NCBI GenBank assembly: GCA_046758505.1
Contig: JBHIAH010000003.1
Span: forward strand, 32,001 to 96,000
Direction of reading: 5' to 3'
DNA: 64,000 bases
Origin: Candidatus Methylomirabilales bacterium
GTDB lineage: Bacteria; Methylomirabilota; Methylomirabilia; Methylomirabilales; CSP1-5
In this document: one piece after another, positions 1 through 64,000 of the stretch
How positions within the stretch are numbered: position 1 is the first letter of the stretch
How the letters are laid out: the number at the start of each line of letters is the position of its first letter
Position numbers and translations under genes: made by a program
The notes under the pieces: model-generated
The model's database searches: none
Told to the model about the DNA's origin: nothing
Seen by the model: only the letters and a program-made list of their open reading frames with translations

Positions 1-578
1 TTGACCTGCCGGAGCAGGGCGTTCAGGAAGGTAAGATCCACCTGCCCCGATTTCGCCTTTTCCTCCTCCAAGAAGCCGGTGAAGAGATGCCCCACCACCG
101 CCTGCCCCATCTCCCGGTTGATTCCGGTAAAGAGGGTGTTGAGCCCTGGCGCGGCGGTGAGTTCCTGGATCAGCACCCGGTGGTCCTCAATCTTCTGGCG
201 CAATGTCTGGAGCTCGTCCCGGGACAGGTACTGGAGGCCATGCGCTTCGAAGGGGGCATCGTCAACCCGATAGAACAGCTCCGTGATATGGTCCGGGTCC
301 TTCTGGAGGCGGGTGGCCAGGGCCGAGACGAACTGCTTGGCCCGGCCGAGATCAGAGGCATCTACCACCACCACGATACTGTCTCGGTCCGGGAACTCCC
401 GCTTGTAGGCCTGTTTGAGTGTGAGGAGACGTTTCCCGGTAAAGATCAGCTCCGATCGACTGGGGTGAATCTCTAGCCACTGCATCGCCGCCAGCAGAGA
501 AGCGAATGCGAGCAGACTCGTCAGCAACAAGACGACCCGGGGATGCCGAAGGATCATACGAGACCACTGCTGGGCCAT
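1..578 (-). CDS. hpnN: MMPL/RND hopanoid transporter HpnN-like (N-terminal part; runs off window edge)
   Basis: Manual translation from ATG 578: MAQQWSRMILRHPRVVLLLTSLLAF...KREFPDRDSIVVVVD...LFYRVD...GLQYLS; the frame stays open to base 1. Follows an hpnM-like gene. Not in the ORF track. Confidence 0.8.
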   Translation of the reverse strand, partial: MAQQWSRMILRHPRVVLLLTSLLAFASLLAAMQWLEIHPSRSELIFTGKRLLTLKQAYKREFPDRDSIVVVVDASDLGRAKQFVSALATRLQKDPDHITELFYRVDDAPFEAHGLQYLSRDELQTLRQKIEDHRVLIQELTAAPGLNTLFTGINREMGQAVVGHLFTGFLEEEKAKSGQVDLTFLNALLRQV

Positions 579-608
579 GACCGGTTTTGCCCCTCCTGCG
601 GATCCCGA

Positions 609-1247
609 TTATCGCTTGCGGGTGGGAACAGTGCTCAGCGCTTCGGCTTCCTGCTTGACCCGCATCTTTCGGAGAAGGTTAGCATACGAGGAGGTCTGGA
701 TGATGCGGTTGAACTGGGTTCGGTAGTTACTCACCAGGCTGACGCCTTCGACCACCACATCGTAGACCTTCCACTGGCCGGTGCGGCGGATGACTTTGTA
801 ATCAATGGGGATATCAATATGCTCCTTCTCGCTGACGATCTTGGTCCGGACGACCCCATACCTTTTATCCGCCTGCTCCTTGGTATAGAGGATTTCTTGA
901 TCCGTGTACGATTCGAGCTTCTTGTGATACGACCGCTCCAAGAGATCGGCAAAAAGGTCCACGAACTCTTTTCGCTCCTTGGGTGTCCGCTTGCGCCAAT
1001 GTATGCCGAGGGAGCGCCTCGCCATTTCCGCGAAGTCGAACCGGGTAAAGATGACGGCTCTCAGCTGCGTCCGCCGCACCTCCTCCTTCTCGGGGGCCTT
1101 CAGTGCCGGGTCCCTCAAGATATCCAGGACCCGGTTAATCGTGGCCTTCACCTGGGCCGTCGGCCCCTCCTGGGCAAAGGACAAGGTCGAAAAAACCAGG
1201 ATACCGATCCCGGTAAGGATCAGGGTCTGCCGTGTCACCCTACGCAT
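609..1247 (-). CDS. hpnM: MlaC/Ttg2D-family periplasmic lipid shuttle (HpnM-like)
   Basis: Signal peptide; FDFAEMARRSLG, WKVYDVVVEGVSLVSNYRTQF; hopanoid context. Confidence 0.85.
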   Translation of the reverse strand: MRRVTRQTLILTGIGILVFSTLSFAQEGPTAQVKATINRVLDILRDPALKAPEKEEVRRTQLRAVIFTRFDFAEMARRSLGIHWRKRTPKERKEFVDLFADLLERSYHKKLESYTDQEILYTKEQADKRYGVVRTKIVSEKEHIDIPIDYKVIRRTGQWKVYDVVVEGVSLVSNYRTQFNRIIQTSSYANLLRKMRVKQEAEALSTVPTRKR

Positions 1248-1295
1248 CGTCTCCCCTCCTGAATGGTCTCAAGCCGGTCCGCCTCCCCGTTCACC

Positions 1296-2699
1296 CTACC
1301 GTACCGAGAACCCCCGCACAGCCTCCCCCGTCGCAAAGGCCAGGTTGGCCAGCGCAATCCGTTGATTGTAGATGGCGCGAAAATTATCCGTCCGCATCTC
1401 GGCATAGGTCTTCAGCGCGTCGGCGAGCTCCCTGGCCTCCCCAATCCCCAGGTCGAAGTTCGCCACGGCCGTCACCAGCCACCGGCGGGCCTCGCGATAG
1501 CCCCGTTTGGTTGTCTCCATGTCCTTCTGGGCTTTTTGCAACTCCAGGTGGGCCTTCCGCACTTGGAGGGGGATCCCGTGATCGGCAAAATCTCGCTTGT
1601 GGAGCAGCTTGGTATATTCCGCCTCGGCCTCGTGGATCTTTCCTTTCGTGATCCCGAAGTCGAAGTGCCACTTCAGGCCGAGGACGACCCCCCCCTGGGC
1701 GTGTTGGAGTGGATCGGTGATGATCGGGACCTCACTGAAGTCCCGGTTGGTGCTCTGAGCCACATCGGCTAAGAACGCCGCATAAAAGACGGGATACTGG
1801 TCCGCGGCGGCGGCGTCGACGAGGGCCTTTCGAGCCTTGATCCCCTCCCGCAGCTGCACGAACTCGGGGCGGTGCTCCTTGGCCGTTTCGATATAGCTCT
1901 CGACGCCCCTGGCTTCTGCCTTGACCGGCACCAGGGTCTTGTCCGCCAATTCGAACTCGACCCTTTCATCAAGCTGGAGGACCATGCGCAGCGCACCCTT
2001 GGCGAGCGTGAGCCCCTCCTCGGCCTCGTCAATGCCCTTGTCCACCTGTGCCCGGAAGGCCCGCAGCTTGTACACGTCGACCCAGGTGGCCGCGGGGGAG
2101 CCGGCCTTCACTTGGCGTTCGGCCTTGTCCAGGGCCTTCTGAAGCTCATCCCGGATCCCATCGACGAACTCCCGAATTTCGTGGGCCAGCAGGTACCCGT
2201 AGTAGAACTGCTTGACCTGGAGGGCCACCTCGGAGGCCTTCTGATCGACGGCCGCCTCGCTCACGTCGATGCCGCGCGCTGCCGCCTCGCGGAAGGCGCT
2301 GATCTTCCCGAACGTGTACAGGGGCTGGATCAGGGTGATCACGGCCCGGCCGAAGGCGCCGTTGATCACCGGGTCCGAGGTCTTCGAATTGGACTTGATG
2401 GTCCCGTCGCTCCCCCCGGACCTCGCGAGATCCGACTCGGGCGAGGGGCCTCCGAAGATGTTCGCCTCGAGCTGCGCCCACTTGGCCGCCTCCGCCTGTT
2501 GCTGTTTGCTCCGGCTCATATCCACGCCAGCCCGGGCCTCCTTGACTTGGGGGCTCACCTCGAGCGCCCGCTTCACGGCCTCGTCCAGGCTGATGACCAG
2601 CTTCTTCGGTTCACCCGGCGGCTGCCCCTGCGCAGCCGCCGAAAGGGGCGCCAGCACGATCAAGATAAGAGAGATGCCGGATGCGACAATTGCGGCCAT
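1296..2699 (-). CDS. TolC-family outer membrane efflux protein
   Basis: Signal peptide, ISLDEAVKRAL start, QPLYTFGK, helical OEP-type repeats. Confidence 0.85.
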   Translation of the reverse strand: MAAIVASGISLILIVLAPLSAAAQGQPPGEPKKLVISLDEAVKRALEVSPQVKEARAGVDMSRSKQQQAEAAKWAQLEANIFGGPSPESDLARSGGSDGTIKSNSKTSDPVINGAFGRAVITLIQPLYTFGKISAFREAAARGIDVSEAAVDQKASEVALQVKQFYYGYLLAHEIREFVDGIRDELQKALDKAERQVKAGSPAATWVDVYKLRAFRAQVDKGIDEAEEGLTLAKGALRMVLQLDERVEFELADKTLVPVKAEARGVESYIETAKEHRPEFVQLREGIKARKALVDAAAADQYPVFYAAFLADVAQSTNRDFSEVPIITDPLQHAQGGVVLGLKWHFDFGITKGKIHEAEAEYTKLLHKRDFADHGIPLQVRKAHLELQKAQKDMETTKRGYREARRWLVTAVANFDLGIGEARELADALKTYAEMRTDNFRAIYNQRIALANLAFATGEAVRGFSVR

Positions 2700-2736
2700 G
2701 GCACGCCTCCTCTATGCTATGACGGTTCCTCAGCCC

Positions 2737-3177
2737 TCAGAATTTGCCAAAAATAAAACTGCCGATCAGCTCCTCGATATCAATGGGCGGTTCGGTTTCG
2801 TGGATTGTGCCTCCGGGGGGGATGAGCTCATCGGACCCCCCGGGACTCAACCGCACATACTTCTCGCCGATGAGTCCCTTCGTCTTGATAGAGGCGATCG
2901 TGTCCTCCTGCAGCTCGACGCCATTGTCGATCCGCAGCGTGACCCGTGCCTGGTAATCGACCAACGCGATGTCCTCGACCCGACCGATCTGCACCCCGGC
3001 GATCTCCACGGCCGTCCCTTCCTTCAATCCCCCCACGGTGGGGAAGTCGGCGGTCACCGTGTATCCCGAGAGTCCAAAGACCTGCATCTTGCCCAACCGC
3101 ACAGAGATATAGGTGAGGGCGAAAATGCCCAGGAGCAGGAACAGACCCACCACCACTTCGAGATCCACCCGTCTCAT
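2737..3177 (-). CDS. mlaD: MCE/MlaD protein
   Basis: GLKEGTAVEIAGVQIGRV, IKTKGLIGEKYVRLSPGG. Confidence 0.92.
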   Translation of the reverse strand: MRRVDLEVVVGLFLLLGIFALTYISVRLGKMQVFGLSGYTVTADFPTVGGLKEGTAVEIAGVQIGRVEDIALVDYQARVTLRIDNGVELQEDTIASIKTKGLIGEKYVRLSPGGSDELIPPGGTIHETEPPIDIEELIGSFIFGKF

Positions 3178-3188
3178 CGTGCGCACCC

Positions 3189-3935
3189 TCAGTCCGGCTG
3201 GATCGGGCCCTCCGGATCGCCGGTGATGAACTGTCGGACCACGGGAGTGGCGGAAGACTGGATCGCCTCCGGCGGTCCCACCTCGACCACCACCCCATGG
3301 TGGAGCATCGCCACCTGGTCGGCAATGCCAAAGATCTCGGGGATCTCGTGGCTCACCAGGATGGCCGTAAACCCGATGCGCCGATGCAGGTCGAGGATCA
3401 GCCGGTGAATTGCATTGACCATAATCGGATCGAGGCCGGTTGTCGGTTCGTCAAAGAGCACAATCTCGGGTTCCATGGTCAGGGCGCGGGCCAGCGCAAC
3501 CCGTTTCTTCATCCCCCCGCTCACCTCGGCGGGATACTTAGGGCCCATGTCCGCAAGCCCCACCTGCTTCAACAAGGTTAAGGTCTTCTCCCGGATGGCC
3601 TCGTCGGGCAGCCGGGTTTTCTCCCGAAGGGGGAAGGCGACGTTCTCGTGAACGGTCAACGAATCGAAGAGCGCCCCCCCCTGAAAGACCACGCCGAATC
3701 GCTCCCTGAGCCGGTCGAGGGCCCGCCCGCGGATGTGCGTGATCTCCACGCCACCGATAAGAATCTGGCCTGCATCCGGTTTGAGGAGACCCATCAGATG
3801 CTTGAGGAGGACGCTCTTGCCACCGCCACTCCTGCCGATGATGACCAGGATCTCCCCCTGACCGACCTGCAGGTTTACTCCCCGAAGAACCTGCTGCCCC
3901 CCGAAGGACTTATGCACATTGCGGATCTCGACCAT
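3189..3935 (-). CDS. mlaF: ABC transporter ATPase, MlaF/Mkl type
   Basis: Walker A GRSGGGKS, SGGMKKRVALARAL, DEPTTGLDP. Confidence 0.92.
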   Translation of the reverse strand: MVEIRNVHKSFGGQQVLRGVNLQVGQGEILVIIGRSGGGKSVLLKHLMGLLKPDAGQILIGGVEITHIRGRALDRLRERFGVVFQGGALFDSLTVHENVAFPLREKTRLPDEAIREKTLTLLKQVGLADMGPKYPAEVSGGMKKRVALARALTMEPEIVLFDEPTTGLDPIMVNAIHRLILDLHRRIGFTAILVSHEIPEIFGIADQVAMLHHGVVVEVGPPEAIQSSATPVVRQFITGDPEGPIQPD

Positions 3936-3947
3936 GGGCCCCCAGGC

Positions 3948-4721
3948 CTATATCACCAACAGCACCGAGCCGAGGAAGTAATCCCAGACCAGGATCAACA
4001 CCGAGGAGAGAACCACCGCCTCCGTGGTGGCCCGGCTCACTCCCTCTGCTCCGTAGCTGGTATAAAATCCCTTGTAGCACGAGACCCACGTCACCAGGAG
4101 TCCAAAGCTCACCGATTTGAGGATCCCCTGGGTCACATCCCGAAGGCTCACGTAGGTCTCCATCTGCCCGAAATAGGTCCCCTCCCCGACGCCCAAGAGC
4201 TTCACGCCTACGAGATACCCTCCGTAAATCCCCACCAGATCGAAAATCGCGGTGAGGAGGGGAAACGTGATCAGGCCGGCCAAGATGGTCGGGACGATCA
4301 AGTATCGCATGGGGTTGAGTGCCATCACGGTGAGCGCATCGATCTGTTCGCTGATGCGCATGATCCCGATTTCAGCCGTCAAAGCCGAGCCAGCCCGCCC
4401 CGTGACCATCAGGGCGGAGAGGACCGGTCCTAACTCGCGGATGAGGCTTAGGGCTACCGCCGAGCCCAGGAAGGCCTCCGAGCCGAACTTCCTCAACGTA
4501 TAGAACACTTGCAGGCCCAGGACCATTCCGGTAAAAGCCCCGGTGAGCACGATCACCGAGAGGGATTTGGCCCCGATGAAGTGGATCCGGGCGACCATGC
4601 GCCGCCACTTCAGGGGAGGGACAAAGGCCCAGAAAATGGCGGAGCTCAGAAAGATCACCATTCGTCCGCCGTCCCGGAGGAATTGCAGGAACCACTGTCC
4701 GAGGAGTTCCAGGACCCTCAT
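3948..4721 (-). CDS. mlaE: MlaE permease
   Basis: RELGPVLSALMVTGRAGSALTAEIGIMRISEQIDAL. Confidence 0.95.
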   Translation of the reverse strand: MRVLELLGQWFLQFLRDGGRMVIFLSSAIFWAFVPPLKWRRMVARIHFIGAKSLSVIVLTGAFTGMVLGLQVFYTLRKFGSEAFLGSAVALSLIRELGPVLSALMVTGRAGSALTAEIGIMRISEQIDALTVMALNPMRYLIVPTILAGLITFPLLTAIFDLVGIYGGYLVGVKLLGVGEGTYFGQMETYVSLRDVTQGILKSVSFGLLVTWVSCYKGFYTSYGAEGVSRATTEAVVLSSVLILVWDYFLGSVLLVI

Positions 4722-5094
4722 GGCCCTCCTTCACAGAGCATGGAGATTCCGTCGCGCAACGTACCGTAGCGCCAGGCCAAGACCCCTGATTTTACTCCCC
4801 GAGAAATATGGTGGCAAGCATGAAAAACTCCCCCCCACAGCAGGCCAAAGATCACGCCCGTTTTGAAGTCTACTGTATAAAGTATAAAAACGACCAAATG
4901 TCAAGAATATCCGGGCCTTTCTCGAAGACGCCCCGCCGACCCCTGGCGCTTCGGACCACCCCCCTCCCAGGACAGATCCAGGGGGACGGGCCAGACGCGG
5001 CCCCTCGTGCCGGGCGATTTTTTTGGTTGCAAAATTGGCGCATCCGCCTTAGGCTGAATGCTCACGTGCGAACCACGATCTCGCGAGGAAGTCG

Positions 5095-6015
5095 ATGGAT
5101 TCGGTCTTCTCGCTGTTGCTCGGGACCCTTGTGCTGCGGCCGTACGTCTTCGCCTTCCTGTTCCTCTATCTCTTCGCGGCCGTGGCCGACATGGGATGGC
5201 GGCGGACCCTCCTCTTCACCCTGGTGGGGTGGGGTGTCGCGTTTACCGCCGAATCCCTCTCCATCCGGGTGGGGATTCCCTTCGGTCTCTATCATTATCT
5301 GCCCACTACCGCCCATCGAGAGCTCTGGATCGCCGGGGTCCCCTTCATGGATTCTCTCTCTTTTATCTTCCTGGCCTATGCAAGCTGGAGCCTCGCCTCC
5401 CTGGCGCTGCTCCCCCCGTGTAAGGATGGGGAGCGACGGTGGGCCTTCTCGGTCCCGTACCGAGGCCGATTTCGTCCTCCCGTTCTCCTGCTCACCGTCC
5501 TCTTCTTTGTCCTCATCGACATCGTGGTAGACCCCATCGCCGTCCGGGGGGACCGCTGGTTTCTCGGCCAGATCTTTTACTACCCCGAGCCCGGTGCCTA
5601 CTTTGGGGTCCCGGTCTCCAATTTCATCGGCTGGGGGGTGGTGGGGAGCACAATCATGGCCCTCTTTACGCTCCTCGAGCGACGGATCGATCGCGGCCCG
5701 CCGGCCTGGGCGGTAGAGCTTCCCCTGCGCCCCCTGTATGGACCGGCGCTCTACTACCTCGTCCTGGCGTTTTCCCTCACCGTCACCTGGCTGATCGGGG
5801 AGCAGACACTGCTCCTCGTCGGGCTCTTCATCTACGGCCCCCTCACCACCCTCCTGGCGGTGACGATCGCCGCCCGGTGGCGGGAGGGACAGCAGGCGGC
5901 CATAGGGAATCTCAAGCCACGGCAAGGCGTTCTCTCCTCAGGGAACATCCCCTCGAACGGCCGGGGATCGCTCCCCGTGGAGGTCATGTGGAAGGAGGAC
6001 CAGCACCTCGAATAG
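5095..6015 (+). CDS. CruF-like (carotenoid biosynthesis protein family) membrane hydratase
   Basis: E..S...GIPFGLYHY, DIVVDPIA, YFGVPVSNFIGW motifs; multi-TM. Confidence 0.8.
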   Translation: MDSVFSLLLGTLVLRPYVFAFLFLYLFAAVADMGWRRTLLFTLVGWGVAFTAESLSIRVGIPFGLYHYLPTTAHRELWIAGVPFMDSLSFIFLAYASWSLASLALLPPCKDGERRWAFSVPYRGRFRPPVLLLTVLFFVLIDIVVDPIAVRGDRWFLGQIFYYPEPGAYFGVPVSNFIGWGVVGSTIMALFTLLERRIDRGPPAWAVELPLRPLYGPALYYLVLAFSLTVTWLIGEQTLLLVGLFIYGPLTTLLAVTIAARWREGQQAAIGNLKPRQGVLSSGNIPSNGRGSLPVEVMWKEDQHLE

Positions 6016-6080
6016 GCAGACATCCTGACCGGTGCCGACCCAGCACACGCGCACGATCGGTCTGAAGGAGGCCATACACG

Positions 6081-7103
6081 ATGGCAGTTCCGATATCGCA
6101 AGCGTTCACCGTTGCCCGCTACGTCCTCCGTCAAAAGATACGAGGGAATAAGCACTATCCCCTCGTGCTCATGCTCGAGCCCCTCTTTCGCTGCAACCTG
6201 GCCTGTGCCGGGTGCGGCAAGATCCAATACCCCGAGCACGTGCTGGCCCGACGCCTGACGCCGGAAGAGTGCTGGGCAGCCGCCGAAGAATGCGGGGCAC
6301 CGATTGTGAGTATTCCCGGCGGAGAGCCTCTCATCCATCCCGAACTGCCCGAGATCGTTCGGGGATTGATCGAGCGGAAGAAGTACGTGTACCTCTGCAC
6401 CAATGCCCTGCTCATGGAACGAAAGCTTCCCGAGTACACGCCGTCCAAATATCTCACCTTCAGCGTCCACATGGACGGCCTCAAGGAAGACCACGACATC
6501 GCCGTGTGCCGGGACGGGGTGTACGATATCGCGGTCCGCGCGATCAAGGCCGCCCTGGGGCGCGGCTTCCGCGTGACGACCAACACCACCCTCTTCGAAG
6601 GCGCGAACCCGCCACGGGTCCGGCAATTCTTCGACTCCATGATGGAGTTAGGCGTCGAGGGGATGACGATCTCGCCGGGCTATAGCTACCAGAAGGCCCC
6701 CGATCAAGAGCACTTCCTGCGGCGCCACCGCACCACGCAGCTCTTCGCGGCCATCCTCGGCAATCCGAAGCGGCATTGGGCCTTTAACCAGTCCCCCCTG
6801 TTCCTCGAATTCCTCATGGGGAAGCGAGACTACCAGTGCACGCCCTGGGGAAACCCCACCTACAACATCTTCGGCTGGCAGCGCCCCTGCTACCTGTTGC
6901 AGGACGGCTATGCACCGACCTTCAAGGAACTGATAGAAACCACCCACTGGGACCGGTACGGGACCGGCAGAAACGACAAGTGCGCCGACTGCATGGTGCA
7001 CTGCGGCTACGAGGCCAGCGCGGTGGATGATACGTTCAGTTCATGGGCAGCGTTCGCCCGGACGGTCCAATTGACCCTTCGGCCGAATTCATCAAAGGGA
7101 TGA
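6081..7103 (+). CDS. hpnH: Adenosyl-hopene transferase HpnH (radical SAM)
   Basis: YPLVLMLEPLFRCNLACAGCGKI, CTPWGNPT, CADCMVHCGYE. Confidence 0.96.
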   Translation: MAVPISQAFTVARYVLRQKIRGNKHYPLVLMLEPLFRCNLACAGCGKIQYPEHVLARRLTPEECWAAAEECGAPIVSIPGGEPLIHPELPEIVRGLIERKKYVYLCTNALLMERKLPEYTPSKYLTFSVHMDGLKEDHDIAVCRDGVYDIAVRAIKAALGRGFRVTTNTTLFEGANPPRVRQFFDSMMELGVEGMTISPGYSYQKAPDQEHFLRRHRTTQLFAAILGNPKRHWAFNQSPLFLEFLMGKRDYQCTPWGNPTYNIFGWQRPCYLLQDGYAPTFKELIETTHWDRYGTGRNDKCADCMVHCGYEASAVDDTFSSWAAFARTVQLTLRPNSSKG

Positions 7104-7110
7104 ACGATCC

Positions 7111-7503
7111 ATGCCCCAGGAAACAAAGAGGGACGGATCCGAACGGCCGCGGTGGGAGGGGCGCTCTTTCCGCCTCGAGAATCACGCGGAGCTCTACGAG
7201 GTGATCGAGGCGGCCTTCGACTATCGGGGCGACGTGACCCTCGAGCTCCGGGACCGGTCGCGAATCGAAGGGTACGTCTCCAACCGCAACACGGAAGGGA
7301 CCGAGCCGTACATCCACCTTTTTCCCAAGGACCAGCCCGGGACCATAACGATACCGTACGCGGATATTATGGCCATCGAGTTCTCGGGGGAAGACACCGC
7401 CTTTGGAAAATCCTGGGACGCCTGGATGACCAAAAGCGAGGCGTTGCGCAATGCCGAAGACGAAAGAGTTCGCGCCGAGGCCCAGGCCCGCGGGGACCTC
7501 TAG
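7111..7503 (+). CDS. Hypothetical protein, possible Sm/LSm-like beta fold
   Basis: Starts 8 nt after hpnH; AFDYRGDVTLELRDRSRIEGYVSN. Confidence 0.7.
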   Translation: MPQETKRDGSERPRWEGRSFRLENHAELYEVIEAAFDYRGDVTLELRDRSRIEGYVSNRNTEGTEPYIHLFPKDQPGTITIPYADIMAIEFSGEDTAFGKSWDAWMTKSEALRNAEDERVRAEAQARGDL

Positions 7504-7805
7504 GGCCGCACTCCCTACTGCGCGATGACCGGTGACCGCTATCCGATGACCGTAAGGAACCACGGCGTCCTTTTTCGGTCGTCGGTTCAGACTCACTACC
7601 GGGAGGGCAGGTCCCCCTGCGGCGCTCGGCGGTGGCCTCGCCGGGCACGCCCCTGGTTGTATCGTGTGAATCTGGGGAGAGGTGAGTTGGAGGGGCCCGA
7701 GGAACGACGCCACCCCGGTCTGGAATTCCTCGCTCGAGCGTCCTAAGTGATGTACGGGGTTTCGGGGAGGCCACCGGGGGCCTTGATCGCTCGGAACACG
7801 GTGAG

Positions 7806-8555
7806 GTGAGGATTTCTCGATTGGCTCCCGGCCCGGCGGCCATCGTGGTGGCCCTCTCTCGGGAGGCCGCCCCCATAGCCAGGCATCTGGGTCTCCGCAG
7901 GCACGGGGTGCAGAGGGGCGTGACGCAGTACCGCGGTGGGGACGAGCGCATCCACCTCCTGCAAGTGGGGATGGGCCCCCGCGGAGCTGCCCGGGCCCTT
8001 GGTTGCCTGGAAGAGAAACAGCCCGCCCTGCTTCTGTCGGCAGGCTTCTGTGGAGGGGTTGGGACCGAGGTGAGCCTGGGGGACATGCTTGTCGCGTCCC
8101 AGGTGGTCCGACATACCGGGTCCTTTCCCGCCGACCCCCTTCTTCTCAAGACCGCAAGCCGCGTGCTCAAGACGATCGGGCTTTCCTTCCATGTGGGCAC
8201 CATCCTCACGGTCGATGAGGTCGTCGCCCCAGGTGAAGGGATGCGCGAAATGGGGGACCTGCAAATCCAGGCCGTGGACATGGAGAGTGCGTATCTGGCC
8301 GAAGGGGCGAGGCAACAGGGGATCCCCTTCCTGGCAATGAGAGTCGTCTCGGATACCCCGGCCGAGCCCTGGGCGGCCGAAGGGAAGCTCTTCGTGGAAC
8401 CGGACGGCCGCCTCAAGCCGGTGTCGCTCGCGGCCTCCCTCCTCCGCCATCCCGTGTGGATCCCCCAGTTGCTCCGTGTCGGGTCCACGCTCCGACGGGC
8501 CACGCGTCGGCTCGCCCGGGGGATCGAAGCCCTCCTGAAGGAGCTGAACGCGTGA
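7806..8555 (+). CDS. hpnG: Nucleoside phosphorylase family, HpnG-like
   Basis: GMGP, SAGFCGG, AVDMESA, MRVVSD; next to hpnH. Confidence 0.8.
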   Translation: MRISRLAPGPAAIVVALSREAAPIARHLGLRRHGVQRGVTQYRGGDERIHLLQVGMGPRGAARALGCLEEKQPALLLSAGFCGGVGTEVSLGDMLVASQVVRHTGSFPADPLLLKTASRVLKTIGLSFHVGTILTVDEVVAPGEGMREMGDLQIQAVDMESAYLAEGARQQGIPFLAMRVVSDTPAEPWAAEGKLFVEPDGRLKPVSLAASLLRHPVWIPQLLRVGSTLRRATRRLARGIEALLKELNA

Positions 8556-8826
8556 GGGCGCTCGTTCTCCGGCCCCGCGAAGAAGACCCTCCTTCAGGAC
8601 CTCACCGAGGCCGCCGGATTCCAGGGGGTGGAACGGACAACCAGCAGGGAGGAGCCCCCGGCGGTTGGGTCGTGACTCCCCGGGGGGACGGGGTCCGCCT
8701 TTCCGCTGACTTGAACCGGGACGGGGGATCGGGACGAGAAGGTTCCCCGGGCTTCACGCTCCCCCCGAGGCCATCACCCTGCGCCTCCGGCGGGCGGCAG
8801 TGAGAATTGACTGAGGAGAGGGAGTC

Positions 8827-9822
8827 GTGAAGAGGCCCTGGGGCAAGATAGCAGCGCTCTGTCTCGGCCTCTTCCTCTTCCTGTGGATCCTCGGACGGGT
8901 CGGACTCGCTGAGACGCTCGCTCTGATCCGTCAGGTCGGCTGGAGTTTTCCGCCCCTCCTCCTCCCGTCCGTGTTGATGTGGGCCCTTTTTTCCCTGGGC
9001 TGGTGGTGGACCCTCCCCTCGGGGGTGCCCTTCCCTCACCTCCTCCTGATCCGAGCGGCGGGTGAGGCGGTCAACACCATTACGCCCCTGGCGTACGTGG
9101 GGGGTGAACCGCTCAAGGCCTCGCTGCTCTGCCGCCTCGGCATTCCCCTCACCGACGGTCTCGCCTCGGTTGTGGTCACGAAAACCATCGCCGCCTCGGC
9201 GTATTGTCTCTTTATCTTCGCGGGGCTCGCCACTGCCCTCATCGGCACCAGGAATTCCACGTCCGCCCTCGTGGGGGGGGCCGGCGCGGGACTCTTCCTC
9301 GCCATTGCGGTCGTCGTTCTGTACTACAGCCAGCGGCGGGGGCTCTTTTCGCTCCTCCACCGCCTGGTCTATCGGCTCGGCGTCAGGGGCGAGGCCTGGA
9401 TGGCCAAACGCGAAGTGCTCGAGAGCCTGGACGCCAAGATCGTGACCCTCTACCAAAGCCGGAAGCGCCTCTCGGGCTGCCTGGTTTTTTCTCTGCTTGG
9501 CTGGTTCGTGAGCCCCATCGAGACCTACTTCTTTCTCTGGGCCCTGGGAACGCCCGTGGACCTCATTACCGTGATCGTAATCCAGGCGCTGGTGCTCGGC
9601 GTCAAGGCCGCCAGCTTCTTCATTCCGGGCAGCCTGGGGGCCCAGGAGGGGGGAAACGTTTTGATCTTCGTCGGCCTCGGCATGGGCGCGGACATCGCCA
9701 TGGCCTACAGTCTGTTGCGCAGGGCCCGGGAGGTCGCCTGGATCCTCCTCGGCGCCGTGGTCCTCACACGATTCGGGTGGGGGGAACTCAAGGCGCTGCC
9801 CGAGACGGAGCCAGGATCATGA
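8827..9822 (+). CDS. Lysylphosphatidylglycerol-synthase TM/flippase-like membrane protein (HpnL-like)
   Basis: GEAVNTITPLAYVGGEPLK, FFIPGSLGAQEGG, LLRRARE. Confidence 0.82.
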   Translation: MKRPWGKIAALCLGLFLFLWILGRVGLAETLALIRQVGWSFPPLLLPSVLMWALFSLGWWWTLPSGVPFPHLLLIRAAGEAVNTITPLAYVGGEPLKASLLCRLGIPLTDGLASVVVTKTIAASAYCLFIFAGLATALIGTRNSTSALVGGAGAGLFLAIAVVVLYYSQRRGLFSLLHRLVYRLGVRGEAWMAKREVLESLDAKIVTLYQSRKRLSGCLVFSLLGWFVSPIETYFFLWALGTPVDLITVIVIQALVLGVKAASFFIPGSLGAQEGGNVLIFVGLGMGADIAMAYSLLRRAREVAWILLGAVVLTRFGWGELKALPETEPGS

Positions 9823-10820
9823 AGGCGCTGGTGACCGGAGCGACCGGCTTCGTCGGGGCAAACCTCATCCGGGAGCTTCTCAAAGACGGCACAGCCGTGC
9901 GAGCCCTGGTGCGCGCCGGAAGTCCACGCACCACCCTCGAGGGGCTCGACATCGAAACGGTCAATGGAGACCTCCAGGACCGGGACAGCCTGCGGGATGC
10001 ACTCAAGGGGTGCCGGGTTCTGTACCACGTGGCCGCCCGCTACAGCCTTGCCTCAAGGGATGCGGCCGAGATGTACCGGGCCAATGTGGAGGGGACCCGA
10101 AACATCCTGGAGGTTGCGTTGGAGCTCGGCGTCGAGCGGGCCGTCTATACCAGCACGGTGGGGGCCCTGGGGATCCCCAAGGATCACCGCCCCGGAACCG
10201 AGGAGACTCCGGTGACCCTAGCAGAGATGGTCGGCTCCTACAAGCGGTCCAAGTTCCTGGCCGAGCGGGAGGCGGAGCGGATCGGAGGCCTGGGGCTGCC
10301 GGTGGTCATCGTCAATCCCTCCACGCCGGTGGGGCCCTGGGATGTCAAGCCGACCCCGACCGGCCGGATGATCGTGGATTACCTCAAGGGGCGGATGTTC
10401 GGGTACATCCATACCGGTCTCAATCTGGTCCACGTCCGGGATGTGGCGCGGGGCCACATCCTGGCAGCCCGGAAAGGGCGGGTCGGGGAAAAGTATATCC
10501 TGGGAAACCAGAATCTCACGCTGCGCGAGATCTTTAGGATGCTCGAGCAGATCTCCGGAGTCCCCGCCCCGCGCTTCAGGATCCCCTATCCGGTTGCCCT
10601 CGTGGCCGCGGGCGCCTCCGAGGGGTACGCCCGGTTGCGCCGGCAGGAACCGCAGATCCCATGGACTGGGGTCCGCATGGCGCGCAAGATGATGTTCTTT
10701 AACCCTGCGAAGGCCGTCCGCGAACTGCAGTTCCCCCAGACGCCGGTCGCCGAGGCGCTCCGAGAGGCCGTCGACTGGTACTGGGCCCGCGGATACGCTC
10801 CCCGCCCGAAGGGGGCCTAG
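9819..10820 (+). CDS. hpnA: Hopanoid-associated NAD-dependent epimerase/dehydratase
   Basis: MKALVTGATGFVG start at ATGA overlap; YKRSK; NPSTPVGPWDVKPTPTG. Confidence 0.92.
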   Translation: MKALVTGATGFVGANLIRELLKDGTAVRALVRAGSPRTTLEGLDIETVNGDLQDRDSLRDALKGCRVLYHVAARYSLASRDAAEMYRANVEGTRNILEVALELGVERAVYTSTVGALGIPKDHRPGTEETPVTLAEMVGSYKRSKFLAEREAERIGGLGLPVVIVNPSTPVGPWDVKPTPTGRMIVDYLKGRMFGYIHTGLNLVHVRDVARGHILAARKGRVGEKYILGNQNLTLREIFRMLEQISGVPAPRFRIPYPVALVAAGASEGYARLRRQEPQIPWTGVRMARKMMFFNPAKAVRELQFPQTPVAEALREAVDWYWARGYAPRPKGA

Positions 10821-10842
10821 CCTTGCAAGAACAAGAAGAGGC

Positions 10843-10871
10843 TTGGTAGAGTGCCAAAGGCCGCCTATAAT
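10843..10871 (+). promoter_or_regulatory. Candidate sigma70 promoter for ispA-hpnD
   Basis: TTGGTA-N17-TATAAT upstream of GTG 10900. Confidence 0.45.
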
Positions 10872-10899
10872 CCAAGCGATCAACCATGAGGGGGGAGAC

Positions 10900-11790
10900 G
10901 TGGACCTGAAGGCGTATCTCGAAGAGCGACGGGCCGTGGTAGAGGCCGGCCTGAAGCGCTACATCCCGGGGGAGGAAACGATGCCCCCCGAGCTTCACCG
11001 GGCCATGCACTACAGCTTGTTCGCCGGGGGGAAGCGCCTGCGGCCGACCCTGACGATCGCCGCCGCGGAGGCGGTCGGCGGGGTCGCCGAAGCGGTGCTG
11101 CCCGTCGCGTGCGCCTTCGAATACATCCACACCTACTCCCTGGTTCACGACGACCTCCCGGCCATGGATGATGACGATCTGCGGCGGGGTCGCCCCACCT
11201 GTCACAAGGTCTTTGGCGAGGCCATGGCCATCCTGGCAGGCGATGCCCTCCTCACGGAGGCCTTTGTGCTCCTCGCGAATCCCGCGCACGTCGGCCACCT
11301 CGATCCGAGGCTCCTCCGGACGGTGATCCACGAGATCGCCCATGCCGCCGGGTCGCAGGGCATGGTGGGGGGACAGGCGGTGGACATCCTCTCCGAGGGG
11401 AAGGCCGTCGAGCTGTCCCTCCTGCATTACATCCATACCCACAAGACCGGGGCCCTGATCCTGTGTGCCCTGCGGGCGGGAGCCCACCTAGGCGGTGCCA
11501 CCGCGGAAGCACTCGACGCCGTCACGCGATACGGGAAGGCGGCCGGACTCGCCTTTCAGATCGCCGACGACATCCTGGACATCGAAGGCGAAGAGGCGCT
11601 GCGGGGAAAGAAGGTGGGCGGCGATGCGAGCCGCGGCAAGGCCACCTATCCGGCGCTGGTGGGACTTGCGGAGGCCAAACGGGAAGCGCAGCGGCTCGTC
11701 CGCGAGGCACTGGACGCCATCGCCTCGTTCGATCACCACGCCGATCCCCTCCGGGAGATTGCCCGCTTTATCATCTCGCGAAAGGCGTAA
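10900..11790 (+). CDS. ispA: Farnesyl/geranylgeranyl diphosphate synthase
   Basis: GGKRLRP, HDDLPAMDDDDLRRG, KTGAL, FQIADDILD; GTG start with RBS. Confidence 0.95.
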   Translation: MDLKAYLEERRAVVEAGLKRYIPGEETMPPELHRAMHYSLFAGGKRLRPTLTIAAAEAVGGVAEAVLPVACAFEYIHTYSLVHDDLPAMDDDDLRRGRPTCHKVFGEAMAILAGDALLTEAFVLLANPAHVGHLDPRLLRTVIHEIAHAAGSQGMVGGQAVDILSEGKAVELSLLHYIHTHKTGALILCALRAGAHLGGATAEALDAVTRYGKAAGLAFQIADDILDIEGEEALRGKKVGGDASRGKATYPALVGLAEAKREAQRLVREALDAIASFDHHADPLREIARFIISRKA

Positions 11791-11793
11791 GGC

Positions 11794-12660
11794 ATGCCCG
11801 AGGCCGTGGCCACCCTGGTCAAGAAGAGTCAATCCAGCTTCTACTACTCCTTTCTGTTTCTGCCCCGGCCGAAGCGAGAGGCGATCTATGCCGTGTACGC
11901 GCTCTCCCGCTCGGTAGACGATATCGCCGACGACCCCGGTGATGTGGCGGAAAAAGCCGAGCGCCTGAAGGCCTGGCGAGAGGAGCTGGACCGGTGCTAC
12001 GCGGGACGGCCAACGCATCCCATCACCACACAGCTCCGGGACTGTCTCGACCGCTACCCGGTCCCCCAGCGCTACTTCGAGGAGCTGCTCGCCGGGGTGG
12101 AGATGGACCTCACCATCTCTCGATACTCCACCTTCGCCGACCTCCACCGCTACTGCTATCGCGTGGCCTCCGTCGTGGGACTGATCTGCATCGAGATATT
12201 CGGCTACCGCCACGAGACGACGAAGGCGTACGCGGTCAACCTCGGTCTGGCCCTGCAGCTCACCAACATCCTCCGGGATCTGAAAACGGACGGCCGGCGT
12301 GGGCGCATCTACCTCCCCCAGGAAGATCTCCAGCGCTTCGAATACCGCGAGGACGATCTCCTGAACGGCCGGTATACTCCCGCCTTCTTCTCCCTCATGC
12401 GCTTTGAGGCGGACCGCGCCCGCGAGTCGTTCCGACAGGCAGCAGCGAGTCTGCACCCGGAGGACCGGAAAAACATGGTGGCCGCCGAGATTATGGGACG
12501 GATCTACCGGGAGACCCTAGAGGCCATCGAGCGGAAGAACTACCGGGTCTTCGGGGACCGGATCGCCCTGTCCACGGCCCGGAAGCTCCAGCTCGCCCTC
12601 ACGACCTGGACCCAGCACCGGTTCACGGTTCAGGGTTCAGGGTTCAGGGTCAAGGGCTGA
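11794..12660 (+). CDS. hpnD: Presqualene diphosphate synthase HpnD
   Basis: SSFYYSFLFL, DDIADD, YCYRVASVVG, LQLTNILRD, GRIYLP. Confidence 0.9.
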   Translation: MPEAVATLVKKSQSSFYYSFLFLPRPKREAIYAVYALSRSVDDIADDPGDVAEKAERLKAWREELDRCYAGRPTHPITTQLRDCLDRYPVPQRYFEELLAGVEMDLTISRYSTFADLHRYCYRVASVVGLICIEIFGYRHETTKAYAVNLGLALQLTNILRDLKTDGRRGRIYLPQEDLQRFEYREDDLLNGRYTPAFFSLMRFEADRARESFRQAAASLHPEDRKNMVAAEIMGRIYRETLEAIERKNYRVFGDRIALSTARKLQLALTTWTQHRFTVQGSGFRVKG

Positions 12661-12812
12661 GGTTCAAAACCTAAAAATGGCGGCCGGCTTCTTACCATGA
12701 ACTACGAACTATGAACCCTGAACCGAGCCGGCGGTCATCGGTCGTCGGACTTAGGCGAGCTCCCTTCGGGGCTGAGCCTCAGGGTCGAAGACAGTCGAGC
12801 CGTCATCGGTCA
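12623..12812. repeat. Heptamer tandem repeats (GGTTCAG/TGAACC, CGGTCRT) plus REP-like palindrome CTTCGGGGCTGAGCCTCAGGGTCGAAG
   Basis: Read directly from the sequence; first units overlap the hpnD 3' end. Confidence 0.8.
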
Positions 12813-12848
12813 CCTTGGAAGGCGGACATCGTGAGCCGGATACCAAAA

Positions 12849-13880
12849 ATGATGCAGGGGGCGGTCTATCGGGGGAATGGGCAGATTCGCCTGGAATCGC
12901 TCCCCGTCCCGACGATCGGCCCTGGGGAGCTCCTGGTCAGGGTCACGGGGTGCGGACTGTGCGCGACCGACGTGGGCAAGGTCGATCACGCCCTGGTCAC
13001 GCCGCCCGCCGTCCTCGGACACGAGGTCGCAGGCACAGTGGCGGCCCTGGGCGACGGGGTACAGGGACGGACGATCGGCGAGCGGGTGGTGGTCTCCCAC
13101 CATGTCCCCTGCTACGCCTGCCATTACTGCAAACATGGCAATTTTTCCATGTGCCGCACCTTCAAAGCCTCCCATATCGACCCGGGAGGCTTCGCCGAGT
13201 ACATTCGGGTCCCGGCCCTGAATGTCCAATACGCCACCTTTCCGATCCCGCCCCATCTCGAGGACGAAGAGGCGGCCTTCACCGAACCCCTCGCCTGCTG
13301 CCTCCGGGCGGTCAAGCGGCTGTCTCCCCTTCTCCACGACACGGTCCTCCTGTTCGGATTGGGCTCGATCGGCCTCATGCTCCTCCAGGTCCTGAAGCTC
13401 TATCGGGCCCGGGTCATCGGCCTGGATCTTCTGCCGGATCGCCTGGAGGCTGCGAACACCCTGGGGGCGGACCTGACCCTCAACCCGGGACGGGCAGATG
13501 TGGCCCAGGCGGCGCGGGATGTCACCGACGGCCGTGGTGCCGATGGGGCCATCTTGACGGCGGGGGGGCCGCGGGCCTTTGCACAGGCGATCGAGGCCCT
13601 CAGGGATGGCGGTGTCCTCATGCTGTTTGCCTCGGACCCGAGCCGCCCCGTGGTGGATCTGGATACCCACCGGCTCTTTCACCGGGAACTTAGCATTGTG
13701 AGCAGCTACTCCCCTTCCAGCATCGAGCTTCGGGAGGCCCTCACCCTTCTCGGCGACCGATCCGTCTTGGTCAAGGCCCTGCTCACCCATCGGGTGCCTC
13801 TTGCCGAGCTCGAGCGCGGCATGCGTTTGTTCCGGGAGAGGGAAGCCCTCAAGGTCTTCGTCGCGATGGAGAAAGAATGA
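12849..13880 (+). CDS. Zn-dependent alcohol/polyol dehydrogenase (MDR)
   Basis: CGLCATD, GHE, CYACHYC-x7-C, GLGSIG; start estimated. Confidence 0.9.
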   Translation: MMQGAVYRGNGQIRLESLPVPTIGPGELLVRVTGCGLCATDVGKVDHALVTPPAVLGHEVAGTVAALGDGVQGRTIGERVVVSHHVPCYACHYCKHGNFSMCRTFKASHIDPGGFAEYIRVPALNVQYATFPIPPHLEDEEAAFTEPLACCLRAVKRLSPLLHDTVLLFGLGSIGLMLLQVLKLYRARVIGLDLLPDRLEAANTLGADLTLNPGRADVAQAARDVTDGRGADGAILTAGGPRAFAQAIEALRDGGVLMLFASDPSRPVVDLDTHRLFHRELSIVSSYSPSSIELREALTLLGDRSVLVKALLTHRVPLAELERGMRLFREREALKVFVAMEKE

Positions 13881-14905
13881 AGGCGGTCATGTTCTACCGC
13901 CCCGGGGATATCCGGGTTGAGGACGTTGCCACGCCGACGCCCGCACCCGGAGAGGTCCTGGTCCGGATCGGGGCAGCACTGACCTGCGGAACGGACCTCA
14001 AGACGTATCGCCGGGGCCACCCCGTGATGATCAAGAAGACCCCCGCGCTCTTCGGCCACGAGTGGGCCGGGACGGTCGAGGCGGTGGGGGAGGGAGTCGC
14101 GCACGTGCAGGTGGGGGATCGGGTGGTCGGGGCCAACTCCGCCCCGTGCCACCGCTGCTTTCCCTGCCGGATCGGACGGCTCAACCTCTGTGAGGACCTT
14201 CAATTCTTGAACGGCGCCTATGCCGAGTACCTCCGCGTCCCGAGCCGCATCGTCGAGCAGAATCTCCTCCCCCTCCCGGCGCATCTCGGCTTCGCCCAGG
14301 CCGCCCTCCTCGAGCCGTTAGCCTGCGCCCTTTACGGGATCGAGCGCTCCGGAGTCAGGCTCGGGCAGACCCTCTGCATCTTCGGGACCGGACCGATGGG
14401 CTTGCTCCTTACCCAGTTGGCGAAGAGGCAGGGGGTCAGGGTCATCATGGTCGGGAAGGGGGAGTTTCGGTTGGGCAAAGCCGCCGAGGCGGGTGCCGAT
14501 GCAATCCTCGATGCGGCCCGGGGCGAGAAGGTGATCGCCGAGGTCCGGCGTTTAAGCCCCGAGGGCCGTGGTGCCGACGTCACCATCGAGGCCACGGGGA
14601 GACCCGAGGTGTGGGAACAGGCCGTCGAGGCGACGCGCAAGGCGGGAACCGTGGTCCTCTTCGGGGGCTGCGAGCCGGGGACGAGCTTTCGGGTGGATAC
14701 GCGGCGGATGCACTACGAGGAGCTCGTGCTCCTCGGCGTCTTTCACCACACCCCCCGGCACATCCGCGAGGCCCTGAGCCTCCTTGACCAGGGGTTGGTG
14801 GATGCTCCCCTGTTGCTGACGCACCAGATGGCCCTCTCTTCGCTCCCCGAGGCCTTCGAGCTCCTGGCCCGGGGAGAGGCCATCAAGGTCATCCTAACAC
14901 CTTGA
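13877..14905 (+). CDS. Zn-dependent alcohol/polyol dehydrogenase (MDR), paralog
   Basis: TCGTD, GHE, CHRCFPC-x7-C, GTGPMG; ATGA-coupled to previous gene. Confidence 0.9.
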   Translation: MKAVMFYRPGDIRVEDVATPTPAPGEVLVRIGAALTCGTDLKTYRRGHPVMIKKTPALFGHEWAGTVEAVGEGVAHVQVGDRVVGANSAPCHRCFPCRIGRLNLCEDLQFLNGAYAEYLRVPSRIVEQNLLPLPAHLGFAQAALLEPLACALYGIERSGVRLGQTLCIFGTGPMGLLLTQLAKRQGVRVIMVGKGEFRLGKAAEAGADAILDAARGEKVIAEVRRLSPEGRGADVTIEATGRPEVWEQAVEATRKAGTVVLFGGCEPGTSFRVDTRRMHYEELVLLGVFHHTPRHIREALSLLDQGLVDAPLLLTHQMALSSLPEAFELLARGEAIKVILTP

Positions 14906-15869
14906 GGGATCGAGCGCCCCTGCTCTCTTCCGGAAGATCCCGCTGAATCTCGGGCGGCAGGGCAAAGACCACATCCTCCCTGATGCCGTCCAGCTCCTTC
15001 ACCCCGCTCACACCCATCCGGTGGAAATAGTCGACCGCTTCCCGAACCAGATGCTCGGGGGCCGAGGCGCCCGCCGTAATGCCCACCGTCTGGACGCCCT
15101 CGAGCCACCCGGGTTCGATTTGGGAGACATCATCGATGAGATAAGCCCGCACCCCCACCGCCTCGGCCACCTCGACGAGCCGGTTCGAGTTCGAGCTGTT
15201 GGTCGAGCCGATGACGAGGAGCAGATCCACCACGCCGGTCATCTCTTTGACGGCCATCTGGCGATTCTGGGTGGCGTAGCAGATGTCATCCTTGGGCGGA
15301 AAGACGGCGGTCGGGAAACGCCGCCTTAGCACCGCGATGACCTCTCGCGTGTCGTCGATGCTCAACGTGGTCTGGGTGATGACCGCAACCCGATCCGGCT
15401 CCGGGATCTGCACCGCTTCCGCCTCCTCCACCGAACCGACCAGGAGCATCCGACCGGGGACATGGCCCATGGTGCCGATCACCTCGTCGTGGCCGGCATG
15501 TCCCACCAGAATAATCCATCGCCCCTGTCGGGCAAATTTCAGGGCCTCGTGATGGACCTTGGTGACCAGCGGGCACGTGGCGTCGATGACCTGCAGTTGC
15601 TTGGCTGCCGCCTGGGCCCGGACCGCCGGGGAAATCCCGTGTGCACTGAAGATGACCCGGGCACCATCGGGCACCTCTTCCAGGTCATCCACAAACACCG
15701 CCCCGCGGCCGCGCAGCTCCTCGACCACGTGGGCGTTATGGACGATCTCCTTCCGGACATACACCGGGGTGCCGTACAGCTCCAAGGCGAGATTCACGAT
15801 ATCGATTGCCCGGTCCACACCCGCGCAGAACCCGCGCGGCGCCGCCAAGATCACTCGTGTGAGACCCAT
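14889..15869 (-). CDS. ispH: 4-hydroxy-3-methylbut-2-enyl diphosphate reductase
   Basis: PRGFCAGVDRA, DATCPLVTKVH, DICYATQNRQ, TAGASAP. Confidence 0.96.
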   Translation of the reverse strand: MGLTRVILAAPRGFCAGVDRAIDIVNLALELYGTPVYVRKEIVHNAHVVEELRGRGAVFVDDLEEVPDGARVIFSAHGISPAVRAQAAAKQLQVIDATCPLVTKVHHEALKFARQGRWIILVGHAGHDEVIGTMGHVPGRMLLVGSVEEAEAVQIPEPDRVAVITQTTLSIDDTREVIAVLRRRFPTAVFPPKDDICYATQNRQMAVKEMTGVVDLLLVIGSTNSSNSNRLVEVAEAVGVRAYLIDDVSQIEPGWLEGVQTVGITAGASAPEHLVREAVDYFHRMGVSGVKELDGIREDVVFALPPEIQRDLPEESRGARSLKVLG

Positions 15870-15888
15870 ACATCCCCCCGTGATATGG

Positions 15889-16416
15889 TCAGCCCGCCTT
15901 CTCCAGGGCCTTGACCAGCTCCCGGCAGAACGCGGGAAGATCGTCTGGCTTTCGAGAGGTGATGAGGTTGCCATCCACCACCACCTCCTGGTCTACAAAG
16001 CGCGCCCCGGCATTCACCATATCGTCCCTGATGGAGAAAAAGCCGGTGACCGTCTTACCCCGGAGGATCCCCGCCGAGCAGAGGACCCAGCCGGCATGAC
16101 AGATGGCCGCCACCACCCTGCCCGCCTCAAAGGCCTCCCTGACCAGGCGGACCATGGCCGCCGAACGTCGCATCAGGTCGGGCGCATAGCCTCCGGGAAT
16201 GACCAGCGCATCAAAATCGGTCCCCGTGACCTCGTCGGCGGGCGCATCCACCGTGACCGGATAGCCATGTTTGCTGGTGACCGTCTTTGCCGCTGCTGTC
16301 CCGATGATCCTGACCGTCCCCCCTTCTTCCGTGAGCCGATAGTAGGGGACCCACAGCTCCATCTCCTGATAGAGGTTTTCGGCCAGGATCGCAATCCGCT
16401 TGCCCTGGAGCCGCAT
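15889..16416 (-). CDS. PfpI/DJ-1 family protein (type 1 glutamine amidotransferase-like)
   Basis: IPGGYAPD, AAICHAGW, VVVDGNLITSR. Confidence 0.93.
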   Translation of the reverse strand: MRLQGKRIAILAENLYQEMELWVPYYRLTEEGGTVRIIGTAAAKTVTSKHGYPVTVDAPADEVTGTDFDALVIPGGYAPDLMRRSAAMVRLVREAFEAGRVVAAICHAGWVLCSAGILRGKTVTGFFSIRDDMVNAGARFVDQEVVVDGNLITSRKPDDLPAFCRELVKALEKAG

Positions 16417-16538
16417 TCTCGCTTTCCTCCCCCCCAGGAATCTGCTACGTATGTTAGACTGAGTCTAGCCGAGCCCCCCGGCAACGTCAAGTGCTTTCGG
16501 GGAGGGGCCTTAGACCCTGCGTCGCACAGGAGAGGACC

Positions 16539-16832
16539 GTGGACGTTGGCTTTCTCCGAGCGTCAGAGGGCTTATCCCGTATCCGGGTCTTCGGGTTCTG
16601 GCCGGCGGCCCAGGACCCCTTTGCCGATCACTTCACCATCTGGGTTCACGAGTTTCTCGGCGATGATCTCGAGGGAGAATCCCGCTTCCGCGCCGTCCCC
16701 ATGGCCGGGCTCAAGCCGGCCAACCTGGAGTTTCACGGGGAAGGTCGAACGCTTGAAGAGGCGCTGGCCAAGGCGATTAGCCCGATGCGGGGCAAATCGA
16801 TGAAAGAGATCTTCTTCCCGCCGGCGGAGTGA
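16539..16832 (+). CDS. Hypothetical protein
   Basis: GTG start with AGGAGAGG RBS; protein-like composition. Confidence 0.55.
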   Translation: MDVGFLRASEGLSRIRVFGFWPAAQDPFADHFTIWVHEFLGDDLEGESRFRAVPMAGLKPANLEFHGEGRTLEEALAKAISPMRGKSMKEIFFPPAE

Positions 16833-17027
16833 CCCGCCGCCATCCAACGGCTGGAGCCGGCAGCCGTGCCTCGCTGACCGATGAAGGCAAGAACGACGGT
16901 GTCTTTGCGGTCATCGGTCGGCGGTCGTCGGTCCCACCCCACGCTGTATGCCCCGGGTCGTGCGTTCTTCGGCGTCATCCACGCGTACAACCGTTCCGTA
17001 TCTTCCCGCCGACCGCTTCCTCTCTTC

Positions 17028-17522
17028 CTAGTCCGCTCCCCGTGCGCCCAACTGCTTATCCAACATCAACAGCGCGGCGGGCTGGTCTCCGATCATCGTT
17101 AGCTGCTCCACAATGTCGCCGGCCGTTCGCTCTTCCTCGACCTGCTCGGTGATGAACCACTGGAGCATCACCTGGGTCGCGTAGTCATTCTCTTTGGCCG
17201 CCAGCTCGTACAGGTGGTGGATCATGCCGGTCACCTTCCGCTCGTGCTCCAACGCCTGCTGGAACACATCCACCGCCGACTTGAACTGTGCAGGCGGTTG
17301 CTCCACGGCCTGGAGGACGACGCGGGCCCCCCGCCCTTGGATAAAGTCGAACAGCTTCATCGCGTGCGACGCTTCCTCCTCGCTCTGCACGCGCATCCAC
17401 CGCGCACAGCCCTGCAGGTGAACCGTCTCGAAGTGGGCCGCCATCGAGAGGTACAGATACGCGGAGTAAAACTCATGCTTGATCTGGGTATTGATCGCAT
17501 CCTGGAGCGCCTTGCTCAACAT
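17028..17522 (-). CDS. ftnA: Non-haem ferritin
   Basis: EFYSAYLYLSMA, EEASHAMK, LQWFITEQVEEE. Confidence 0.93.
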   Translation of the reverse strand: MLSKALQDAINTQIKHEFYSAYLYLSMAAHFETVHLQGCARWMRVQSEEEASHAMKLFDFIQGRGARVVLQAVEQPPAQFKSAVDVFQQALEHERKVTGMIHHLYELAAKENDYATQVMLQWFITEQVEEERTAGDIVEQLTMIGDQPAALLMLDKQLGARGAD

Positions 17523-17596
17523 GGGTATTCCTCTCCTTTCCGTGAAAGAGGTTTCGTGCGTCCTGGCTAGGTCCGCTGTCGGGTGCGCCGTCCCCT

Positions 17597-17706
17597 CATT
17601 TCAAATTTTCGATGTCGGATTTCGAATTGAAAGCCAGCCGTACTCTTGCCCAATCCTAAATGCGCAATCCCCGATCCGAAATTCGCGGAGCTGATTGCTA
17701 ACAGCT
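17597..17706. repeat. Intergenic heptamer hairpin repeat (TTCGRAT/ATYCGAA family)
   Basis: CGGATTTCGAATT ... ATCCGAAATTCG inverted arms; similar units at 32137, 33988, 37895, 49576. Confidence 0.7.
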
Positions 17707-17718
17707 TCCCCCGCCGAC

Positions 17719-18609
17719 CTACGAGGGGGGAACCACCTGCAACAGCAGAAAGGCCTGGGCCTCCTTGGAGAGAGGGTACGGCACCAGTCCCACGGGACCT
17801 AGCCACGTGTTGTACAAGGCAATATACTTCCGACTCTCGATCGCCTCCATCAAGGTGTGATTCACGAGATCCCGAAATCGCGAGTCATTTTCCCGCATGG
17901 CAAAGGCGTAAGGCTCATAGCTGATGGGGTCGCCCACGATCCGCCAGGCGGCCGGATCCCCCGCGGTGACCTTTAGGCCGGCCAGGACAACCCCGTCGTT
18001 GGTATAGGCATCGATCGTGCCGGCCTGGAGCGCCTGGAACCCCCGGGAGGCACTATCGTACAACACCAGGCGCGCCCGAGGCTCCAGCTTCTGAATGGTG
18101 TCCGCATTTGTCGTCCCTCGGTCCGCGCCCACTCGCTTTCCCACCAGATTCGCATGGCTCTGAATCCGGCTGTCGCCCCGGACCAGCAGTTGTTGGCCCG
18201 TGACGAACACCGTGATGGAAAAATCCACCAGTCGGTCGCGCTCACGGGTATTGGTCATGACTTCCGCGATCATGTCCACCGTCCCGTCCCGGAGCCGGGG
18301 AATCCGCGTGGCAGGGGTGACCCGGACGAACTTTAACTCGACCAGGTGCCCCAGCTCCCGCTCCACCCGCTGGCGGACCATCCGGGCCAGGGCGACCGAA
18401 AATCCCTGCCACTCGCCCCGATTATTCCGAACGGAAAAGGGAATGGCATCCGGCTGGGTGCCGACCGTGAAAACGCCCGTTCGTGCAATCCTTGTCAGGG
18501 TCGGCTCGTCGCGAGACGACCGTGGCTCTTCCCCGCCAGGCCTGGCACTGGCACACGAGGAGAGTCCCAGCGCCACGCCTACCGCCAAGACCCATGTCCA
18601 TCGCCACAT
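17719..18609 (-). CDS. Amino-acid ABC transporter substrate-binding lipoprotein (GltI-like), no permease nearby
   Basis: Lipobox LSSC; RIPRLRDGTVD, ERDRLVDFS, EPYAFAMREND. Confidence 0.88.
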   Translation of the reverse strand: MWRWTWVLAVGVALGLSSCASARPGGEEPRSSRDEPTLTRIARTGVFTVGTQPDAIPFSVRNNRGEWQGFSVALARMVRQRVERELGHLVELKFVRVTPATRIPRLRDGTVDMIAEVMTNTRERDRLVDFSITVFVTGQQLLVRGDSRIQSHANLVGKRVGADRGTTNADTIQKLEPRARLVLYDSASRGFQALQAGTIDAYTNDGVVLAGLKVTAGDPAAWRIVGDPISYEPYAFAMRENDSRFRDLVNHTLMEAIESRKYIALYNTWLGPVGLVPYPLSKEAQAFLLLQVVPPS

Positions 18610-19259
18610 GATTTCCTCCTACCCTTCTTCTGTCACTGCGCAGAAGTTGGACCCCACGGGGGCCGCCAAGGGATGACGAGTTCCTTATAACCCTACCTCC
18701 CCGAGCGGGAACAGGCCAGCACTAAATTCAATCGCATTCTGCCTCGCGAGCTGAACTTATCGCGCCTTCTCCCACACCTTTCACTCTTCAAAGCCTGCCA
18801 TTTGAAGCCTGTGGCCATCAACGGGGGGCTTGGAACGCCCACCCCTCGGCTGAAGGATCATGAGTAAGCGCCGAAGGCCTCCCTTGCTCAATTTTCAATG
18901 GCCAAAAGCCCCTATCGGGCATGCCGGACTGATCCCGGGTCAGCGCACCCGTCGGTGGCCAGTCCGCTCAGGCCCAGGGAGGATTTGGAGCTCCACCACG
19001 GTAATTGACCGAGACAACGCTTTGATACAACTTCCGCGGTACGGCAGCCAGGAAATCACACGGACACGCCAATGATCTTGCTTCAGGGGACTCGTAACAT
19101 TCCTCGATCCCAGATCAACCTATACCAATCAGTACCGAAAAGTTCTTCGGCCCCCCCGTAGGATCTGCGGGGGGTCGGAAGAGGGCTGGTCGGCGGCAAG
19201 GGCTTTCTGCAAGATTGCAATGAGGGAGAGTAAAATGCGACCACCGGCAAAACGATACA

Positions 19260-19481
19260 CTAGAGCGAGACGAGGCGGTGCTTGATGGCATACCGGATCA
19301 ATGCGGCGTTGGTGCGGAGGTCCAGGTCCGCCATCAGCCGGTACTTGTGATATTCCACCGTTCGGGGGGATATCTTCAGCAGGGCGCCGATCTCCCTGGC
19401 GGAGCGCCCCTCGGCCACCAACCGCAGCACCTCCCGTTGCCGGGGCGTGAGCTTCAGAGCTGTCTTCTGCCTTGCGCTCAT
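19260..19481 (-). CDS. Stand-alone LuxR/NarL HTH protein
   Basis: LTPRQREVLRLVAEG...ISPRTVEYHKYRLM; RBS GGAG. Confidence 0.85.
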   Translation of the reverse strand: MSARQKTALKLTPRQREVLRLVAEGRSAREIGALLKISPRTVEYHKYRLMADLDLRTNAALIRYAIKHRLVSL

Positions 19482-19615
19482 TGTCTACTCCACCAAAGCA
19501 GGTCGGATCACACCATGCCGTCTGCACCCTCTCGTGATTCTGGCGCGGAAGGGCGACTGACGCTTAAGCCGGCACGCCCAGCTCCCCACCCGCAACTCTT
19601 GCCCTGTACGCCCGT

Positions 19616-19852
19616 TTATTCGAGCTCGTCAATGCTGTATGCGATGGGGGTCCCCCACCATCCTTCACTTTTGGCCTGCTTCATTTCCGCTTGGGTCAAC
19701 GCAGGTTTCTCCCCACCGCGCAGGGAATACTGCGCATGGGTCCACGAGGCAAAGTGGGGGCCGCCTGGCGGAATCCCGGTGCTGTTCGCACAGGCGCTGA
19801 CACCTCCGGCCATGATGAGTCCCAGTATCACGAAGCCAACTTTCTTCCGCAT
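19616..19852 (-). CDS. Small lipoprotein
   Basis: MRKK + hydrophobic stretch + VSAC lipobox; RBS GAGGAGGGG. Confidence 0.7.
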   Translation of the reverse strand: MRKKVGFVILGLIMAGGVSACANSTGIPPGGPHFASWTHAQYSLRGGEKPALTQAEMKQAKSEGWWGTPIAYSIDELE

Positions 19853-19940
19853 GATCCCCCTCCTCTGTCGATCCTCCTGCGCCCTTGGGTTCGTGCAATC
19901 CCACACGACCTCAGGCTAGCTCTGGCACATCGCCCGCAGC

Positions 19941-19960
19941 AACTCGTAGAATTACGAGTT
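19941..19960. promoter_or_regulatory. Palindromic operator AACTCGTA-N4-TACGAGTT
   Basis: Perfect 8-4-8 palindrome; related copy at 20824-20843. Confidence 0.65.
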
Positions 19961-20031
19961 TTTTGGAAATCACTTACGAGGGCCTGGAAGACCCGTGAGG
20001 CCGGGCGGGCCTGGTAGGCCAAATGAGGAAC

Positions 20032-20445
20032 CTACGGCGTTCGCCCCTCGTGATCCCTCACGGCCGGGGAGACGTACGTGCGGCCTTGGAGGACCTCGCG
20101 GACCGCCGGGATCAAATCGGTAGCCACGGACCGCTTGAGGACAAAACCCACAGCGCCTGAGGCCAGGGCCTCCTTCACTACCGCCGGTTCGTCATAAACG
20201 CTCAGCAGGATGACTTTGAGTTCTGGGTTGCGGCTCTTGAGGCGACGCGCAATGTTGCCATCCTTGGAGACCGGGAGTGAGAGATCCACCACGGCGAGGC
20301 CCGGATTGAACATATCTACGGACTCAAACAGCGATTCGTCGTCGGTGACCATCACCACCACCGGAAACATGGTTTCCAATAGATCCCTGATCCCTTCGAG
20401 CATGTTCCGGTGGCGATCTGCGACGAGCACGCGGCCCGGTTTCAT
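20032..20445 (-). CDS. Receiver-only NarL-type response regulator
   Basis: VLVADRH, AVVDLSLP, GFVLKRS, TYVSP; no HTH. Confidence 0.85.
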   Translation of the reverse strand: MKPGRVLVADRHRNMLEGIRDLLETMFPVVVMVTDDESLFESVDMFNPGLAVVDLSLPVSKDGNIARRLKSRNPELKVILLSVYDEPAVVKEALASGAVGFVLKRSVATDLIPAVREVLQGRTYVSPAVRDHEGRTP

Positions 20446-20494
20446 CGTTGTCCCCGTTTTTTTTGATCGGGCGTCGGACAGACCCAGGGTGACG

Positions 20495-20680
20495 TCACCG
20501 AAGCGCCGTGGCCCGTCGGGATGAACTCGCGAAGGCGTGATGCTTAGGAGTTCCCTCGCGCGGCAAGTTCCGCCTCCGCTTACACCGAGGACAGATCCAC
20601 ACCGGTACTATGGTTCGGGAATGCGGGCCGAGGACCATGTAGGTCCGCCGGCATCGCGAACAGCTTGCCAAAAGAGGCAT
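20495..20680 (-). CDS. Small CxxC...CxxC zinc-ribbon protein
   Basis: ATG 20680 with GGGAGGGGG RBS: MPLLASCSRCRRTY...WICPRCKR. Confidence 0.5.
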   Translation of the reverse strand: MPLLASCSRCRRTYMVLGPHSRTIVPVWICPRCKRRRNLPREGTPKHHAFASSSRRATALR

Positions 20681-21301
20681 CCGTTCCCCCCTCCCTTCTC
20701 TGGATGACAACGACCAACGGGCAATATCATGGTCTCCCAGGGGGTCCCCAACCCTGCGACTCCTCGAAGCCGGACATCGGGGCGGGGTGCAATAGGACGA
20801 TACGCAAGAGGGACGCCCCTCACAACTCGTGAATGTACGGGTTTTTTGAAGATTATTTACGAGGTCCCAGACCATCCCGGAAGGTCGGAGCGTCCTCGGA
20901 GGCGATTGTAATGTAATCGGTAAGAATCCTGCGTGGCTGACCGTACAACGGTTCAGCCGCCTGCCTGAAGGTACAAGTCCTCCGCCACTTGACAACTGGA
21001 TTGGCCTCTGGTAATGAATCTCCCGCCGGATGCCGCCCCTACGAGACATTGGCAGTCAGAGAACGCCCATACAGAGGTCGGTCGCGGAGAGGTGACAACT
21101 TCTCGCCGCTCTCCCACGGCGTGGGGACCGGTTTCCTCGGAATCGGGGTCGCGCTTCCCATTGTGACCGGATGTGTGGGCTCGCCGCTCGGGCATCGGTG
21201 TGTAAATACATCCAGCCAAGGGTTCCGGTCCGGCGAAGGGTCTGTGGAGCCGACCGGGCGTTGCGTTCGTTTGTGGACCGCGCCCTCTATGCGAGGAGCG
21301 A

Positions 21302-22147
21302 ATGATGCATTTAAGGTTCGATCCTGTCGCCCGGGTCGACAATATCAGTCGGGCTGACTTCCAGCGCGGATTCCTCGAGCCCCATCGTCCGGTGGTCATC
21401 AGGGATCTCGCCGCGTCATGGCCCGCCCTGAAAAAATGGTCCCCCCACTATTTCAAAGAACAATACGGCCAGACACGGGTCAGGGTGTACGATGCCAGCT
21501 TTATAGAACCGGGCCAAACTTACATGTCCAATGTGCAATACCTCTCGCTCGAACATTATCTCGATCTCGTCCTCACCACATCCATGGACCTGCGGATGTT
21601 TTTGTACAACATTATGAGTGAGATTCCAGAACTCAAGGACGACATCATTTTCCCTCCGATTGCAACGGGCTTTTCCAGGAGATTCATCTTCATGTTCTTC
21701 GGCTGTCGGGGATCAGTCACGCCCATGCATTATGACATCGACATGGCCCATGTATTTCACACGCCGATCTACGGGAAGAAAAGGGTGATGCTCTTCCCGC
21801 ATGGCGAATCGAAAAATCTGTACCGGCATCCGTTCACCACACGCAGTTACGTCGACGTGGATAAGCCCGATTTTCACACATTCCCGAGATTGAAAAATGT
21901 CAAGGGCTCGCAGGTCCTCCTGGAACCTGGCGAAACGCTATTCATCCCGAGTGGCTACTGGCATCACATCGTGTACGAAGAAGGGGGGTACGCGGTATCC
22001 CTGCGCTCTCCTCACCAGTCCCTGGCAAAGCGGATGGAAGGCGTCTTGAATCTTGGCGTCATGTCCCCGATCGACAGAATCATGAACACGATCCTCTCCG
22101 ACGCGTGGTTTCGTTGGAAGGAGCGAAAAGCTCGCGAAGCAGCCTGA
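21302..22147 (+). CDS. JmjC/cupin-like Fe(II)/2OG oxygenase
   Basis: PVVIRDLAASWPALKKW, TPMHYD, GKKRV, LEPGETLFIPSGYWHH. Confidence 0.9.
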   Translation: MMHLRFDPVARVDNISRADFQRGFLEPHRPVVIRDLAASWPALKKWSPHYFKEQYGQTRVRVYDASFIEPGQTYMSNVQYLSLEHYLDLVLTTSMDLRMFLYNIMSEIPELKDDIIFPPIATGFSRRFIFMFFGCRGSVTPMHYDIDMAHVFHTPIYGKKRVMLFPHGESKNLYRHPFTTRSYVDVDKPDFHTFPRLKNVKGSQVLLEPGETLFIPSGYWHHIVYEEGGYAVSLRSPHQSLAKRMEGVLNLGVMSPIDRIMNTILSDAWFRWKERKAREAA

Positions 22148-22416
22148 AGATCACCCGTCCACCACCCCCGGGTGCCAGATCCCTACCGATCTCTGAACAC
22201 CTCGTAAATTTTACATAGAATGCCCGTAATGGTGCGGGTTACCGCTGTTCCCCCCCTGCACTAGGGGCACCAGGCGTCTGCCCCGAGAAGTGGGCCATGG
22301 TTACGATCCCGGAGACCTCAGACGCCCAGAGAACTGATGTCTCGCGGTTTTCTCACCAAGTCCGGCCATTCCCCCTATCGGCAAGTAGGCGAAAACGTGC
22401 TTGTTCGACAGCCCCT

Positions 22417-22432
22417 TGGCACGAAACTCGCA
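22417..22432 (+). promoter_or_regulatory. Possible sigma54 promoter
   Basis: TGGCAC-N5-TCGCA (one mismatch to TTGC) upstream of the hydrolase. Confidence 0.35.
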
Positions 22433-22602
22433 CTTTACCAGGGCACGTTCCGACGTCTCGTATCCAAAACAGACTGGCACTACCATACGTCCTGCCCGTC
22501 CACCAGACCAGCCCCCCTCAAACGGTGTGGGCAGGGATAGGGCAAGGACACGGGTCTCTTGATAGAACATCACCGGCGGCATCTCGATCGGGGAGCTGTT
22601 CG

Positions 22603-23418
22603 ATGAAGAAGACGAAAGGCGAGATCAATGAGGGCCGCTTCACGGTCCCGTATAGAATCTATGGGGACGCCGAGAAGAGCATCGTCTGTGTCAGTGGCGC
22701 CCAGCAAACCATGGCCATATGGCGGTCCTTCGTATTACACTTCTCCAGGGACTATCGTGTCGTCGTTTTCGATCCTCCGGGGCAGGGGCACGCACGGATT
22801 CTGTCCGGCCCCACCGCTATATCTTTAGACGAACAGGTCGAGGTGCTCCGTAAGATCGTGTTCGCAACGCATCGTGATGATCCGGTGATCCTCGCGGCGG
22901 CTTCCTGGGGAACCATTGTGGCGGCCGGGTTTACGGCGCGATACCCTGGGATGGTCCGCAAACTTCTGCTCGGCAGCTTCGGGATCAAACCGAATAAGAA
23001 GATGCTCGATATCATCAAAGAAGGGCAAACGTTGCATGAACAGAAGCGAGGTCATCAGATCGCTCAATTGATTGTAGAAAATTTCGGACACCGATTGAAT
23101 GATACTTACAAGAACAGAATACTTGACCAGTTCCTCCGCATGGACCAGGAGCAGTTTGGGTCATTTTACGCAATGTCTGAGCTCATAGAAAATGCAAGGG
23201 ACATCAACGATCACGTGCCATTACACAATATTACAGCACAGACCTTGGTCATCAACGGTGAATACGATGACATTATTGATCTGGAGGATGCTGACATTGT
23301 GGCCACTCGCATCCCCGATTGCGAAGTCAGAATTGTGCAAGGGGCCGGACATTTTTTACATCATGAACGCGAACGGGACGACATTCTGCAGATGTACGGT
23401 GAGTTCTTTTCTCGATGA
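22603..23418 (+). CDS. Alpha/beta hydrolase resembling RhlA/PhaG acyltransferases
   Basis: ASWG nucleophile elbow, FDPPGQG, INGEYD, GAGHFL. Confidence 0.8.
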   Translation: MKKTKGEINEGRFTVPYRIYGDAEKSIVCVSGAQQTMAIWRSFVLHFSRDYRVVVFDPPGQGHARILSGPTAISLDEQVEVLRKIVFATHRDDPVILAAASWGTIVAAGFTARYPGMVRKLLLGSFGIKPNKKMLDIIKEGQTLHEQKRGHQIAQLIVENFGHRLNDTYKNRILDQFLRMDQEQFGSFYAMSELIENARDINDHVPLHNITAQTLVINGEYDDIIDLEDADIVATRIPDCEVRIVQGAGHFLHHERERDDILQMYGEFFSR

Positions 23419-23491
23419 CGCTCCCCGTTGCGGGAGGTGGTGCGGCGTGTCGTGCCCCAACATGTGACCGAGCCGGGCAGCGACGGGGCCG

Positions 23492-24133
23492 TCACACCGA
23501 GGAGATACCGTGCTTGGCTGCAAACTGGATCAATTCCGCATTCGTGCGCAGTCCGAGATCTTCCATCATGCGGTACTTGTGAAATTCCACCGTCCTGGGA
23601 GATATATTCAGATGAGAGGCGATTTCCTTTGCGGACCAACCTTCGGCGATCAACTGGAGCACCTCGCGCTGCCGAAGTGTCAGTTTGTGAAGGGGATCGT
23701 CGCGTTGGCGGGATCGATCCATGAAAGACTGGAGCACATCTTTCGCAATCATGGGGGTCACATACGTCCGGCCCCTCAGGGCTTCACGAATCGCCGCGAT
23801 CAGTTCGGAGGGTGCCGAGTGTTTCAAGACGTAACCCGATGCGCCGGCTTCAAAGGCCCGCGTCGCATACGTCACATCAGGGTGCATGGTTAAAAAGATG
23901 ACCTTCGCCCGCGAGTCGGCCTTCTTGAGTTGTCGGGCGGCTTCGATGCCGTTGAGCAACGGCATGGAAATGTCCGCCACGATCACATCCGGATCCAGCT
24001 CCTTTGCCGCCCCCACCAGCGCCCGGCCGTCTTCTACGGTCCCTACGAGCTCGAACTCCGGTTCCAGAAGACTTCGGAGTCCCTCGACGACGATCCTGTG
24101 ATCATCGGCCAGAAGCACGCGCGGCCGTTTCAT
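23492..24133 (-). CDS. NarL/FixJ-family response regulator
   Basis: LLADDH, ADISMP, LuxR HTH. Confidence 0.95.
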   Translation of the reverse strand: MKRPRVLLADDHRIVVEGLRSLLEPEFELVGTVEDGRALVGAAKELDPDVIVADISMPLLNGIEAARQLKKADSRAKVIFLTMHPDVTYATRAFEAGASGYVLKHSAPSELIAAIREALRGRTYVTPMIAKDVLQSFMDRSRQRDDPLHKLTLRQREVLQLIAEGWSAKEIASHLNISPRTVEFHKYRMMEDLGLRTNAELIQFAAKHGISSV

Positions 24134-26145
24134 ACCTCCCTCCTCGTCAAAGGTACGCGGACCTCGATCGCTGTCCCTTGTCCCGGCCGAGACTGCACGA
24201 ACAGTTCGCCCTCAACCAGCCGGGCTCGCTCTTCCATGCTGGCCAAGCCCAGCCCCGCTTTCCCGCGCACGTGCGCGGGATCGAACCCGACGCCAGCATC
24301 CTCGATGGAGAGAAGGATATCGCTGCCGTTTCCCGCCAGGCTGATATGAGCCTTCTTCGTTTGAGCATGTTTTGCGATGTTCCTCAGACCTTCTTGTGCA
24401 ATGCGATATAAACAGAGGGCCACATCCCGGGGAAGGCCCGGGGGGACATCCTGTGGCTCATACTTGACCGAGATACCTTCCCGCTGCGAAAAGCTGCTGC
24501 ACTCGGCCTCGATCGCGTTGACCAATCCCAGATCATCGAGGATCGAGGGGTGAAGCTGGCGAGAGATGACATGGACATCCGCAGATAGCTTCACCACTTG
24601 CTCTTTCATTTTCCGAAGCTTCCCAACGATGGGATCTCCTGATGACTCCAGATGTTGTTCGAGCTTCCCGGCTTCGATGGCAAGCACGGCCAATCTTTGG
24701 GTCAAATCGTCGTGGAGCTCGCGGGCCAACCGCCGACGCTCCTCTTCCTGGGCGGACAGCAGTTTCCCCGTGAGCATGTGGAGACCCTTTTCGCTCTTTC
24801 GAAGGGCCGCCTCGCTCTCCCGGAGCGCCTCGTCAGCCCGCTTGCGCTCGGTGATGTCCCGCCAGACCGACCGGCTTTGGACAATCCTCCCTTCCTCGTC
24901 CCGGACCGCAGAGACGCTCAAGCTCACTCCAAGCTTACTCCCATCTTTCCGTCTCAATTGAAGTTCCCTGTCACGCACCTCCCCGGCCTCCTGGAATTCC
25001 TGGAATGTTTCCTTTGCGTCCTCCAGGCAATCGAGGTGGTACATCTCAAAGATGTGGCGACTGAGAATCTCTTCCTTCGCGTATCCCGTCTTGGCCACCA
25101 ACATCCGGTTGCACCGCGCGATTGCCCCCGTTGCTGCATCCACCGAACAAAACATGTCTGGCGCGTTCTCGTAAAGATCTCGATATTGTTCTTCGGACAC
25201 CCGCAGTGCCTGCTCCGCCCGCTTGCGATGCACAATTTCAGCCTCAAGGTCTCGACTGGTTTCTGTGAGTTCCTGGGTGCGAAACTCCACTTCTCGGCGA
25301 AGGACGGCCGGCTGTCGGACGAGGTAATAGATGAGACCCGCAACCGCACTGCTCGCCAGGACCACCAGGACGATCTCTCCCGGCAGCGACGATGAGTAGG
25401 GCCATCCGCCCCGGGGCGCGACCGCCAACGTCCATCTTCCATTCGGTACTTCGATCTCAAACGGAATGGCGTCCCGGAGGTCCGCCTTGGCCGACCGCGC
25501 AAATACGACCCGCGCTCTTCTGTCCGGGTCAATGCGCGAGAGTTCATAGTCGTAGCCCCGCTCAACCAGGCGGTTCAGCTTGCTTACCTCAAGCAAGTCG
25601 GCCAGGTGAATCAGGGCGATCGTGAAGCCCCAGAATCGGTCGCCCCCAGTTTCATCGGGGACAAAAACTGGCAAGCGGCCGATGACAGCCACGCCACCCT
25701 GAATCAAGGTGAATGGTCCGGCCAGCGTCAATGTGCGCGATTCAATCGCCTTCCAGGCCTCGGTCCGCCGCCGGGGGTCGTTCAAGAGGTCATGGCCGAT
25801 CGCCGCTTCGTTGCCCGCCAACGGATATATCTGCGTGACCACGCTGTTGGGTGCCAGCTGTAAGCTATTGATCCCTCCATAGCTTTTGATGATCTCGGCC
25901 GCGAGGGCGTCGAAGTTATCGATCCTTCCGCTCTGGTGCACAATCGAGGCGAGGGCAAACGTCGATGACAGCGAGCGGTCGAGTTGCCGCTCCAGCAGAT
26001 GGGCGTGGGCACTGCCGATCTCCCTGGTCATGTGGTGGTATGCATCGGCATGGCGACGCTCGGCGACATTGGTAAAGGCGCCTCCGGCCGCCAGTACCAC
26101 GAAAAACGCGATGGCCGACAGAAATACCGGGTGAAGTTTAGTCAC
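24130..26145 (-). CDS. CHASE-PAS sensor histidine kinase (HisKA_3)
   Basis: 2 TM flanking CHASE (GNEAAIGHDL...LAGPFTLIQGG), PAS, EERRRLARELHD, EDAGVGF, GLGLASMEER. Confidence 0.92.
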   Translation of the reverse strand: MTKLHPVFLSAIAFFVVLAAGGAFTNVAERRHADAYHHMTREIGSAHAHLLERQLDRSLSSTFALASIVHQSGRIDNFDALAAEIIKSYGGINSLQLAPNSVVTQIYPLAGNEAAIGHDLLNDPRRRTEAWKAIESRTLTLAGPFTLIQGGVAVIGRLPVFVPDETGGDRFWGFTIALIHLADLLEVSKLNRLVERGYDYELSRIDPDRRARVVFARSAKADLRDAIPFEIEVPNGRWTLAVAPRGGWPYSSSLPGEIVLVVLASSAVAGLIYYLVRQPAVLRREVEFRTQELTETSRDLEAEIVHRKRAEQALRVSEEQYRDLYENAPDMFCSVDAATGAIARCNRMLVAKTGYAKEEILSRHIFEMYHLDCLEDAKETFQEFQEAGEVRDRELQLRRKDGSKLGVSLSVSAVRDEEGRIVQSRSVWRDITERKRADEALRESEAALRKSEKGLHMLTGKLLSAQEEERRRLARELHDDLTQRLAVLAIEAGKLEQHLESSGDPIVGKLRKMKEQVVKLSADVHVISRQLHPSILDDLGLVNAIEAECSSFSQREGISVKYEPQDVPPGLPRDVALCLYRIAQEGLRNIAKHAQTKKAHISLAGNGSDILLSIEDAGVGFDPAHVRGKAGLGLASMEERARLVEGELFVQSRPGQGTAIEVRVPLTRREV

Positions 26146-26338
26146 AATGAAGGTCCGGTCAGACGTTGGCTTGGTATCCCACGTCCTCGGTACTCGATCC
26201 GGGCCCGCCGCGTCCCATACATCCGGACGGCGCGCCCTGGATCGACGACGACTTTTGCATACCCCCCCTTTCCGGGAGGAGATTCAGTATGCCCGGCGGG
26301 GCAACGAGTGTCAAGGCATGTCCCCATTCGTGTTGAGC

Positions 26339-26743
26339 TCATCTGCCGGAGCGCCTTCGACCTAGGAAAATTCCCAGGAACAACCCGATGATCAAGGCCC
26401 CGGCCCATTTCCTCTCGTCCCCAATCGCTACGAACCGGGTGCCTTCCGACGTCACCTCCACGACCCCGACGGGGCTGGCGGTCAACCCTGCCCCTCCGCC
26501 CTCCTCAGCCCCCTCGTTCTGTGCCTTGCTTTCACCCTTCTTCTTTTTGTTTCTGGAACACCCACAGAAGCCATACGCCACGCGAGCCACAGGAACAATG
26601 GTCTTGCCCTCAGCCACCATGGGTTCTCCATACACGGTCTTGACATTGGCACTCTTCTGCAAACGCTCCCCGAGGGACTGGAAAAACTGTTGGATGCTCA
26701 CGACATCGCTCCTCATGACAGAAGGTTTTGCCAGCACGCTCAT
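26339..26743 (-). CDS. GerW/YtfJ-family protein
   Basis: VKTVYGEP, TIVPVARVAYGF, GGGAG...PVGVVEV. Confidence 0.8.
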   Translation of the reverse strand: MSVLAKPSVMRSDVVSIQQFFQSLGERLQKSANVKTVYGEPMVAEGKTIVPVARVAYGFCGCSRNKKKKGESKAQNEGAEEGGGAGLTASPVGVVEVTSEGTRFVAIGDERKWAGALIIGLFLGIFLGRRRSGR

Positions 26744-26946
26744 GGCTCCTCATTGCAGAACCCCTGATCGGGCGGGCGTCCGTTTCTCAGGGGATTCTTC
26801 GGGAGATTTTCCGCCGCTCCCGAAAGCCATGCCCGTCCTCCCCCCTCGCGATCCTCAACCCGCCTTTCCCCGGTGTCTCCGTGGGGCGGCCATTATACAC
26901 CAAGACCCCGCTATTCTTCTCAGGTCCCCCACGGCGCCCACTGTCG

Positions 26947-28326
26947 CTAGGCAGAGCGCGGATCCAGCGTCACCAAGACACCATGCCGCGGCCGGAGGGC
27001 GATCATCGGGTGCGGCTCGACCGGGTGGCCAGGGACGGGGGCCAGCCGGTAAATCTGAGCCACCATCGCCACAATCAGCTGGGCTTCCATCAGGGCAAAG
27101 TGCATGCCCATGCACATGCGCGGCCCGCCCCCAAAGGGAAAATAGGCGTACCGCGGGCGCGACGCGACCCGCTCTGGCGTAAAGCGCTCCGGGTCGAAGG
27201 CCTCGGGATCCTCCCAGAAGGCCGGGTGGCGGTGCATCACATACGGGCTGAGCAGGACCACGGAGTCTGCGGGGATATGATAGCCGCCGATCTCATCATC
27301 TTCGATCGGGCTGCGCGCGGTGAGCCAAGTCGGGGGGTAGAGCCGCATCGCCTCCTCGATCACCATCCGGACGTACGGAAGGTGGGCAAGGTCGTGAAAG
27401 GCCGGGGCCCCCCCGCCCAGGACCGCGGCGAGTTTCCCGTGAAGCCGGCGTTGCATGTGGGGGTACATGGTAAGCAAGTGCCAGGTCCACGCCAGCGCAT
27501 TGGCCGTCGGTTCGTGTCCAGCGATAAAGAGTGTCATCACCTGGTCACGGACTTCCGCATCGCTCAGCCCCTCACCCGTCTCCGCGTCGCGCGCGGACAG
27601 CAGCATGGAAAGGAGGTCGCCGGTCTCGTGCGCGCTTTTGCGGCGGGCGGCGATCATGCGGTACGCGATCCGGTCCAGGGTGCGCAGGGCATGCCGAAAC
27701 TGCCGGTTGCGGGGCGTGGGCATGTGCTCGCCCAGATCGCAAAAGGCCCATGCCCGATCGTTGACATACTCCAGGGCAATTGTCAGGGCGCGGCGCACCG
27801 CGTCCACCTCCCCCTCTACGTCGGTACTGAAGAGCGTTTTGACGGCGATGCCCTGGGTTAGACGCATCATCTCAGCCGCAATATCGAGCGCCTCGCCCCG
27901 CGCCGCGACGGCCCGCCAACGCTCCAGCATCGTCGCCGTGGCGTCGGTCATAACCCGAGCCAGCGCCGCGATCCGCTGCGGAGAAAAGGCCGGTTCCATC
28001 AGGTGCCGTTGGCGACGCCAGAGGTCGCCCTCGCTCACGGTCACCCCCTCGCCGAAGAGGACCTTGACCTTTTCGACGCGCGTCGGTTTGCGGTAGTTGC
28101 GGTAATGGTCCTGCAGAACGTATTTCACGTGGTCGGGGTGGTTTAGCAGGTAGACCCGGTGAAACCCCAGACGCAGGGAGACCACATCGCCATACTGCCG
28201 CGCAGCACCGAGGAAGAACTCGAGCGGGTTCTTCCACGCCTGGGGCAGCACACCCAGAAGGGGGAAGCCGCGGGGGCCGGGGGCAGCCTTGAGCGCGGGG
28301 ACACCGGGTGAGAGAACGCTGCTCAT
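26947..28326 (-). CDS. Cytochrome P450
   Basis: AGHEPT, EAMRLYPP, PERF, FGGGPRMCMG. Confidence 0.96.
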   Translation of the reverse strand: MSSVLSPGVPALKAAPGPRGFPLLGVLPQAWKNPLEFFLGAARQYGDVVSLRLGFHRVYLLNHPDHVKYVLQDHYRNYRKPTRVEKVKVLFGEGVTVSEGDLWRRQRHLMEPAFSPQRIAALARVMTDATATMLERWRAVAARGEALDIAAEMMRLTQGIAVKTLFSTDVEGEVDAVRRALTIALEYVNDRAWAFCDLGEHMPTPRNRQFRHALRTLDRIAYRMIAARRKSAHETGDLLSMLLSARDAETGEGLSDAEVRDQVMTLFIAGHEPTANALAWTWHLLTMYPHMQRRLHGKLAAVLGGGAPAFHDLAHLPYVRMVIEEAMRLYPPTWLTARSPIEDDEIGGYHIPADSVVLLSPYVMHRHPAFWEDPEAFDPERFTPERVASRPRYAYFPFGGGPRMCMGMHFALMEAQLIVAMVAQIYRLAPVPGHPVEPHPMIALRPRHGVLVTLDPRSA

Positions 28327-28355
28327 TATCTTCTCTCTACTCTATCCGGCAAACG

Positions 28356-29219
28356 CTACGTTCTATCCAGAGCCATCTCGATCCGCGCGTGGTGGGCACG
28401 GATCGGATCAAGGAATCCCACCCTTGCCGGATCGTTGGTACGGAGCCTCAGGGCATACGGGCCCTCTCCCCGGTCGTTCAGGGCGTCACAAAGAGGACCC
28501 CCTTTCCCCGGCGGCTCGGCCAGGGAAAGGGAGGTAGAGCCGAGGACAAAGTCCACCGTGGGCACGTCCCGCCATCGCGGGGCAGCGTCCCGCGAAGGGC
28601 CCACACCGAGCAGCGTGTGATACCGGGATACACTGATATCACGGTTAACCACCAGTACTAAGACGTCTGTAATCCCCGTCACGCCGCTCCCGTGCCGCCG
28701 GGCGGCGCCACCGGGGACACGCAACGACCTCGGCGTCACATCGGCACACAGAAAGGGCAGATCGTAGGTGTCGGGAATGCCGAACTGCCAGGAGACCTGC
28801 TGCCCATCCGGCCGCGATCGGCCTCCGGACAGGGGGCCCTCAACGGCAAGCCCGCGACCCCGCGCTTCGGCGACCGCCGCCTCGATCGCCGACGGGAGCA
28901 GCGCAAAGTCCACCAACCCCTCCCCGGCACTTTGCCACGGTCGCACGCGGCGCTCGGCGGGTGACACCGGAAGGGTGCTTAATTCATGCGCGCGGATCTG
29001 TTTCGGGACTCTGCGATCCGGAGAGGCGGGCCGGTCTGTGAAGGCGATCAACTCCAGGTAGCTACCGTCCGCAAAGGCGATCAGTGCGTTATGGCTTCCC
29101 CGGCCCGTATGCTCACCCCCCGCGACGACGGAAAAGCCGAGACCAGCGTAGTCCTCGGTCGCGACGGCAAGGTCGTCAACCAGGATGACGACATGGTCGA
29201 GGCGAAACGTGACTCCCAT
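28356..29219 (-). CDS. VOC/glyoxalase-like (Glyoxalase_3) protein
   Basis: LDHVVILV, GGEH...SHNALIAFADGSYLELI, GRSRPDG, LPFLCADVTPR. Confidence 0.88.
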   Translation of the reverse strand: MGVTFRLDHVVILVDDLAVATEDYAGLGFSVVAGGEHTGRGSHNALIAFADGSYLELIAFTDRPASPDRRVPKQIRAHELSTLPVSPAERRVRPWQSAGEGLVDFALLPSAIEAAVAEARGRGLAVEGPLSGGRSRPDGQQVSWQFGIPDTYDLPFLCADVTPRSLRVPGGAARRHGSGVTGITDVLVLVVNRDISVSRYHTLLGVGPSRDAAPRWRDVPTVDFVLGSTSLSLAEPPGKGGPLCDALNDRGEGPYALRLRTNDPARVGFLDPIRAHHARIEMALDRT

Positions 29220-29342
29220 TCCAGCTCACATGCGTTTGCGTTGCAGGTTACAGATTGGCACCGATGCCGGAACCCTCGCCGCTCACGTGCCGCCCCGGCG
29301 ATGCGGACCGTCTGGCCCAAAGGCGAGCCTCGCTGGTTCGGC

Positions 29343-30350
29343 TCACTTTCGCAAACGATCGACCGTCACCGCGTTGGGGCACGCACGCCCCTGTTCACAG
29401 TCACTCAGATTGGCGAGGGTCGTCTCGGCAATACTTCGAAGGGCCTGTTCCGTAAAAAAGGCCTGATGGCCGGTGATAATGACGTTTGGAAAGGTGAGCA
29501 GGCGCGCAAAGACATCATCCTGGATCACCCGACCGGACAGATCCTCGAAGAACAGATCCGCTTCTTCCTCGTAGACGTCCAGACCAAGATACCCGATTTG
29601 CCCCGACTTCAGGGCGTCAATGACCGCCCCAGTGTCAATGACGGCGCCGCGGCTCGTATTGATCAACATGACGCCGGGTTTCATCTGGCCCAGCACTGCA
29701 GGATTGATCAGATGATGCGTGTCAGGCGTCAGCGGGCAGTGCAGGGTCACGATATCCGATCTGGCGAGAAGCTCCGAGAGCGACACGTAATGCACGCCCA
29801 GCGCCTCACACTCGGGATTGCGGAAGGGATCGTGCGCCTGCAACTGACACCCAAATCCTTTCATGATTCGCGCAATGACGGCGCCGATCTTCCCCGTGCC
29901 CACGATTCCGACCGTCCGGCCGCAGAGGTCGAATCCCAGGAGCCCCTCGAGGGCAAAGTTGCCTTCTCGAACCCGGGCATGGGCTCGATGAATCTTTCGG
30001 TTAAGCGCCAGGATCAAGGCCACCGCGTGTTCGGCCACCGCGTGGGGTGAATAGGCGGGGACGCGCACAACGCTCAGTCCCAGGTCGGCGGCGGCTGCCA
30101 GATCCACGTTATTGAATCCGGCACAGCGCAGGGCAATCACGCGAGTCCCCTGGCGGGCAAGCGCCCCCAACACGCTCGCATCCAGCCGATCGTTCACGAA
30201 CACGCACACCGCCGGGAATCCCGCCGCGAGCGTGCTCGTCTCGTGCGTCAGATGCGGCTCGAAAAAGACAAGGCCGTGGCCGTGTGCCGCATTGGCGGCC
30301 TCCAGAAAGGTTCGATCGTAGGGCTTCGTGCTAAAGACTGCGACCTTCAT
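29343..30350 (-). CDS. ldhA: D-lactate/2-hydroxyacid dehydrogenase
   Basis: [38 protein letters not shown]. Confidence 0.92.
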
Positions 30351-30550
30351 AGCGTCTCCCGTATCCCCTCCCGCCCTACTTCGTCCAACGAGGGTAGCCC
30401 ATTCTCCGTTCCCCGGTCCGCCTGCAGCCATTCGACCCCTCGAATCGTTCAGCGCCACAAGGAATAATGGATCGCCGTTCCACTGCCGACTTTCTCCCTT
30501 CCCTGCCAGGTGTTCCGGATGCTCAGGAAAGGACGTGCCGGATCGTTCAC

Positions 30551-31516
30551 TTAGATATTGATCTCGATCACGGTCGGGCAGTGGTCGGATGCCTTGGGAT
30601 CATTTTGGCCAACCCCGTCGAACCTCGGACCCGTATATCGCGTCGCGCGCCTGGGCATGCCCCGCCGCTCGATCGCCGGGACCGCCTTCGGATTCGCACG
30701 CGCTAAGGCCTTTGAGAGCAAGAGGTAGTCGAGTTGCCTGTATTCACGCCTACCGTCATAGTAGTGTGTCCATCGCTCGTGCTCCGGCAAGCGCCCGACG
30801 ACGTTCTCCACCCATGGCTGCCCCAAGAGCGGCTCGAGGCCTGCCGAGGGGAGGTAGTCGTTGAGATCACCCAGCACCACCCACGCCGCCGTTCCCGGGT
30901 CGTTTCCAAACCGATCCTGCAGAATCCGACGGACCGCCTCGGCCTGCACCTTCCGCCGCGCCATCGTCCGGGCCCGCCCGCCGACCATGGATTTGAAGTG
31001 GTTCACGAACACCGGCAAGACGGTATGCCGGGAGAGCTGGATTCCCACCTCCAGGCAGTCCCGCGAGAACACAAAGCTCCTCCCCCCGCGGGTTCGCTCG
31101 AACTGGTGCGTGCGGATGTAGGCCAAAGGATACGTGCTCAAGAGCGCCACGTCGATGAGCCGCGGGTCGTTGCCGTCAATGAGCGCCTTGTACGTGTACC
31201 CGTGCCGCCCCAGAAACGCGCTGATAAATCGCTTCAGCGTGTCCATCCCCTCGATTTCTTGGAGACCGAGAATGTCCGCCTTGATCGCCTTCATGGCCTG
31301 CGCGGTGAGCTGCCGGTTTTGCTCCCTAAACGGCTTGAACCTGGTCTTATCAACCGTCCAGCCGTCCTTCACCACGTCCTGGAGCTCCTGCGGGCTGTAC
31401 GGCCGATAGCGGTAGCCCCGCCTGCCGTCAGGCTTTTGGTATCGCTCCCGCACCCCCTTGAACCGAAAACGGGCAAACAGGTTCTCCGCGTTGAACGTCC
31501 CGATGCGAACTTTCAT
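30551..31516 (-). CDS. Endonuclease/exonuclease/phosphatase family protein
   Basis: [29 protein letters not shown]. Confidence 0.9.
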
Positions 31517-31549
31517 GGGTCTCCCTCTCGTTCCCCCTTCTGGACCATC

Positions 31550-32056
31550 TTACTCGGTGTCGCAAGGCGGGTTTTTGACCTTCAGGCTCTCGAGCGTCTG
31601 GGAGGTGAGGGCCGTCTCCAGTTTCCAGTGCGGATCCGCCTGGGCGTCCCCCTTCTTCATCAAGAGCCATTCCTTCCCTGTCCCCCGCCCCTTCATGAAC
31701 GCCAAGGCGAAGGCGCCCTTGAGTTTTTTTCCCCGAAGTTCAAAGGCGAGCTTCCCGGCCTTGATTCCTTCGAGGGGATCCCTCTCGAGCGGGACATAGG
31801 TCCCCTCGTCCCAGATGACCACAGGCCCCGCCCCATAGCTCCCCTCGGGGATGATCCCCTCAAAGTCGGCATACACCAGGGGATGGTCCGCCACCATCAC
31901 CGCCAGCCGCTTCTCCGCCGGATTCATGGACGGGCCCTTGGGGACCGCCCACGACTTGAGGACCCCCCCCATCTCCAGCCGGAAATCGTAATGGAGTCGG
32001 GTGGCCTGGTGCTCGTGCACCACGAATTTCAGCGCCCGACTCGTTCTCCCACCCAT
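31550..32056 (-). CDS. Stand-alone LigD 3'-phosphoesterase (PE) domain
   Basis: FVVHEHQATRLHYDFRLE, SWAVPKGPS, YGAGPVVIWDEG. Confidence 0.93.
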   Translation of the reverse strand: MGGRTSRALKFVVHEHQATRLHYDFRLEMGGVLKSWAVPKGPSMNPAEKRLAVMVADHPLVYADFEGIIPEGSYGAGPVVIWDEGTYVPLERDPLEGIKAGKLAFELRGKKLKGAFALAFMKGRGTGKEWLLMKKGDAQADPHWKLETALTSQTLESLKVKNPPCDTE

Positions 32057-32136
32057 GAACTACTCCTTGGTCGAGGACCGACGACCGGTAACCGTTAGTT
32101 GATGAGTGACGACGGAGGACCGTGAACAATGGGGAC

Positions 32137-32239
32137 GTCGAATTTCGGATTGCGAATTTCGAGTTTCTACGAACCGAGAACTACGAATCACCAATCACCG
32201 ACCACTACCCACCAACCACGGTTTGTGAACCATGAACCC
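32137..32239 (+). repeat. 103-bp repeat, copy 1 (inverted relative to 37816-37918)
   Basis: Manual comparison, 102/103 identical. Confidence 0.9.
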
Positions 32240-32244
32240 CGATT

Positions 32245-32718
32245 TCACGCGTGCCACGCGAACAGGAACAAGGCAATCAGCCCGAGCAAGAGGACGCCAC
32301 CATTGAGAAGCACGGAGCGGCGGTGGAGCCTCTGGAAACGTTCCCGGAGTGCGGGGTCCGTTCCTGACGCCTCGATGTTTTCCACCTGAGCCCTCACCGT
32401 GACAATCTGGGGCCGCAGGATTCGGCCCATGTACAGAAACGTCCCGGTCATGACGGCAAGCACCAGGGCGACCACTCCCTGGCCCGATGCCCCCAGAAGG
32501 CTCAGGAGGAGGGCGGCGACGGTTCCCGCCGCGCCAGCGCCGTAGCCCAGCAGATAGTACTTGGGGAAGATATCCCGAACCACCTTCCCCCCGCCTGCGG
32601 TCCCGAGGACGGCAAAGATACTTGGCGAGGCGATGAAGGAGAAAAACGCGATCCCGCCAACCCACAGCGTCAGGCTGAGCAGTTCGATATAGCGCACGAG
32701 TCCCTCAAGAAGAGGCAT
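32245..32718 (-). CDS. DUF4149/TMEM205-like membrane protein
   Basis: WVGGIAFFSFIASPSIF, IFPKYY, FQRLHRRSV. Confidence 0.85.
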   Translation of the reverse strand: MPLLEGLVRYIELLSLTLWVGGIAFFSFIASPSIFAVLGTAGGGKVVRDIFPKYYLLGYGAGAAGTVAALLLSLLGASGQGVVALVLAVMTGTFLYMGRILRPQIVTVRAQVENIEASGTDPALRERFQRLHRRSVLLNGGVLLLGLIALFLFAWHA

Positions 32719-32884
32719 GGTCTGATTCCGGCTCCGCTTCCTCTCGGGCTTCCCGGCGGAGACGCTCCCTCTCCCGCCTGCGCCGATACCCCGTCTTCGG
32801 CTCGTGTGGCCGGGACGGCGGCGCGACCGGCAACCGGACGGACGGTCGCTTTTTTCTCTTCTCGACTTTCTTCTTCCCGGGCAC
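32705..32884 (-). CDS. Small basic protein
   Basis: GTG with GGAGG RBS; overlaps downstream gene start. Confidence 0.5.
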   Translation of the reverse strand: MPGKKKVEKRKKRPSVRLPVAPPSRPHEPKTGYRRRRERERLRREAREEAEPESDHASS

Positions 32885-33071
32885 CCGAAGGTCCTCCCAA
32901 CGTCCGGGGGCCACCCCTACTATAACAGAACCTCGCGGGGCCTCGGCAAGATCCTCGCGTTGCCCGGCGAGACCCCCCGCATCGGTCGGGGAAGTTGGAG
33001 ACGCTCACTCTTGCACATCAGGAGGAGAGCTTCCTCCCCTCTTCCCGCACCGGCGAAAGGGAAGACGCCGG

Positions 33072-33896
33072 TCATCCGCGGCTCCTCGGGTCCCACAGGT
33101 CCCTGAGGCCATCGCCGAGGAAGTTGAATCCCATGACGGTCACCACGATCGCGAGCCCGGGGAAGAGGGTCAAGTGGGGGGCGACCAAGAGATACTGTCT
33201 GGCCTCATTGAGCATCCCTCCCCAACTGGGCGTGGGAGGCTGGGCGCCCAGCCCGAGGAAGCTCAGGCTCGCCTCGGCGACGATGACCGACGCGAATCCA
33301 AAACTGGCCTCTACCAGGATGGGGCCAAGGATATTGGGGAGCACATGCCGGAGGATCACCCGCAGGTCCCTCCCCCCCAACGCCTTCGCCGCCGCCACGA
33401 ACTCCATCTCCCGGACCACAAGGGTCTGACCCCGGGTGAGCCGGGCATATCCCACCCAGCCGATGAGCGACAGGGCAATGACCACATTGGTGATGCTTGG
33501 ACCCAGGATGGCCGCAAAGGCAATGGCAAGGAGAATTCCGGGAAAGGCCTGCAAGATATCCACGAGACGCATCAGGAGTTCGTCCATCCACCCGCCAAAG
33601 TGCCCTGCGGCCGTCCCGACCAAGAGCCCGATCCCCAACGAGATACTGATCGCCACCGTGGCCACCCAGAAGGAGATCCTGGCCCCGTACAGCATCCGGG
33701 AGAGGAGGTCCCGGCCCAGGCGATCCTGGCCGAAGGGGTGCGTCACACTTGGCCCCTTGAGCCCCTCGGCCAAGACCTGCTCGGTGGGAGAATAGGGGGC
33801 CAGAACCGGTGCGAGGAATGCACACAGCATCACGCCAACGACGATTATCAGCCCCACGGACGATACCCTTTTCTTCCGCACCCGCCCCGTCCTCAT
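33072..33896 (-). CDS. dppC: Peptide/nickel ABC permease DppC-like
   Basis: HPFGQDRLGRD, RHVLPN, LSFLGLG..PPTPSWG. Confidence 0.92.
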   Translation of the reverse strand: MRTGRVRKKRVSSVGLIIVVGVMLCAFLAPVLAPYSPTEQVLAEGLKGPSVTHPFGQDRLGRDLLSRMLYGARISFWVATVAISISLGIGLLVGTAAGHFGGWMDELLMRLVDILQAFPGILLAIAFAAILGPSITNVVIALSLIGWVGYARLTRGQTLVVREMEFVAAAKALGGRDLRVILRHVLPNILGPILVEASFGFASVIVAEASLSFLGLGAQPPTPSWGGMLNEARQYLLVAPHLTLFPGLAIVVTVMGFNFLGDGLRDLWDPRSRG

Positions 33897-33904
33897 AATA
33901 AGAA

Positions 33905-34082
33905 GTTGTCAGCCGCCAGCAACACCCCGTTGACTGATGACTGATGACCGTCACACCGCTGCCAGCAGCCGGCCATCCGCTAGCTCGCAATTTCGGATTT
34001 CGAATTAAAAATCAACCGATTTTCCTCAATCCCAAATTCGCAATTCCCAATTCGAAATTCGTGGCGCTGATAGCTGACAGCC
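33905..34082. repeat. Intergenic heptamer repeats (CTGATGA; TTCGRAT/CAATTC arms)
   Basis: Read directly from the sequence. Confidence 0.7.
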
Positions 34083-34083
34083 T

Positions 34084-35004
34084 TTATTCATACCGGATCC
34101 GGGGGTCCGCGTAGGCGTAGGCGAGATCCGTCGCCGTATTGACCAACACGTACCCAAAACTGATGGCCAGGACACACCCCTGCACCAGGGGATAATCCCG
34201 GGCCTGGATCGCCTGGAGCGTGAGCCGTCCCAACCCCGGCCACGCAAAGATCGTCTCGGTGATGATCGTCCCGGCGAGCAACGCCCCGAACTGGAGCCCC
34301 ACGATCGTGATGACGGGAATCAGGGCAGCCGTCAAGCCGTGACGGAGGATCACCTGCCGTTCCGAAAGCCCCTTGGCCCGAGCCGCCCGGATGTACTCCT
34401 GGCCCAGGACCTCGAGCAGGCTCGCCCGGACCATCCGGGAGAGGATCCCAGCCATGGCCATTCCCAAGGTCAGGGCCGGCAGAAGGAGGTGATCGAGGCC
34501 GCCGCGGCCCGACACCGGCAGCCAGTTGATCTCGATGGCAAAGGCGAGGATCAAGAGCGGCCCGAGCACAAAATTGGGCACCGAAACCCCCAGGAGGGCT
34601 ACGAATCGGCTCCCCCGATCGAGTCCAGAGCCCTGCTTCACCGCGGCCAGGACTCCCAGCGGGAGCGCAAGGATCAGGGCCACGACGAGGCCCGCCACCG
34701 CGAGCTCGACGGTCGCTGGAAGCGCCTTCAGGACCCTGGCAAAAACCGGCTCGCGGGAGAAGAGAGAGATGCCGAGATCTCCGGTCACGAGCCCCTGAAG
34801 GAACTGCAGGTACTGCTCTGGAAGCGGCCGGTCCAGCCGGAGGCTGTGGCGGAGCGCCTCCCGCGCGGCGGGCAGGGCGGTTTCGCCCAACATTACGTCC
34901 ACCGGATCCCCCGGGGTCAGGTGGACCAGGAGAAAGACCAGTGTCGAGACCCCCCAGGCCACCGGCAGAAGAAGACAGAGCCGTCTCAGGAGATAGCGCG
35001 CCAT
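34084..35004 (-). CDS. dppB: Peptide/nickel ABC permease DppB-like
   Basis: PGDPV, YIRAARAKGL, ETIFAWPGLG, DPRIRY. Confidence 0.92.
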   Translation of the reverse strand: MARYLLRRLCLLLPVAWGVSTLVFLLVHLTPGDPVDVMLGETALPAAREALRHSLRLDRPLPEQYLQFLQGLVTGDLGISLFSREPVFARVLKALPATVELAVAGLVVALILALPLGVLAAVKQGSGLDRGSRFVALLGVSVPNFVLGPLLILAFAIEINWLPVSGRGGLDHLLLPALTLGMAMAGILSRMVRASLLEVLGQEYIRAARAKGLSERQVILRHGLTAALIPVITIVGLQFGALLAGTIITETIFAWPGLGRLTLQAIQARDYPLVQGCVLAISFGYVLVNTATDLAYAYADPRIRYE

Positions 35005-35019
35005 CGCTCTCACTCACGC

Positions 35020-35105
35020 GGGTTCATAGTTCATGGTTCATGGCAAAAATGAATTCCTAGATCTCTGAGCTCTGAACCCTGGACTCTGAACCGTGAACCG
35101 TGAAC
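35020..35105. repeat. Heptamer inverted repeat (GGTTCAT.../TGAACCG...)
   Basis: Read directly from the sequence. Confidence 0.7.
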
Positions 35106-35109
35106 GTTT

Positions 35110-36627
35110 TCATCGGCTTGCCAGCCACGCGTCTTTCAAGGTGGTAAAGTCGCCCCCCGGCATGATGGAAAACCCCCGGATCCGCGACCGGTAGGCCGCC
35201 CACCGAAGCTCGTGCCAGAGACTGACATAGGGAAGCTCTGCGGCCAAGATCTGCTGGATCCGGCCGTAGGCTGCCTTGCGTTCAGCGATGTCTGATGTCT
35301 GCCGGCCGATTTGGAGGAGACGGTCCACGTCGGGATTCTGATAGTACCCACGGTTGGCCCCTCGCGGAGGAACAGAAGCCGAGTGGAAGATGTACTGATA
35401 ATAATCGGGATCGGTGATGCCCACCCACGTGAGGACGTAGAGCTGGAAATTTCCCGATCGGATATCGGCGTAAAACGTTCCCCACTCGTAACTCCGAATC
35501 CGGAGTTGAATCCCCACCTGCGAAAGCTGAAATTGGATCGCCTCGGCGATCGCCCGACTGAGCTCGCTGGTGGTCGCCTTGAAGGTGAGGGTAAACCGCA
35601 CCCCATTTTTCACCGGATACCCCGCCTCGTCCAAGAGGCGCCTGGCCGTTTCCAGGTTGAAGGGAAAGGTCTTCACGTGAGATTCGTAGGCCCAGTGATG
35701 AGGAAACAGGAGGCCGGTAGCCGGGATCGCCTGCCGCCGGAGCAAATGGGTGGTGAGCCCCTCCCGGTCGATGGCGTGGGCGATGGCCCGACGGACGCGG
35801 AGGTCACGGAGGATCGGATCCCGAAGGTTGAAGCCCAGGTACGTGTAGTTGCTGGAGGGGACGGTGGCCACCTGGACCCCCGGCAGTGCCTCCACGAGCG
35901 GCAGGACCTCCGGGGGGAGCGATCCGAGGAGGAGATCGATCGTCCCCTTCTTCAACTCGAGGAAGCGGATGGTGGCGTCCGGGATGATCCGAAGCCTGAG
36001 CCGCCCGATCCGGGGCCTGCCGTCAAAATAATCGGCAAAGGCCTCCAACTCCACCCGGTCATTCTGCACCCACCGTTTGAACCGAAATGGCCCCGTCCCC
36101 ACCGGTGCTTGGCCAAACCCCTCCGCACGTGCGAGCTCCGCCGGAACGATCCCCACCGTGAGATGAAAGAGGATGGGGGCAAAGGGGCGCTTCAAGTGAA
36201 AGGCCACTCGATACCGATCCAGAACCTGGACCCGTTGAATCTCCTCCAGCAGGGCAGTCTGCGCCGAGCCGACCGTCCGGAGGGATTCGTAGGTAAACCG
36301 GACGTCGGCGGCGGTGAGCTCCCGTCCGTGGTGAAACCGCACACCCCGACGGAGATGAAAGATGTAGGTTCGCGGGTCGGGGCGCTCCCACCTCTCGGCC
36401 AGATCCGGGACGATCTGGAAGTGGGCATCCGTGCGGACGAGACCGTTGAAGAGCAGTCCGACGACATGAAGGGAGAGGGCATCGGTCGCGACGCGAGGAT
36501 CGAGGCTGACGGGGTTGGTCTCGATAGCGGCCGTCACCACATCGGGGGAGCGCCCTTCCCCCGGGCGACACGCCCCGAGGCCGATGACCAGCACGGCAAC
36601 CGCGAGGGGGAGCAGGCCGCGCCTCAT
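35110..36627 (-). CDS. dppA: Peptide ABC substrate-binding lipoprotein (family 5)
   Basis: LGAC lipobox, PDLAERW, FHHG, GTGPF, VRRAIAHAIDR; start at ATGA overlap. Confidence 0.9.
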   Translation of the reverse strand: MRRGLLPLAVAVLVIGLGACRPGEGRSPDVVTAAIETNPVSLDPRVATDALSLHVVGLLFNGLVRTDAHFQIVPDLAERWERPDPRTYIFHLRRGVRFHHGRELTAADVRFTYESLRTVGSAQTALLEEIQRVQVLDRYRVAFHLKRPFAPILFHLTVGIVPAELARAEGFGQAPVGTGPFRFKRWVQNDRVELEAFADYFDGRPRIGRLRLRIIPDATIRFLELKKGTIDLLLGSLPPEVLPLVEALPGVQVATVPSSNYTYLGFNLRDPILRDLRVRRAIAHAIDREGLTTHLLRRQAIPATGLLFPHHWAYESHVKTFPFNLETARRLLDEAGYPVKNGVRFTLTFKATTSELSRAIAEAIQFQLSQVGIQLRIRSYEWGTFYADIRSGNFQLYVLTWVGITDPDYYQYIFHSASVPPRGANRGYYQNPDVDRLLQIGRQTSDIAERKAAYGRIQQILAAELPYVSLWHELRWAAYRSRIRGFSIMPGGDFTTLKDAWLASR

Positions 36628-37796
36628 GGGCCAAGCCGCCCCATAGCGGTGGCCATCCGGGACAGGGCCTCCTCGAGATCGGTGTCGGCGGCGGCATAGG
36701 AGAGGCGCAGGTAGCCCTCGCCGCCGGGCCCAAATGCGGTCCCCGGGAGACAAGCCACCCCCCCGTCCTCCAACAGATGATCCGCAACGGCCTTGGCAGG
36801 TCGGCGAAGGCCCGCCACGTTGGGAAAAGCGTAAAAGGCCCCCGCCGGACGCAGACATCGGATGCCGGGGATCCGGTTGAGTCCCGTCACCAGCAGGTCA
36901 CGCCGCCGGTGAAAGGCCTCGACCATCCGGCGAGACGGAGACTGATCCCCCGTCAGCGCCACCACCCCCGCCTTCTGCACAAAGGTGGCGGTGCACGAGT
37001 TGGAGTTGACCATCAGCTTGGCGACCTGCTCTGCCAGGGGGACGGGCATCACCCCGTACCCGAGGCGCCAGCCGGTCATCGCATAGCTCTTCGAGAAGCC
37101 GTCCAGGAGGATCGTGCGGGGTTTCATCCCCGGCAGGGAGAGGATGCTGGAGGCTTCCCCCTCGTAACAGAACAGGCGGTAGACCTCGTCCGAGAGGACC
37201 CAGAAGTCGAAACGGTCGCTGAGCTCGGCAATGCGCGCGAGGCCTTCTTTTTCGATGATGCCACCGGTCGGATTCTGAGGAGAGTTGAGGATCAGGAGCC
37301 GGGTCCGGGGGGTGACCAGCCGCTCCAGGACGCCGAGGTCGAAACTGAACCCCTTCTCCTCCGTGAGCGGAAGCGGGATGGGGGTCCCGCCGGTGAAGCG
37401 AATCACTGAGGCGTAGATGGGGAAGCCGGGATCGGGGTAGATTACCTCGTCCCCCGGCTCCACGAGGGCGAGCAGGGCAAAGAACATGATCGGCTTGGCC
37501 CCGGGGGTAATCACCACCTCGGCAGGGTCGACCGGGACCCCCCGGCTCTCGGTGACGAGATGCGCGACCGCCTCGCGGAGCTCCGGAAGACCCGCCGCCG
37601 GACCGTACTTCGTGAACCCCGCATCCAGCGCCCCCTTGGCCGCCTCCACGATGTGGGCCGGGGTGGGAAAGTCCGGCTCGCCAATCTCGAGGTGGACGAT
37701 CCGCTGTCCCGCCCGCTCGAGTGCGGACGCCCGGACGAGGACCTCGAAGGCCCCCTCGACCTCGACCCCATCCATCCGTGCCGCGAATTCTCTCAT
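36624..37796 (-). CDS. PLP-dependent aminotransferase class I/II (aspartate type)
   Basis: IGEPDF, NSPQNPTG, SDEVY, SKSYAMTGWRLGY. Confidence 0.93.
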   Translation of the reverse strand: MREFAARMDGVEVEGAFEVLVRASALERAGQRIVHLEIGEPDFPTPAHIVEAAKGALDAGFTKYGPAAGLPELREAVAHLVTESRGVPVDPAEVVITPGAKPIMFFALLALVEPGDEVIYPDPGFPIYASVIRFTGGTPIPLPLTEEKGFSFDLGVLERLVTPRTRLLILNSPQNPTGGIIEKEGLARIAELSDRFDFWVLSDEVYRLFCYEGEASSILSLPGMKPRTILLDGFSKSYAMTGWRLGYGVMPVPLAEQVAKLMVNSNSCTATFVQKAGVVALTGDQSPSRRMVEAFHRRRDLLVTGLNRIPGIRCLRPAGAFYAFPNVAGLRRPAKAVADHLLEDGGVACLPGTAFGPGGEGYLRLSYAAADTDLEEALSRMATAMGRLGP

Positions 37797-37815
37797 CCGG
37801 CCCGTGTCGCGTTCA

Positions 37816-37918
37816 GGGTTCATGGTTCACAAACCGTGGTTGGTGGGTAGTGGTCGGTGATTGGTGATTCGCAGTTCTCGGTTCGTAGAAACTCGAAATT
37901 CGCAATCCGAAATTCGAC
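37816..37918 (-). repeat. 103-bp repeat, copy 2
   Basis: Reverse complement of 32137-32239. Confidence 0.9.
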
Positions 37919-37982
37919 ATTACTATTGTCCCCGGTCTCCGGTCATCGTACCGTGAACCGTAAACTCTGAACTGTGAACCGG

Positions 37983-38426
37983 CTAGGGCGTGTTCAGGAA
38001 GGCTTTCAGTTGTAAGACATCCGCAAAGAGGACCACCACCCTGGAAAGGAATGGCTTCTTGATTCGTGGTTGCTGCTCCTCGTAATAGAAGACGACTGGC
38101 CCGTGGCGAGCCAACGGGGCCGTTCGAGGGTCCTTCAACAGCATCGAGTCGAGCTTGATCAGCACCACGCGGTTATCCGCAGTGAAGGTCCGCCTCCCCT
38201 GTGTCTCCCGGAGGGTAATCTCGAACTGATTTCGATCGGGAAGGAAGACCAGGCGTTCCAGAATCCCCTGCCCCTCGCGGACCTCCTGCGCTGCGCCGGG
38301 CGTGCCCACCATCAGAGGGACCAGGGCGAAGTAGAGGACCGCCACCCCTGTGGCGATCGACGGTCCGGTTCTCTTCCGTCGTGCGAGATGCCTGCTTCGG
38401 GGACCGTCCTCTATTTGCCGCGCCAC
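37983..38426 (-). CDS. Hypothetical exported protein
   Basis: Hydrophobic N-terminal segment followed by a globular region; start uncertain. Confidence 0.5.
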   Translation of the reverse strand: MARQIEDGPRSRHLARRKRTGPSIATGVAVLYFALVPLMVGTPGAAQEVREGQGILERLVFLPDRNQFEITLRETQGRRTFTADNRVVLIKLDSMLLKDPRTAPLARHGPVVFYYEEQQPRIKKPFLSRVVVLFADVLQLKAFLNTP

Positions 38427-38647
38427 TGCTCTACCCGGTGCAGGAGGCGGGCCGCGCCGCGTCCCACAGCCTCCGCTCGCTCCCGCCACACGTCTGCCGA
38501 GGGACTGCCCGCCTCGCCCACGGCACCCGCCGCACGTTCTTTCCGTGCCTCGGACGCATTGCACGCGGGACAGCGGTAGCGCAGGTTGATGGGATCATAG
38601 CGCAGCTCGTGCTGACAGTGAAGACATCTGGCTGGAACGGCACCCAT
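38411..38647 (-). CDS. Small zinc-ribbon protein
   Basis: CLHC...CPAC; starts 4 nt after comM stop. Confidence 0.6.
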   Translation of the reverse strand: MGAVPARCLHCQHELRYDPINLRYRCPACNASEARKERAAGAVGEAGSPSADVWRERAEAVGRGAARLLHRVEQWRGK

Positions 38648-38650
38648 GGC

Positions 38651-40163
<1,513 letters not shown>

Positions 40164-40186
<23 letters not shown>

Positions 40187-40383
40187 GACTTTCTCTCACG
40201 GCAGGCATCTAACCGCACATGGCTGGTGACATACACTTACCCGATTCTGCCGTCCCTCGCAAGCGGAAACGGGAACCTGTGTAGAGTGCGTGTACTTAGA
40301 GGATAAAGGAGGAAAGGACTAAAGGGAGATGCCTTAAGTGATCCATTGGTTTGTGTTCGTTGGTTTGTGTCAGGCATGTATTT
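40164..40383 (+). repeat. 220-bp direct repeat, copy 1 (comM 5' end plus upstream DNA)
   Basis: Identical to 44814-45033. Confidence 0.95.
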
Positions 40384-40432
40384 CTGGTTCGTGTCCATGG
40401 TTCGTGTGGTTCGGAGCAGATGAGCACACATG

Positions 40433-41397
40433 AGGGTCAGGTCTTGCAATCACACAAGCACACATGAGAGACACATGAGGGTCAGAGACAGATGAGGGTC
40501 AGGTCTTGCAATCACACATGCTTCCTCTTCCCCGTCTCTTGCACCCTGAGCTTCCGACTCACTGTAGCATAGTGCACCCCCAGATGTTCCGCAATCTCTC
40601 GCAGTCGATACCCGTACTCCCGATAGGCCGCTCCTATAGCCCTCTCGCCCCGTTGGCGAAAGAGCTGCGCTAAGGTTGGCCTCACCGGTCTCCACTGCAC
40701 CCGGGGGATCTCCGGCATCCTCGCCCCCCTCTTGGTGTGTCGCTGGATAAAGGTCGCACTCCCCAGATATATCTGCCCCTGCAGTTGCTGCCACGGTTGC
40801 CGGCCGAGCCCCTCGTGAACAAAGGCCCGATACCGGGTTTGGGCACCGCTCCTCCGTTGCCCAAACTGGCCCAGGACCCACGCGACCGTCAAAAATCCAG
40901 GCGCCGATGCTAACCCCGCGGTGGCTCGATAACTGCTCCACTTCCATGCGGCCACACTCCGCTTTGCCCCTGCCCGCACGGGATTCAACACGACATAGCG
41001 ACACAGCTCCAACAAGTGCGCTTGCTTTTCTACGACTATTGCCTTATAGCGCCCTTGAAACAGATGGCCCACCCGGCTGTGCCTCCGATTGAAGGCCTGG
41101 GTGTAGACCCCGTTGAGCTGGCGCATCCCCCGAGACAGGGTGGGCTTCAGGGTTTCGATCAGCAGGTGGTAGTGATTATCCATGAGGCAATAGGCATGGC
41201 AGAGCCACTCGTAGCGAGCGATCACCTCGCCAAGAATGTCGAGAAATGCCTGGCGATCCGTGGCGTCCCGGAAGATGTTTTGCCGGGCGTTCCCGCGGGC
41301 CGTGAGGTGATAGACTGCGCTCGGATATTCAATGCGGAGGGGGCGACTCATGCCAGGAGGGTACCAGGGGATCTGTAGGATTGCAAGACCTGACCCT
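40433..41397 (-). mobile_element. Y1/HUH (RAYT-like) transposase element bounded by 19-bp inverted repeats
   Basis: AGGGTCAGGTCTTGCAATC at 40433-40451 and 40495-40513; exact reverse complement at 41379-41397. Confidence 0.82.
40512..41351 (-). CDS. REP-associated-type tyrosine (Y1 HUH) transposase with C-terminal HTH
   Basis: YHLTARGN, NHYHLL, GHLFQGRY, RYVVLNP, WSSY; HTH LREIAEHLGVHYATVSR. Confidence 0.92.
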   Translation of the reverse strand: MSRPLRIEYPSAVYHLTARGNARQNIFRDATDRQAFLDILGEVIARYEWLCHAYCLMDNHYHLLIETLKPTLSRGMRQLNGVYTQAFNRRHSRVGHLFQGRYKAIVVEKQAHLLELCRYVVLNPVRAGAKRSVAAWKWSSYRATAGLASAPGFLTVAWVLGQFGQRRSGAQTRYRAFVHEGLGRQPWQQLQGQIYLGSATFIQRHTKRGARMPEIPRVQWRPVRPTLAQLFRQRGERAIGAAYREYGYRLREIAEHLGVHYATVSRKLRVQETGKRKHV

Positions 41398-41476
41398 AAA
41401 CCTTCTCTAAACCTTCTAAACCTTTGACCCTAAACCTTCCTAAACCTTCGCCTTCGCGGGGCAGGCGCGGAGGGCG

Positions 41477-42769
41477 TCAGGATCTATCGAGAAGCGGCGC
41501 GAGCAGTGCACGCAGTTGCCGGACGCGCTCCGCGGCTGCCCCCTTTGTCTGCAGCGTCGCCCGAACCACTGGCCGGGCGATCTCCCACCCATCATAGTGG
41601 GAGCAGAGCTCGAGGAGTCGGGCCGCGGCGATCTCCGGATCGGTTGCGACCAACGTCGTCGTTGCCGCGACATCGATCGCCGATGCCAGGTCCCCTCCTT
41701 TCGCGAGCACGTAGGTCAGGTTCCTGAGGGCGAAGTGGTTGTCCGGATCGGCGTTCACCACCTGCCTGAAGTGCTCCGCGGCGACTTCGTTCTCACCGCG
41801 CCGCATCAACACGTTGCCGAGGTTGTAGCGGGCGCCGGCGTGTGCGGGATCACAAGCCAACGACCTGCGATAGCAGTGTTCGGCCCTCTCCTCGTCGTCG
41901 AGCTCGGTGAAGCTCCGGCCGAGGGAGAAGAAGGCACCGGCGAGCAGCCGCGGCGGATGCAGTTCGGCGTCGTACTGCTGCAGCGTCTGCAGCGTCATTT
42001 TGATCACGTCGACTTCGATCTGGGGGAGGACGGCTCCTCGCTTCTGGCCCCGCATGAGCTCGTCGTAGCCCTCGCGGATCTCATCGAGCAGCTCGGCCGG
42101 CGGGAGCGGAGGGAGTTGCGCCTCCCGCTGAGCCTGCGTCCGGCTGCTCTCTCCCTCGTCCTTGCCACACCAGCGCTGCACATCTCGGACCAGCTCTGCT
42201 CCCTTTTCCTCGGAGAGAGCCGCGAGCCACGTCTGGACCATGAGCATCCACTGCTCGAGAATGCCCGACGTCATCTCGCCGAGAGGCGCACAGCGGACCA
42301 GTTGCCAGGTCTCGTTGAAAGCCGCCTCGGACGATTGACGATCGACGAAGACTTGCGCCGCGAGGTTCAAGACGGCCGCGTCCGCCAGATCGGCGGGGCG
42401 GGTGAAGGGAAAGCGCTGGTAGAGTCCGAGGGCGCGCGCAGTGGTCTTCGACGCGTCTGGGTGATCGGTGTTGAGCAGCAGCATACCGGCACCGAAGCAA
42501 GCGTGCGCCGCCTCGAGTATGGCCTCCCCGGGGAAGGCCTCCAGGAGCGATGCGGCTCTGAGGTAGGCTTTGATCGCCTCTTCGGTGTCGCCGGCCTGCC
42601 TGAGAAAGTGTGCGAGCGTGATGGTCAGGCGGCCCCGATCCTCGTGATCGTCTGGCTCCATCGATTCGATGAGCTCGCGTAGGACCGAGGCGCCACGAGC
42701 GGGATCTCCGCCGGCTGTAAGAGTCTCGGCCTGCTTCAGCAGGTCGCGCTGGTCGTCGTTGAGTGGCAT
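41477..42769 (-). CDS. Tetratricopeptide repeat protein
   Basis: AFFSLG, AEHCYRRSL, ARYNLGNVL, ALRNL. Confidence 0.82.
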   Translation of the reverse strand: MPLNDDQRDLLKQAETLTAGGDPARGASVLRELIESMEPDDHEDRGRLTITLAHFLRQAGDTEEAIKAYLRAASLLEAFPGEAILEAAHACFGAGMLLLNTDHPDASKTTARALGLYQRFPFTRPADLADAAVLNLAAQVFVDRQSSEAAFNETWQLVRCAPLGEMTSGILEQWMLMVQTWLAALSEEKGAELVRDVQRWCGKDEGESSRTQAQREAQLPPLPPAELLDEIREGYDELMRGQKRGAVLPQIEVDVIKMTLQTLQQYDAELHPPRLLAGAFFSLGRSFTELDDEERAEHCYRRSLACDPAHAGARYNLGNVLMRRGENEVAAEHFRQVVNADPDNHFALRNLTYVLAKGGDLASAIDVAATTTLVATDPEIAAARLLELCSHYDGWEIARPVVRATLQTKGAAAERVRQLRALLAPLLDRS

Positions 42770-42778
42770 CGCACAATG

Positions 42779-44482
42779 CTACAACGGCCCGGAGCCCGTG
42801 ACGAAGGCATCGTCATCCAGCCAGTCGGCCAGCGCGGAGGCCTGCCGGCGGACAGTTTCCTCGTACTCGTCATCCGTGGGAAAAAGGTCCGGATCGAAGG
42901 GGAGGAGAGACGGGTCGAGCACGGCGTAGGCGGGAAGGCGATTCGCATCGGCGAGGATCTGCTCGACGCACTCGAGGCGCCGCCGGATCTCTCCGGACAC
43001 CCAGCTATGGTCGCTTGTGAGGTTTTCTGCTGCGATAGGCGGCGGTACAGAGAACGCGTCGGGGGGCAGCTCCAGCCGCATTCCTGTCTTCTCTTCGAAG
43101 TCGCGGCAGAACTCGGCCGCCACCGAGCGGCGGGCGCGGCTGAGCTCCTGTGCAGCGAGCATCGCGTGCTGCCTTCGTCCCTCCAAATTCTCGGGACTAT
43201 CCATCAGCCGGCTCGCCTCGACTGCCACCGCCGCCTGCGATCGCAGCTCGTCGCCGGCTTCGCCGAGCGATGGCGAGGTTTTCAGCGACGCGGTGGGAAA
43301 GCGGGGGAGCAGACGGAAGCTCTCGCGGGCGATGAGGGCGCCCGCCGCGTCGAGGCCACGTTGGAGCCGTTTGCCGAGGGCGTCGCGTCGCTTGAAGCCT
43401 TCGATCGACAAAGCCTGCGCCGAAGCCAGATCGTCAGGCGAGCCCCAGGAGACGATCGAGAGCAGTGCCGCGACGCTGAAGAAGGAGCAACCGAGGTCGA
43501 TGCGGTCCGGGAAGAGCGCTGATTCGCTCACTCCTGTGGCGGCCTCGAGCTGCTCGCCGGCCTGGGAGGGCAACGTCAGCTCCTCGGCGACTGGAAGTTG
43601 ACTCATGTCGCTGAAACAAAGCTCCTCAAGCGGGGTCGGTATGGCCGCGCGGGCGGCGCCCGGGAGCCATTCGGGAGCGAAGGGGTTGCCATCGAAGTAG
43701 ATCGGGCACGCTAGCGCCCCACGCTGCGCGTGCGGGCGCCGAACGGTCTGGTCCATCGAGGTCAGGTCGATAATACGGAGTCCTGGCGTCCGGCTCAGGG
43801 GAGCGTCTCGCTTGGCCTCTTCGATGCCTTTCTTAAACGCGTCCCGCAGGTCCCCGGCTAGCATCGCATCGACCCACGCGTCGGCGGGGTCGGGCCGCCC
43901 GGGGTCGTCGATCTCAAGCAGCAACTCCGTTCGGCGTCGTGCCGGCCAGCGGAAAACTCGACCGGGCTCGCCTGAAGGACGGAAGGATCCGTCGACCCGC
44001 TCGTGAGTGGCGAAGAAGGCCGCTACGACGGCGTCGAAGCAGACATCGACATAGAGGGTGGGCAGCCCATAGTGCTGCGCGAGAGCGGCGGTCGCCTCGG
44101 CTTGAGTCGGCGCGAAGTGGAAAGGACCGGCGGCACCACCGATAGTGGCCGATGGGGAGGGGGCGAGGGGCTGTGGCAGGACGGGCATCTCGCTCCCGAA
44201 AAGCTGCGTTGCCGTGAAGCGACTGGTTCGCTCCATGAGGAGGCGGACGAGACTTGTGTCGAGGGAGTGAAGCCGGTTTCCGAAGAACTTCCGGTGCGTT
44301 GGCCGCAGGTAGCCAGGGAGCACGGTAGGGAACTTCGCCGCCTGGCCCCGGTAGATCCAGGCGTCGCATGGGCAGGGCTCGTCGGCCCAGGCCAGGAGCT
44401 CCTCCAACCATCCCGGGCGCTTCGTCGCGCCGCCTGCCGCATCGTCGTCAGCTCGGCGCAGGCTGCATCGGTTCATCGTCAT
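42779..44482 (-). CDS. FRG-domain protein with long C-terminal extension
   Basis: WIYRGQ, ALAQHYGLPTLYVD...AAFFA, RPHAQRG. Confidence 0.85.
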   Translation of the reverse strand: MTMNRCSLRRADDDAAGGATKRPGWLEELLAWADEPCPCDAWIYRGQAAKFPTVLPGYLRPTHRKFFGNRLHSLDTSLVRLLMERTSRFTATQLFGSEMPVLPQPLAPSPSATIGGAAGPFHFAPTQAEATAALAQHYGLPTLYVDVCFDAVVAAFFATHERVDGSFRPSGEPGRVFRWPARRRTELLLEIDDPGRPDPADAWVDAMLAGDLRDAFKKGIEEAKRDAPLSRTPGLRIIDLTSMDQTVRRPHAQRGALACPIYFDGNPFAPEWLPGAARAAIPTPLEELCFSDMSQLPVAEELTLPSQAGEQLEAATGVSESALFPDRIDLGCSFFSVAALLSIVSWGSPDDLASAQALSIEGFKRRDALGKRLQRGLDAAGALIARESFRLLPRFPTASLKTSPSLGEAGDELRSQAAVAVEASRLMDSPENLEGRRQHAMLAAQELSRARRSVAAEFCRDFEEKTGMRLELPPDAFSVPPPIAAENLTSDHSWVSGEIRRRLECVEQILADANRLPAYAVLDPSLLPFDPDLFPTDDEYEETVRRQASALADWLDDDAFVTGSGPL

Positions 44483-44813
44483 TCGCCTTGCCGAGGGAAT
44501 GCGTGTGATAATGTGTGATAAGAATTCCCTTTTGCGTGAGAGCAATCTAACGAGACAGGTGCTTGGTGTCAAGGAAAATGATACCAAAAGATACGGCGGT
44601 TAGGGGAAAAGTACCCCGAGACATGGAGGGTGGGTAGCAGGCGGGCGTTCGGAGGATTATAGGAGCCGTGAGTGGTTAGGAGCTGGGGTGTGTGGCACCG
44701 GACGGGCAAGTTTGACCCCCACCGGCTCATCGAGGCCTTGGAGGGCTTAGGAGTCATGAGGAGGAGTACGGCCAAGCCGGGGAAGGTAAAGCGTGGAGAA
44801 AGTAGGAAGGTTG

Positions 44814-45033
44814 CTACTGAGGACCTTGGCGAGCATGACTTTCTCTCACGGCAGGCATCTAACCGCACATGGCTGGTGACATACACTTACCCGATTCTGC
44901 CGTCCCTCGCAAGCGGAAACGGGAACCTGTGTAGAGTGCGTGTACTTAGAGGATAAAGGAGGAAAGGACTAAAGGGAGATGCCTTAAGTGATCCATTGGT
45001 TTGTGTTCGTTGGTTTGTGTCAGGCATGTATTT
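44814..45033 (+). repeat. 220-bp direct repeat, copy 2
   Basis: Identical to 40164-40383. Confidence 0.95.
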
Positions 45034-45148
45034 TGGGTAATTTTTGCCTTGCGGCCATCGGCGTGGGGACCTGTCCAACGCGTCGGGGTGGCCGATCCAT
45101 ATCCTAGAGGGTAGCCCGGGGGGCGTCAAATAGTCACTATCGCACGCT

Positions 45149-45164
45149 TGGCACCGAACTTGCT
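45149..45164 (+). promoter_or_regulatory. Sigma54 (-24/-12) promoter
   Basis: Perfect consensus TGGCAC-N5-TTGCT. Confidence 0.7.
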
Positions 45165-45343
45165 TTTTACCGAGCCTGTTCCCGCGGGGCCGGCGAACCA
45201 GTTGACTTTTACACGGCTCTCGGGTACCGTTTCCCCCGTTCGACAGGTCCTGAGAGGCACCGAGCACGGTGCTGTGATCCCGGAGGTTCCATTTCCTTCT
45301 GACGACGACACCAGGCCACTCTCATTCAGGATAAAACAGGGAA

Positions 45344-45934
45344 GTGTCCATGATTCACGTCGGGTCTCGGCTGTGCGTCGCGTCATACCGTGATCCTGTC
45401 TTATCTGCCGACGATATCCTTGTCCTGATTCGCCCCAGTACCGCGTTCGGCGATGGAAACCACGCGACCACGCAGATGTGCCTGGAAATGCTCGAATGCG
45501 AGATAGGCGGGGGAGAACTCGTATTAGATCTCGGAACCGGATCCGGGGTGCTGGCCATCGCCGCGGCCAGGCTCGGGGCGCGGAAAGTCATCGCGGTTGA
45601 TACCGCGCGGCATGCGTGCAAGGCCGCCTCCGTGAACATCCCCACAAACGATGTGGAACAAACGGTTCATGTATTGCACGGGTCCGTAGAGGCACTACAC
45701 CCCGACAAGATATTTGACGTGATCGTCACCAATCTCTACAACGCGGAGCAAGTCAGGGCGGTTTTGCCTGAAATAGCCCGGAGAGTCCGTGGGCGGGGCA
45801 TGCTTATTTGTGGGGGAATCTGGATGCGTCGCGACGAAGAAATGATTCGCCTTCTCGCCGATGAACATTTCGCGGTCCGGACGCGGCGAACCATGGACGA
45901 TTATGTCACGATTGCCGCGGTGAAAGAGGCCTAA
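45344..45934 (+). CDS. PrmA-like SAM methyltransferase (catalytic domain only)
   Basis: PSTAFGDGNHATTQMCL, VLDLGTGSGVLAI, FDVIVTN. Confidence 0.82.
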   Translation: MSMIHVGSRLCVASYRDPVLSADDILVLIRPSTAFGDGNHATTQMCLEMLECEIGGGELVLDLGTGSGVLAIAAARLGARKVIAVDTARHACKAASVNIPTNDVEQTVHVLHGSVEALHPDKIFDVIVTNLYNAEQVRAVLPEIARRVRGRGMLICGGIWMRRDEEMIRLLADEHFAVRTRRTMDDYVTIAAVKEA

Positions 45935-45972
45935 ACGCACGATGAGTGAGAAGGACCGGGCGGACAGAGCGG

Positions 45973-46623
45973 TTATCTGATCGACACGATGTAGTTGAGT
46001 TGGGCCGAGTCGACGTCGACGAGGGCTTTCAGTCGCTCGACCAAGATCGGGGTGAGCGCCTTCAGATCAATGTGCAGCAACACGCCCGCTTCCCCTGTCA
46101 CCTCTCCCGTGAGGGGGAGGCCGAGGTCTCTTTCCAGCCCGCGCACCAGTCGGGCAAAGCGCACGTCGCCGGGATCCGCGCGCCCTTGCGCAGCCGCTTC
46201 GGACTCCGGGCTGCCCGGCACATACGTAATAACAAGCGGTTTCGGCAACGAGACGCCCACAGGGGCTTTGGGTCTGTCCGGGTTCACGCGGACCCTCGCC
46301 ACGTTATCCCGCGTGCGGAGTCGCCTCGCGAGTCTGGCGGTCAGCTTTTCACCATCGACGGACAACAGAACCCAGTTGCCCCCCGTTACCTGCTTCGCCT
46401 TCATGGGGATACCGGTCTTCCCCGCCACCCGGGTGACCACCGGGGCCAAGGCCCCGAGATCCGGTGGATAGACCTGGCTGGCTCGGGCGACCGCTGCACT
46501 CCCCTCCGTTCCGGGGGCAAACTTGATGAGCGCCTCTCCCGGGACAAAGCGGGGGGATGGTACCGGTGCAGCACCGAGGAGGAGGGTTGAAAGAGCGAGA
46601 CCGACGATTGCAGACACAATCAC
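45973..46623 (-). CDS. Secreted protein of two subtilase-prodomain-like repeats
   Basis: Signal peptide; RFVPGEALIKF...DVDSAQLNYI matches ends of the neighbouring protease prodomain. Confidence 0.7.
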   Translation of the reverse strand: MIVSAIVGLALSTLLLGAAPVPSPRFVPGEALIKFAPGTEGSAAVARASQVYPPDLGALAPVVTRVAGKTGIPMKAKQVTGGNWVLLSVDGEKLTARLARRLRTRDNVARVRVNPDRPKAPVGVSLPKPLVITYVPGSPESEAAAQGRADPGDVRFARLVRGLERDLGLPLTGEVTGEAGVLLHIDLKALTPILVERLKALVDVDSAQLNYIVSIR

Positions 46624-46695
46624 ATCCTCATGGGTTGCGGGATCTGCACGTTCCCTGGATACCTAACAGTATACGAAGACTGGGGGGAGGAAACA

Positions 46696-48495
46696 ATGAA
46701 GACCTCTGCACTCGTAGTTCTGGGGGCCTTTGGAAGCCTGGTGCTCGGCCAGCTGCCTGTACAGGCACAGCCGCGCACGCCCGAAGAGGTCCAACGGCTG
46801 TTCGAGTTCACGCGCCCCGCCGAGGCGCAGTTCGTTCCCGGGGAAGTGATCGTGAAGATGAAGCCGACCCGGCGCCTCAAGAGAAGCGAGGTTTCGCAAT
46901 TAAAGCTCCAGGCGGTCAGGACGACGTCCGGCGGCGAGATGATCTATCGCATTCCGCCGTCGATCACCAGAACGCTCTCACCAACCGAGGCGCGCGATCG
47001 GACGTTGGCCGTCATCCGTTCGCTCAGCGCGCGACCCGACGTCGCATACGCACAGGCGAACTACATCCTCCACATTGCCGACAGAACTCCGAACGATCCC
47101 CGCTTCCCCGAGCAGTGGCACTACTTCAACAATGGGACCGGTCCCGGGGCGTCCCCGGGAGGGATCAGCCTGCCGAGGGCCTGGGACACAAGCATCGGAA
47201 GCAGTAGCGTCGTCGTCGCAGTCATCGACACCGGCATTCTGCCAAACCACCAGGATATCGCCGGCTCGCCGAACCCGATCGCCGGCTTCGACATGATTAG
47301 CGATGCGACCATCGCAAACGATGGAAACGGTCGCGACACCGATCCCACGGACCCCGGCGACGCCGTCGCCGCCAACGAGTGCTTTCCGGGGAGCCCCGCC
47401 CTCCCGGATAGCTGGCACGGCACCCATGTGGCCGGGACCGTCGGCGTCGGCAGGACCAACAACGGCGTCGGGGTCGCCGGCATCAACTGGAACGTGAGGG
47501 TCCAGCCGGTGCGCGTGCTGGGCAAGTGCGGGGGGACCATCGCGGACATCAACGACGGCATCCGCTGGGCTGCGGGCCTCCCCGTGCCCGGCGTGCCGAC
47601 CAACACGACCCCGGCCCGGGTGATCAACATGAGTCTCGGAGGGACGGGGGCCTGCTCGTTGTCCCCCTCCACACAGGCGGCGATCAATGACGCGGTGGGG
47701 TCGGGGACCGCGGTGGTCGTGGCCGCGGGGAACGAGGCCTCGGACGCGTCAGGTTTTCTCCCCGCAAGCTGCAATAACGTGATCACCGTGGCGGCAAGCG
47801 ACTACCGCGGCCACCTGGTGACCCGCTACTCGAACTTTGGATCCACCGTCGAGATCATGGCGCCCGGCGGTGACGTCCAGCGAGACGACAATGGGGACGG
47901 CAATCCCGACGGGGTCCTCAGCATGGTCCAGGGCGGCTTCGCGTATTACAACGGCACGTCGATGGCGACCCCACACGTGGCGGGTGTGGCCGCCCTCTGG
48001 CTCGCCCAGGACCCCGGGCTGACGCCGGCACAGCTCCTCGCCGCGCTCCAGGGCAACGCGCTGCCCAGGACGGCGAGCCAATGCCCCCAGCCCTGTGGCG
48101 CGGGCCTGCTGAGCGCGCTGCGAGGCCAGTTGCTGGTGAGCCTGGTACTCGATCCCGATAAGACCCTCGATCAGGGCGAAACGACCACCGCCCGAGCCAC
48201 GGTTACCATGGCCGGGGCCCCGCAGCCGGGCAAAACGGTGATGTTCAGCACAGCAGACCCCAGCGTTGCCTCCGTCTCGCCGGCATCCGCCGTGACCGAC
48301 CCGACCGGTCAGACCCAGGCCACCGTGCGGGGCGAATCAAATGGGGAGACAACGGTGACCGCCGTGGTCAATGGTGCCAGCGCGTCGACCCCCGTGAAGG
48401 TCCCCGACGTGTCTGTGATCGGGGTCATCATCCTCGCACTCGGCGTGGGACTCGCTGCGCTTTTGCGAAAGCGACGCGCGTCCGCACGACGATAA
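46696..48495 (+). CDS. S8 subtilisin-like protease with Ig-like domain and C-terminal exosortase signal
   Basis: Triad VAVIDTG/HGTHVAG/GTSMATPH; C-terminus VPDVSVIG-TM-RKRR; ATG 46696 with RBS. Confidence 0.93.
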   Translation: MKTSALVVLGAFGSLVLGQLPVQAQPRTPEEVQRLFEFTRPAEAQFVPGEVIVKMKPTRRLKRSEVSQLKLQAVRTTSGGEMIYRIPPSITRTLSPTEARDRTLAVIRSLSARPDVAYAQANYILHIADRTPNDPRFPEQWHYFNNGTGPGASPGGISLPRAWDTSIGSSSVVVAVIDTGILPNHQDIAGSPNPIAGFDMISDATIANDGNGRDTDPTDPGDAVAANECFPGSPALPDSWHGTHVAGTVGVGRTNNGVGVAGINWNVRVQPVRVLGKCGGTIADINDGIRWAAGLPVPGVPTNTTPARVINMSLGGTGACSLSPSTQAAINDAVGSGTAVVVAAGNEASDASGFLPASCNNVITVAASDYRGHLVTRYSNFGSTVEIMAPGGDVQRDDNGDGNPDGVLSMVQGGFAYYNGTSMATPHVAGVAALWLAQDPGLTPAQLLAALQGNALPRTASQCPQPCGAGLLSALRGQLLVSLVLDPDKTLDQGETTTARATVTMAGAPQPGKTVMFSTADPSVASVSPASAVTDPTGQTQATVRGESNGETTVTAVVNGASASTPVKVPDVSVIGVIILALGVGLAALLRKRRASARR

Positions 48496-48510
48496 TTCCC
48501 GGAGGCTTCA

Positions 48511-49122
48511 ATGTCCGTGGGTCGACAACTGAATCTTCGCTTCGCGGCGGTGATGGTCGGATTCGTGGGCGTCGTGCTGCTCACCTACCGCGAGGACATC
48601 CTCGGGCCGATCCTTGCGCCCCTAACAACGTGGACGGCGCAGGCCACGCTCGTGTTGCTTCACTGGGCAGGCATGGAGGCCGCCCGGGCGGGGACGCTCA
48701 TCGCCCATCCGGACGGCTTCGTCTACGAGATTTACTACCGCTGCACGGGGTTCCTCCCGGTGGCGTTTCTGACCACGTCGATCCTGGCTTACCCTGGGCC
48801 GTTACGACGCAAGTTCGTCGGGCTTGCCGTGGGAGTGCCACTCCTGATCGCGCTCAATCTGGCCCGGCTGGTCCACCTGTTTTACATTGGCGTGCATCAC
48901 CGGGCCGCATTCGATCAGGCGCACGCCATCGTGTGGGAAGGGATCCTCATCCTCACGATCATCGGGCTCTGGCTGGGATGGATCCGATGGTCCGACGCCC
49001 GGGCTACGCGTAGCAGGAGGCCTAATCACTGGGGCGAGCGTCGACCCCAGCGGCCGCTGGGGGGAGCGGACCCCACTCCTTCTCATGGTTCAGAGAGGAG
49101 GTCCGCTCTGCTCACCCGATAA
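48511..49122 (+). CDS. Exosortase (XrtH-like)
   Basis: Multi-TM; Cys (RCTG), Arg (NLARL) and His (AHAIVW) triad. Confidence 0.85.
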   Translation: MSVGRQLNLRFAAVMVGFVGVVLLTYREDILGPILAPLTTWTAQATLVLLHWAGMEAARAGTLIAHPDGFVYEIYYRCTGFLPVAFLTTSILAYPGPLRRKFVGLAVGVPLLIALNLARLVHLFYIGVHHRAAFDQAHAIVWEGILILTIIGLWLGWIRWSDARATRSRRPNHWGERRPQRPLGGADPTPSHGSERRSALLTR

Positions 49123-49199
49123 GACAGACGCTTCACAAAGACAAGGGCCACCTGGATGGTGACCCTTTTCGTCGGGGAGAAAACAAACCGCAGTCGGAG

Positions 49200-49454
49200 T
49201 TACTTTTTGGCCCGAGCACGACGGCGTCGGGCACTTGTTTTTCGGCGGGGCTGGCGCGTGCCCGTGGCACGTCGGGCCCGACGGCGCCGACGCCTTGCCG
49301 GGGCTGCAGCCTTTGCCGGAACCACTGTATAGCCGATTTTGCGCAGCGCCTTGTTGAGGGTACTGACAAGCCTCTTCTCGACCCGCTCCACTCTCTTTCG
49401 CTCGCCAAGAACGACCCCAACACTCTTGACTAGATTCTCAAGTCTTTTTGCCAC
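49200..49454 (-). CDS. Small very basic histone-like/nucleoid protein candidate
   Basis: Helical N-terminus + Arg/Lys/Ala-rich tail; RBS GAGGAGG. Confidence 0.7.
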   Translation of the reverse strand: MAKRLENLVKSVGVVLGERKRVERVEKRLVSTLNKALRKIGYTVVPAKAAAPARRRRRRARRATGTRQPRRKTSARRRRARAKK

Positions 49455-49575
49455 GTCTGCCTCCTCTCAGTGATCTCGGAAAGCAAAAAAGACGCTACCT
49501 AAAAATTCTCTCCGTTTTACCCGACGCATGTCAAGGAAAATCCCCGAATTCGCAAACACATACCGGTTGCATAGC

Positions 49576-49723
49576 ATTTCGAATTGGGGATTTCGGATTT
49601 GGGAGGCGAGGGCTTTTAATTCGAAAGGGTAAGGTCGCCTTCCAGACACCTCATTGCCGACCGCTGATTGTTCTTTTCGGTCGTCGGTCATCGGTCGTCG
49701 GGCCGTTGCGGACGGCTGACAGC
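49576..49723. repeat. Intergenic heptamer repeats (TTCGRAT; CGGTCRT)
   Basis: Read directly from the sequence. Confidence 0.7.
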
Positions 49724-49728
49724 TTGAA

Positions 49729-52700
49729 CTACGGCCGTTCCTCCGCCTCGCGTCCGACCGGCGGGATGACGTGGCGGCCGGCGACCTCCTCGGTCACGCG
49801 CCCCCCGAGCCGCGCCCTCAGGACGGCCTTGGCGTCCACCCAGAGGGAAAAGAGGGTGGGGATGAGGATCAGGGTGAAAACGCTCGCGACCACCAACCCC
49901 CCGAGCACCGCCGCCCCCAAGCCGCGGTACAGTTCTGACCCCGACCCCCGCGCAAAAACGAGGGGGAGCATGCCGAAGACGGTGGTGGCCGTCGTCATGA
50001 AGATCGGACGGATCCGTGTCCGGACGCTTTCCAAAATCGCCTCCTGCGGATGCCATCCCTCCCGCATGTGGTTCAGGGCTTGGTGCACGATGAGAATAGC
50101 GTTGTTGACGACAATCCCAGCCAGGATCACAAATCCCAGCATGGTGATCACATCCATCTTGATGGCCGGCTCCAGGGCATTGGCGAGTCTGACCGCGAGC
50201 ACGCCCCCCGTCGCGGCCAACGGGACGGTGAACATGATGATCAGGGGATAGCTCCAGGACTCGAAGAGGGAGCACATCAGAAGGTAGATGACCACAAGGG
50301 CCAGCAGGAAGGACCACTTGATGGAGTTCCAGGCGACACTGAGGTCCCGGGCCTGACCGGCCACGTCGATGGTCGTCCCCAGAGGGAGCGCCCTGCGCAC
50401 CGGGTTCACAACCTGCTCCACCAATTGGATCGCCTTCTCCAGCGGAACCGCACCCTTTACGTTGACGGTAAGCTTGATGGCCCGATCGCGGTCGATATGG
50501 TCCACCTTGGTGGGACCCGTGTCGAACCGGACGGCCGCGACATCCGAGAGCTTCACCAGCCGTCCGGCCGGTGTGAAGAAGACGATCTGGTCCAGGTCCT
50601 GCGTCCGCCGGATATCCTGCAGCGCGCCCTTGAGGACGAGGTCCAGGTCCTTCCCCCGCTCCCGAAACTCGCCGGCTTGGGTCCCATGCACCATCGTCTC
50701 CACGACGTACCCCACCTCCCGGGCGCTCAGGCCGAGCTGGGATGCCTTGGCGCGATCCACGCGGATCTGGAGCTCCGGGTTCCCGGCCTCGAAGCTCGTA
50801 TTGACGAAGTTGATCTGCGGGAGCCGGCGGAGGTCCCCCTGAAGCCGTTCGCTGATGGTCCGGATTTGCTTCAGGCTGTCTCCCTTGACCTCGACCTCGA
50901 GGTTGGTGCCGCCGATGAAGGCCCCCCGCCGCCGGAAGAGGGGGGACTGGGTGATGAAGACCCCTTCCGTCCCCGGGACGCCCTTCGCCCGCCGCCGCAT
51001 CTCGGTGATCACCCGGCGCATCCCGGGCAGGGTATGATACGCCGGCTTGACGATCGCGCCCATGATGGTGTTTTCCACCCGGGCCACTGCGAACATGCGG
51101 TGGATCTCGGGCAGGGCGAAGCGACGCTCGAACTCCTTCAGGATCGCCTCTCGCTGACCGATATTGAGGCCCGGGGTGGTTCGAATGAGGACAAAGATCA
51201 GATTCCGATTCCCCTGGGGAAGGTAGTCGATGGGGGGCATGAAGAGATAGCTGAGCGACACCGCGGCACAGACGATGGTGAGGGCCACAACAATTCGCCG
51301 CCGGACACCGCGCCGGAGCCAATCCAGGGCCCCCACGGTGGACCGGACGACGGTCGCTCCGAACCGCTCCAGGCCGAGCATATCGAAGAATCCCCAGAGG
51401 GACCGACGGGAGGTGGGGTTGTGCGCCCGCCGGTTCACCGTGAGGAGCCGGGAACTGAGCATCGGGACCACGGTCAGGGACACGATGAGCGACAACGCCA
51501 CCGCGGTGGAAATGGCGATGGCGATGTCGCGAAAGAGCTGTCCGGCCTCTTCCTTGACGAAGATGATCGGGACGAACACGAAGATGGTCGTCAAGGTGGA
51601 GGCCAACACCGCCCCCCAGACCTCGAGGGCGGCATCATAGGCGGCCTGGACCTTCCCCTTCCCCATCTGGCGGTGGCGATAGATGTTCTCGAGGATGACG
51701 ATGGAGTTGTCCACCACCATCCCGGCGGCAAACGCCAGCCCAGCCAGCATGACGATATTCAAGGTCCGGCCCAGGGCGTCCAAGACCACAAACGTCGCCA
51801 CCAGGGAGATGGGAATCGCGAAGGCAATGATAAAGATACTCGAGGGACTCCGGAGAAAGAGCAGCAGGACCGCCACCGCCAGAAAGGCCCCGTAGAAGAG
51901 ATTCGAGGTCACGAGACCCACCGACTCATAAATGTAATCGGTCTGGTCGTACACCTGGACGAGCTCGATGTCTTTCCCCCGGTAGAGATCGTTGAGGTAC
52001 GCAAGCTCTTTCTTGATCCCCTCCATCACTTCGAGGGTGTTGGTCCCGGTCCGGCGGAGCACGCCGAAGCCGATGGTCGGCTTGCCCCAGACCCGGACCA
52101 CCCGCTCCTTGTCCTCATAGCCGAACCGGACCCGGGCGATATCTCGGAGATAGACGATTCCCCGGGCATCCTGCCGGATGATTACGTTCGGGATCTGCCG
52201 GATATCGGTAAATTGCCCGAGGGTTCGGACCACGTACCGCCGCTTGCCCTCATCGATCTTTCCGGCCTTGACGTTCCGGTTTTCGCCGAGCAGGGCATCC
52301 CGAACCTGAGCCACCGAAATCTGCCGGGCGCCCATGGCCTCGGGGTCCAGAATCACGTGAACCTCCCGGTCCTCCCCGCCAAACATCCAGACCGTTGCGA
52401 CCCCCGGAACCCGTTCCAGCCGCGGTTCGATGACATCGTCCGCCTCCTCCCACACCTCGTTGATGGGTCGCGTCGTCTTGACGATGACCCAGGCGATGGG
52501 GGTTTCCTCGTCCGTATTGACCGCCCGGATCACGGACTCGTCCGCATCCGGCGGGAGGTCCTTGACGATCCCGAGCTTTTCCGAGACGTCGAGGCGGGCC
52601 ACATCCTTGTTGACCCCCCAGTCGAACTTGAGAATAATCCGACTGTCACCCTCGAAGGAGGTAGAGGTCATTTCGGTGAGGCTCTCCACCGAGTTGAGCT

Positions 52701-52908
52701 TCTCCTCGATCCGGTCGGTCACCTCCTGCTCCACCTCGAGGGGGGCCGCCCCCTGGTACTCGGTGCTCACGGTGATCTGGGGGCGGTCAATGGTGGGGGT
52801 CATCTGCCAGGGGAGGCGGAAGAGGGAGATGCTGCCGAAGAGGATGGCCAGCAGGACGCCGACTAAGACAGTGACCGGGTACTTGATGCAGGCCTCGATC
52901 AGCTTCAC
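49729..52908 (-). CDS. RND efflux permease (AcrB/HAE1 family)
   Basis: GMVVDNSIVILENI, ASTLTT, GIVVNNAIL, RIRPIFMTT. Confidence 0.95.
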   Translation of the reverse strand: MKLIEACIKYPVTVLVGVLLAILFGSISLFRLPWQMTPTIDRPQITVSTEYQGAAPLEVEQEVTDRIEEKLNSVESLTEMTSTSFEGDSRIILKFDWGVNKDVARLDVSEKLGIVKDLPPDADESVIRAVNTDEETPIAWVIVKTTRPINEVWEEADDVIEPRLERVPGVATVWMFGGEDREVHVILDPEAMGARQISVAQVRDALLGENRNVKAGKIDEGKRRYVVRTLGQFTDIRQIPNVIIRQDARGIVYLRDIARVRFGYEDKERVVRVWGKPTIGFGVLRRTGTNTLEVMEGIKKELAYLNDLYRGKDIELVQVYDQTDYIYESVGLVTSNLFYGAFLAVAVLLLFLRSPSSIFIIAFAIPISLVATFVVLDALGRTLNIVMLAGLAFAAGMVVDNSIVILENIYRHRQMGKGKVQAAYDAALEVWGAVLASTLTTIFVFVPIIFVKEEAGQLFRDIAIAISTAVALSLIVSLTVVPMLSSRLLTVNRRAHNPTSRRSLWGFFDMLGLERFGATVVRSTVGALDWLRRGVRRRIVVALTIVCAAVSLSYLFMPPIDYLPQGNRNLIFVLIRTTPGLNIGQREAILKEFERRFALPEIHRMFAVARVENTIMGAIVKPAYHTLPGMRRVITEMRRRAKGVPGTEGVFITQSPLFRRRGAFIGGTNLEVEVKGDSLKQIRTISERLQGDLRRLPQINFVNTSFEAGNPELQIRVDRAKASQLGLSAREVGYVVETMVHGTQAGEFRERGKDLDLVLKGALQDIRRTQDLDQIVFFTPAGRLVKLSDVAAVRFDTGPTKVDHIDRDRAIKLTVNVKGAVPLEKAIQLVEQVVNPVRRALPLGTTIDVAGQARDLSVAWNSIKWSFLLALVVIYLLMCSLFESWSYPLIIMFTVPLAATGGVLAVRLANALEPAIKMDVITMLGFVILAGIVVNNAILIVHQALNHMREGWHPQEAILESVRTRIRPIFMTTATTVFGMLPLVFARGSGSELYRGLGAAVLGGLVVASVFTLILIPTLFSLWVDAKAVLRARLGGRVTEEVAGRHVIPPVGREAEERP

Positions 52909-53993
52909 CGCTCACCCTCCTTCACCCGGCGCACCTCGACCGGCGATCCATCTTGGAGGATTTCGTTTCCGGACACCACGACCTCTTCCCCCGGCGTGAG
53001 ATCGCCCTTCACCACCTCGACCATCCCCTCCAGGGCCTGCCCCGTCTCGACCCGGCGCGCCTGGACCCGGGAGGTGTCGAGGACGAAGACCATCCGGTCC
53101 CTTCCCCGGACCACCACCGCATCCTTGGGGATAAAGATACCCCGACGGGACTCGCCGTGCCGGATGCTCACCCGGGCGAACATTCCAGCCTTCAAGAGAT
53201 GTTCCCGGGCGTTGTCCACCCGGATCTTGACCGGGAAGTTCCGGCTGCTGAGATCCGCCTGGGGGATGATGTACGCAACGCGGCCCTTGAAGGTCCTGCC
53301 GGGATAGGTGTCCACGACCACCGTCGCCCTATCTCCCACTCGGATCTTTCCGATCTCCCGTTCGTTGACGGGGATCCGGACGTAGACGGTGTCAATGTCC
53401 ACGAGGTCCGCGACCTTCCCTCCTTCCTCGACCCACTGACCAACCTCAACATGCTTTCTCACCATGTACCCGCCGAAGGGGGCAACGACGGTGGTTCGTC
53501 GAAGCTCATCGCTGACCTTCCGAAACGCCTCCGCGGCGGATTCCTCGAGCGCCTTGGCGGCGCGCGCTGCGGCCTTCGTGCGATCGCGCTCAGCCGCGCT
53601 GATGGCCCCCTCGGCGAAGAGGGCCTGGAAGCGGCGGTAATCCTGGTCCGCCCTGGTGAAGAGGGCTTGCCTCTCCTGAAGTTTTGCCTTCGCCTCCTTG
53701 ACCGCGATCTCCAGGTCGCTCCGGCGCAGGCGGGTGAGAACCTGTCCCTTTGCCACCCGGTCCCCCTCCCGGAGATCGAACCGGGCCACGGCGCCAGCCA
53801 CCTCGGCACTCACCGTGGTGTACAGGTTGGCCTCGACGGTCCCAACCGCCTGAATCTCGCGCGCCACAGCCCGCTCAACGACCCGCGCGACCTCGACCGG
53901 AACCGGGGGCGGCCCCTGGGCAAAGGACGGCGCAAGGGTCGCCGTCAAGAGCACGGCCCCGACAAGCCCGACAAAAGCCCCCCCGTATCTCAC
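52905..53993 (-). CDS. RND periplasmic adaptor subunit
   Basis: VSAEVAG, VVAPFGG, LLKAGMFARV. Confidence 0.92.
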   Translation of the reverse strand: MRYGGAFVGLVGAVLLTATLAPSFAQGPPPVPVEVARVVERAVAREIQAVGTVEANLYTTVSAEVAGAVARFDLREGDRVAKGQVLTRLRRSDLEIAVKEAKAKLQERQALFTRADQDYRRFQALFAEGAISAAERDRTKAAARAAKALEESAAEAFRKVSDELRRTTVVAPFGGYMVRKHVEVGQWVEEGGKVADLVDIDTVYVRIPVNEREIGKIRVGDRATVVVDTYPGRTFKGRVAYIIPQADLSSRNFPVKIRVDNAREHLLKAGMFARVSIRHGESRRGIFIPKDAVVVRGRDRMVFVLDTSRVQARRVETGQALEGMVEVVKGDLTPGEEVVVSGNEILQDGSPVEVRRVKEGER

Positions 53994-54002
53994 CCCTTCA
54001 CC

Positions 54003-54581
54003 TCAGACCCGCAAGAGCTCCAGAATGTGGCGACTGAGGGTCTCTACGAGACCCTTCGACGCATGCTTGTGTCCCAGGACCGCGTCGATCACGTGCCCCC
54101 GGTTCAGGTAATAGACCAGGATGGCGATCACACTGAAGGTGGCCTGCGCAACGTCGAGCACTCGGAAGACTCTCCGGTCCACCCCCTCACTGATCACCCG
54201 AGACAGCGCCTGGAATATTCGCCGGAAGTACGTCTGAGCGATGATCTGCACCTCCCGCTCCCGGCGCTCCACCGCCCGGTGCAGGAGGTGAAACTCATCC
54301 GGCCTCTCCCGGAAGAAGTCCAGGAAGGCTGCGACGATCGCCTCGATCCGCTGGAGCGGTGAGCCCGCCCCGCCCGCGATCCGCTCCACCTCCTCACACA
54401 GCGGCGCGACTGCTTTCTCCAGCAGATTCAGGTAGAGATTGCGCTTGTCCTTGAAGTAGTAGTAGAGGACCGGCTTGGTCACGGACGCCTCGGCGACGAT
54501 CTGCCGGATCGAGGCCCCGTCAAACCCGTGCCGGGCAAACTCCCGCTTGGCGACCCGCTCGATACGTCCCTTCGTGGTCAT
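54003..54581 (-). CDS. TetR/AcrR family regulator
   Basis: FARHGFDGASIRQI...LYYYFKDK. Confidence 0.93.
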   Translation of the reverse strand: MTTKGRIERVAKREFARHGFDGASIRQIVAEASVTKPVLYYYFKDKRNLYLNLLEKAVAPLCEEVERIAGGAGSPLQRIEAIVAAFLDFFRERPDEFHLLHRAVERREREVQIIAQTYFRRIFQALSRVISEGVDRRVFRVLDVAQATFSVIAILVYYLNRGHVIDAVLGHKHASKGLVETLSRHILELLRV

Positions 54582-54599
54582 TTACCTACCGTTAGGTAA
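54582..54599. promoter_or_regulatory. Candidate TetR operator TTACCTA-N4-TAGGTAA
   Basis: Perfect palindrome abutting the tetR start codon. Confidence 0.65.
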
Positions 54600-54677
54600 G
54601 TTCGTCCTCGAAAAAGAAACCCTCTGTTGCGAGGGTGTTTGGAGCATACCACACGGCATGCCCGGCGTCAAATGCGG

Positions 54678-54854
54678 CTACTTCTCCGTCTTCTTGATCA
54701 CCCGCTTCTCGCTGATTTCCACCTGATCTCCGCACTCGGGGCAGATGTAATTCCCCTTCTTGCTCCTGGGAGGATCCACCCCTCTCCCCCCGCAGGCGTG
54801 ACAGGTATAGGCGATGATCCTGTCGCGTTCCTCCACACCCTCTCCCGTCCCCAT
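54678..54854 (-). CDS. Small zinc-ribbon protein
   Basis: CHAC...CPEC; directly downstream of yraN. Confidence 0.6.
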   Translation of the reverse strand: MGTGEGVEERDRIIAYTCHACGGRGVDPPRSKKGNYICPECGDQVEISEKRVIKKTEK

Positions 54855-54859
54855 CGAGC

Positions 54860-55246
54860 TCACTCCATTCCCCACGCTGGCCCGCGCCCCTGCACCGCGT
54901 TCCGAATCAGCTCGACCTGCGCCTCGGCGCCGTGCGGTGGAAATTGTACGGCCACCACATCGACCCGGCAGGGGACTCGCAGGCGCCGCTCCCGCATATA
55001 CGCCTCAGCCACCCGGAGGATCTGCCGCTGCTTTCGCGCGTGAACCGCCTCGGCCGGTGCGCCAAACCGCGTCGAGCGCCGAGCCTTCACCTCGACGAAC
55101 ACCAGCACCTCCCCCTCCTGGGCGATGACATCGATCTCTCCCAGGGCACAGGTGAAGTTTTCCTCCACAATCCGAAACCCGAGCCCTTCCAGGAAGCGCC
55201 GGGCCACCGCCTCGCCTTCGATCCCGACCATGCGGCGGTCCGGCAC
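54860..55246 (-). CDS. yraN: YraN family nuclease
   Basis: GIEGE, GEIDVI, LVFVEVKAR, CRVDVV; GTG start with RBS. Confidence 0.92.
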   Translation of the reverse strand: MPDRRMVGIEGEAVARRFLEGLGFRIVEENFTCALGEIDVIAQEGEVLVFVEVKARRSTRFGAPAEAVHARKQRQILRVAEAYMRERRLRVPCRVDVVAVQFPPHGAEAQVELIRNAVQGRGPAWGME

Positions 55247-55248
55247 AG

Positions 55249-55869
55249 CTACCTCCCCTGCGGGACCAGGGGGAGCCGTATCTGTCGGAGCGGAGAGAAG
55301 GTCTTTCGATGGATGGGACTCGCGCCATGCGCGGCGATGGCCCGAAGATGCGCTCCCGTCCCATATCCCTTGTGTTGATCGAAGCCGTACGCCGGATACG
55401 CCTGGTGGTAGGTCGCCATGATGCGATCCCGGGTCACCTTGGCGACGATCGAGGCGGCACTGACGGAAGGACACGTGAGGTCCCCCCGCGGAACGGGAAA
55501 GACCGGAAGGGCAATCTGGGGAGCCGCCAATCCATCCACCAGAACCCCGTCGGGGGAGACGCGGAGATCCGCAACGGCCTGCTCCATGGCGAGCAGGGTG
55601 GCCTGCAGAATATTGCGCAGCTCAATGGTGGCGACCTCCACGATCCCCACCGCGACCGCCAGGGCCTCCTCTACAATCCGCCGGTACAGGACCTCGCGCC
55701 GCTGGTGGCTGACCCGCTTGGAGTCGGTCACGCCGGGGATCGCCCGGCCGCCCCGCAGGATCACCGCCGCCGCCACCACCGGCCCGGCCAAGGCCCCTCG
55801 CCCAGCCTCGTCCACCCCGGCCAGTCGCACAAACCCTTTCCGCCGGAGCGCCTCCTCGATGCCCCTCAT
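55249..55869 (-). CDS. rnhB: Ribonuclease HII
   Basis: GVDEAGRG, DSK, AASIVAKVTRD, HKGYGT. Confidence 0.96.
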   Translation of the reverse strand: MRGIEEALRRKGFVRLAGVDEAGRGALAGPVVAAAVILRGGRAIPGVTDSKRVSHQRREVLYRRIVEEALAVAVGIVEVATIELRNILQATLLAMEQAVADLRVSPDGVLVDGLAAPQIALPVFPVPRGDLTCPSVSAASIVAKVTRDRIMATYHQAYPAYGFDQHKGYGTGAHLRAIAAHGASPIHRKTFSPLRQIRLPLVPQGR

Positions 55870-56054
55870 CCCCGCGCCTCTCTACCTCCCCCGAGCCGGC
55901 CCAGGGCTCTGTCGCGGACATCCCGTTATGAACCCCGATCTGGCAGGCCCTGCGCGTCGAAGCAGCCTCCCGCGTGTCCTTACTCCCCGCCCGGGTTCGG
56001 ACCGATCAGCGTTCCCTCCGCCGAGCGGCCCATCGCCGCCGGCCGATCGGCCAC

Positions 56055-56423
56055 TCACCCCTTGGTGCCGGAAACCCGCTTCTCGCGAATCCGCGCGGCC
56101 TTCCCGCGCCGCCCCCGCAGGTAGTAGAGTTTGGCCCGGCGCACGCGGCCGGCGCGAAGGCGCTCGATCCGCTCGATCACGGGGGAGTGCAGCGGGAACG
56201 TGCGCTCGACGCCGACCCCATAGCTGACCTTCCGGACGGTAAAGGTGGACCCGAGGCCCGCCTGCCGCCGCCGGAGGACCACGCCCTCGAAGGCCTGGAG
56301 CCGCTCCTTCTCTGCCTCCCGTACCTTGACATAGACGCGAACCGCATCCCCAGGCCCAAACCTGGGAAGATCGGCCCGCAGGTGGCGGGCCTCCACCGAC
56401 TTCAGATAGTTACCGATATTCAT
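56055..56423 (-). CDS. rplS: 50S ribosomal protein L19
   Basis: [26 protein letters not shown]. Confidence 0.97.
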
Positions 56424-57180
56424 GACCTCCTCGCGTGTTGATCCTCTCGCCGTTCTCTTCGAGCCGGATCTCAGAAAGCAGGAACTGATCCTCGGCGTTC
56501 AGTGACGCCCGCGCCACGAGATCCGGGCGGCGAATAAGCGTCCGGCGCAATGCCTCCTTCCGCCGCCAGCGTCGAATGTGTTCGTGATCCCCCGAGAGCA
56601 AGACTTCGGGAACCTGGAGCCCGCGATACACGGGCGGCCGGGTGTACTGGGGATGATCGAGCAGGCCGCCGGCAAAGGAATCCTGTTGTGCCGAATCCTG
56701 ATCCCCCAGCGCGCCCGGGATCAGGCGGGCCACCGCATCGATCAGCACCAGGGCCGGCAGCTCCCCCCCGCTCAAGACGTAGTCCCCGATCGAGATCTCG
56801 CGGTCTGCCAGGGTCCGCACCCGCTCATCAAAACCCTCGTACCGGCCGCACAACAGGATGAGATGTGTCGCCTCCGCCAGGCGGCAGGCCATGGCGTGAT
56901 CGAATCGCTCCCCTTGGGGCGTAAGGAGGAGAACCTGGCTCGCCGGCTCCCGCAGAACATCCACGGCCTCAAAGAACGGTTCCGGCTTCAGCACCATCCC
57001 CGCCCCGCCGCCGTACGGGACGTCGTCCACCACCCGATGTCGGTCATGGGTCCAGTCCCGGAGGTCGTGCACCCGAATGGTTACCAGGCCCTTTTCCTGG
57101 ACGCGCGCCAGGATGCTCTCGTCGAGGGGCCCGGAGAACATCCCCCGGAAGAGGGTCACGATATCATACCGTCTCAGCGT
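56410..57180 (-). CDS. trmD: tRNA (guanine-N1)-methyltransferase
   Basis: [31 protein letters not shown]; start inferred upstream of the ORF-track GTG. Confidence 0.95.
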
Positions 57181-57688
57181 CCACCAACCCTTCTATCGGC
57201 CGAACGACCATCACGCCTCTCGCCAGGTCGACTCGAAGAATAAAAGCCCGCACGGCGGGAAGGAGCCACTCTCCGCCGTCCCGTCGGACCACATACACGT
57301 CGTGCGCCTCCGATGGCCAGATGTCCACTATCTCGCCGAGCTCCTCTCCCGTCTCCGTCTGCACCTGCAGGCCGAGGATATCGTCATGATAGTAGACCGC
57401 CTCCGGCAGCGCGGGGGCCGAGGCCCGCGGAATACAGATCTCGTGGCCGCGCACCGCCTCGGCGGCTTCTCGATTGGCAATGCCTTCAAAGGTGGCCACC
57501 AGCAGATGTCGAAGGGGCCGCGTCTCCTTGACGAACACCTCCGACTCGCCCCGGGGCCCCCGAAGAATCACCGATCGTCCCGGAGCAAGGAGCGTGGGCA
57601 CATCCGTGAAGGACTTCACCTTCACCGCCCCCCGAAGACCCCAGGCACCCAGCACCCGCCCCAGGATCAATAATCTCTGAGACGCCAC
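57164..57688 (-). CDS. rimM: Ribosome maturation factor RimM
   Basis: [26 protein letters not shown]; synteny. Confidence 0.93.
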
Positions 57689-57694
57689 CGGATC

Positions 57695-57928
57695 CTACTC
57701 GACAATCTCCAATACCGCCCGTCGCCGAGATTTGGCCGCCGTGGCGTGGAGGAGGGTTCGCATCGCCCGGGCGGTCCGGCCCTGCTTCCCGATCACCCGG
57801 CCCAAATCCGATTGGGCCACCTTGAGCCTCAACATCGTTGTTTTCTCGTCCTCGACCGCTTCCACGCTCACCGCATCGGGGTTGTCCACCAGGGCCCTTG
57901 CGACGAACTCGACCAGTTCCTTCAACAC
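57695..57928 (-). CDS. khpA: KH-domain RNA-binding protein KhpA
   Basis: DLGRVIGKQGRTARAMR. Confidence 0.93.
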   Translation of the reverse strand: MLKELVEFVARALVDNPDAVSVEAVEDEKTTMLRLKVAQSDLGRVIGKQGRTARAMRTLLHATAAKSRRRAVLEIVE

Positions 57929-58021
57929 GTCCGCCTCCTCAGTGCTGTCGCAGCTCTCGGCAGGATGCCCTCAGGGAGGAGGCCCTTGCTCCCGAGGTTC
58001 CGATCGACGAGCCGCTCTGCG

Positions 58022-58303
58022 TCAAGCGGTTTTCCGAGTCCTCCTGAGGCTGGCAAATCGTTCCAAAACCCCCGCGGTTGAGAGGAGCTCCCGCACCGTC
58101 GCCGTCGGCCGTGCACCCTGCTGAAGCCAGGAGAGGGCCTTCTCCTCATCGAGGGTCAACGCTGCCGCTTTCTGAAGGGGATTATAGACCCCGATGCTCT
58201 CGATGACGCGGCCATCCCGGGGCGTGCGTGCATCCGCCACGACAATCCGGAACACCGGCCGCTTCTTTGTTCCGATCCGCTTTAATCTGAGCCGTACGGC
58301 CAC
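58022..58303 (-). CDS. rpsP: 30S ribosomal protein S16
   Basis: [29 protein letters not shown]. Confidence 0.96.
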
Positions 58304-58338
58304 TCCGTCACCTCCCGTTCCCTCAGACGATTCCACCC

Positions 58339-59664
58339 TTATCCCAGGGGAAAGAGGCCCCGGGTTCCCTCTTTCTTCCGTGCCTGGAGCACCTGTCGCA
58401 TCACGCGCTGGGTCTGGTGAAACTGTCGCAAGAGCTGGTTCACCTCGGCCACCGATGTGCCGGATCCCTTGGCGATTCGCTGACGCCGGCTTCCTGTCAG
58501 GATCCCCGGGCTGCGCCGCTCCGCCTTGGTCATGGAATCCAAGATGGCCTCCATGCGGGTGAGGGCCCTGCCGTCAACCTGTGGGGTGCCCATCCCCGCC
58601 GGGAGGCCCGGCAGCATCCCGATCAACTCCTCGACCGACCCCATCCGGCGGACCTGCGTGAGTTGTGCTCGAAAGTCCTCCAGCGTGTACGTCTCCCGCT
58701 GGATCTTCTGAGCCAGCGCCTCGGCCTGCGCCCGGTCCACCGCGGCTTCCGCCCGCTCCACCAGGGAGAGGACATCCCCCATCCCGAGGATCCGGGAGGC
58801 CATCCGCTCCGGATGAAACGGCTCGAGCGCCTCGAGCTTTTCTCCCACGCCGATGAACTTGATGGGGCGTCCCGTCACCGCCCGAAGCGTCAGGGCCGCC
58901 CCTCCCCGGGCATCCCCATCCAGCTTGGTGAGGATGAACCCGGTCAGATCCACCGCCCGGTGAAAGGTCGTGGCGACGCCGAGCGCGTCCTGACCGGTCA
59001 TGGCGTCCAGCACCAGGAGGGTTTCCACCGGATGGACCACCTCCTGGATGGCTTGCACCTCTGCCATGAGGGCATCATCGATATGGAGCCTGCCCCCCGT
59101 GTCCACGAGCACCGGTTCCAGGCCCCGTGCGACGGCGCATCGGGCAGCTTCCCGACACACGTCCACGGCAGAGGTGTGAGCGTCGCCGAAGACGTCGACC
59201 CCGATCTTCCCCCCGAGGACCTCCAGCTGTTTCGCCGCCGCCGGGCGACGCGTATCCGCCGCGACCAAGAGCGGCAACCGCCCCCGTCGCTTGAGCAGCG
59301 CGGCCAGCTTCGCCGCCGTCGTGGTCTTCCCCGATCCCTGGAGCCCGACCAGCATCACCACCGACGGGGAGTGTGCCGCCGAGGCCAAACCGCTTCCCGC
59401 TCCCCCGAGGAGCAGGGTCAGTTCTTCGAAAACAATCTTGACGACTTGCTGCCCCGGGGTGACGGACTGCAGCACCTCGCGGCCGATGGCCCGCTCTTGG
59501 ACGCGGGCCAGAAAATCCTTGACCACCCCGTAGTGAACATCCGCCTCGAGGAGCGCGAGGCGGACCTCCCGCAGGGCCGTGGCGATCTGCGCTTGGCTGA
59601 GCGTTCCGTGGCCCCGTAGCTTTTTGAAAATGCCCTGAAGCCGATCGGATAACCGGTGAAACAT
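58339..59664 (-). CDS. ffh: Signal recognition particle protein
   Basis: [31 protein letters not shown]. Confidence 0.97.
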
Positions 59665-59689
59665 AGCTCCGCCGTAAAGGTAAACACTT

Positions 59690-59718
59690 AAATTATCTGA
59701 TGTTACACGAATTGTCAA
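59690..59718 (-). promoter_or_regulatory. Candidate sigma70 promoter of the ffh operon
   Basis: TTGACA-N17-TAATTT in an AT-rich patch. Confidence 0.5.
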
Positions 59719-59916
59719 TAAACAATTTTTTTTCTTCAGCGGATGCCAAGGAGGGCACGGCACACCACCCCCCCTCTCGGCCTCAGGTAGCTCCCCAGCG
59801 AGAAATTGGCCTACCCCGAGGGAGGCGTCCATCTGCCCGACGCCATATTACGCGAGAGGTTGTGAAAAGGGAAGTCTTTTCGGTGCCGCATCCAGATGGA
59901 AGGAAAGACCAATAAG

Positions 59917-61009
59917 GGGACGTCCATAAAATTATAACAATCGCTTATGTCTTTAACAGTTTGACCTCCTTCATCTTGGCGATCTTCTCTCCCCGCCTGA
60001 CCGCGATACTCACCGCCGGCTGCGAGATGCCGAGCGTTCTCGCCAGAGCTGTGGCACTGGCACCGAGCTCCCGCACCGCCCAGTAGCAAAAGAGGCTCCG
60101 GGCATGTACCAGGGAACGATGCCTTCCCGGGCCATATATCTCTCGCGGCTCCATCTCGAACAGGGTGGCAACCCGCTGGGCAACTTGCTCGAGGCCATAG
60201 CCCTGGGCCTGGAGGCGATACCTGCGATCAAGTCTCTCTTCGTTCGCTGCAAGCACCTCCCGTACAAATCGACTGTCCCCCAGGATCCGTTCCTCCCCTT
60301 TGCGGCGGTCTCCCCCTTCTCGAACCTCGGTCACTTGCGACCATCCGCCGAGGCTCCGCATGAGGCTCCCACGTATCAGATCAGGTCTTTGCCCCTTTTC
60401 TATCCCCGCCTGCACATACTCTCTATACCGCCTCCGGGCCGCCGCACCCGTGCGGCCAAAATGCGCTAGAACAGTGTGAACGTCTTGCCAGTTGTTTTCC
60501 CGGTGGCCGAGAATGACACTATGGCCTGTATAAGGATACGCATCCAGATTGCCCAGACCCGCCACGATGTGCGCCCGGAGCGGATTGAGGTGGATGTAGC
60601 GCACCAGCTCCACGAGATACGCATCTTCCTGACAGAGAATGGATTTGTAGCGGTTCTGAAACAATGGGCCGTTCCGCCGGTGCCGCCGGTTATAGGTGAC
60701 CGCATACCCGGTGAGCAATCGTCTCATGACCGTGGCGAGGGGAACGACGCCGGTCCGCAGCAACAGGTGCACATGGTTGGGCAGGAAAGCCCACGCGTAG
60801 CAGCCGGTGGATGTTTCGGTTAGAATGGGGCCGAGGCGATTCTCAAACTGCTGCCGGTCAGTATCGTCCTGAAAGATCCGTTTCCGCTCGATCCCCCTGA
60901 TAATGATGTGGTGGAGAGCGCCGGGTGCGTCGATGCGGGATGTGCGTGGCATGGGACCAGTATAAGGGATGACCTGCGTTTCTGGAAATTATACTTTTAT
61001 GGACGTCCC
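59917..61009 (-). mobile_element. Second Y1/HUH transposase element bounded by 21-bp inverted repeats
   Basis: GGGACGTCCATAAAATTATAA (59917-59937) vs reverse complement of 60989-61009, one mismatch. Confidence 0.82.
59945..60952 (-). CDS. RAYT-like Y1 transposase with DnaA-C-like C-terminal domain
   Basis: HHIIIRG, NHVHLL, LFQNRY, RYIHLNP; ARSLFCYWAVRELG...ISQPAVS. Confidence 0.92.
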   Translation of the reverse strand: MPRTSRIDAPGALHHIIIRGIERKRIFQDDTDRQQFENRLGPILTETSTGCYAWAFLPNHVHLLLRTGVVPLATVMRRLLTGYAVTYNRRHRRNGPLFQNRYKSILCQEDAYLVELVRYIHLNPLRAHIVAGLGNLDAYPYTGHSVILGHRENNWQDVHTVLAHFGRTGAAARRRYREYVQAGIEKGQRPDLIRGSLMRSLGGWSQVTEVREGGDRRKGEERILGDSRFVREVLAANEERLDRRYRLQAQGYGLEQVAQRVATLFEMEPREIYGPGRHRSLVHARSLFCYWAVRELGASATALARTLGISQPAVSIAVRRGEKIAKMKEVKLLKT

Positions 61010-61024
61010 ATTTTTCCATTTTTC

Positions 61025-61241
61025 TTGTAGGTAGATCCGCCGCCCATATCCGGCCCCCGTTCATCTGAATGCAGACAAGATTCTGGAACTGGCCAAACTT
61101 GCCCTCAAAAGAATCCGGGTCGAAGAGTATTACGATTCCTGTCTCGTGCAAGAAGGCATCAGCGATGGGATATTCGACTTCGATGGTTTGGGATCCCACC
61201 GTGAGTTGCTTGCCTACGAAGGTAACGTCTCCCATTCTCAT
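61025..61241 (-). pseudogene. Putative immunity gene truncated at the transposase-element end
   Basis: MRMGDVTFVG...LFDPD...GQFQNL...WAADLPT, then runs into duplicated junction/IR; ATGA-coupled to upstream toxin tip. Confidence 0.6.
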
Positions 61242-61440
61242 TGGAATGGCACCCCCGGTCCGAAGTTCGAGCTTGGAATGTTGTCGAGCAACATGAACTG
61301 CTCTGCACCCCCAAGTCGACCAAATTCCCGTACCCGCCGCGCGCGTGAACGCTGAAGCCACGTTCTAGCAGGTACGAGTACCTCTTAGATAAATTCTGCA
61401 TTTCCTTGGGCGCAGCATAGCTCAGGTGGGGCGAGAAAGC
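61238..61440 (-). pseudogene. Orphan toxin C-terminal tip with in-frame TAA
   Basis: GNAEFI*EVLVPARTWLQRSRA...FGRLGGAEQFMLLDNIPSSNFGPGVPFQ*; TAA at 61385-61387; 5' limit approximate. Confidence 0.5.
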
Positions 61441-61718
61441 AATCCCGCCCGGAGTCAGCAGTAACCTTTTCTGGAACACATTCCGATGGGACCACTGGAA
61501 ATTGATAGACCAATCGGTGGCGGGTCTTGCGCTGCGCCGTCAGATGATACGCGGCGCCGGGGAATTCCGTGCGGAGGGGCCGAGTCGTGGGCAGAAGCTA
61601 CTCTCGTGCCCCTATCAACCGCTCGGGATCACCGGCCAAACCGTGTGCCACTGAGCCCCTCCGGGAGCTACCGCAGGTGGATCTCTTTGCCCGACACAGC
61701 AAAGGTGCCGGTGCTGTT

Positions 61719-62741
61719 TCAGTTTCCGCTGGTGCAGATCTGGATGTTGTCAACGCCCATGTGCAAGAAGTTCTGGTTGTCCACCTCGGCGAATCGGAGG
61801 CGGACCGTCCGGCCCGCGAAGGTGCTGAGGTCGACCATCATCGTTTGATACCCGCTGACCAGCGGATCGCCGGGCTGGGGAAGAAAGATATTCTGCAAGA
61901 CCCCGGCACCCACGTCATCCTCGGGGGCGGCCGGGTCCATGAGATCAATGCGGACATGCTGGTTCGGGCCTCCCGTGAAGTCGAGCGTCTCGGGGGAAGG
62001 GACGACCCAGGCACTGGCGCGGTTTCCGACGAACAGCGCAAAGGTTAATACGGTGGAGGCCGGCGGAAGGGCGACGTCTTGGAACAGGATGTGGCTCCCC
62101 GGGGCGCCCTGGTCCGTCATGGCCGCCTGTGTCCCCTCCGGGGGGGCAGGTACTTCATGTCCACTGACCGGTGAGGATACGCCCGCCTGGACGAACCATG
62201 AGCCACCAGCTGCACCTTGATCGACCACGGTCCAGCCCACGAGGGCGCCCGGGTCATTCTCAAATGCGCCGTTCGAAACATTGACGCAGGCCAGGACCGT
62301 GAACGGGGTGGGCGAGACCGCCGACCCCAAGGGGGTGGTCAGCCTGATGGGGCCTGTCGTGGCGCCGTCCGGGACCTGGGTCGTGAGGAAATCGGGAGTG
62401 GCGGCCAGGACGGGGGCGGCGACGCCATTAAAGGATCGTATTCTGGGCGGGCGTCTCGCTGAACCCGGTGCCCACGATTCTCACCTGCCGCCGATGGGCC
62501 CTTCGGGCGGCTTCACGAGAGCAATCACCACCGGCCCGGTCGTCTGCGGCCGCCGAATGGCCAGAATATTCCCCACCGCGTCGTACTCGTAGACGGCCGT
62601 CCCCCCCTGCGGGTCTACCACCGCAATGAGGCGCCCCAGATCATCATAGACGTACCGAATCTCCTGCCCGTGAGTAGCTTGGACTCCCAGCAGCAGAATC
62701 AGCCCGACAACGAATATGAATTTTCCTCTAGTCAGCTGCAT
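61719..62741 (-). pseudogene. Secreted YD-repeat + IPT/TIG protein (Rhs N-terminus) with two frameshifts
   Basis: Signal peptide, YVYDDLGRL...YEYDAVGN; IPT text VRIVGTGFS...NTI/FNG...VPDGATTGPI split across frames near 62485 and 62432. Confidence 0.72.
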
Positions 62742-62836
62742 ATGCAGTCACACTGTCGCAACTAAATACCAGGAAAAGCAGCATGTCACCTTTTTCCAGT
62801 TACACCCATCCACCGACGGAGCATCCAGGAAACGTC

Positions 62837-63337
62837 CTAAGAGTCAATTAATTCATCCCTAGCACTTATATTTTCCCCTCTAACCCTAAATGAGGGATCC
62901 TCAATGTGAAATATGTTGCAAAAAATGCCCTCAACTAAATGGAGTGCGAGTTCTATATTTGAATGGCAATCGATATCAATGAACTCCGTCACTGTCTCGG
63001 AATCTACCGGCTGAACTCGAAACGGAATATTCTGACTCCGAAGAAAGTCTTTTAACTTCTCATAGTATGTCTCTGACCATGAGGCTCGTGGAAAACTCAA
63101 CTCAAGCCCGATGTTCCCTTTGTCTTTAATGTATTTTGCATACTGGACGAATTTTTCAGATTTCATGTCTTCGATAATAATGAATCCACCATCATACCCC
63201 CGTTTCAAGAGTGCATGGAGATGGACTCGAATTTGTGGCAAGGTGACGTTCTTATGATAATGAGGCCGATTGGCCATTATCATGAGGAGTACAACAATAC
63301 CAAGCGCTATAAGCGCGGCGAAAAGTAAATATGTCAT
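62837..63337 (-). CDS. Putative immunity protein with N-terminal TM anchor
   Basis: AT-rich; directly downstream of the Rhs toxin. Confidence 0.7.
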   Translation of the reverse strand: MTYLLFAALIALGIVVLLMIMANRPHYHKNVTLPQIRVHLHALLKRGYDGGFIIIEDMKSEKFVQYAKYIKDKGNIGLELSFPRASWSETYYEKLKDFLRSQNIPFRVQPVDSETVTEFIDIDCHSNIELALHLVEGIFCNIFHIEDPSFRVRGENISARDELIDS

Positions 63338-63356
63338 TATGATTCACCCGGTCCGG

Positions 63357-64000
63357 TCAGAACAAGGCTCCAAAAATTTGGCCAACACTCTGCCCCCATG
63401 CCTGCGGTCCTGTATATGCTGGAGGCTTTTCAACGCCGTACTTCCCCCCCGCGAACCCTTGTGCAAAGCCGGTTGCGAATTGAGAGGCTATCGACTCTGT
63501 AAATCGATTTATCTTGGGAACGTAACGTCCGCTTACAGGATCGAATGGCTCTAGCTTTCCACCGCCACCTATTTTCTTCGGATATATTGCGAAGAATTTA
63601 GCTAGTATCTTTTGAAGGCTTTTAGGAAAGACCCTAGGAAGACCCCTTGCGGGGAACTGTACGATGCCTGGGCCCGGGAGCATGTCAGTGGGATCGCAGA
63701 TAGATTCCCGGACGAAGTCCTTTAACTGTACGCCTAGCCTCTTCAGTAAGGACCCCTTTCGGCCAGGATCCGCGGGAGGTAAATCGGGCTGACACCCCGG
63801 CGGCCTAGGAAAAATGATAGCCAGACCGATTGGATCCGTCAGGTTAACAGGGGTATTAAGGACATATGCATAAAAGTTGGTGTCGCCACTGGCAAACTGG
63901 ATTGGATCCTCACTTACAAATCTCTGTAAAGCTGGGTGATAATACCTCGCCCGATAATGATACAGACCAGTCCCATCGTTCTCTCGCCCCGTGAACTGAA
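63357..64000 (-). CDS. Rhs-core protein C-terminus with toxin domain (5' part outside window)
   Basis: Manual translation QFTGRENDGTGLYHYRARYYHPALQRFVSEDPI...YAYVLNTPVNLTDPIGL, in frame with ORF 63357..63683. Confidence 0.92.
   Translation of the reverse strand, partial: QFTGRENDGTGLYHYRARYYHPALQRFVSEDPIQFASGDTNFYAYVLNTPVNLTDPIGLAIIFPRPPGCQPDLPPADPGRKGSLLKRLGVQLKDFVRESICDPTDMLPGPGIVQFPARGLPRVFPKSLQKILAKFFAIYPKKIGGGGKLEPFDPVSGRYVPKINRFTESIASQFATGFAQGFAGGKYGVEKPPAYTGPQAWGQSVGQIFGALF

Follow-up and report, generated by a model that had tools for sequence, protein, structure and literature searches.

Background

TIRtrons and their transposases, the TIRYTs (Di Nocera et al. 2013, PMC3733652), form subgroup 2.1.2 within subclass 2.1 of the TnpA-Y1 proteins (Quentin et al. 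2018, PMC6006769), and the class is also known as Group 1 of the RAYTs (Bertels et al. 2017, PMC5581495). Group 1, or subclass 2.1, is the largest RAYT-like group, with 14.9% of species (PMC6006769), and the published accounts, in the portions consulted here, leave open whether and how its members move. The published TIRtrons have in common with the element analysed here a protein with the motifs NH[YF]H, FQ, YxxxNP and SS and a C-terminal helix-turn-helix (HTH), terminal inverted repeats (TIRs) with a tip of the GGGGWSAS type (PMC3733652, PMC6006769), the absence of REP hairpins, and solo TIRs elsewhere in the genome. The consulted portions of the three papers (PMC3733652, PMC6006769, PMC5581495) describe TIRtrons without junction stutters, polarity, carry-over of flanking sequence, one-ended copies, population variation or a mechanism.

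The TnpA-REP protein of E. coli (Ton-Hoang et al. 2012, PMC3333891; Corneloup et al. 2021, PMC8266576) belongs to the same protein class and cuts away from its binding site. In the published model of BIME amplification by TnpA-REP, a nick is extended and rejoined, and a further cut, made in the new strand, terminates the round (PMC3333891, Fig. 7B); the model covers local tandem amplification as well as the capture of flanking DNA. TnpA-REP works with GTAG-footed hairpins and a C|T cut, whereas the TIRtron has no hairpins and no dinucleotide preference at its constant breakpoint and, unlike TnpA-REP, occurs as gene-containing copies at unrelated loci.

Three further systems invite comparison. 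IS91/ISCR elements, whose one-ended transposition mobilises adjacent DNA (PMC13181058), likewise have an HUH transposase and make no target duplication; the two ends of IS91, ori and ter, are however dissimilar and its target is a tetranucleotide, whereas the TIRtron has the same TIR at both ends, stutters at both, and starts outside the repeat. IS200/IS605 elements have the Y1_Tnp core and the lack of target duplication in common with the TIRtron (PMC6006769), but they carry subterminal hairpins, a TnpA of about 150 aa with a Y---Q motif and clean junctions, in contrast to the TIRs, the 279-aa protein, the Y---NP motif and the re-copied junctions found here. Replitrons (PMC10288648) are also HUH transposons, and copies of Replitron-1 have "fuzzy" ends consisting of donor flank; their enzyme is of a eukaryotic Rep type, their terminal repeats are short and direct, and the text consulted describes no TIR-anchored stutter arrays.

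The element type is thus already known, while the stutter was not found described in the literature searched. No paper describing the stutter, the polarity, the flank carry-over or the population variation came up in a search that lay outside supplements and most subscription journals, and the term "TIRYT" was returned for two works only. The "multicopy sequence" repeats of Geobacter (PMC2700814), considered as a possible precedent, are other repeats according to the main text.

The element and its transposase

The original prediction for the window, the whole 64,000-nt stretch of DNA analysed here, was of a RAYT-like HUH transposase gene flanked by a 19-bp inverted repeat. The features of the locus are collected in Table 1. 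Positions around a TIR are numbered from the first G of GGGTCA (0), reading from the flank into the element, and negative numbers lie outside the element.

Table 1. Features of the TIRtron locus and its neighbourhood (window coordinates).
Feature	Position	Strand	Remarks
Host comM/YifB ATPase gene	38651..40186	-	
220-bp direct repeat, copy 1	40164..40383	+	comM/YifB 5' end and upstream; ends at second-family TIR +17
Stutter array of second TIR family	40347..40413	+	GTGTCAGGCAT, as in paralog C35
Stutter array at 3' TIR	40414..40494	+	Full outer TIR copy at 40433-40451; sequence repeats
TIR, innermost copy at the gene's 3' end	40495..40513	+	Exact repeat; overlaps stop codon
TIRYT gene, 279 aa	40512..41351	-	ORF list, profile search, alignment
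TIR upstream of start codon	41379..41397	-	Exact repeat
Stutter array at 5' TIR	41398..41449	-	Jumps +1 to -9, +6 to -8, 0 to -9, +1 to -9/-10
TPR-repeat gene and FRG-domain gene	41477..44587	-	Between 220-bp repeats
220-bp direct repeat, copy 2	44814..45033	+	Second-family TIR continues from 45017

The protein carries the motifs NHYH (residues 59-62), FQ (98-99), YVVLNP (119-124, with the catalytic Y119) and WSS (138-140), YVVLNP differing from the published consensus Y[IV]HLNP at a single position. Profile searches detected the Y1_Tnp core (1.5e-14) and a C-terminal HTH at residues 241-269 (HTH_38, E=2e-4; HTH_23, E=4e-4; both below the curated cut-off), and the tail containing this region is conserved in the protein alignment. 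The catalytic residues are unchanged in 22 of 22 aligned proteins and, judged by its residues, the HUH/tyrosine enzyme is intact. No solved structure was related to it by sequence (one chance match, E=0.32), and a single record in the plasmid collection matched at E<=1e-30.

The 19-bp repeat was found in three exact copies, on both sides of the gene as had been claimed (Table 1; the outer copy is on the + strand). Its tip, AGGGTCAG, agrees with the GGGGWSAS-type motif at 7 of 8 positions; among homologous ends, 71% have G at position -1 and 27% have A. The element ends fold weakly (-1.6 to -2.8 kcal/mol). The RAYT-like HUH assignment thus stands as far as motifs and Y1_Tnp core are concerned, with the correction that the ends are TIRs of the described TIRtron type and not hairpins, and from its motifs, length and TIRs we class the element as a TIRtron and its protein as a TIRYT of TnpA-Y1 subclass 2.1.2. 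Three other classes were rejected: REPtrons (RAYT groups 2/3), for there is no GTAG-footed hairpin among the inverted repeats, folding is weak and the RAYT family model NF047646 scores 77.8 bits, under its cut-off of 80; IS200/IS605, given the 279 aa, the Y---NP motif and TIRs in place of subterminal hairpins; and IS91/ISCR, given identical 19-bp TIRs at both ends rather than dissimilar ori and ter.

A tblastn search found 12 further loci in the genome, the gene of the window not counted. Inspected by eye, most have TIRs of their own, which fall into several sequence types; flank stutters are visible at several of the loci, including forms of 228-231 aa that lack the HTH tail. The main TIR motif occurs at 41 sites in the genome, many of them remote from any transposase match, and some of these solo ends are stuttered. 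The window itself contains a second TIRtron (59916-61025, - strand) with a 335-aa TIRYT; its TIR is of another type (GGGACGTCC), and its upstream end shows a short stutter of the flank. At four homologous loci (L012, L015, L057, L138) an internal restart was observed, consisting of a second TIR with a short flank after a truncated gene start.

Junction arrays

Outside each TIR of the window's element, the TIR edge and its flank are re-copied several times in nested units, and the left-hand array had been parsed correctly, letter for letter. The right-hand array had been read as a 9-mer repeated about five times, one copy carrying TGACC; the 9-mer, CTAAACCTT, has five copies in 45 bp (41396, 41407, 41416, 41430, 41440), four ending in C and one in T, and TGACC immediately precedes the copy at 41430. 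In the whole 2.99-Mb genome it occurs 10 times. An exact re-copy of the edge of at least 10 nt is present at 8 of 37 TIR-motif sites of the genome compared with 10 of 2020 random anchors, and the junction arrays are therefore not a product of chance.

We compared the region with its counterparts in four DNA runs (X1-X4) from one study, possibly including the source sample of the window; the comparison is between contigs and not reads, and no RNA run holding the region was listed. Both junctions are present in the contigs of all four runs, with different alleles at both. The left junction is shorter by 62 nt in X3 and X4, at an exact repeat of 27 nt, and the right junction is shorter by one 11-nt unit in X2 and X4. 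Because the four runs hold both junctions, with alleles that differ at exact repeats of 27 and about 10 nt, the arrays do not result from short-read collapse. In X1 the right junction splits into short branches (depths 14.8, 9.9 and 8.7, against 32.5), and the minor contig of depth 8.7 has gained a TIR-containing unit that joins +19 to -10 with one extra base. A minor 64-nt contig of X2 (depth 3.5, one mismatch) joins 45148 to 40423, that is, +4714 to -11. Both the X1 gain and the X2 long joint follow the breakpoint grammar of the family described below, and the shorter alleles could be passive deletions.

Across 40384-44813 there are no base differences among the contigs of the four runs. Since unit numbers differ between runs with no base change, the arrays are genuine and continue to change within a near-clonal population; the expected population variation in unit number was indeed observed. 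The arrays had also been proposed to record successive events, with which the stepwise accumulation of units agrees. A second comparison is provided by a TIRtron other than that of the window, which sits as an orthologous element upstream of comM in two genus genomes. One of its ends carries three units in G008 but lacks them in G011; units and junctions therefore change after insertion. The sequence beside the other TIR differs between these two genomes as well.

The occurrence of stutters was surveyed at 190 loci, of which 80 came from genomes, 80 from metagenomes and 30 from the genus. We extracted 306 TIR ends (303 unique), dropped 23 for short or N-containing flanks and kept 280. An end was scored as stuttered when at least 10 nt, including the three bases beside the TIR, were re-copied exactly. 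Such stutters are present at 66 of the 280 ends, compared with 3/259, 2/256, 1/248 and 3/243 for anchors placed further out in the flank, 1/280 for an anchor inside the element, and a mean of 0.2 after shuffling. The upstream and downstream sides are both affected (34/150 and 32/130 ends, respectively), and the re-copied flank sequence differs locus by locus. The suggestion that stutters are general and made of locus-specific flank with a TIR prefix is thereby confirmed (66/280 ends; control anchors, 1-3 of about 250). Stuttering at the junctions is characteristic of the family. Among five genomes with contigs up to megabase size, 12 of 72 TIR ends are stuttered; these genomes were picked for contig size, three were already known to stutter, and their long-read origin is presumed. 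One locus of the survey (L243, G043:C19:1500-16500) has eight TIR ends in 15 kb, several of them with long arrays, and no transposase match in that interval.

Breakpoints

Seventy ends were parsed into 124 jumps, of which 115 are backward. The restart is nearly constant: 101 of the 115 backward jumps restart at -15 to -5, and the median restart is -9 or -10 in each of three classes of inner break (near 0, near +6 and beyond +10). The inner breaks themselves are distributed over -2 to +2 (23 jumps), +5 to +8 (44), +12 and beyond (35) and other positions (13). The sharpest single breakpoint is +6, after the invariant GGGTCA (24 outer copies). Longer matches (at least 25 nt; 409 ends examined) follow the same pattern: among the 44 listed, 38 start within -16, and 21 of these 38 run past +25, up to +193, some of them being dispersed copies rather than tandem units. 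The start lies beyond -20 in four of the 44 listed: three belong to multi-unit arrays and the fourth is the 220-bp repeat of the window. The breakpoints are thus polar, with a constant outer edge about 10 nt outside the TIR and a variable inner edge.

Nicking at the inverted repeat with re-copying of the junction had originally been proposed; the re-copying is borne out, and the location has to be corrected, as the breakpoint that stays constant is some 10 nt away from the TIR, in the flank. In the 69 unambiguous jumps there is no dinucleotide preference at the outer (-10) break, and in 121 two-ended loci no target-site duplication was found beyond what permutation gives. Microhomology at 89 insertion-free jumps is 0, 1, 2, 3 and at least 4 nt in 53, 22, 8, 3 and 3 cases, compared with 48, 24, 11, 4 and 2 for a null of random joins, and re-copying of the polymerase slippage type was rejected because the observed microhomology does not differ from chance. 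One to three extra bases are present in 26 of the 115 jumps. The TIR tip is truncated in 13 of 274 ends that have a TIR core, with no peak at +6. In 23 arrays with at least three copies, the innermost copy differs in 4 and a middle copy in 1, and the differences lie mostly at unit starts.

Mobility and one-ended copies

Elements that are 89-99% identical occur with unrelated flanks, and the closest homologue in the genus (74%) sits at another locus. Related TIR ends within a single genome have 7-13 nt of flank in common in 10 of 41 pairs, compared with 15/991 and 52/4707 in controls; the ten pairs are not independent, since eight come from one genome and two are units within the same array. 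Between genomes, most near-identical elements have 0-5 exact flank bases in common, and flank carry-over is therefore either not obligatory or erodes. At one junction (L216), a different 8-nt flank with a TIR comes directly after the flank of one locus and GGGGTCA. The closest homologue (G006, L263:1400-1412) has an 8-nt flank identical to window positions 40414-40423 at the opposite end of its gene, either by chance or by inversion between TIRs.

In one genome (G042) a segment of 3,462 bp is duplicated with 99.94% identity. The duplicate extends from 8 nt outside the 3' TIR across the gene and the other TIR to 2.5 kb beyond, where it ends beside the TIR of a second element, and its direction is that of the X2 joint. 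As far as their sequences go, the G042 duplicate and the X2 joint fit a one-ended read-through of adjacent DNA as in IS91. The idea that the junctions act as a site of DNA capture gains indirect support from the 3.46-kb one-ended copy in G042 and the minor 4.7-kb joint in X2; the companion idea of a diversification site finds none, as nothing shows a selected diversification function. In the genome of the window, several contigs (G000 C4, C6, C9, C13, C48, C96 and C107) contain solo TIRs with patchworks of shared segments (40-250 nt, unequal in length) behind them; these arrangements look like mosaic one-ended copies.

Possible mechanism

The constant outer edge, the variable and long-tailed inner edge, the lack of microhomology and the net duplication together argue for nicking, extension and rejoining. 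On balance we think it probable that the arrays are tandem re-copies left by abortive rolling-circle rounds, with a nick about 10 nt outside the TIR, inward extension and rejoining. In such a round the protein would bind the TIR and nick the flank-to-element strand at a distance of 7-14 nt outside the TIR, showing no clear preference for a sequence and remaining on the 5' end through Tyr119. A host polymerase would extend the free 3'-OH inward, displacing the bound strand, until synthesis stopped or the strand was re-cut. The usual end points would be 0/+1 (the TIR edge), +6 (behind GGGTCA) and the vicinity of the TIR's inner end, and attack of the new 3'-OH on the phosphotyrosine would add one unit. 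The peak at +6 may represent a second cut on the new strand or a polymerase stop. Such chemistry would be that of the BIME amplification model (PMC3333891, Fig. 7B) and would accord with established HUH behaviour. Rejoining in cis would produce a stutter, and rejoining in trans would produce one-ended copies with flank and passengers. Longer synthesis, or joining of the bound end elsewhere, could likewise give a one-ended copy. Such a copy would begin some 10 nt beyond one TIR, may bear kilobases of neighbouring DNA and would often land at another TIR.

HUH nicks are usually sequence-defined, and the counterpoint to our best model is that the -10 side has no dinucleotide preference, the sharpest breakpoint being at +6 instead. 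This breakpoint, following the invariant GGGTCA, is what a sequence-specific nick would leave if it lay within the TIR on the opposite strand, mostly 5' of TGACCC and at the edge as well, and were followed by outward extension over about 10 nt and rejoining, with new units innermost. The 220-bp repeat (-203/+17) would suit outward extension, as would changes in some arrays (L146 and the left array of the window) that affect the innermost copy or are passed inward. We nevertheless regard the opposite-strand nick as unlikely: units whose ends fall in arbitrary sequence (+30 to +193, and +4714) nonetheless restart near -10, the dispersed copies start at about -8 to -13 and run inward, and truncations of the TIR tip are few (13/274) and lack a peak at +6.

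The jumps could also arise by cutting and rejoining without synthesis, if cuts at about -10 and inside the TIR let sister chromatids swap ends at a fork and yield duplications along with reciprocal deletions. TnpA-REP of E. coli recombines two cleavage sites in vitro (PMC3333891), such joining would need no microhomology, and shorter alleles do occur. Even so, this appears improbable to us, since duplications (66/280) far exceed losses of the TIR tip (13/274), although our search favours intact TIRs, and the 1-3 extra bases in 26 of 115 jumps suggest a polymerase end.

Slightly less credible still is a replication stall at a protein-bound TIR with the nascent strand slipping back, the enzyme being a mere roadblock. 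The stops at 0/+1 and +6 would suit a protein footprint, and solo TIRs distant from transposase genes stutter too; slippage, however, requires microhomology, which is at chance level, and would leave unexplained both the restart at -10 and the dispersed copies that start there. Finally, we give almost no credence to assembly artefacts, despite an N gap within the array of the closest homologue (G006) and contigs that often stop at TIRs, as arrays are present in 12/72 ends of the five long-contig genomes and in the four runs, and the units, besides being imperfect, do not reach the length of the 30-nt contig overlaps.

Returning to the model of abortive rolling-circle rounds, the junction arrays offer a nucleotide-level prediction of the cut site and strand of the enzyme, evidence that the element is active at present in the wild, in a natural population, and a way of capturing genes without target duplication. 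An HUH nick that measures distance independently of sequence would, if true, be unusual and possibly a useful tool. A broader and more tentative speculation, possible though short of probable, is that TIRtrons constitute an unrecognised active rolling-circle class in which each of the identical TIRs is an origin with a sequence-independent nick about 10 nt outside it, the arrays serve as a self-updating tandem log, and other TIRs are landing sites for cargo-bearing mosaic islands. On this rolling-circle-class reading, one of these islands would be the 4.4 kb with the TPR and FRG genes that the 220-bp repeats enclose.

Insertion locus

The flank of the element starts about 10 nt before its own first unit, directly after the second-family array, and the element appears, from this arrangement, to have been inserted into that array. 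The region upstream of comM/YifB (40187-40430; L262, L264, L265) is a recurrent landing site: across four genomes of the genus (G000, G006 and G008/G011) it is occupied by three different TIRtrons.

The 220-bp repeats bracket the TIRtron, the TPR gene and the FRG gene. The repeat is real, having double depth in the contigs of the runs; its edges, -203 to +17, have a polarity opposite to that of the family, and -203 is off the -10 rule. One base of the repeat (40342 / 44992) differs from the window in the contigs of all four runs. One genome (G005) represents an empty site in which the TPR and FRG genes are missing, and it is possible that these two genes are passengers. Within the repeat, purine-rich imperfect repeats at 40290-40330 are possibly an older, eroded stutter. 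At 44505-44730 there is a non-coding element of about 200 bp that has two other copies in the genome (C5, C6) and many in relatives; it ends near a TIR-like tip, TGACCCC, and has a short repeat at its left edge.
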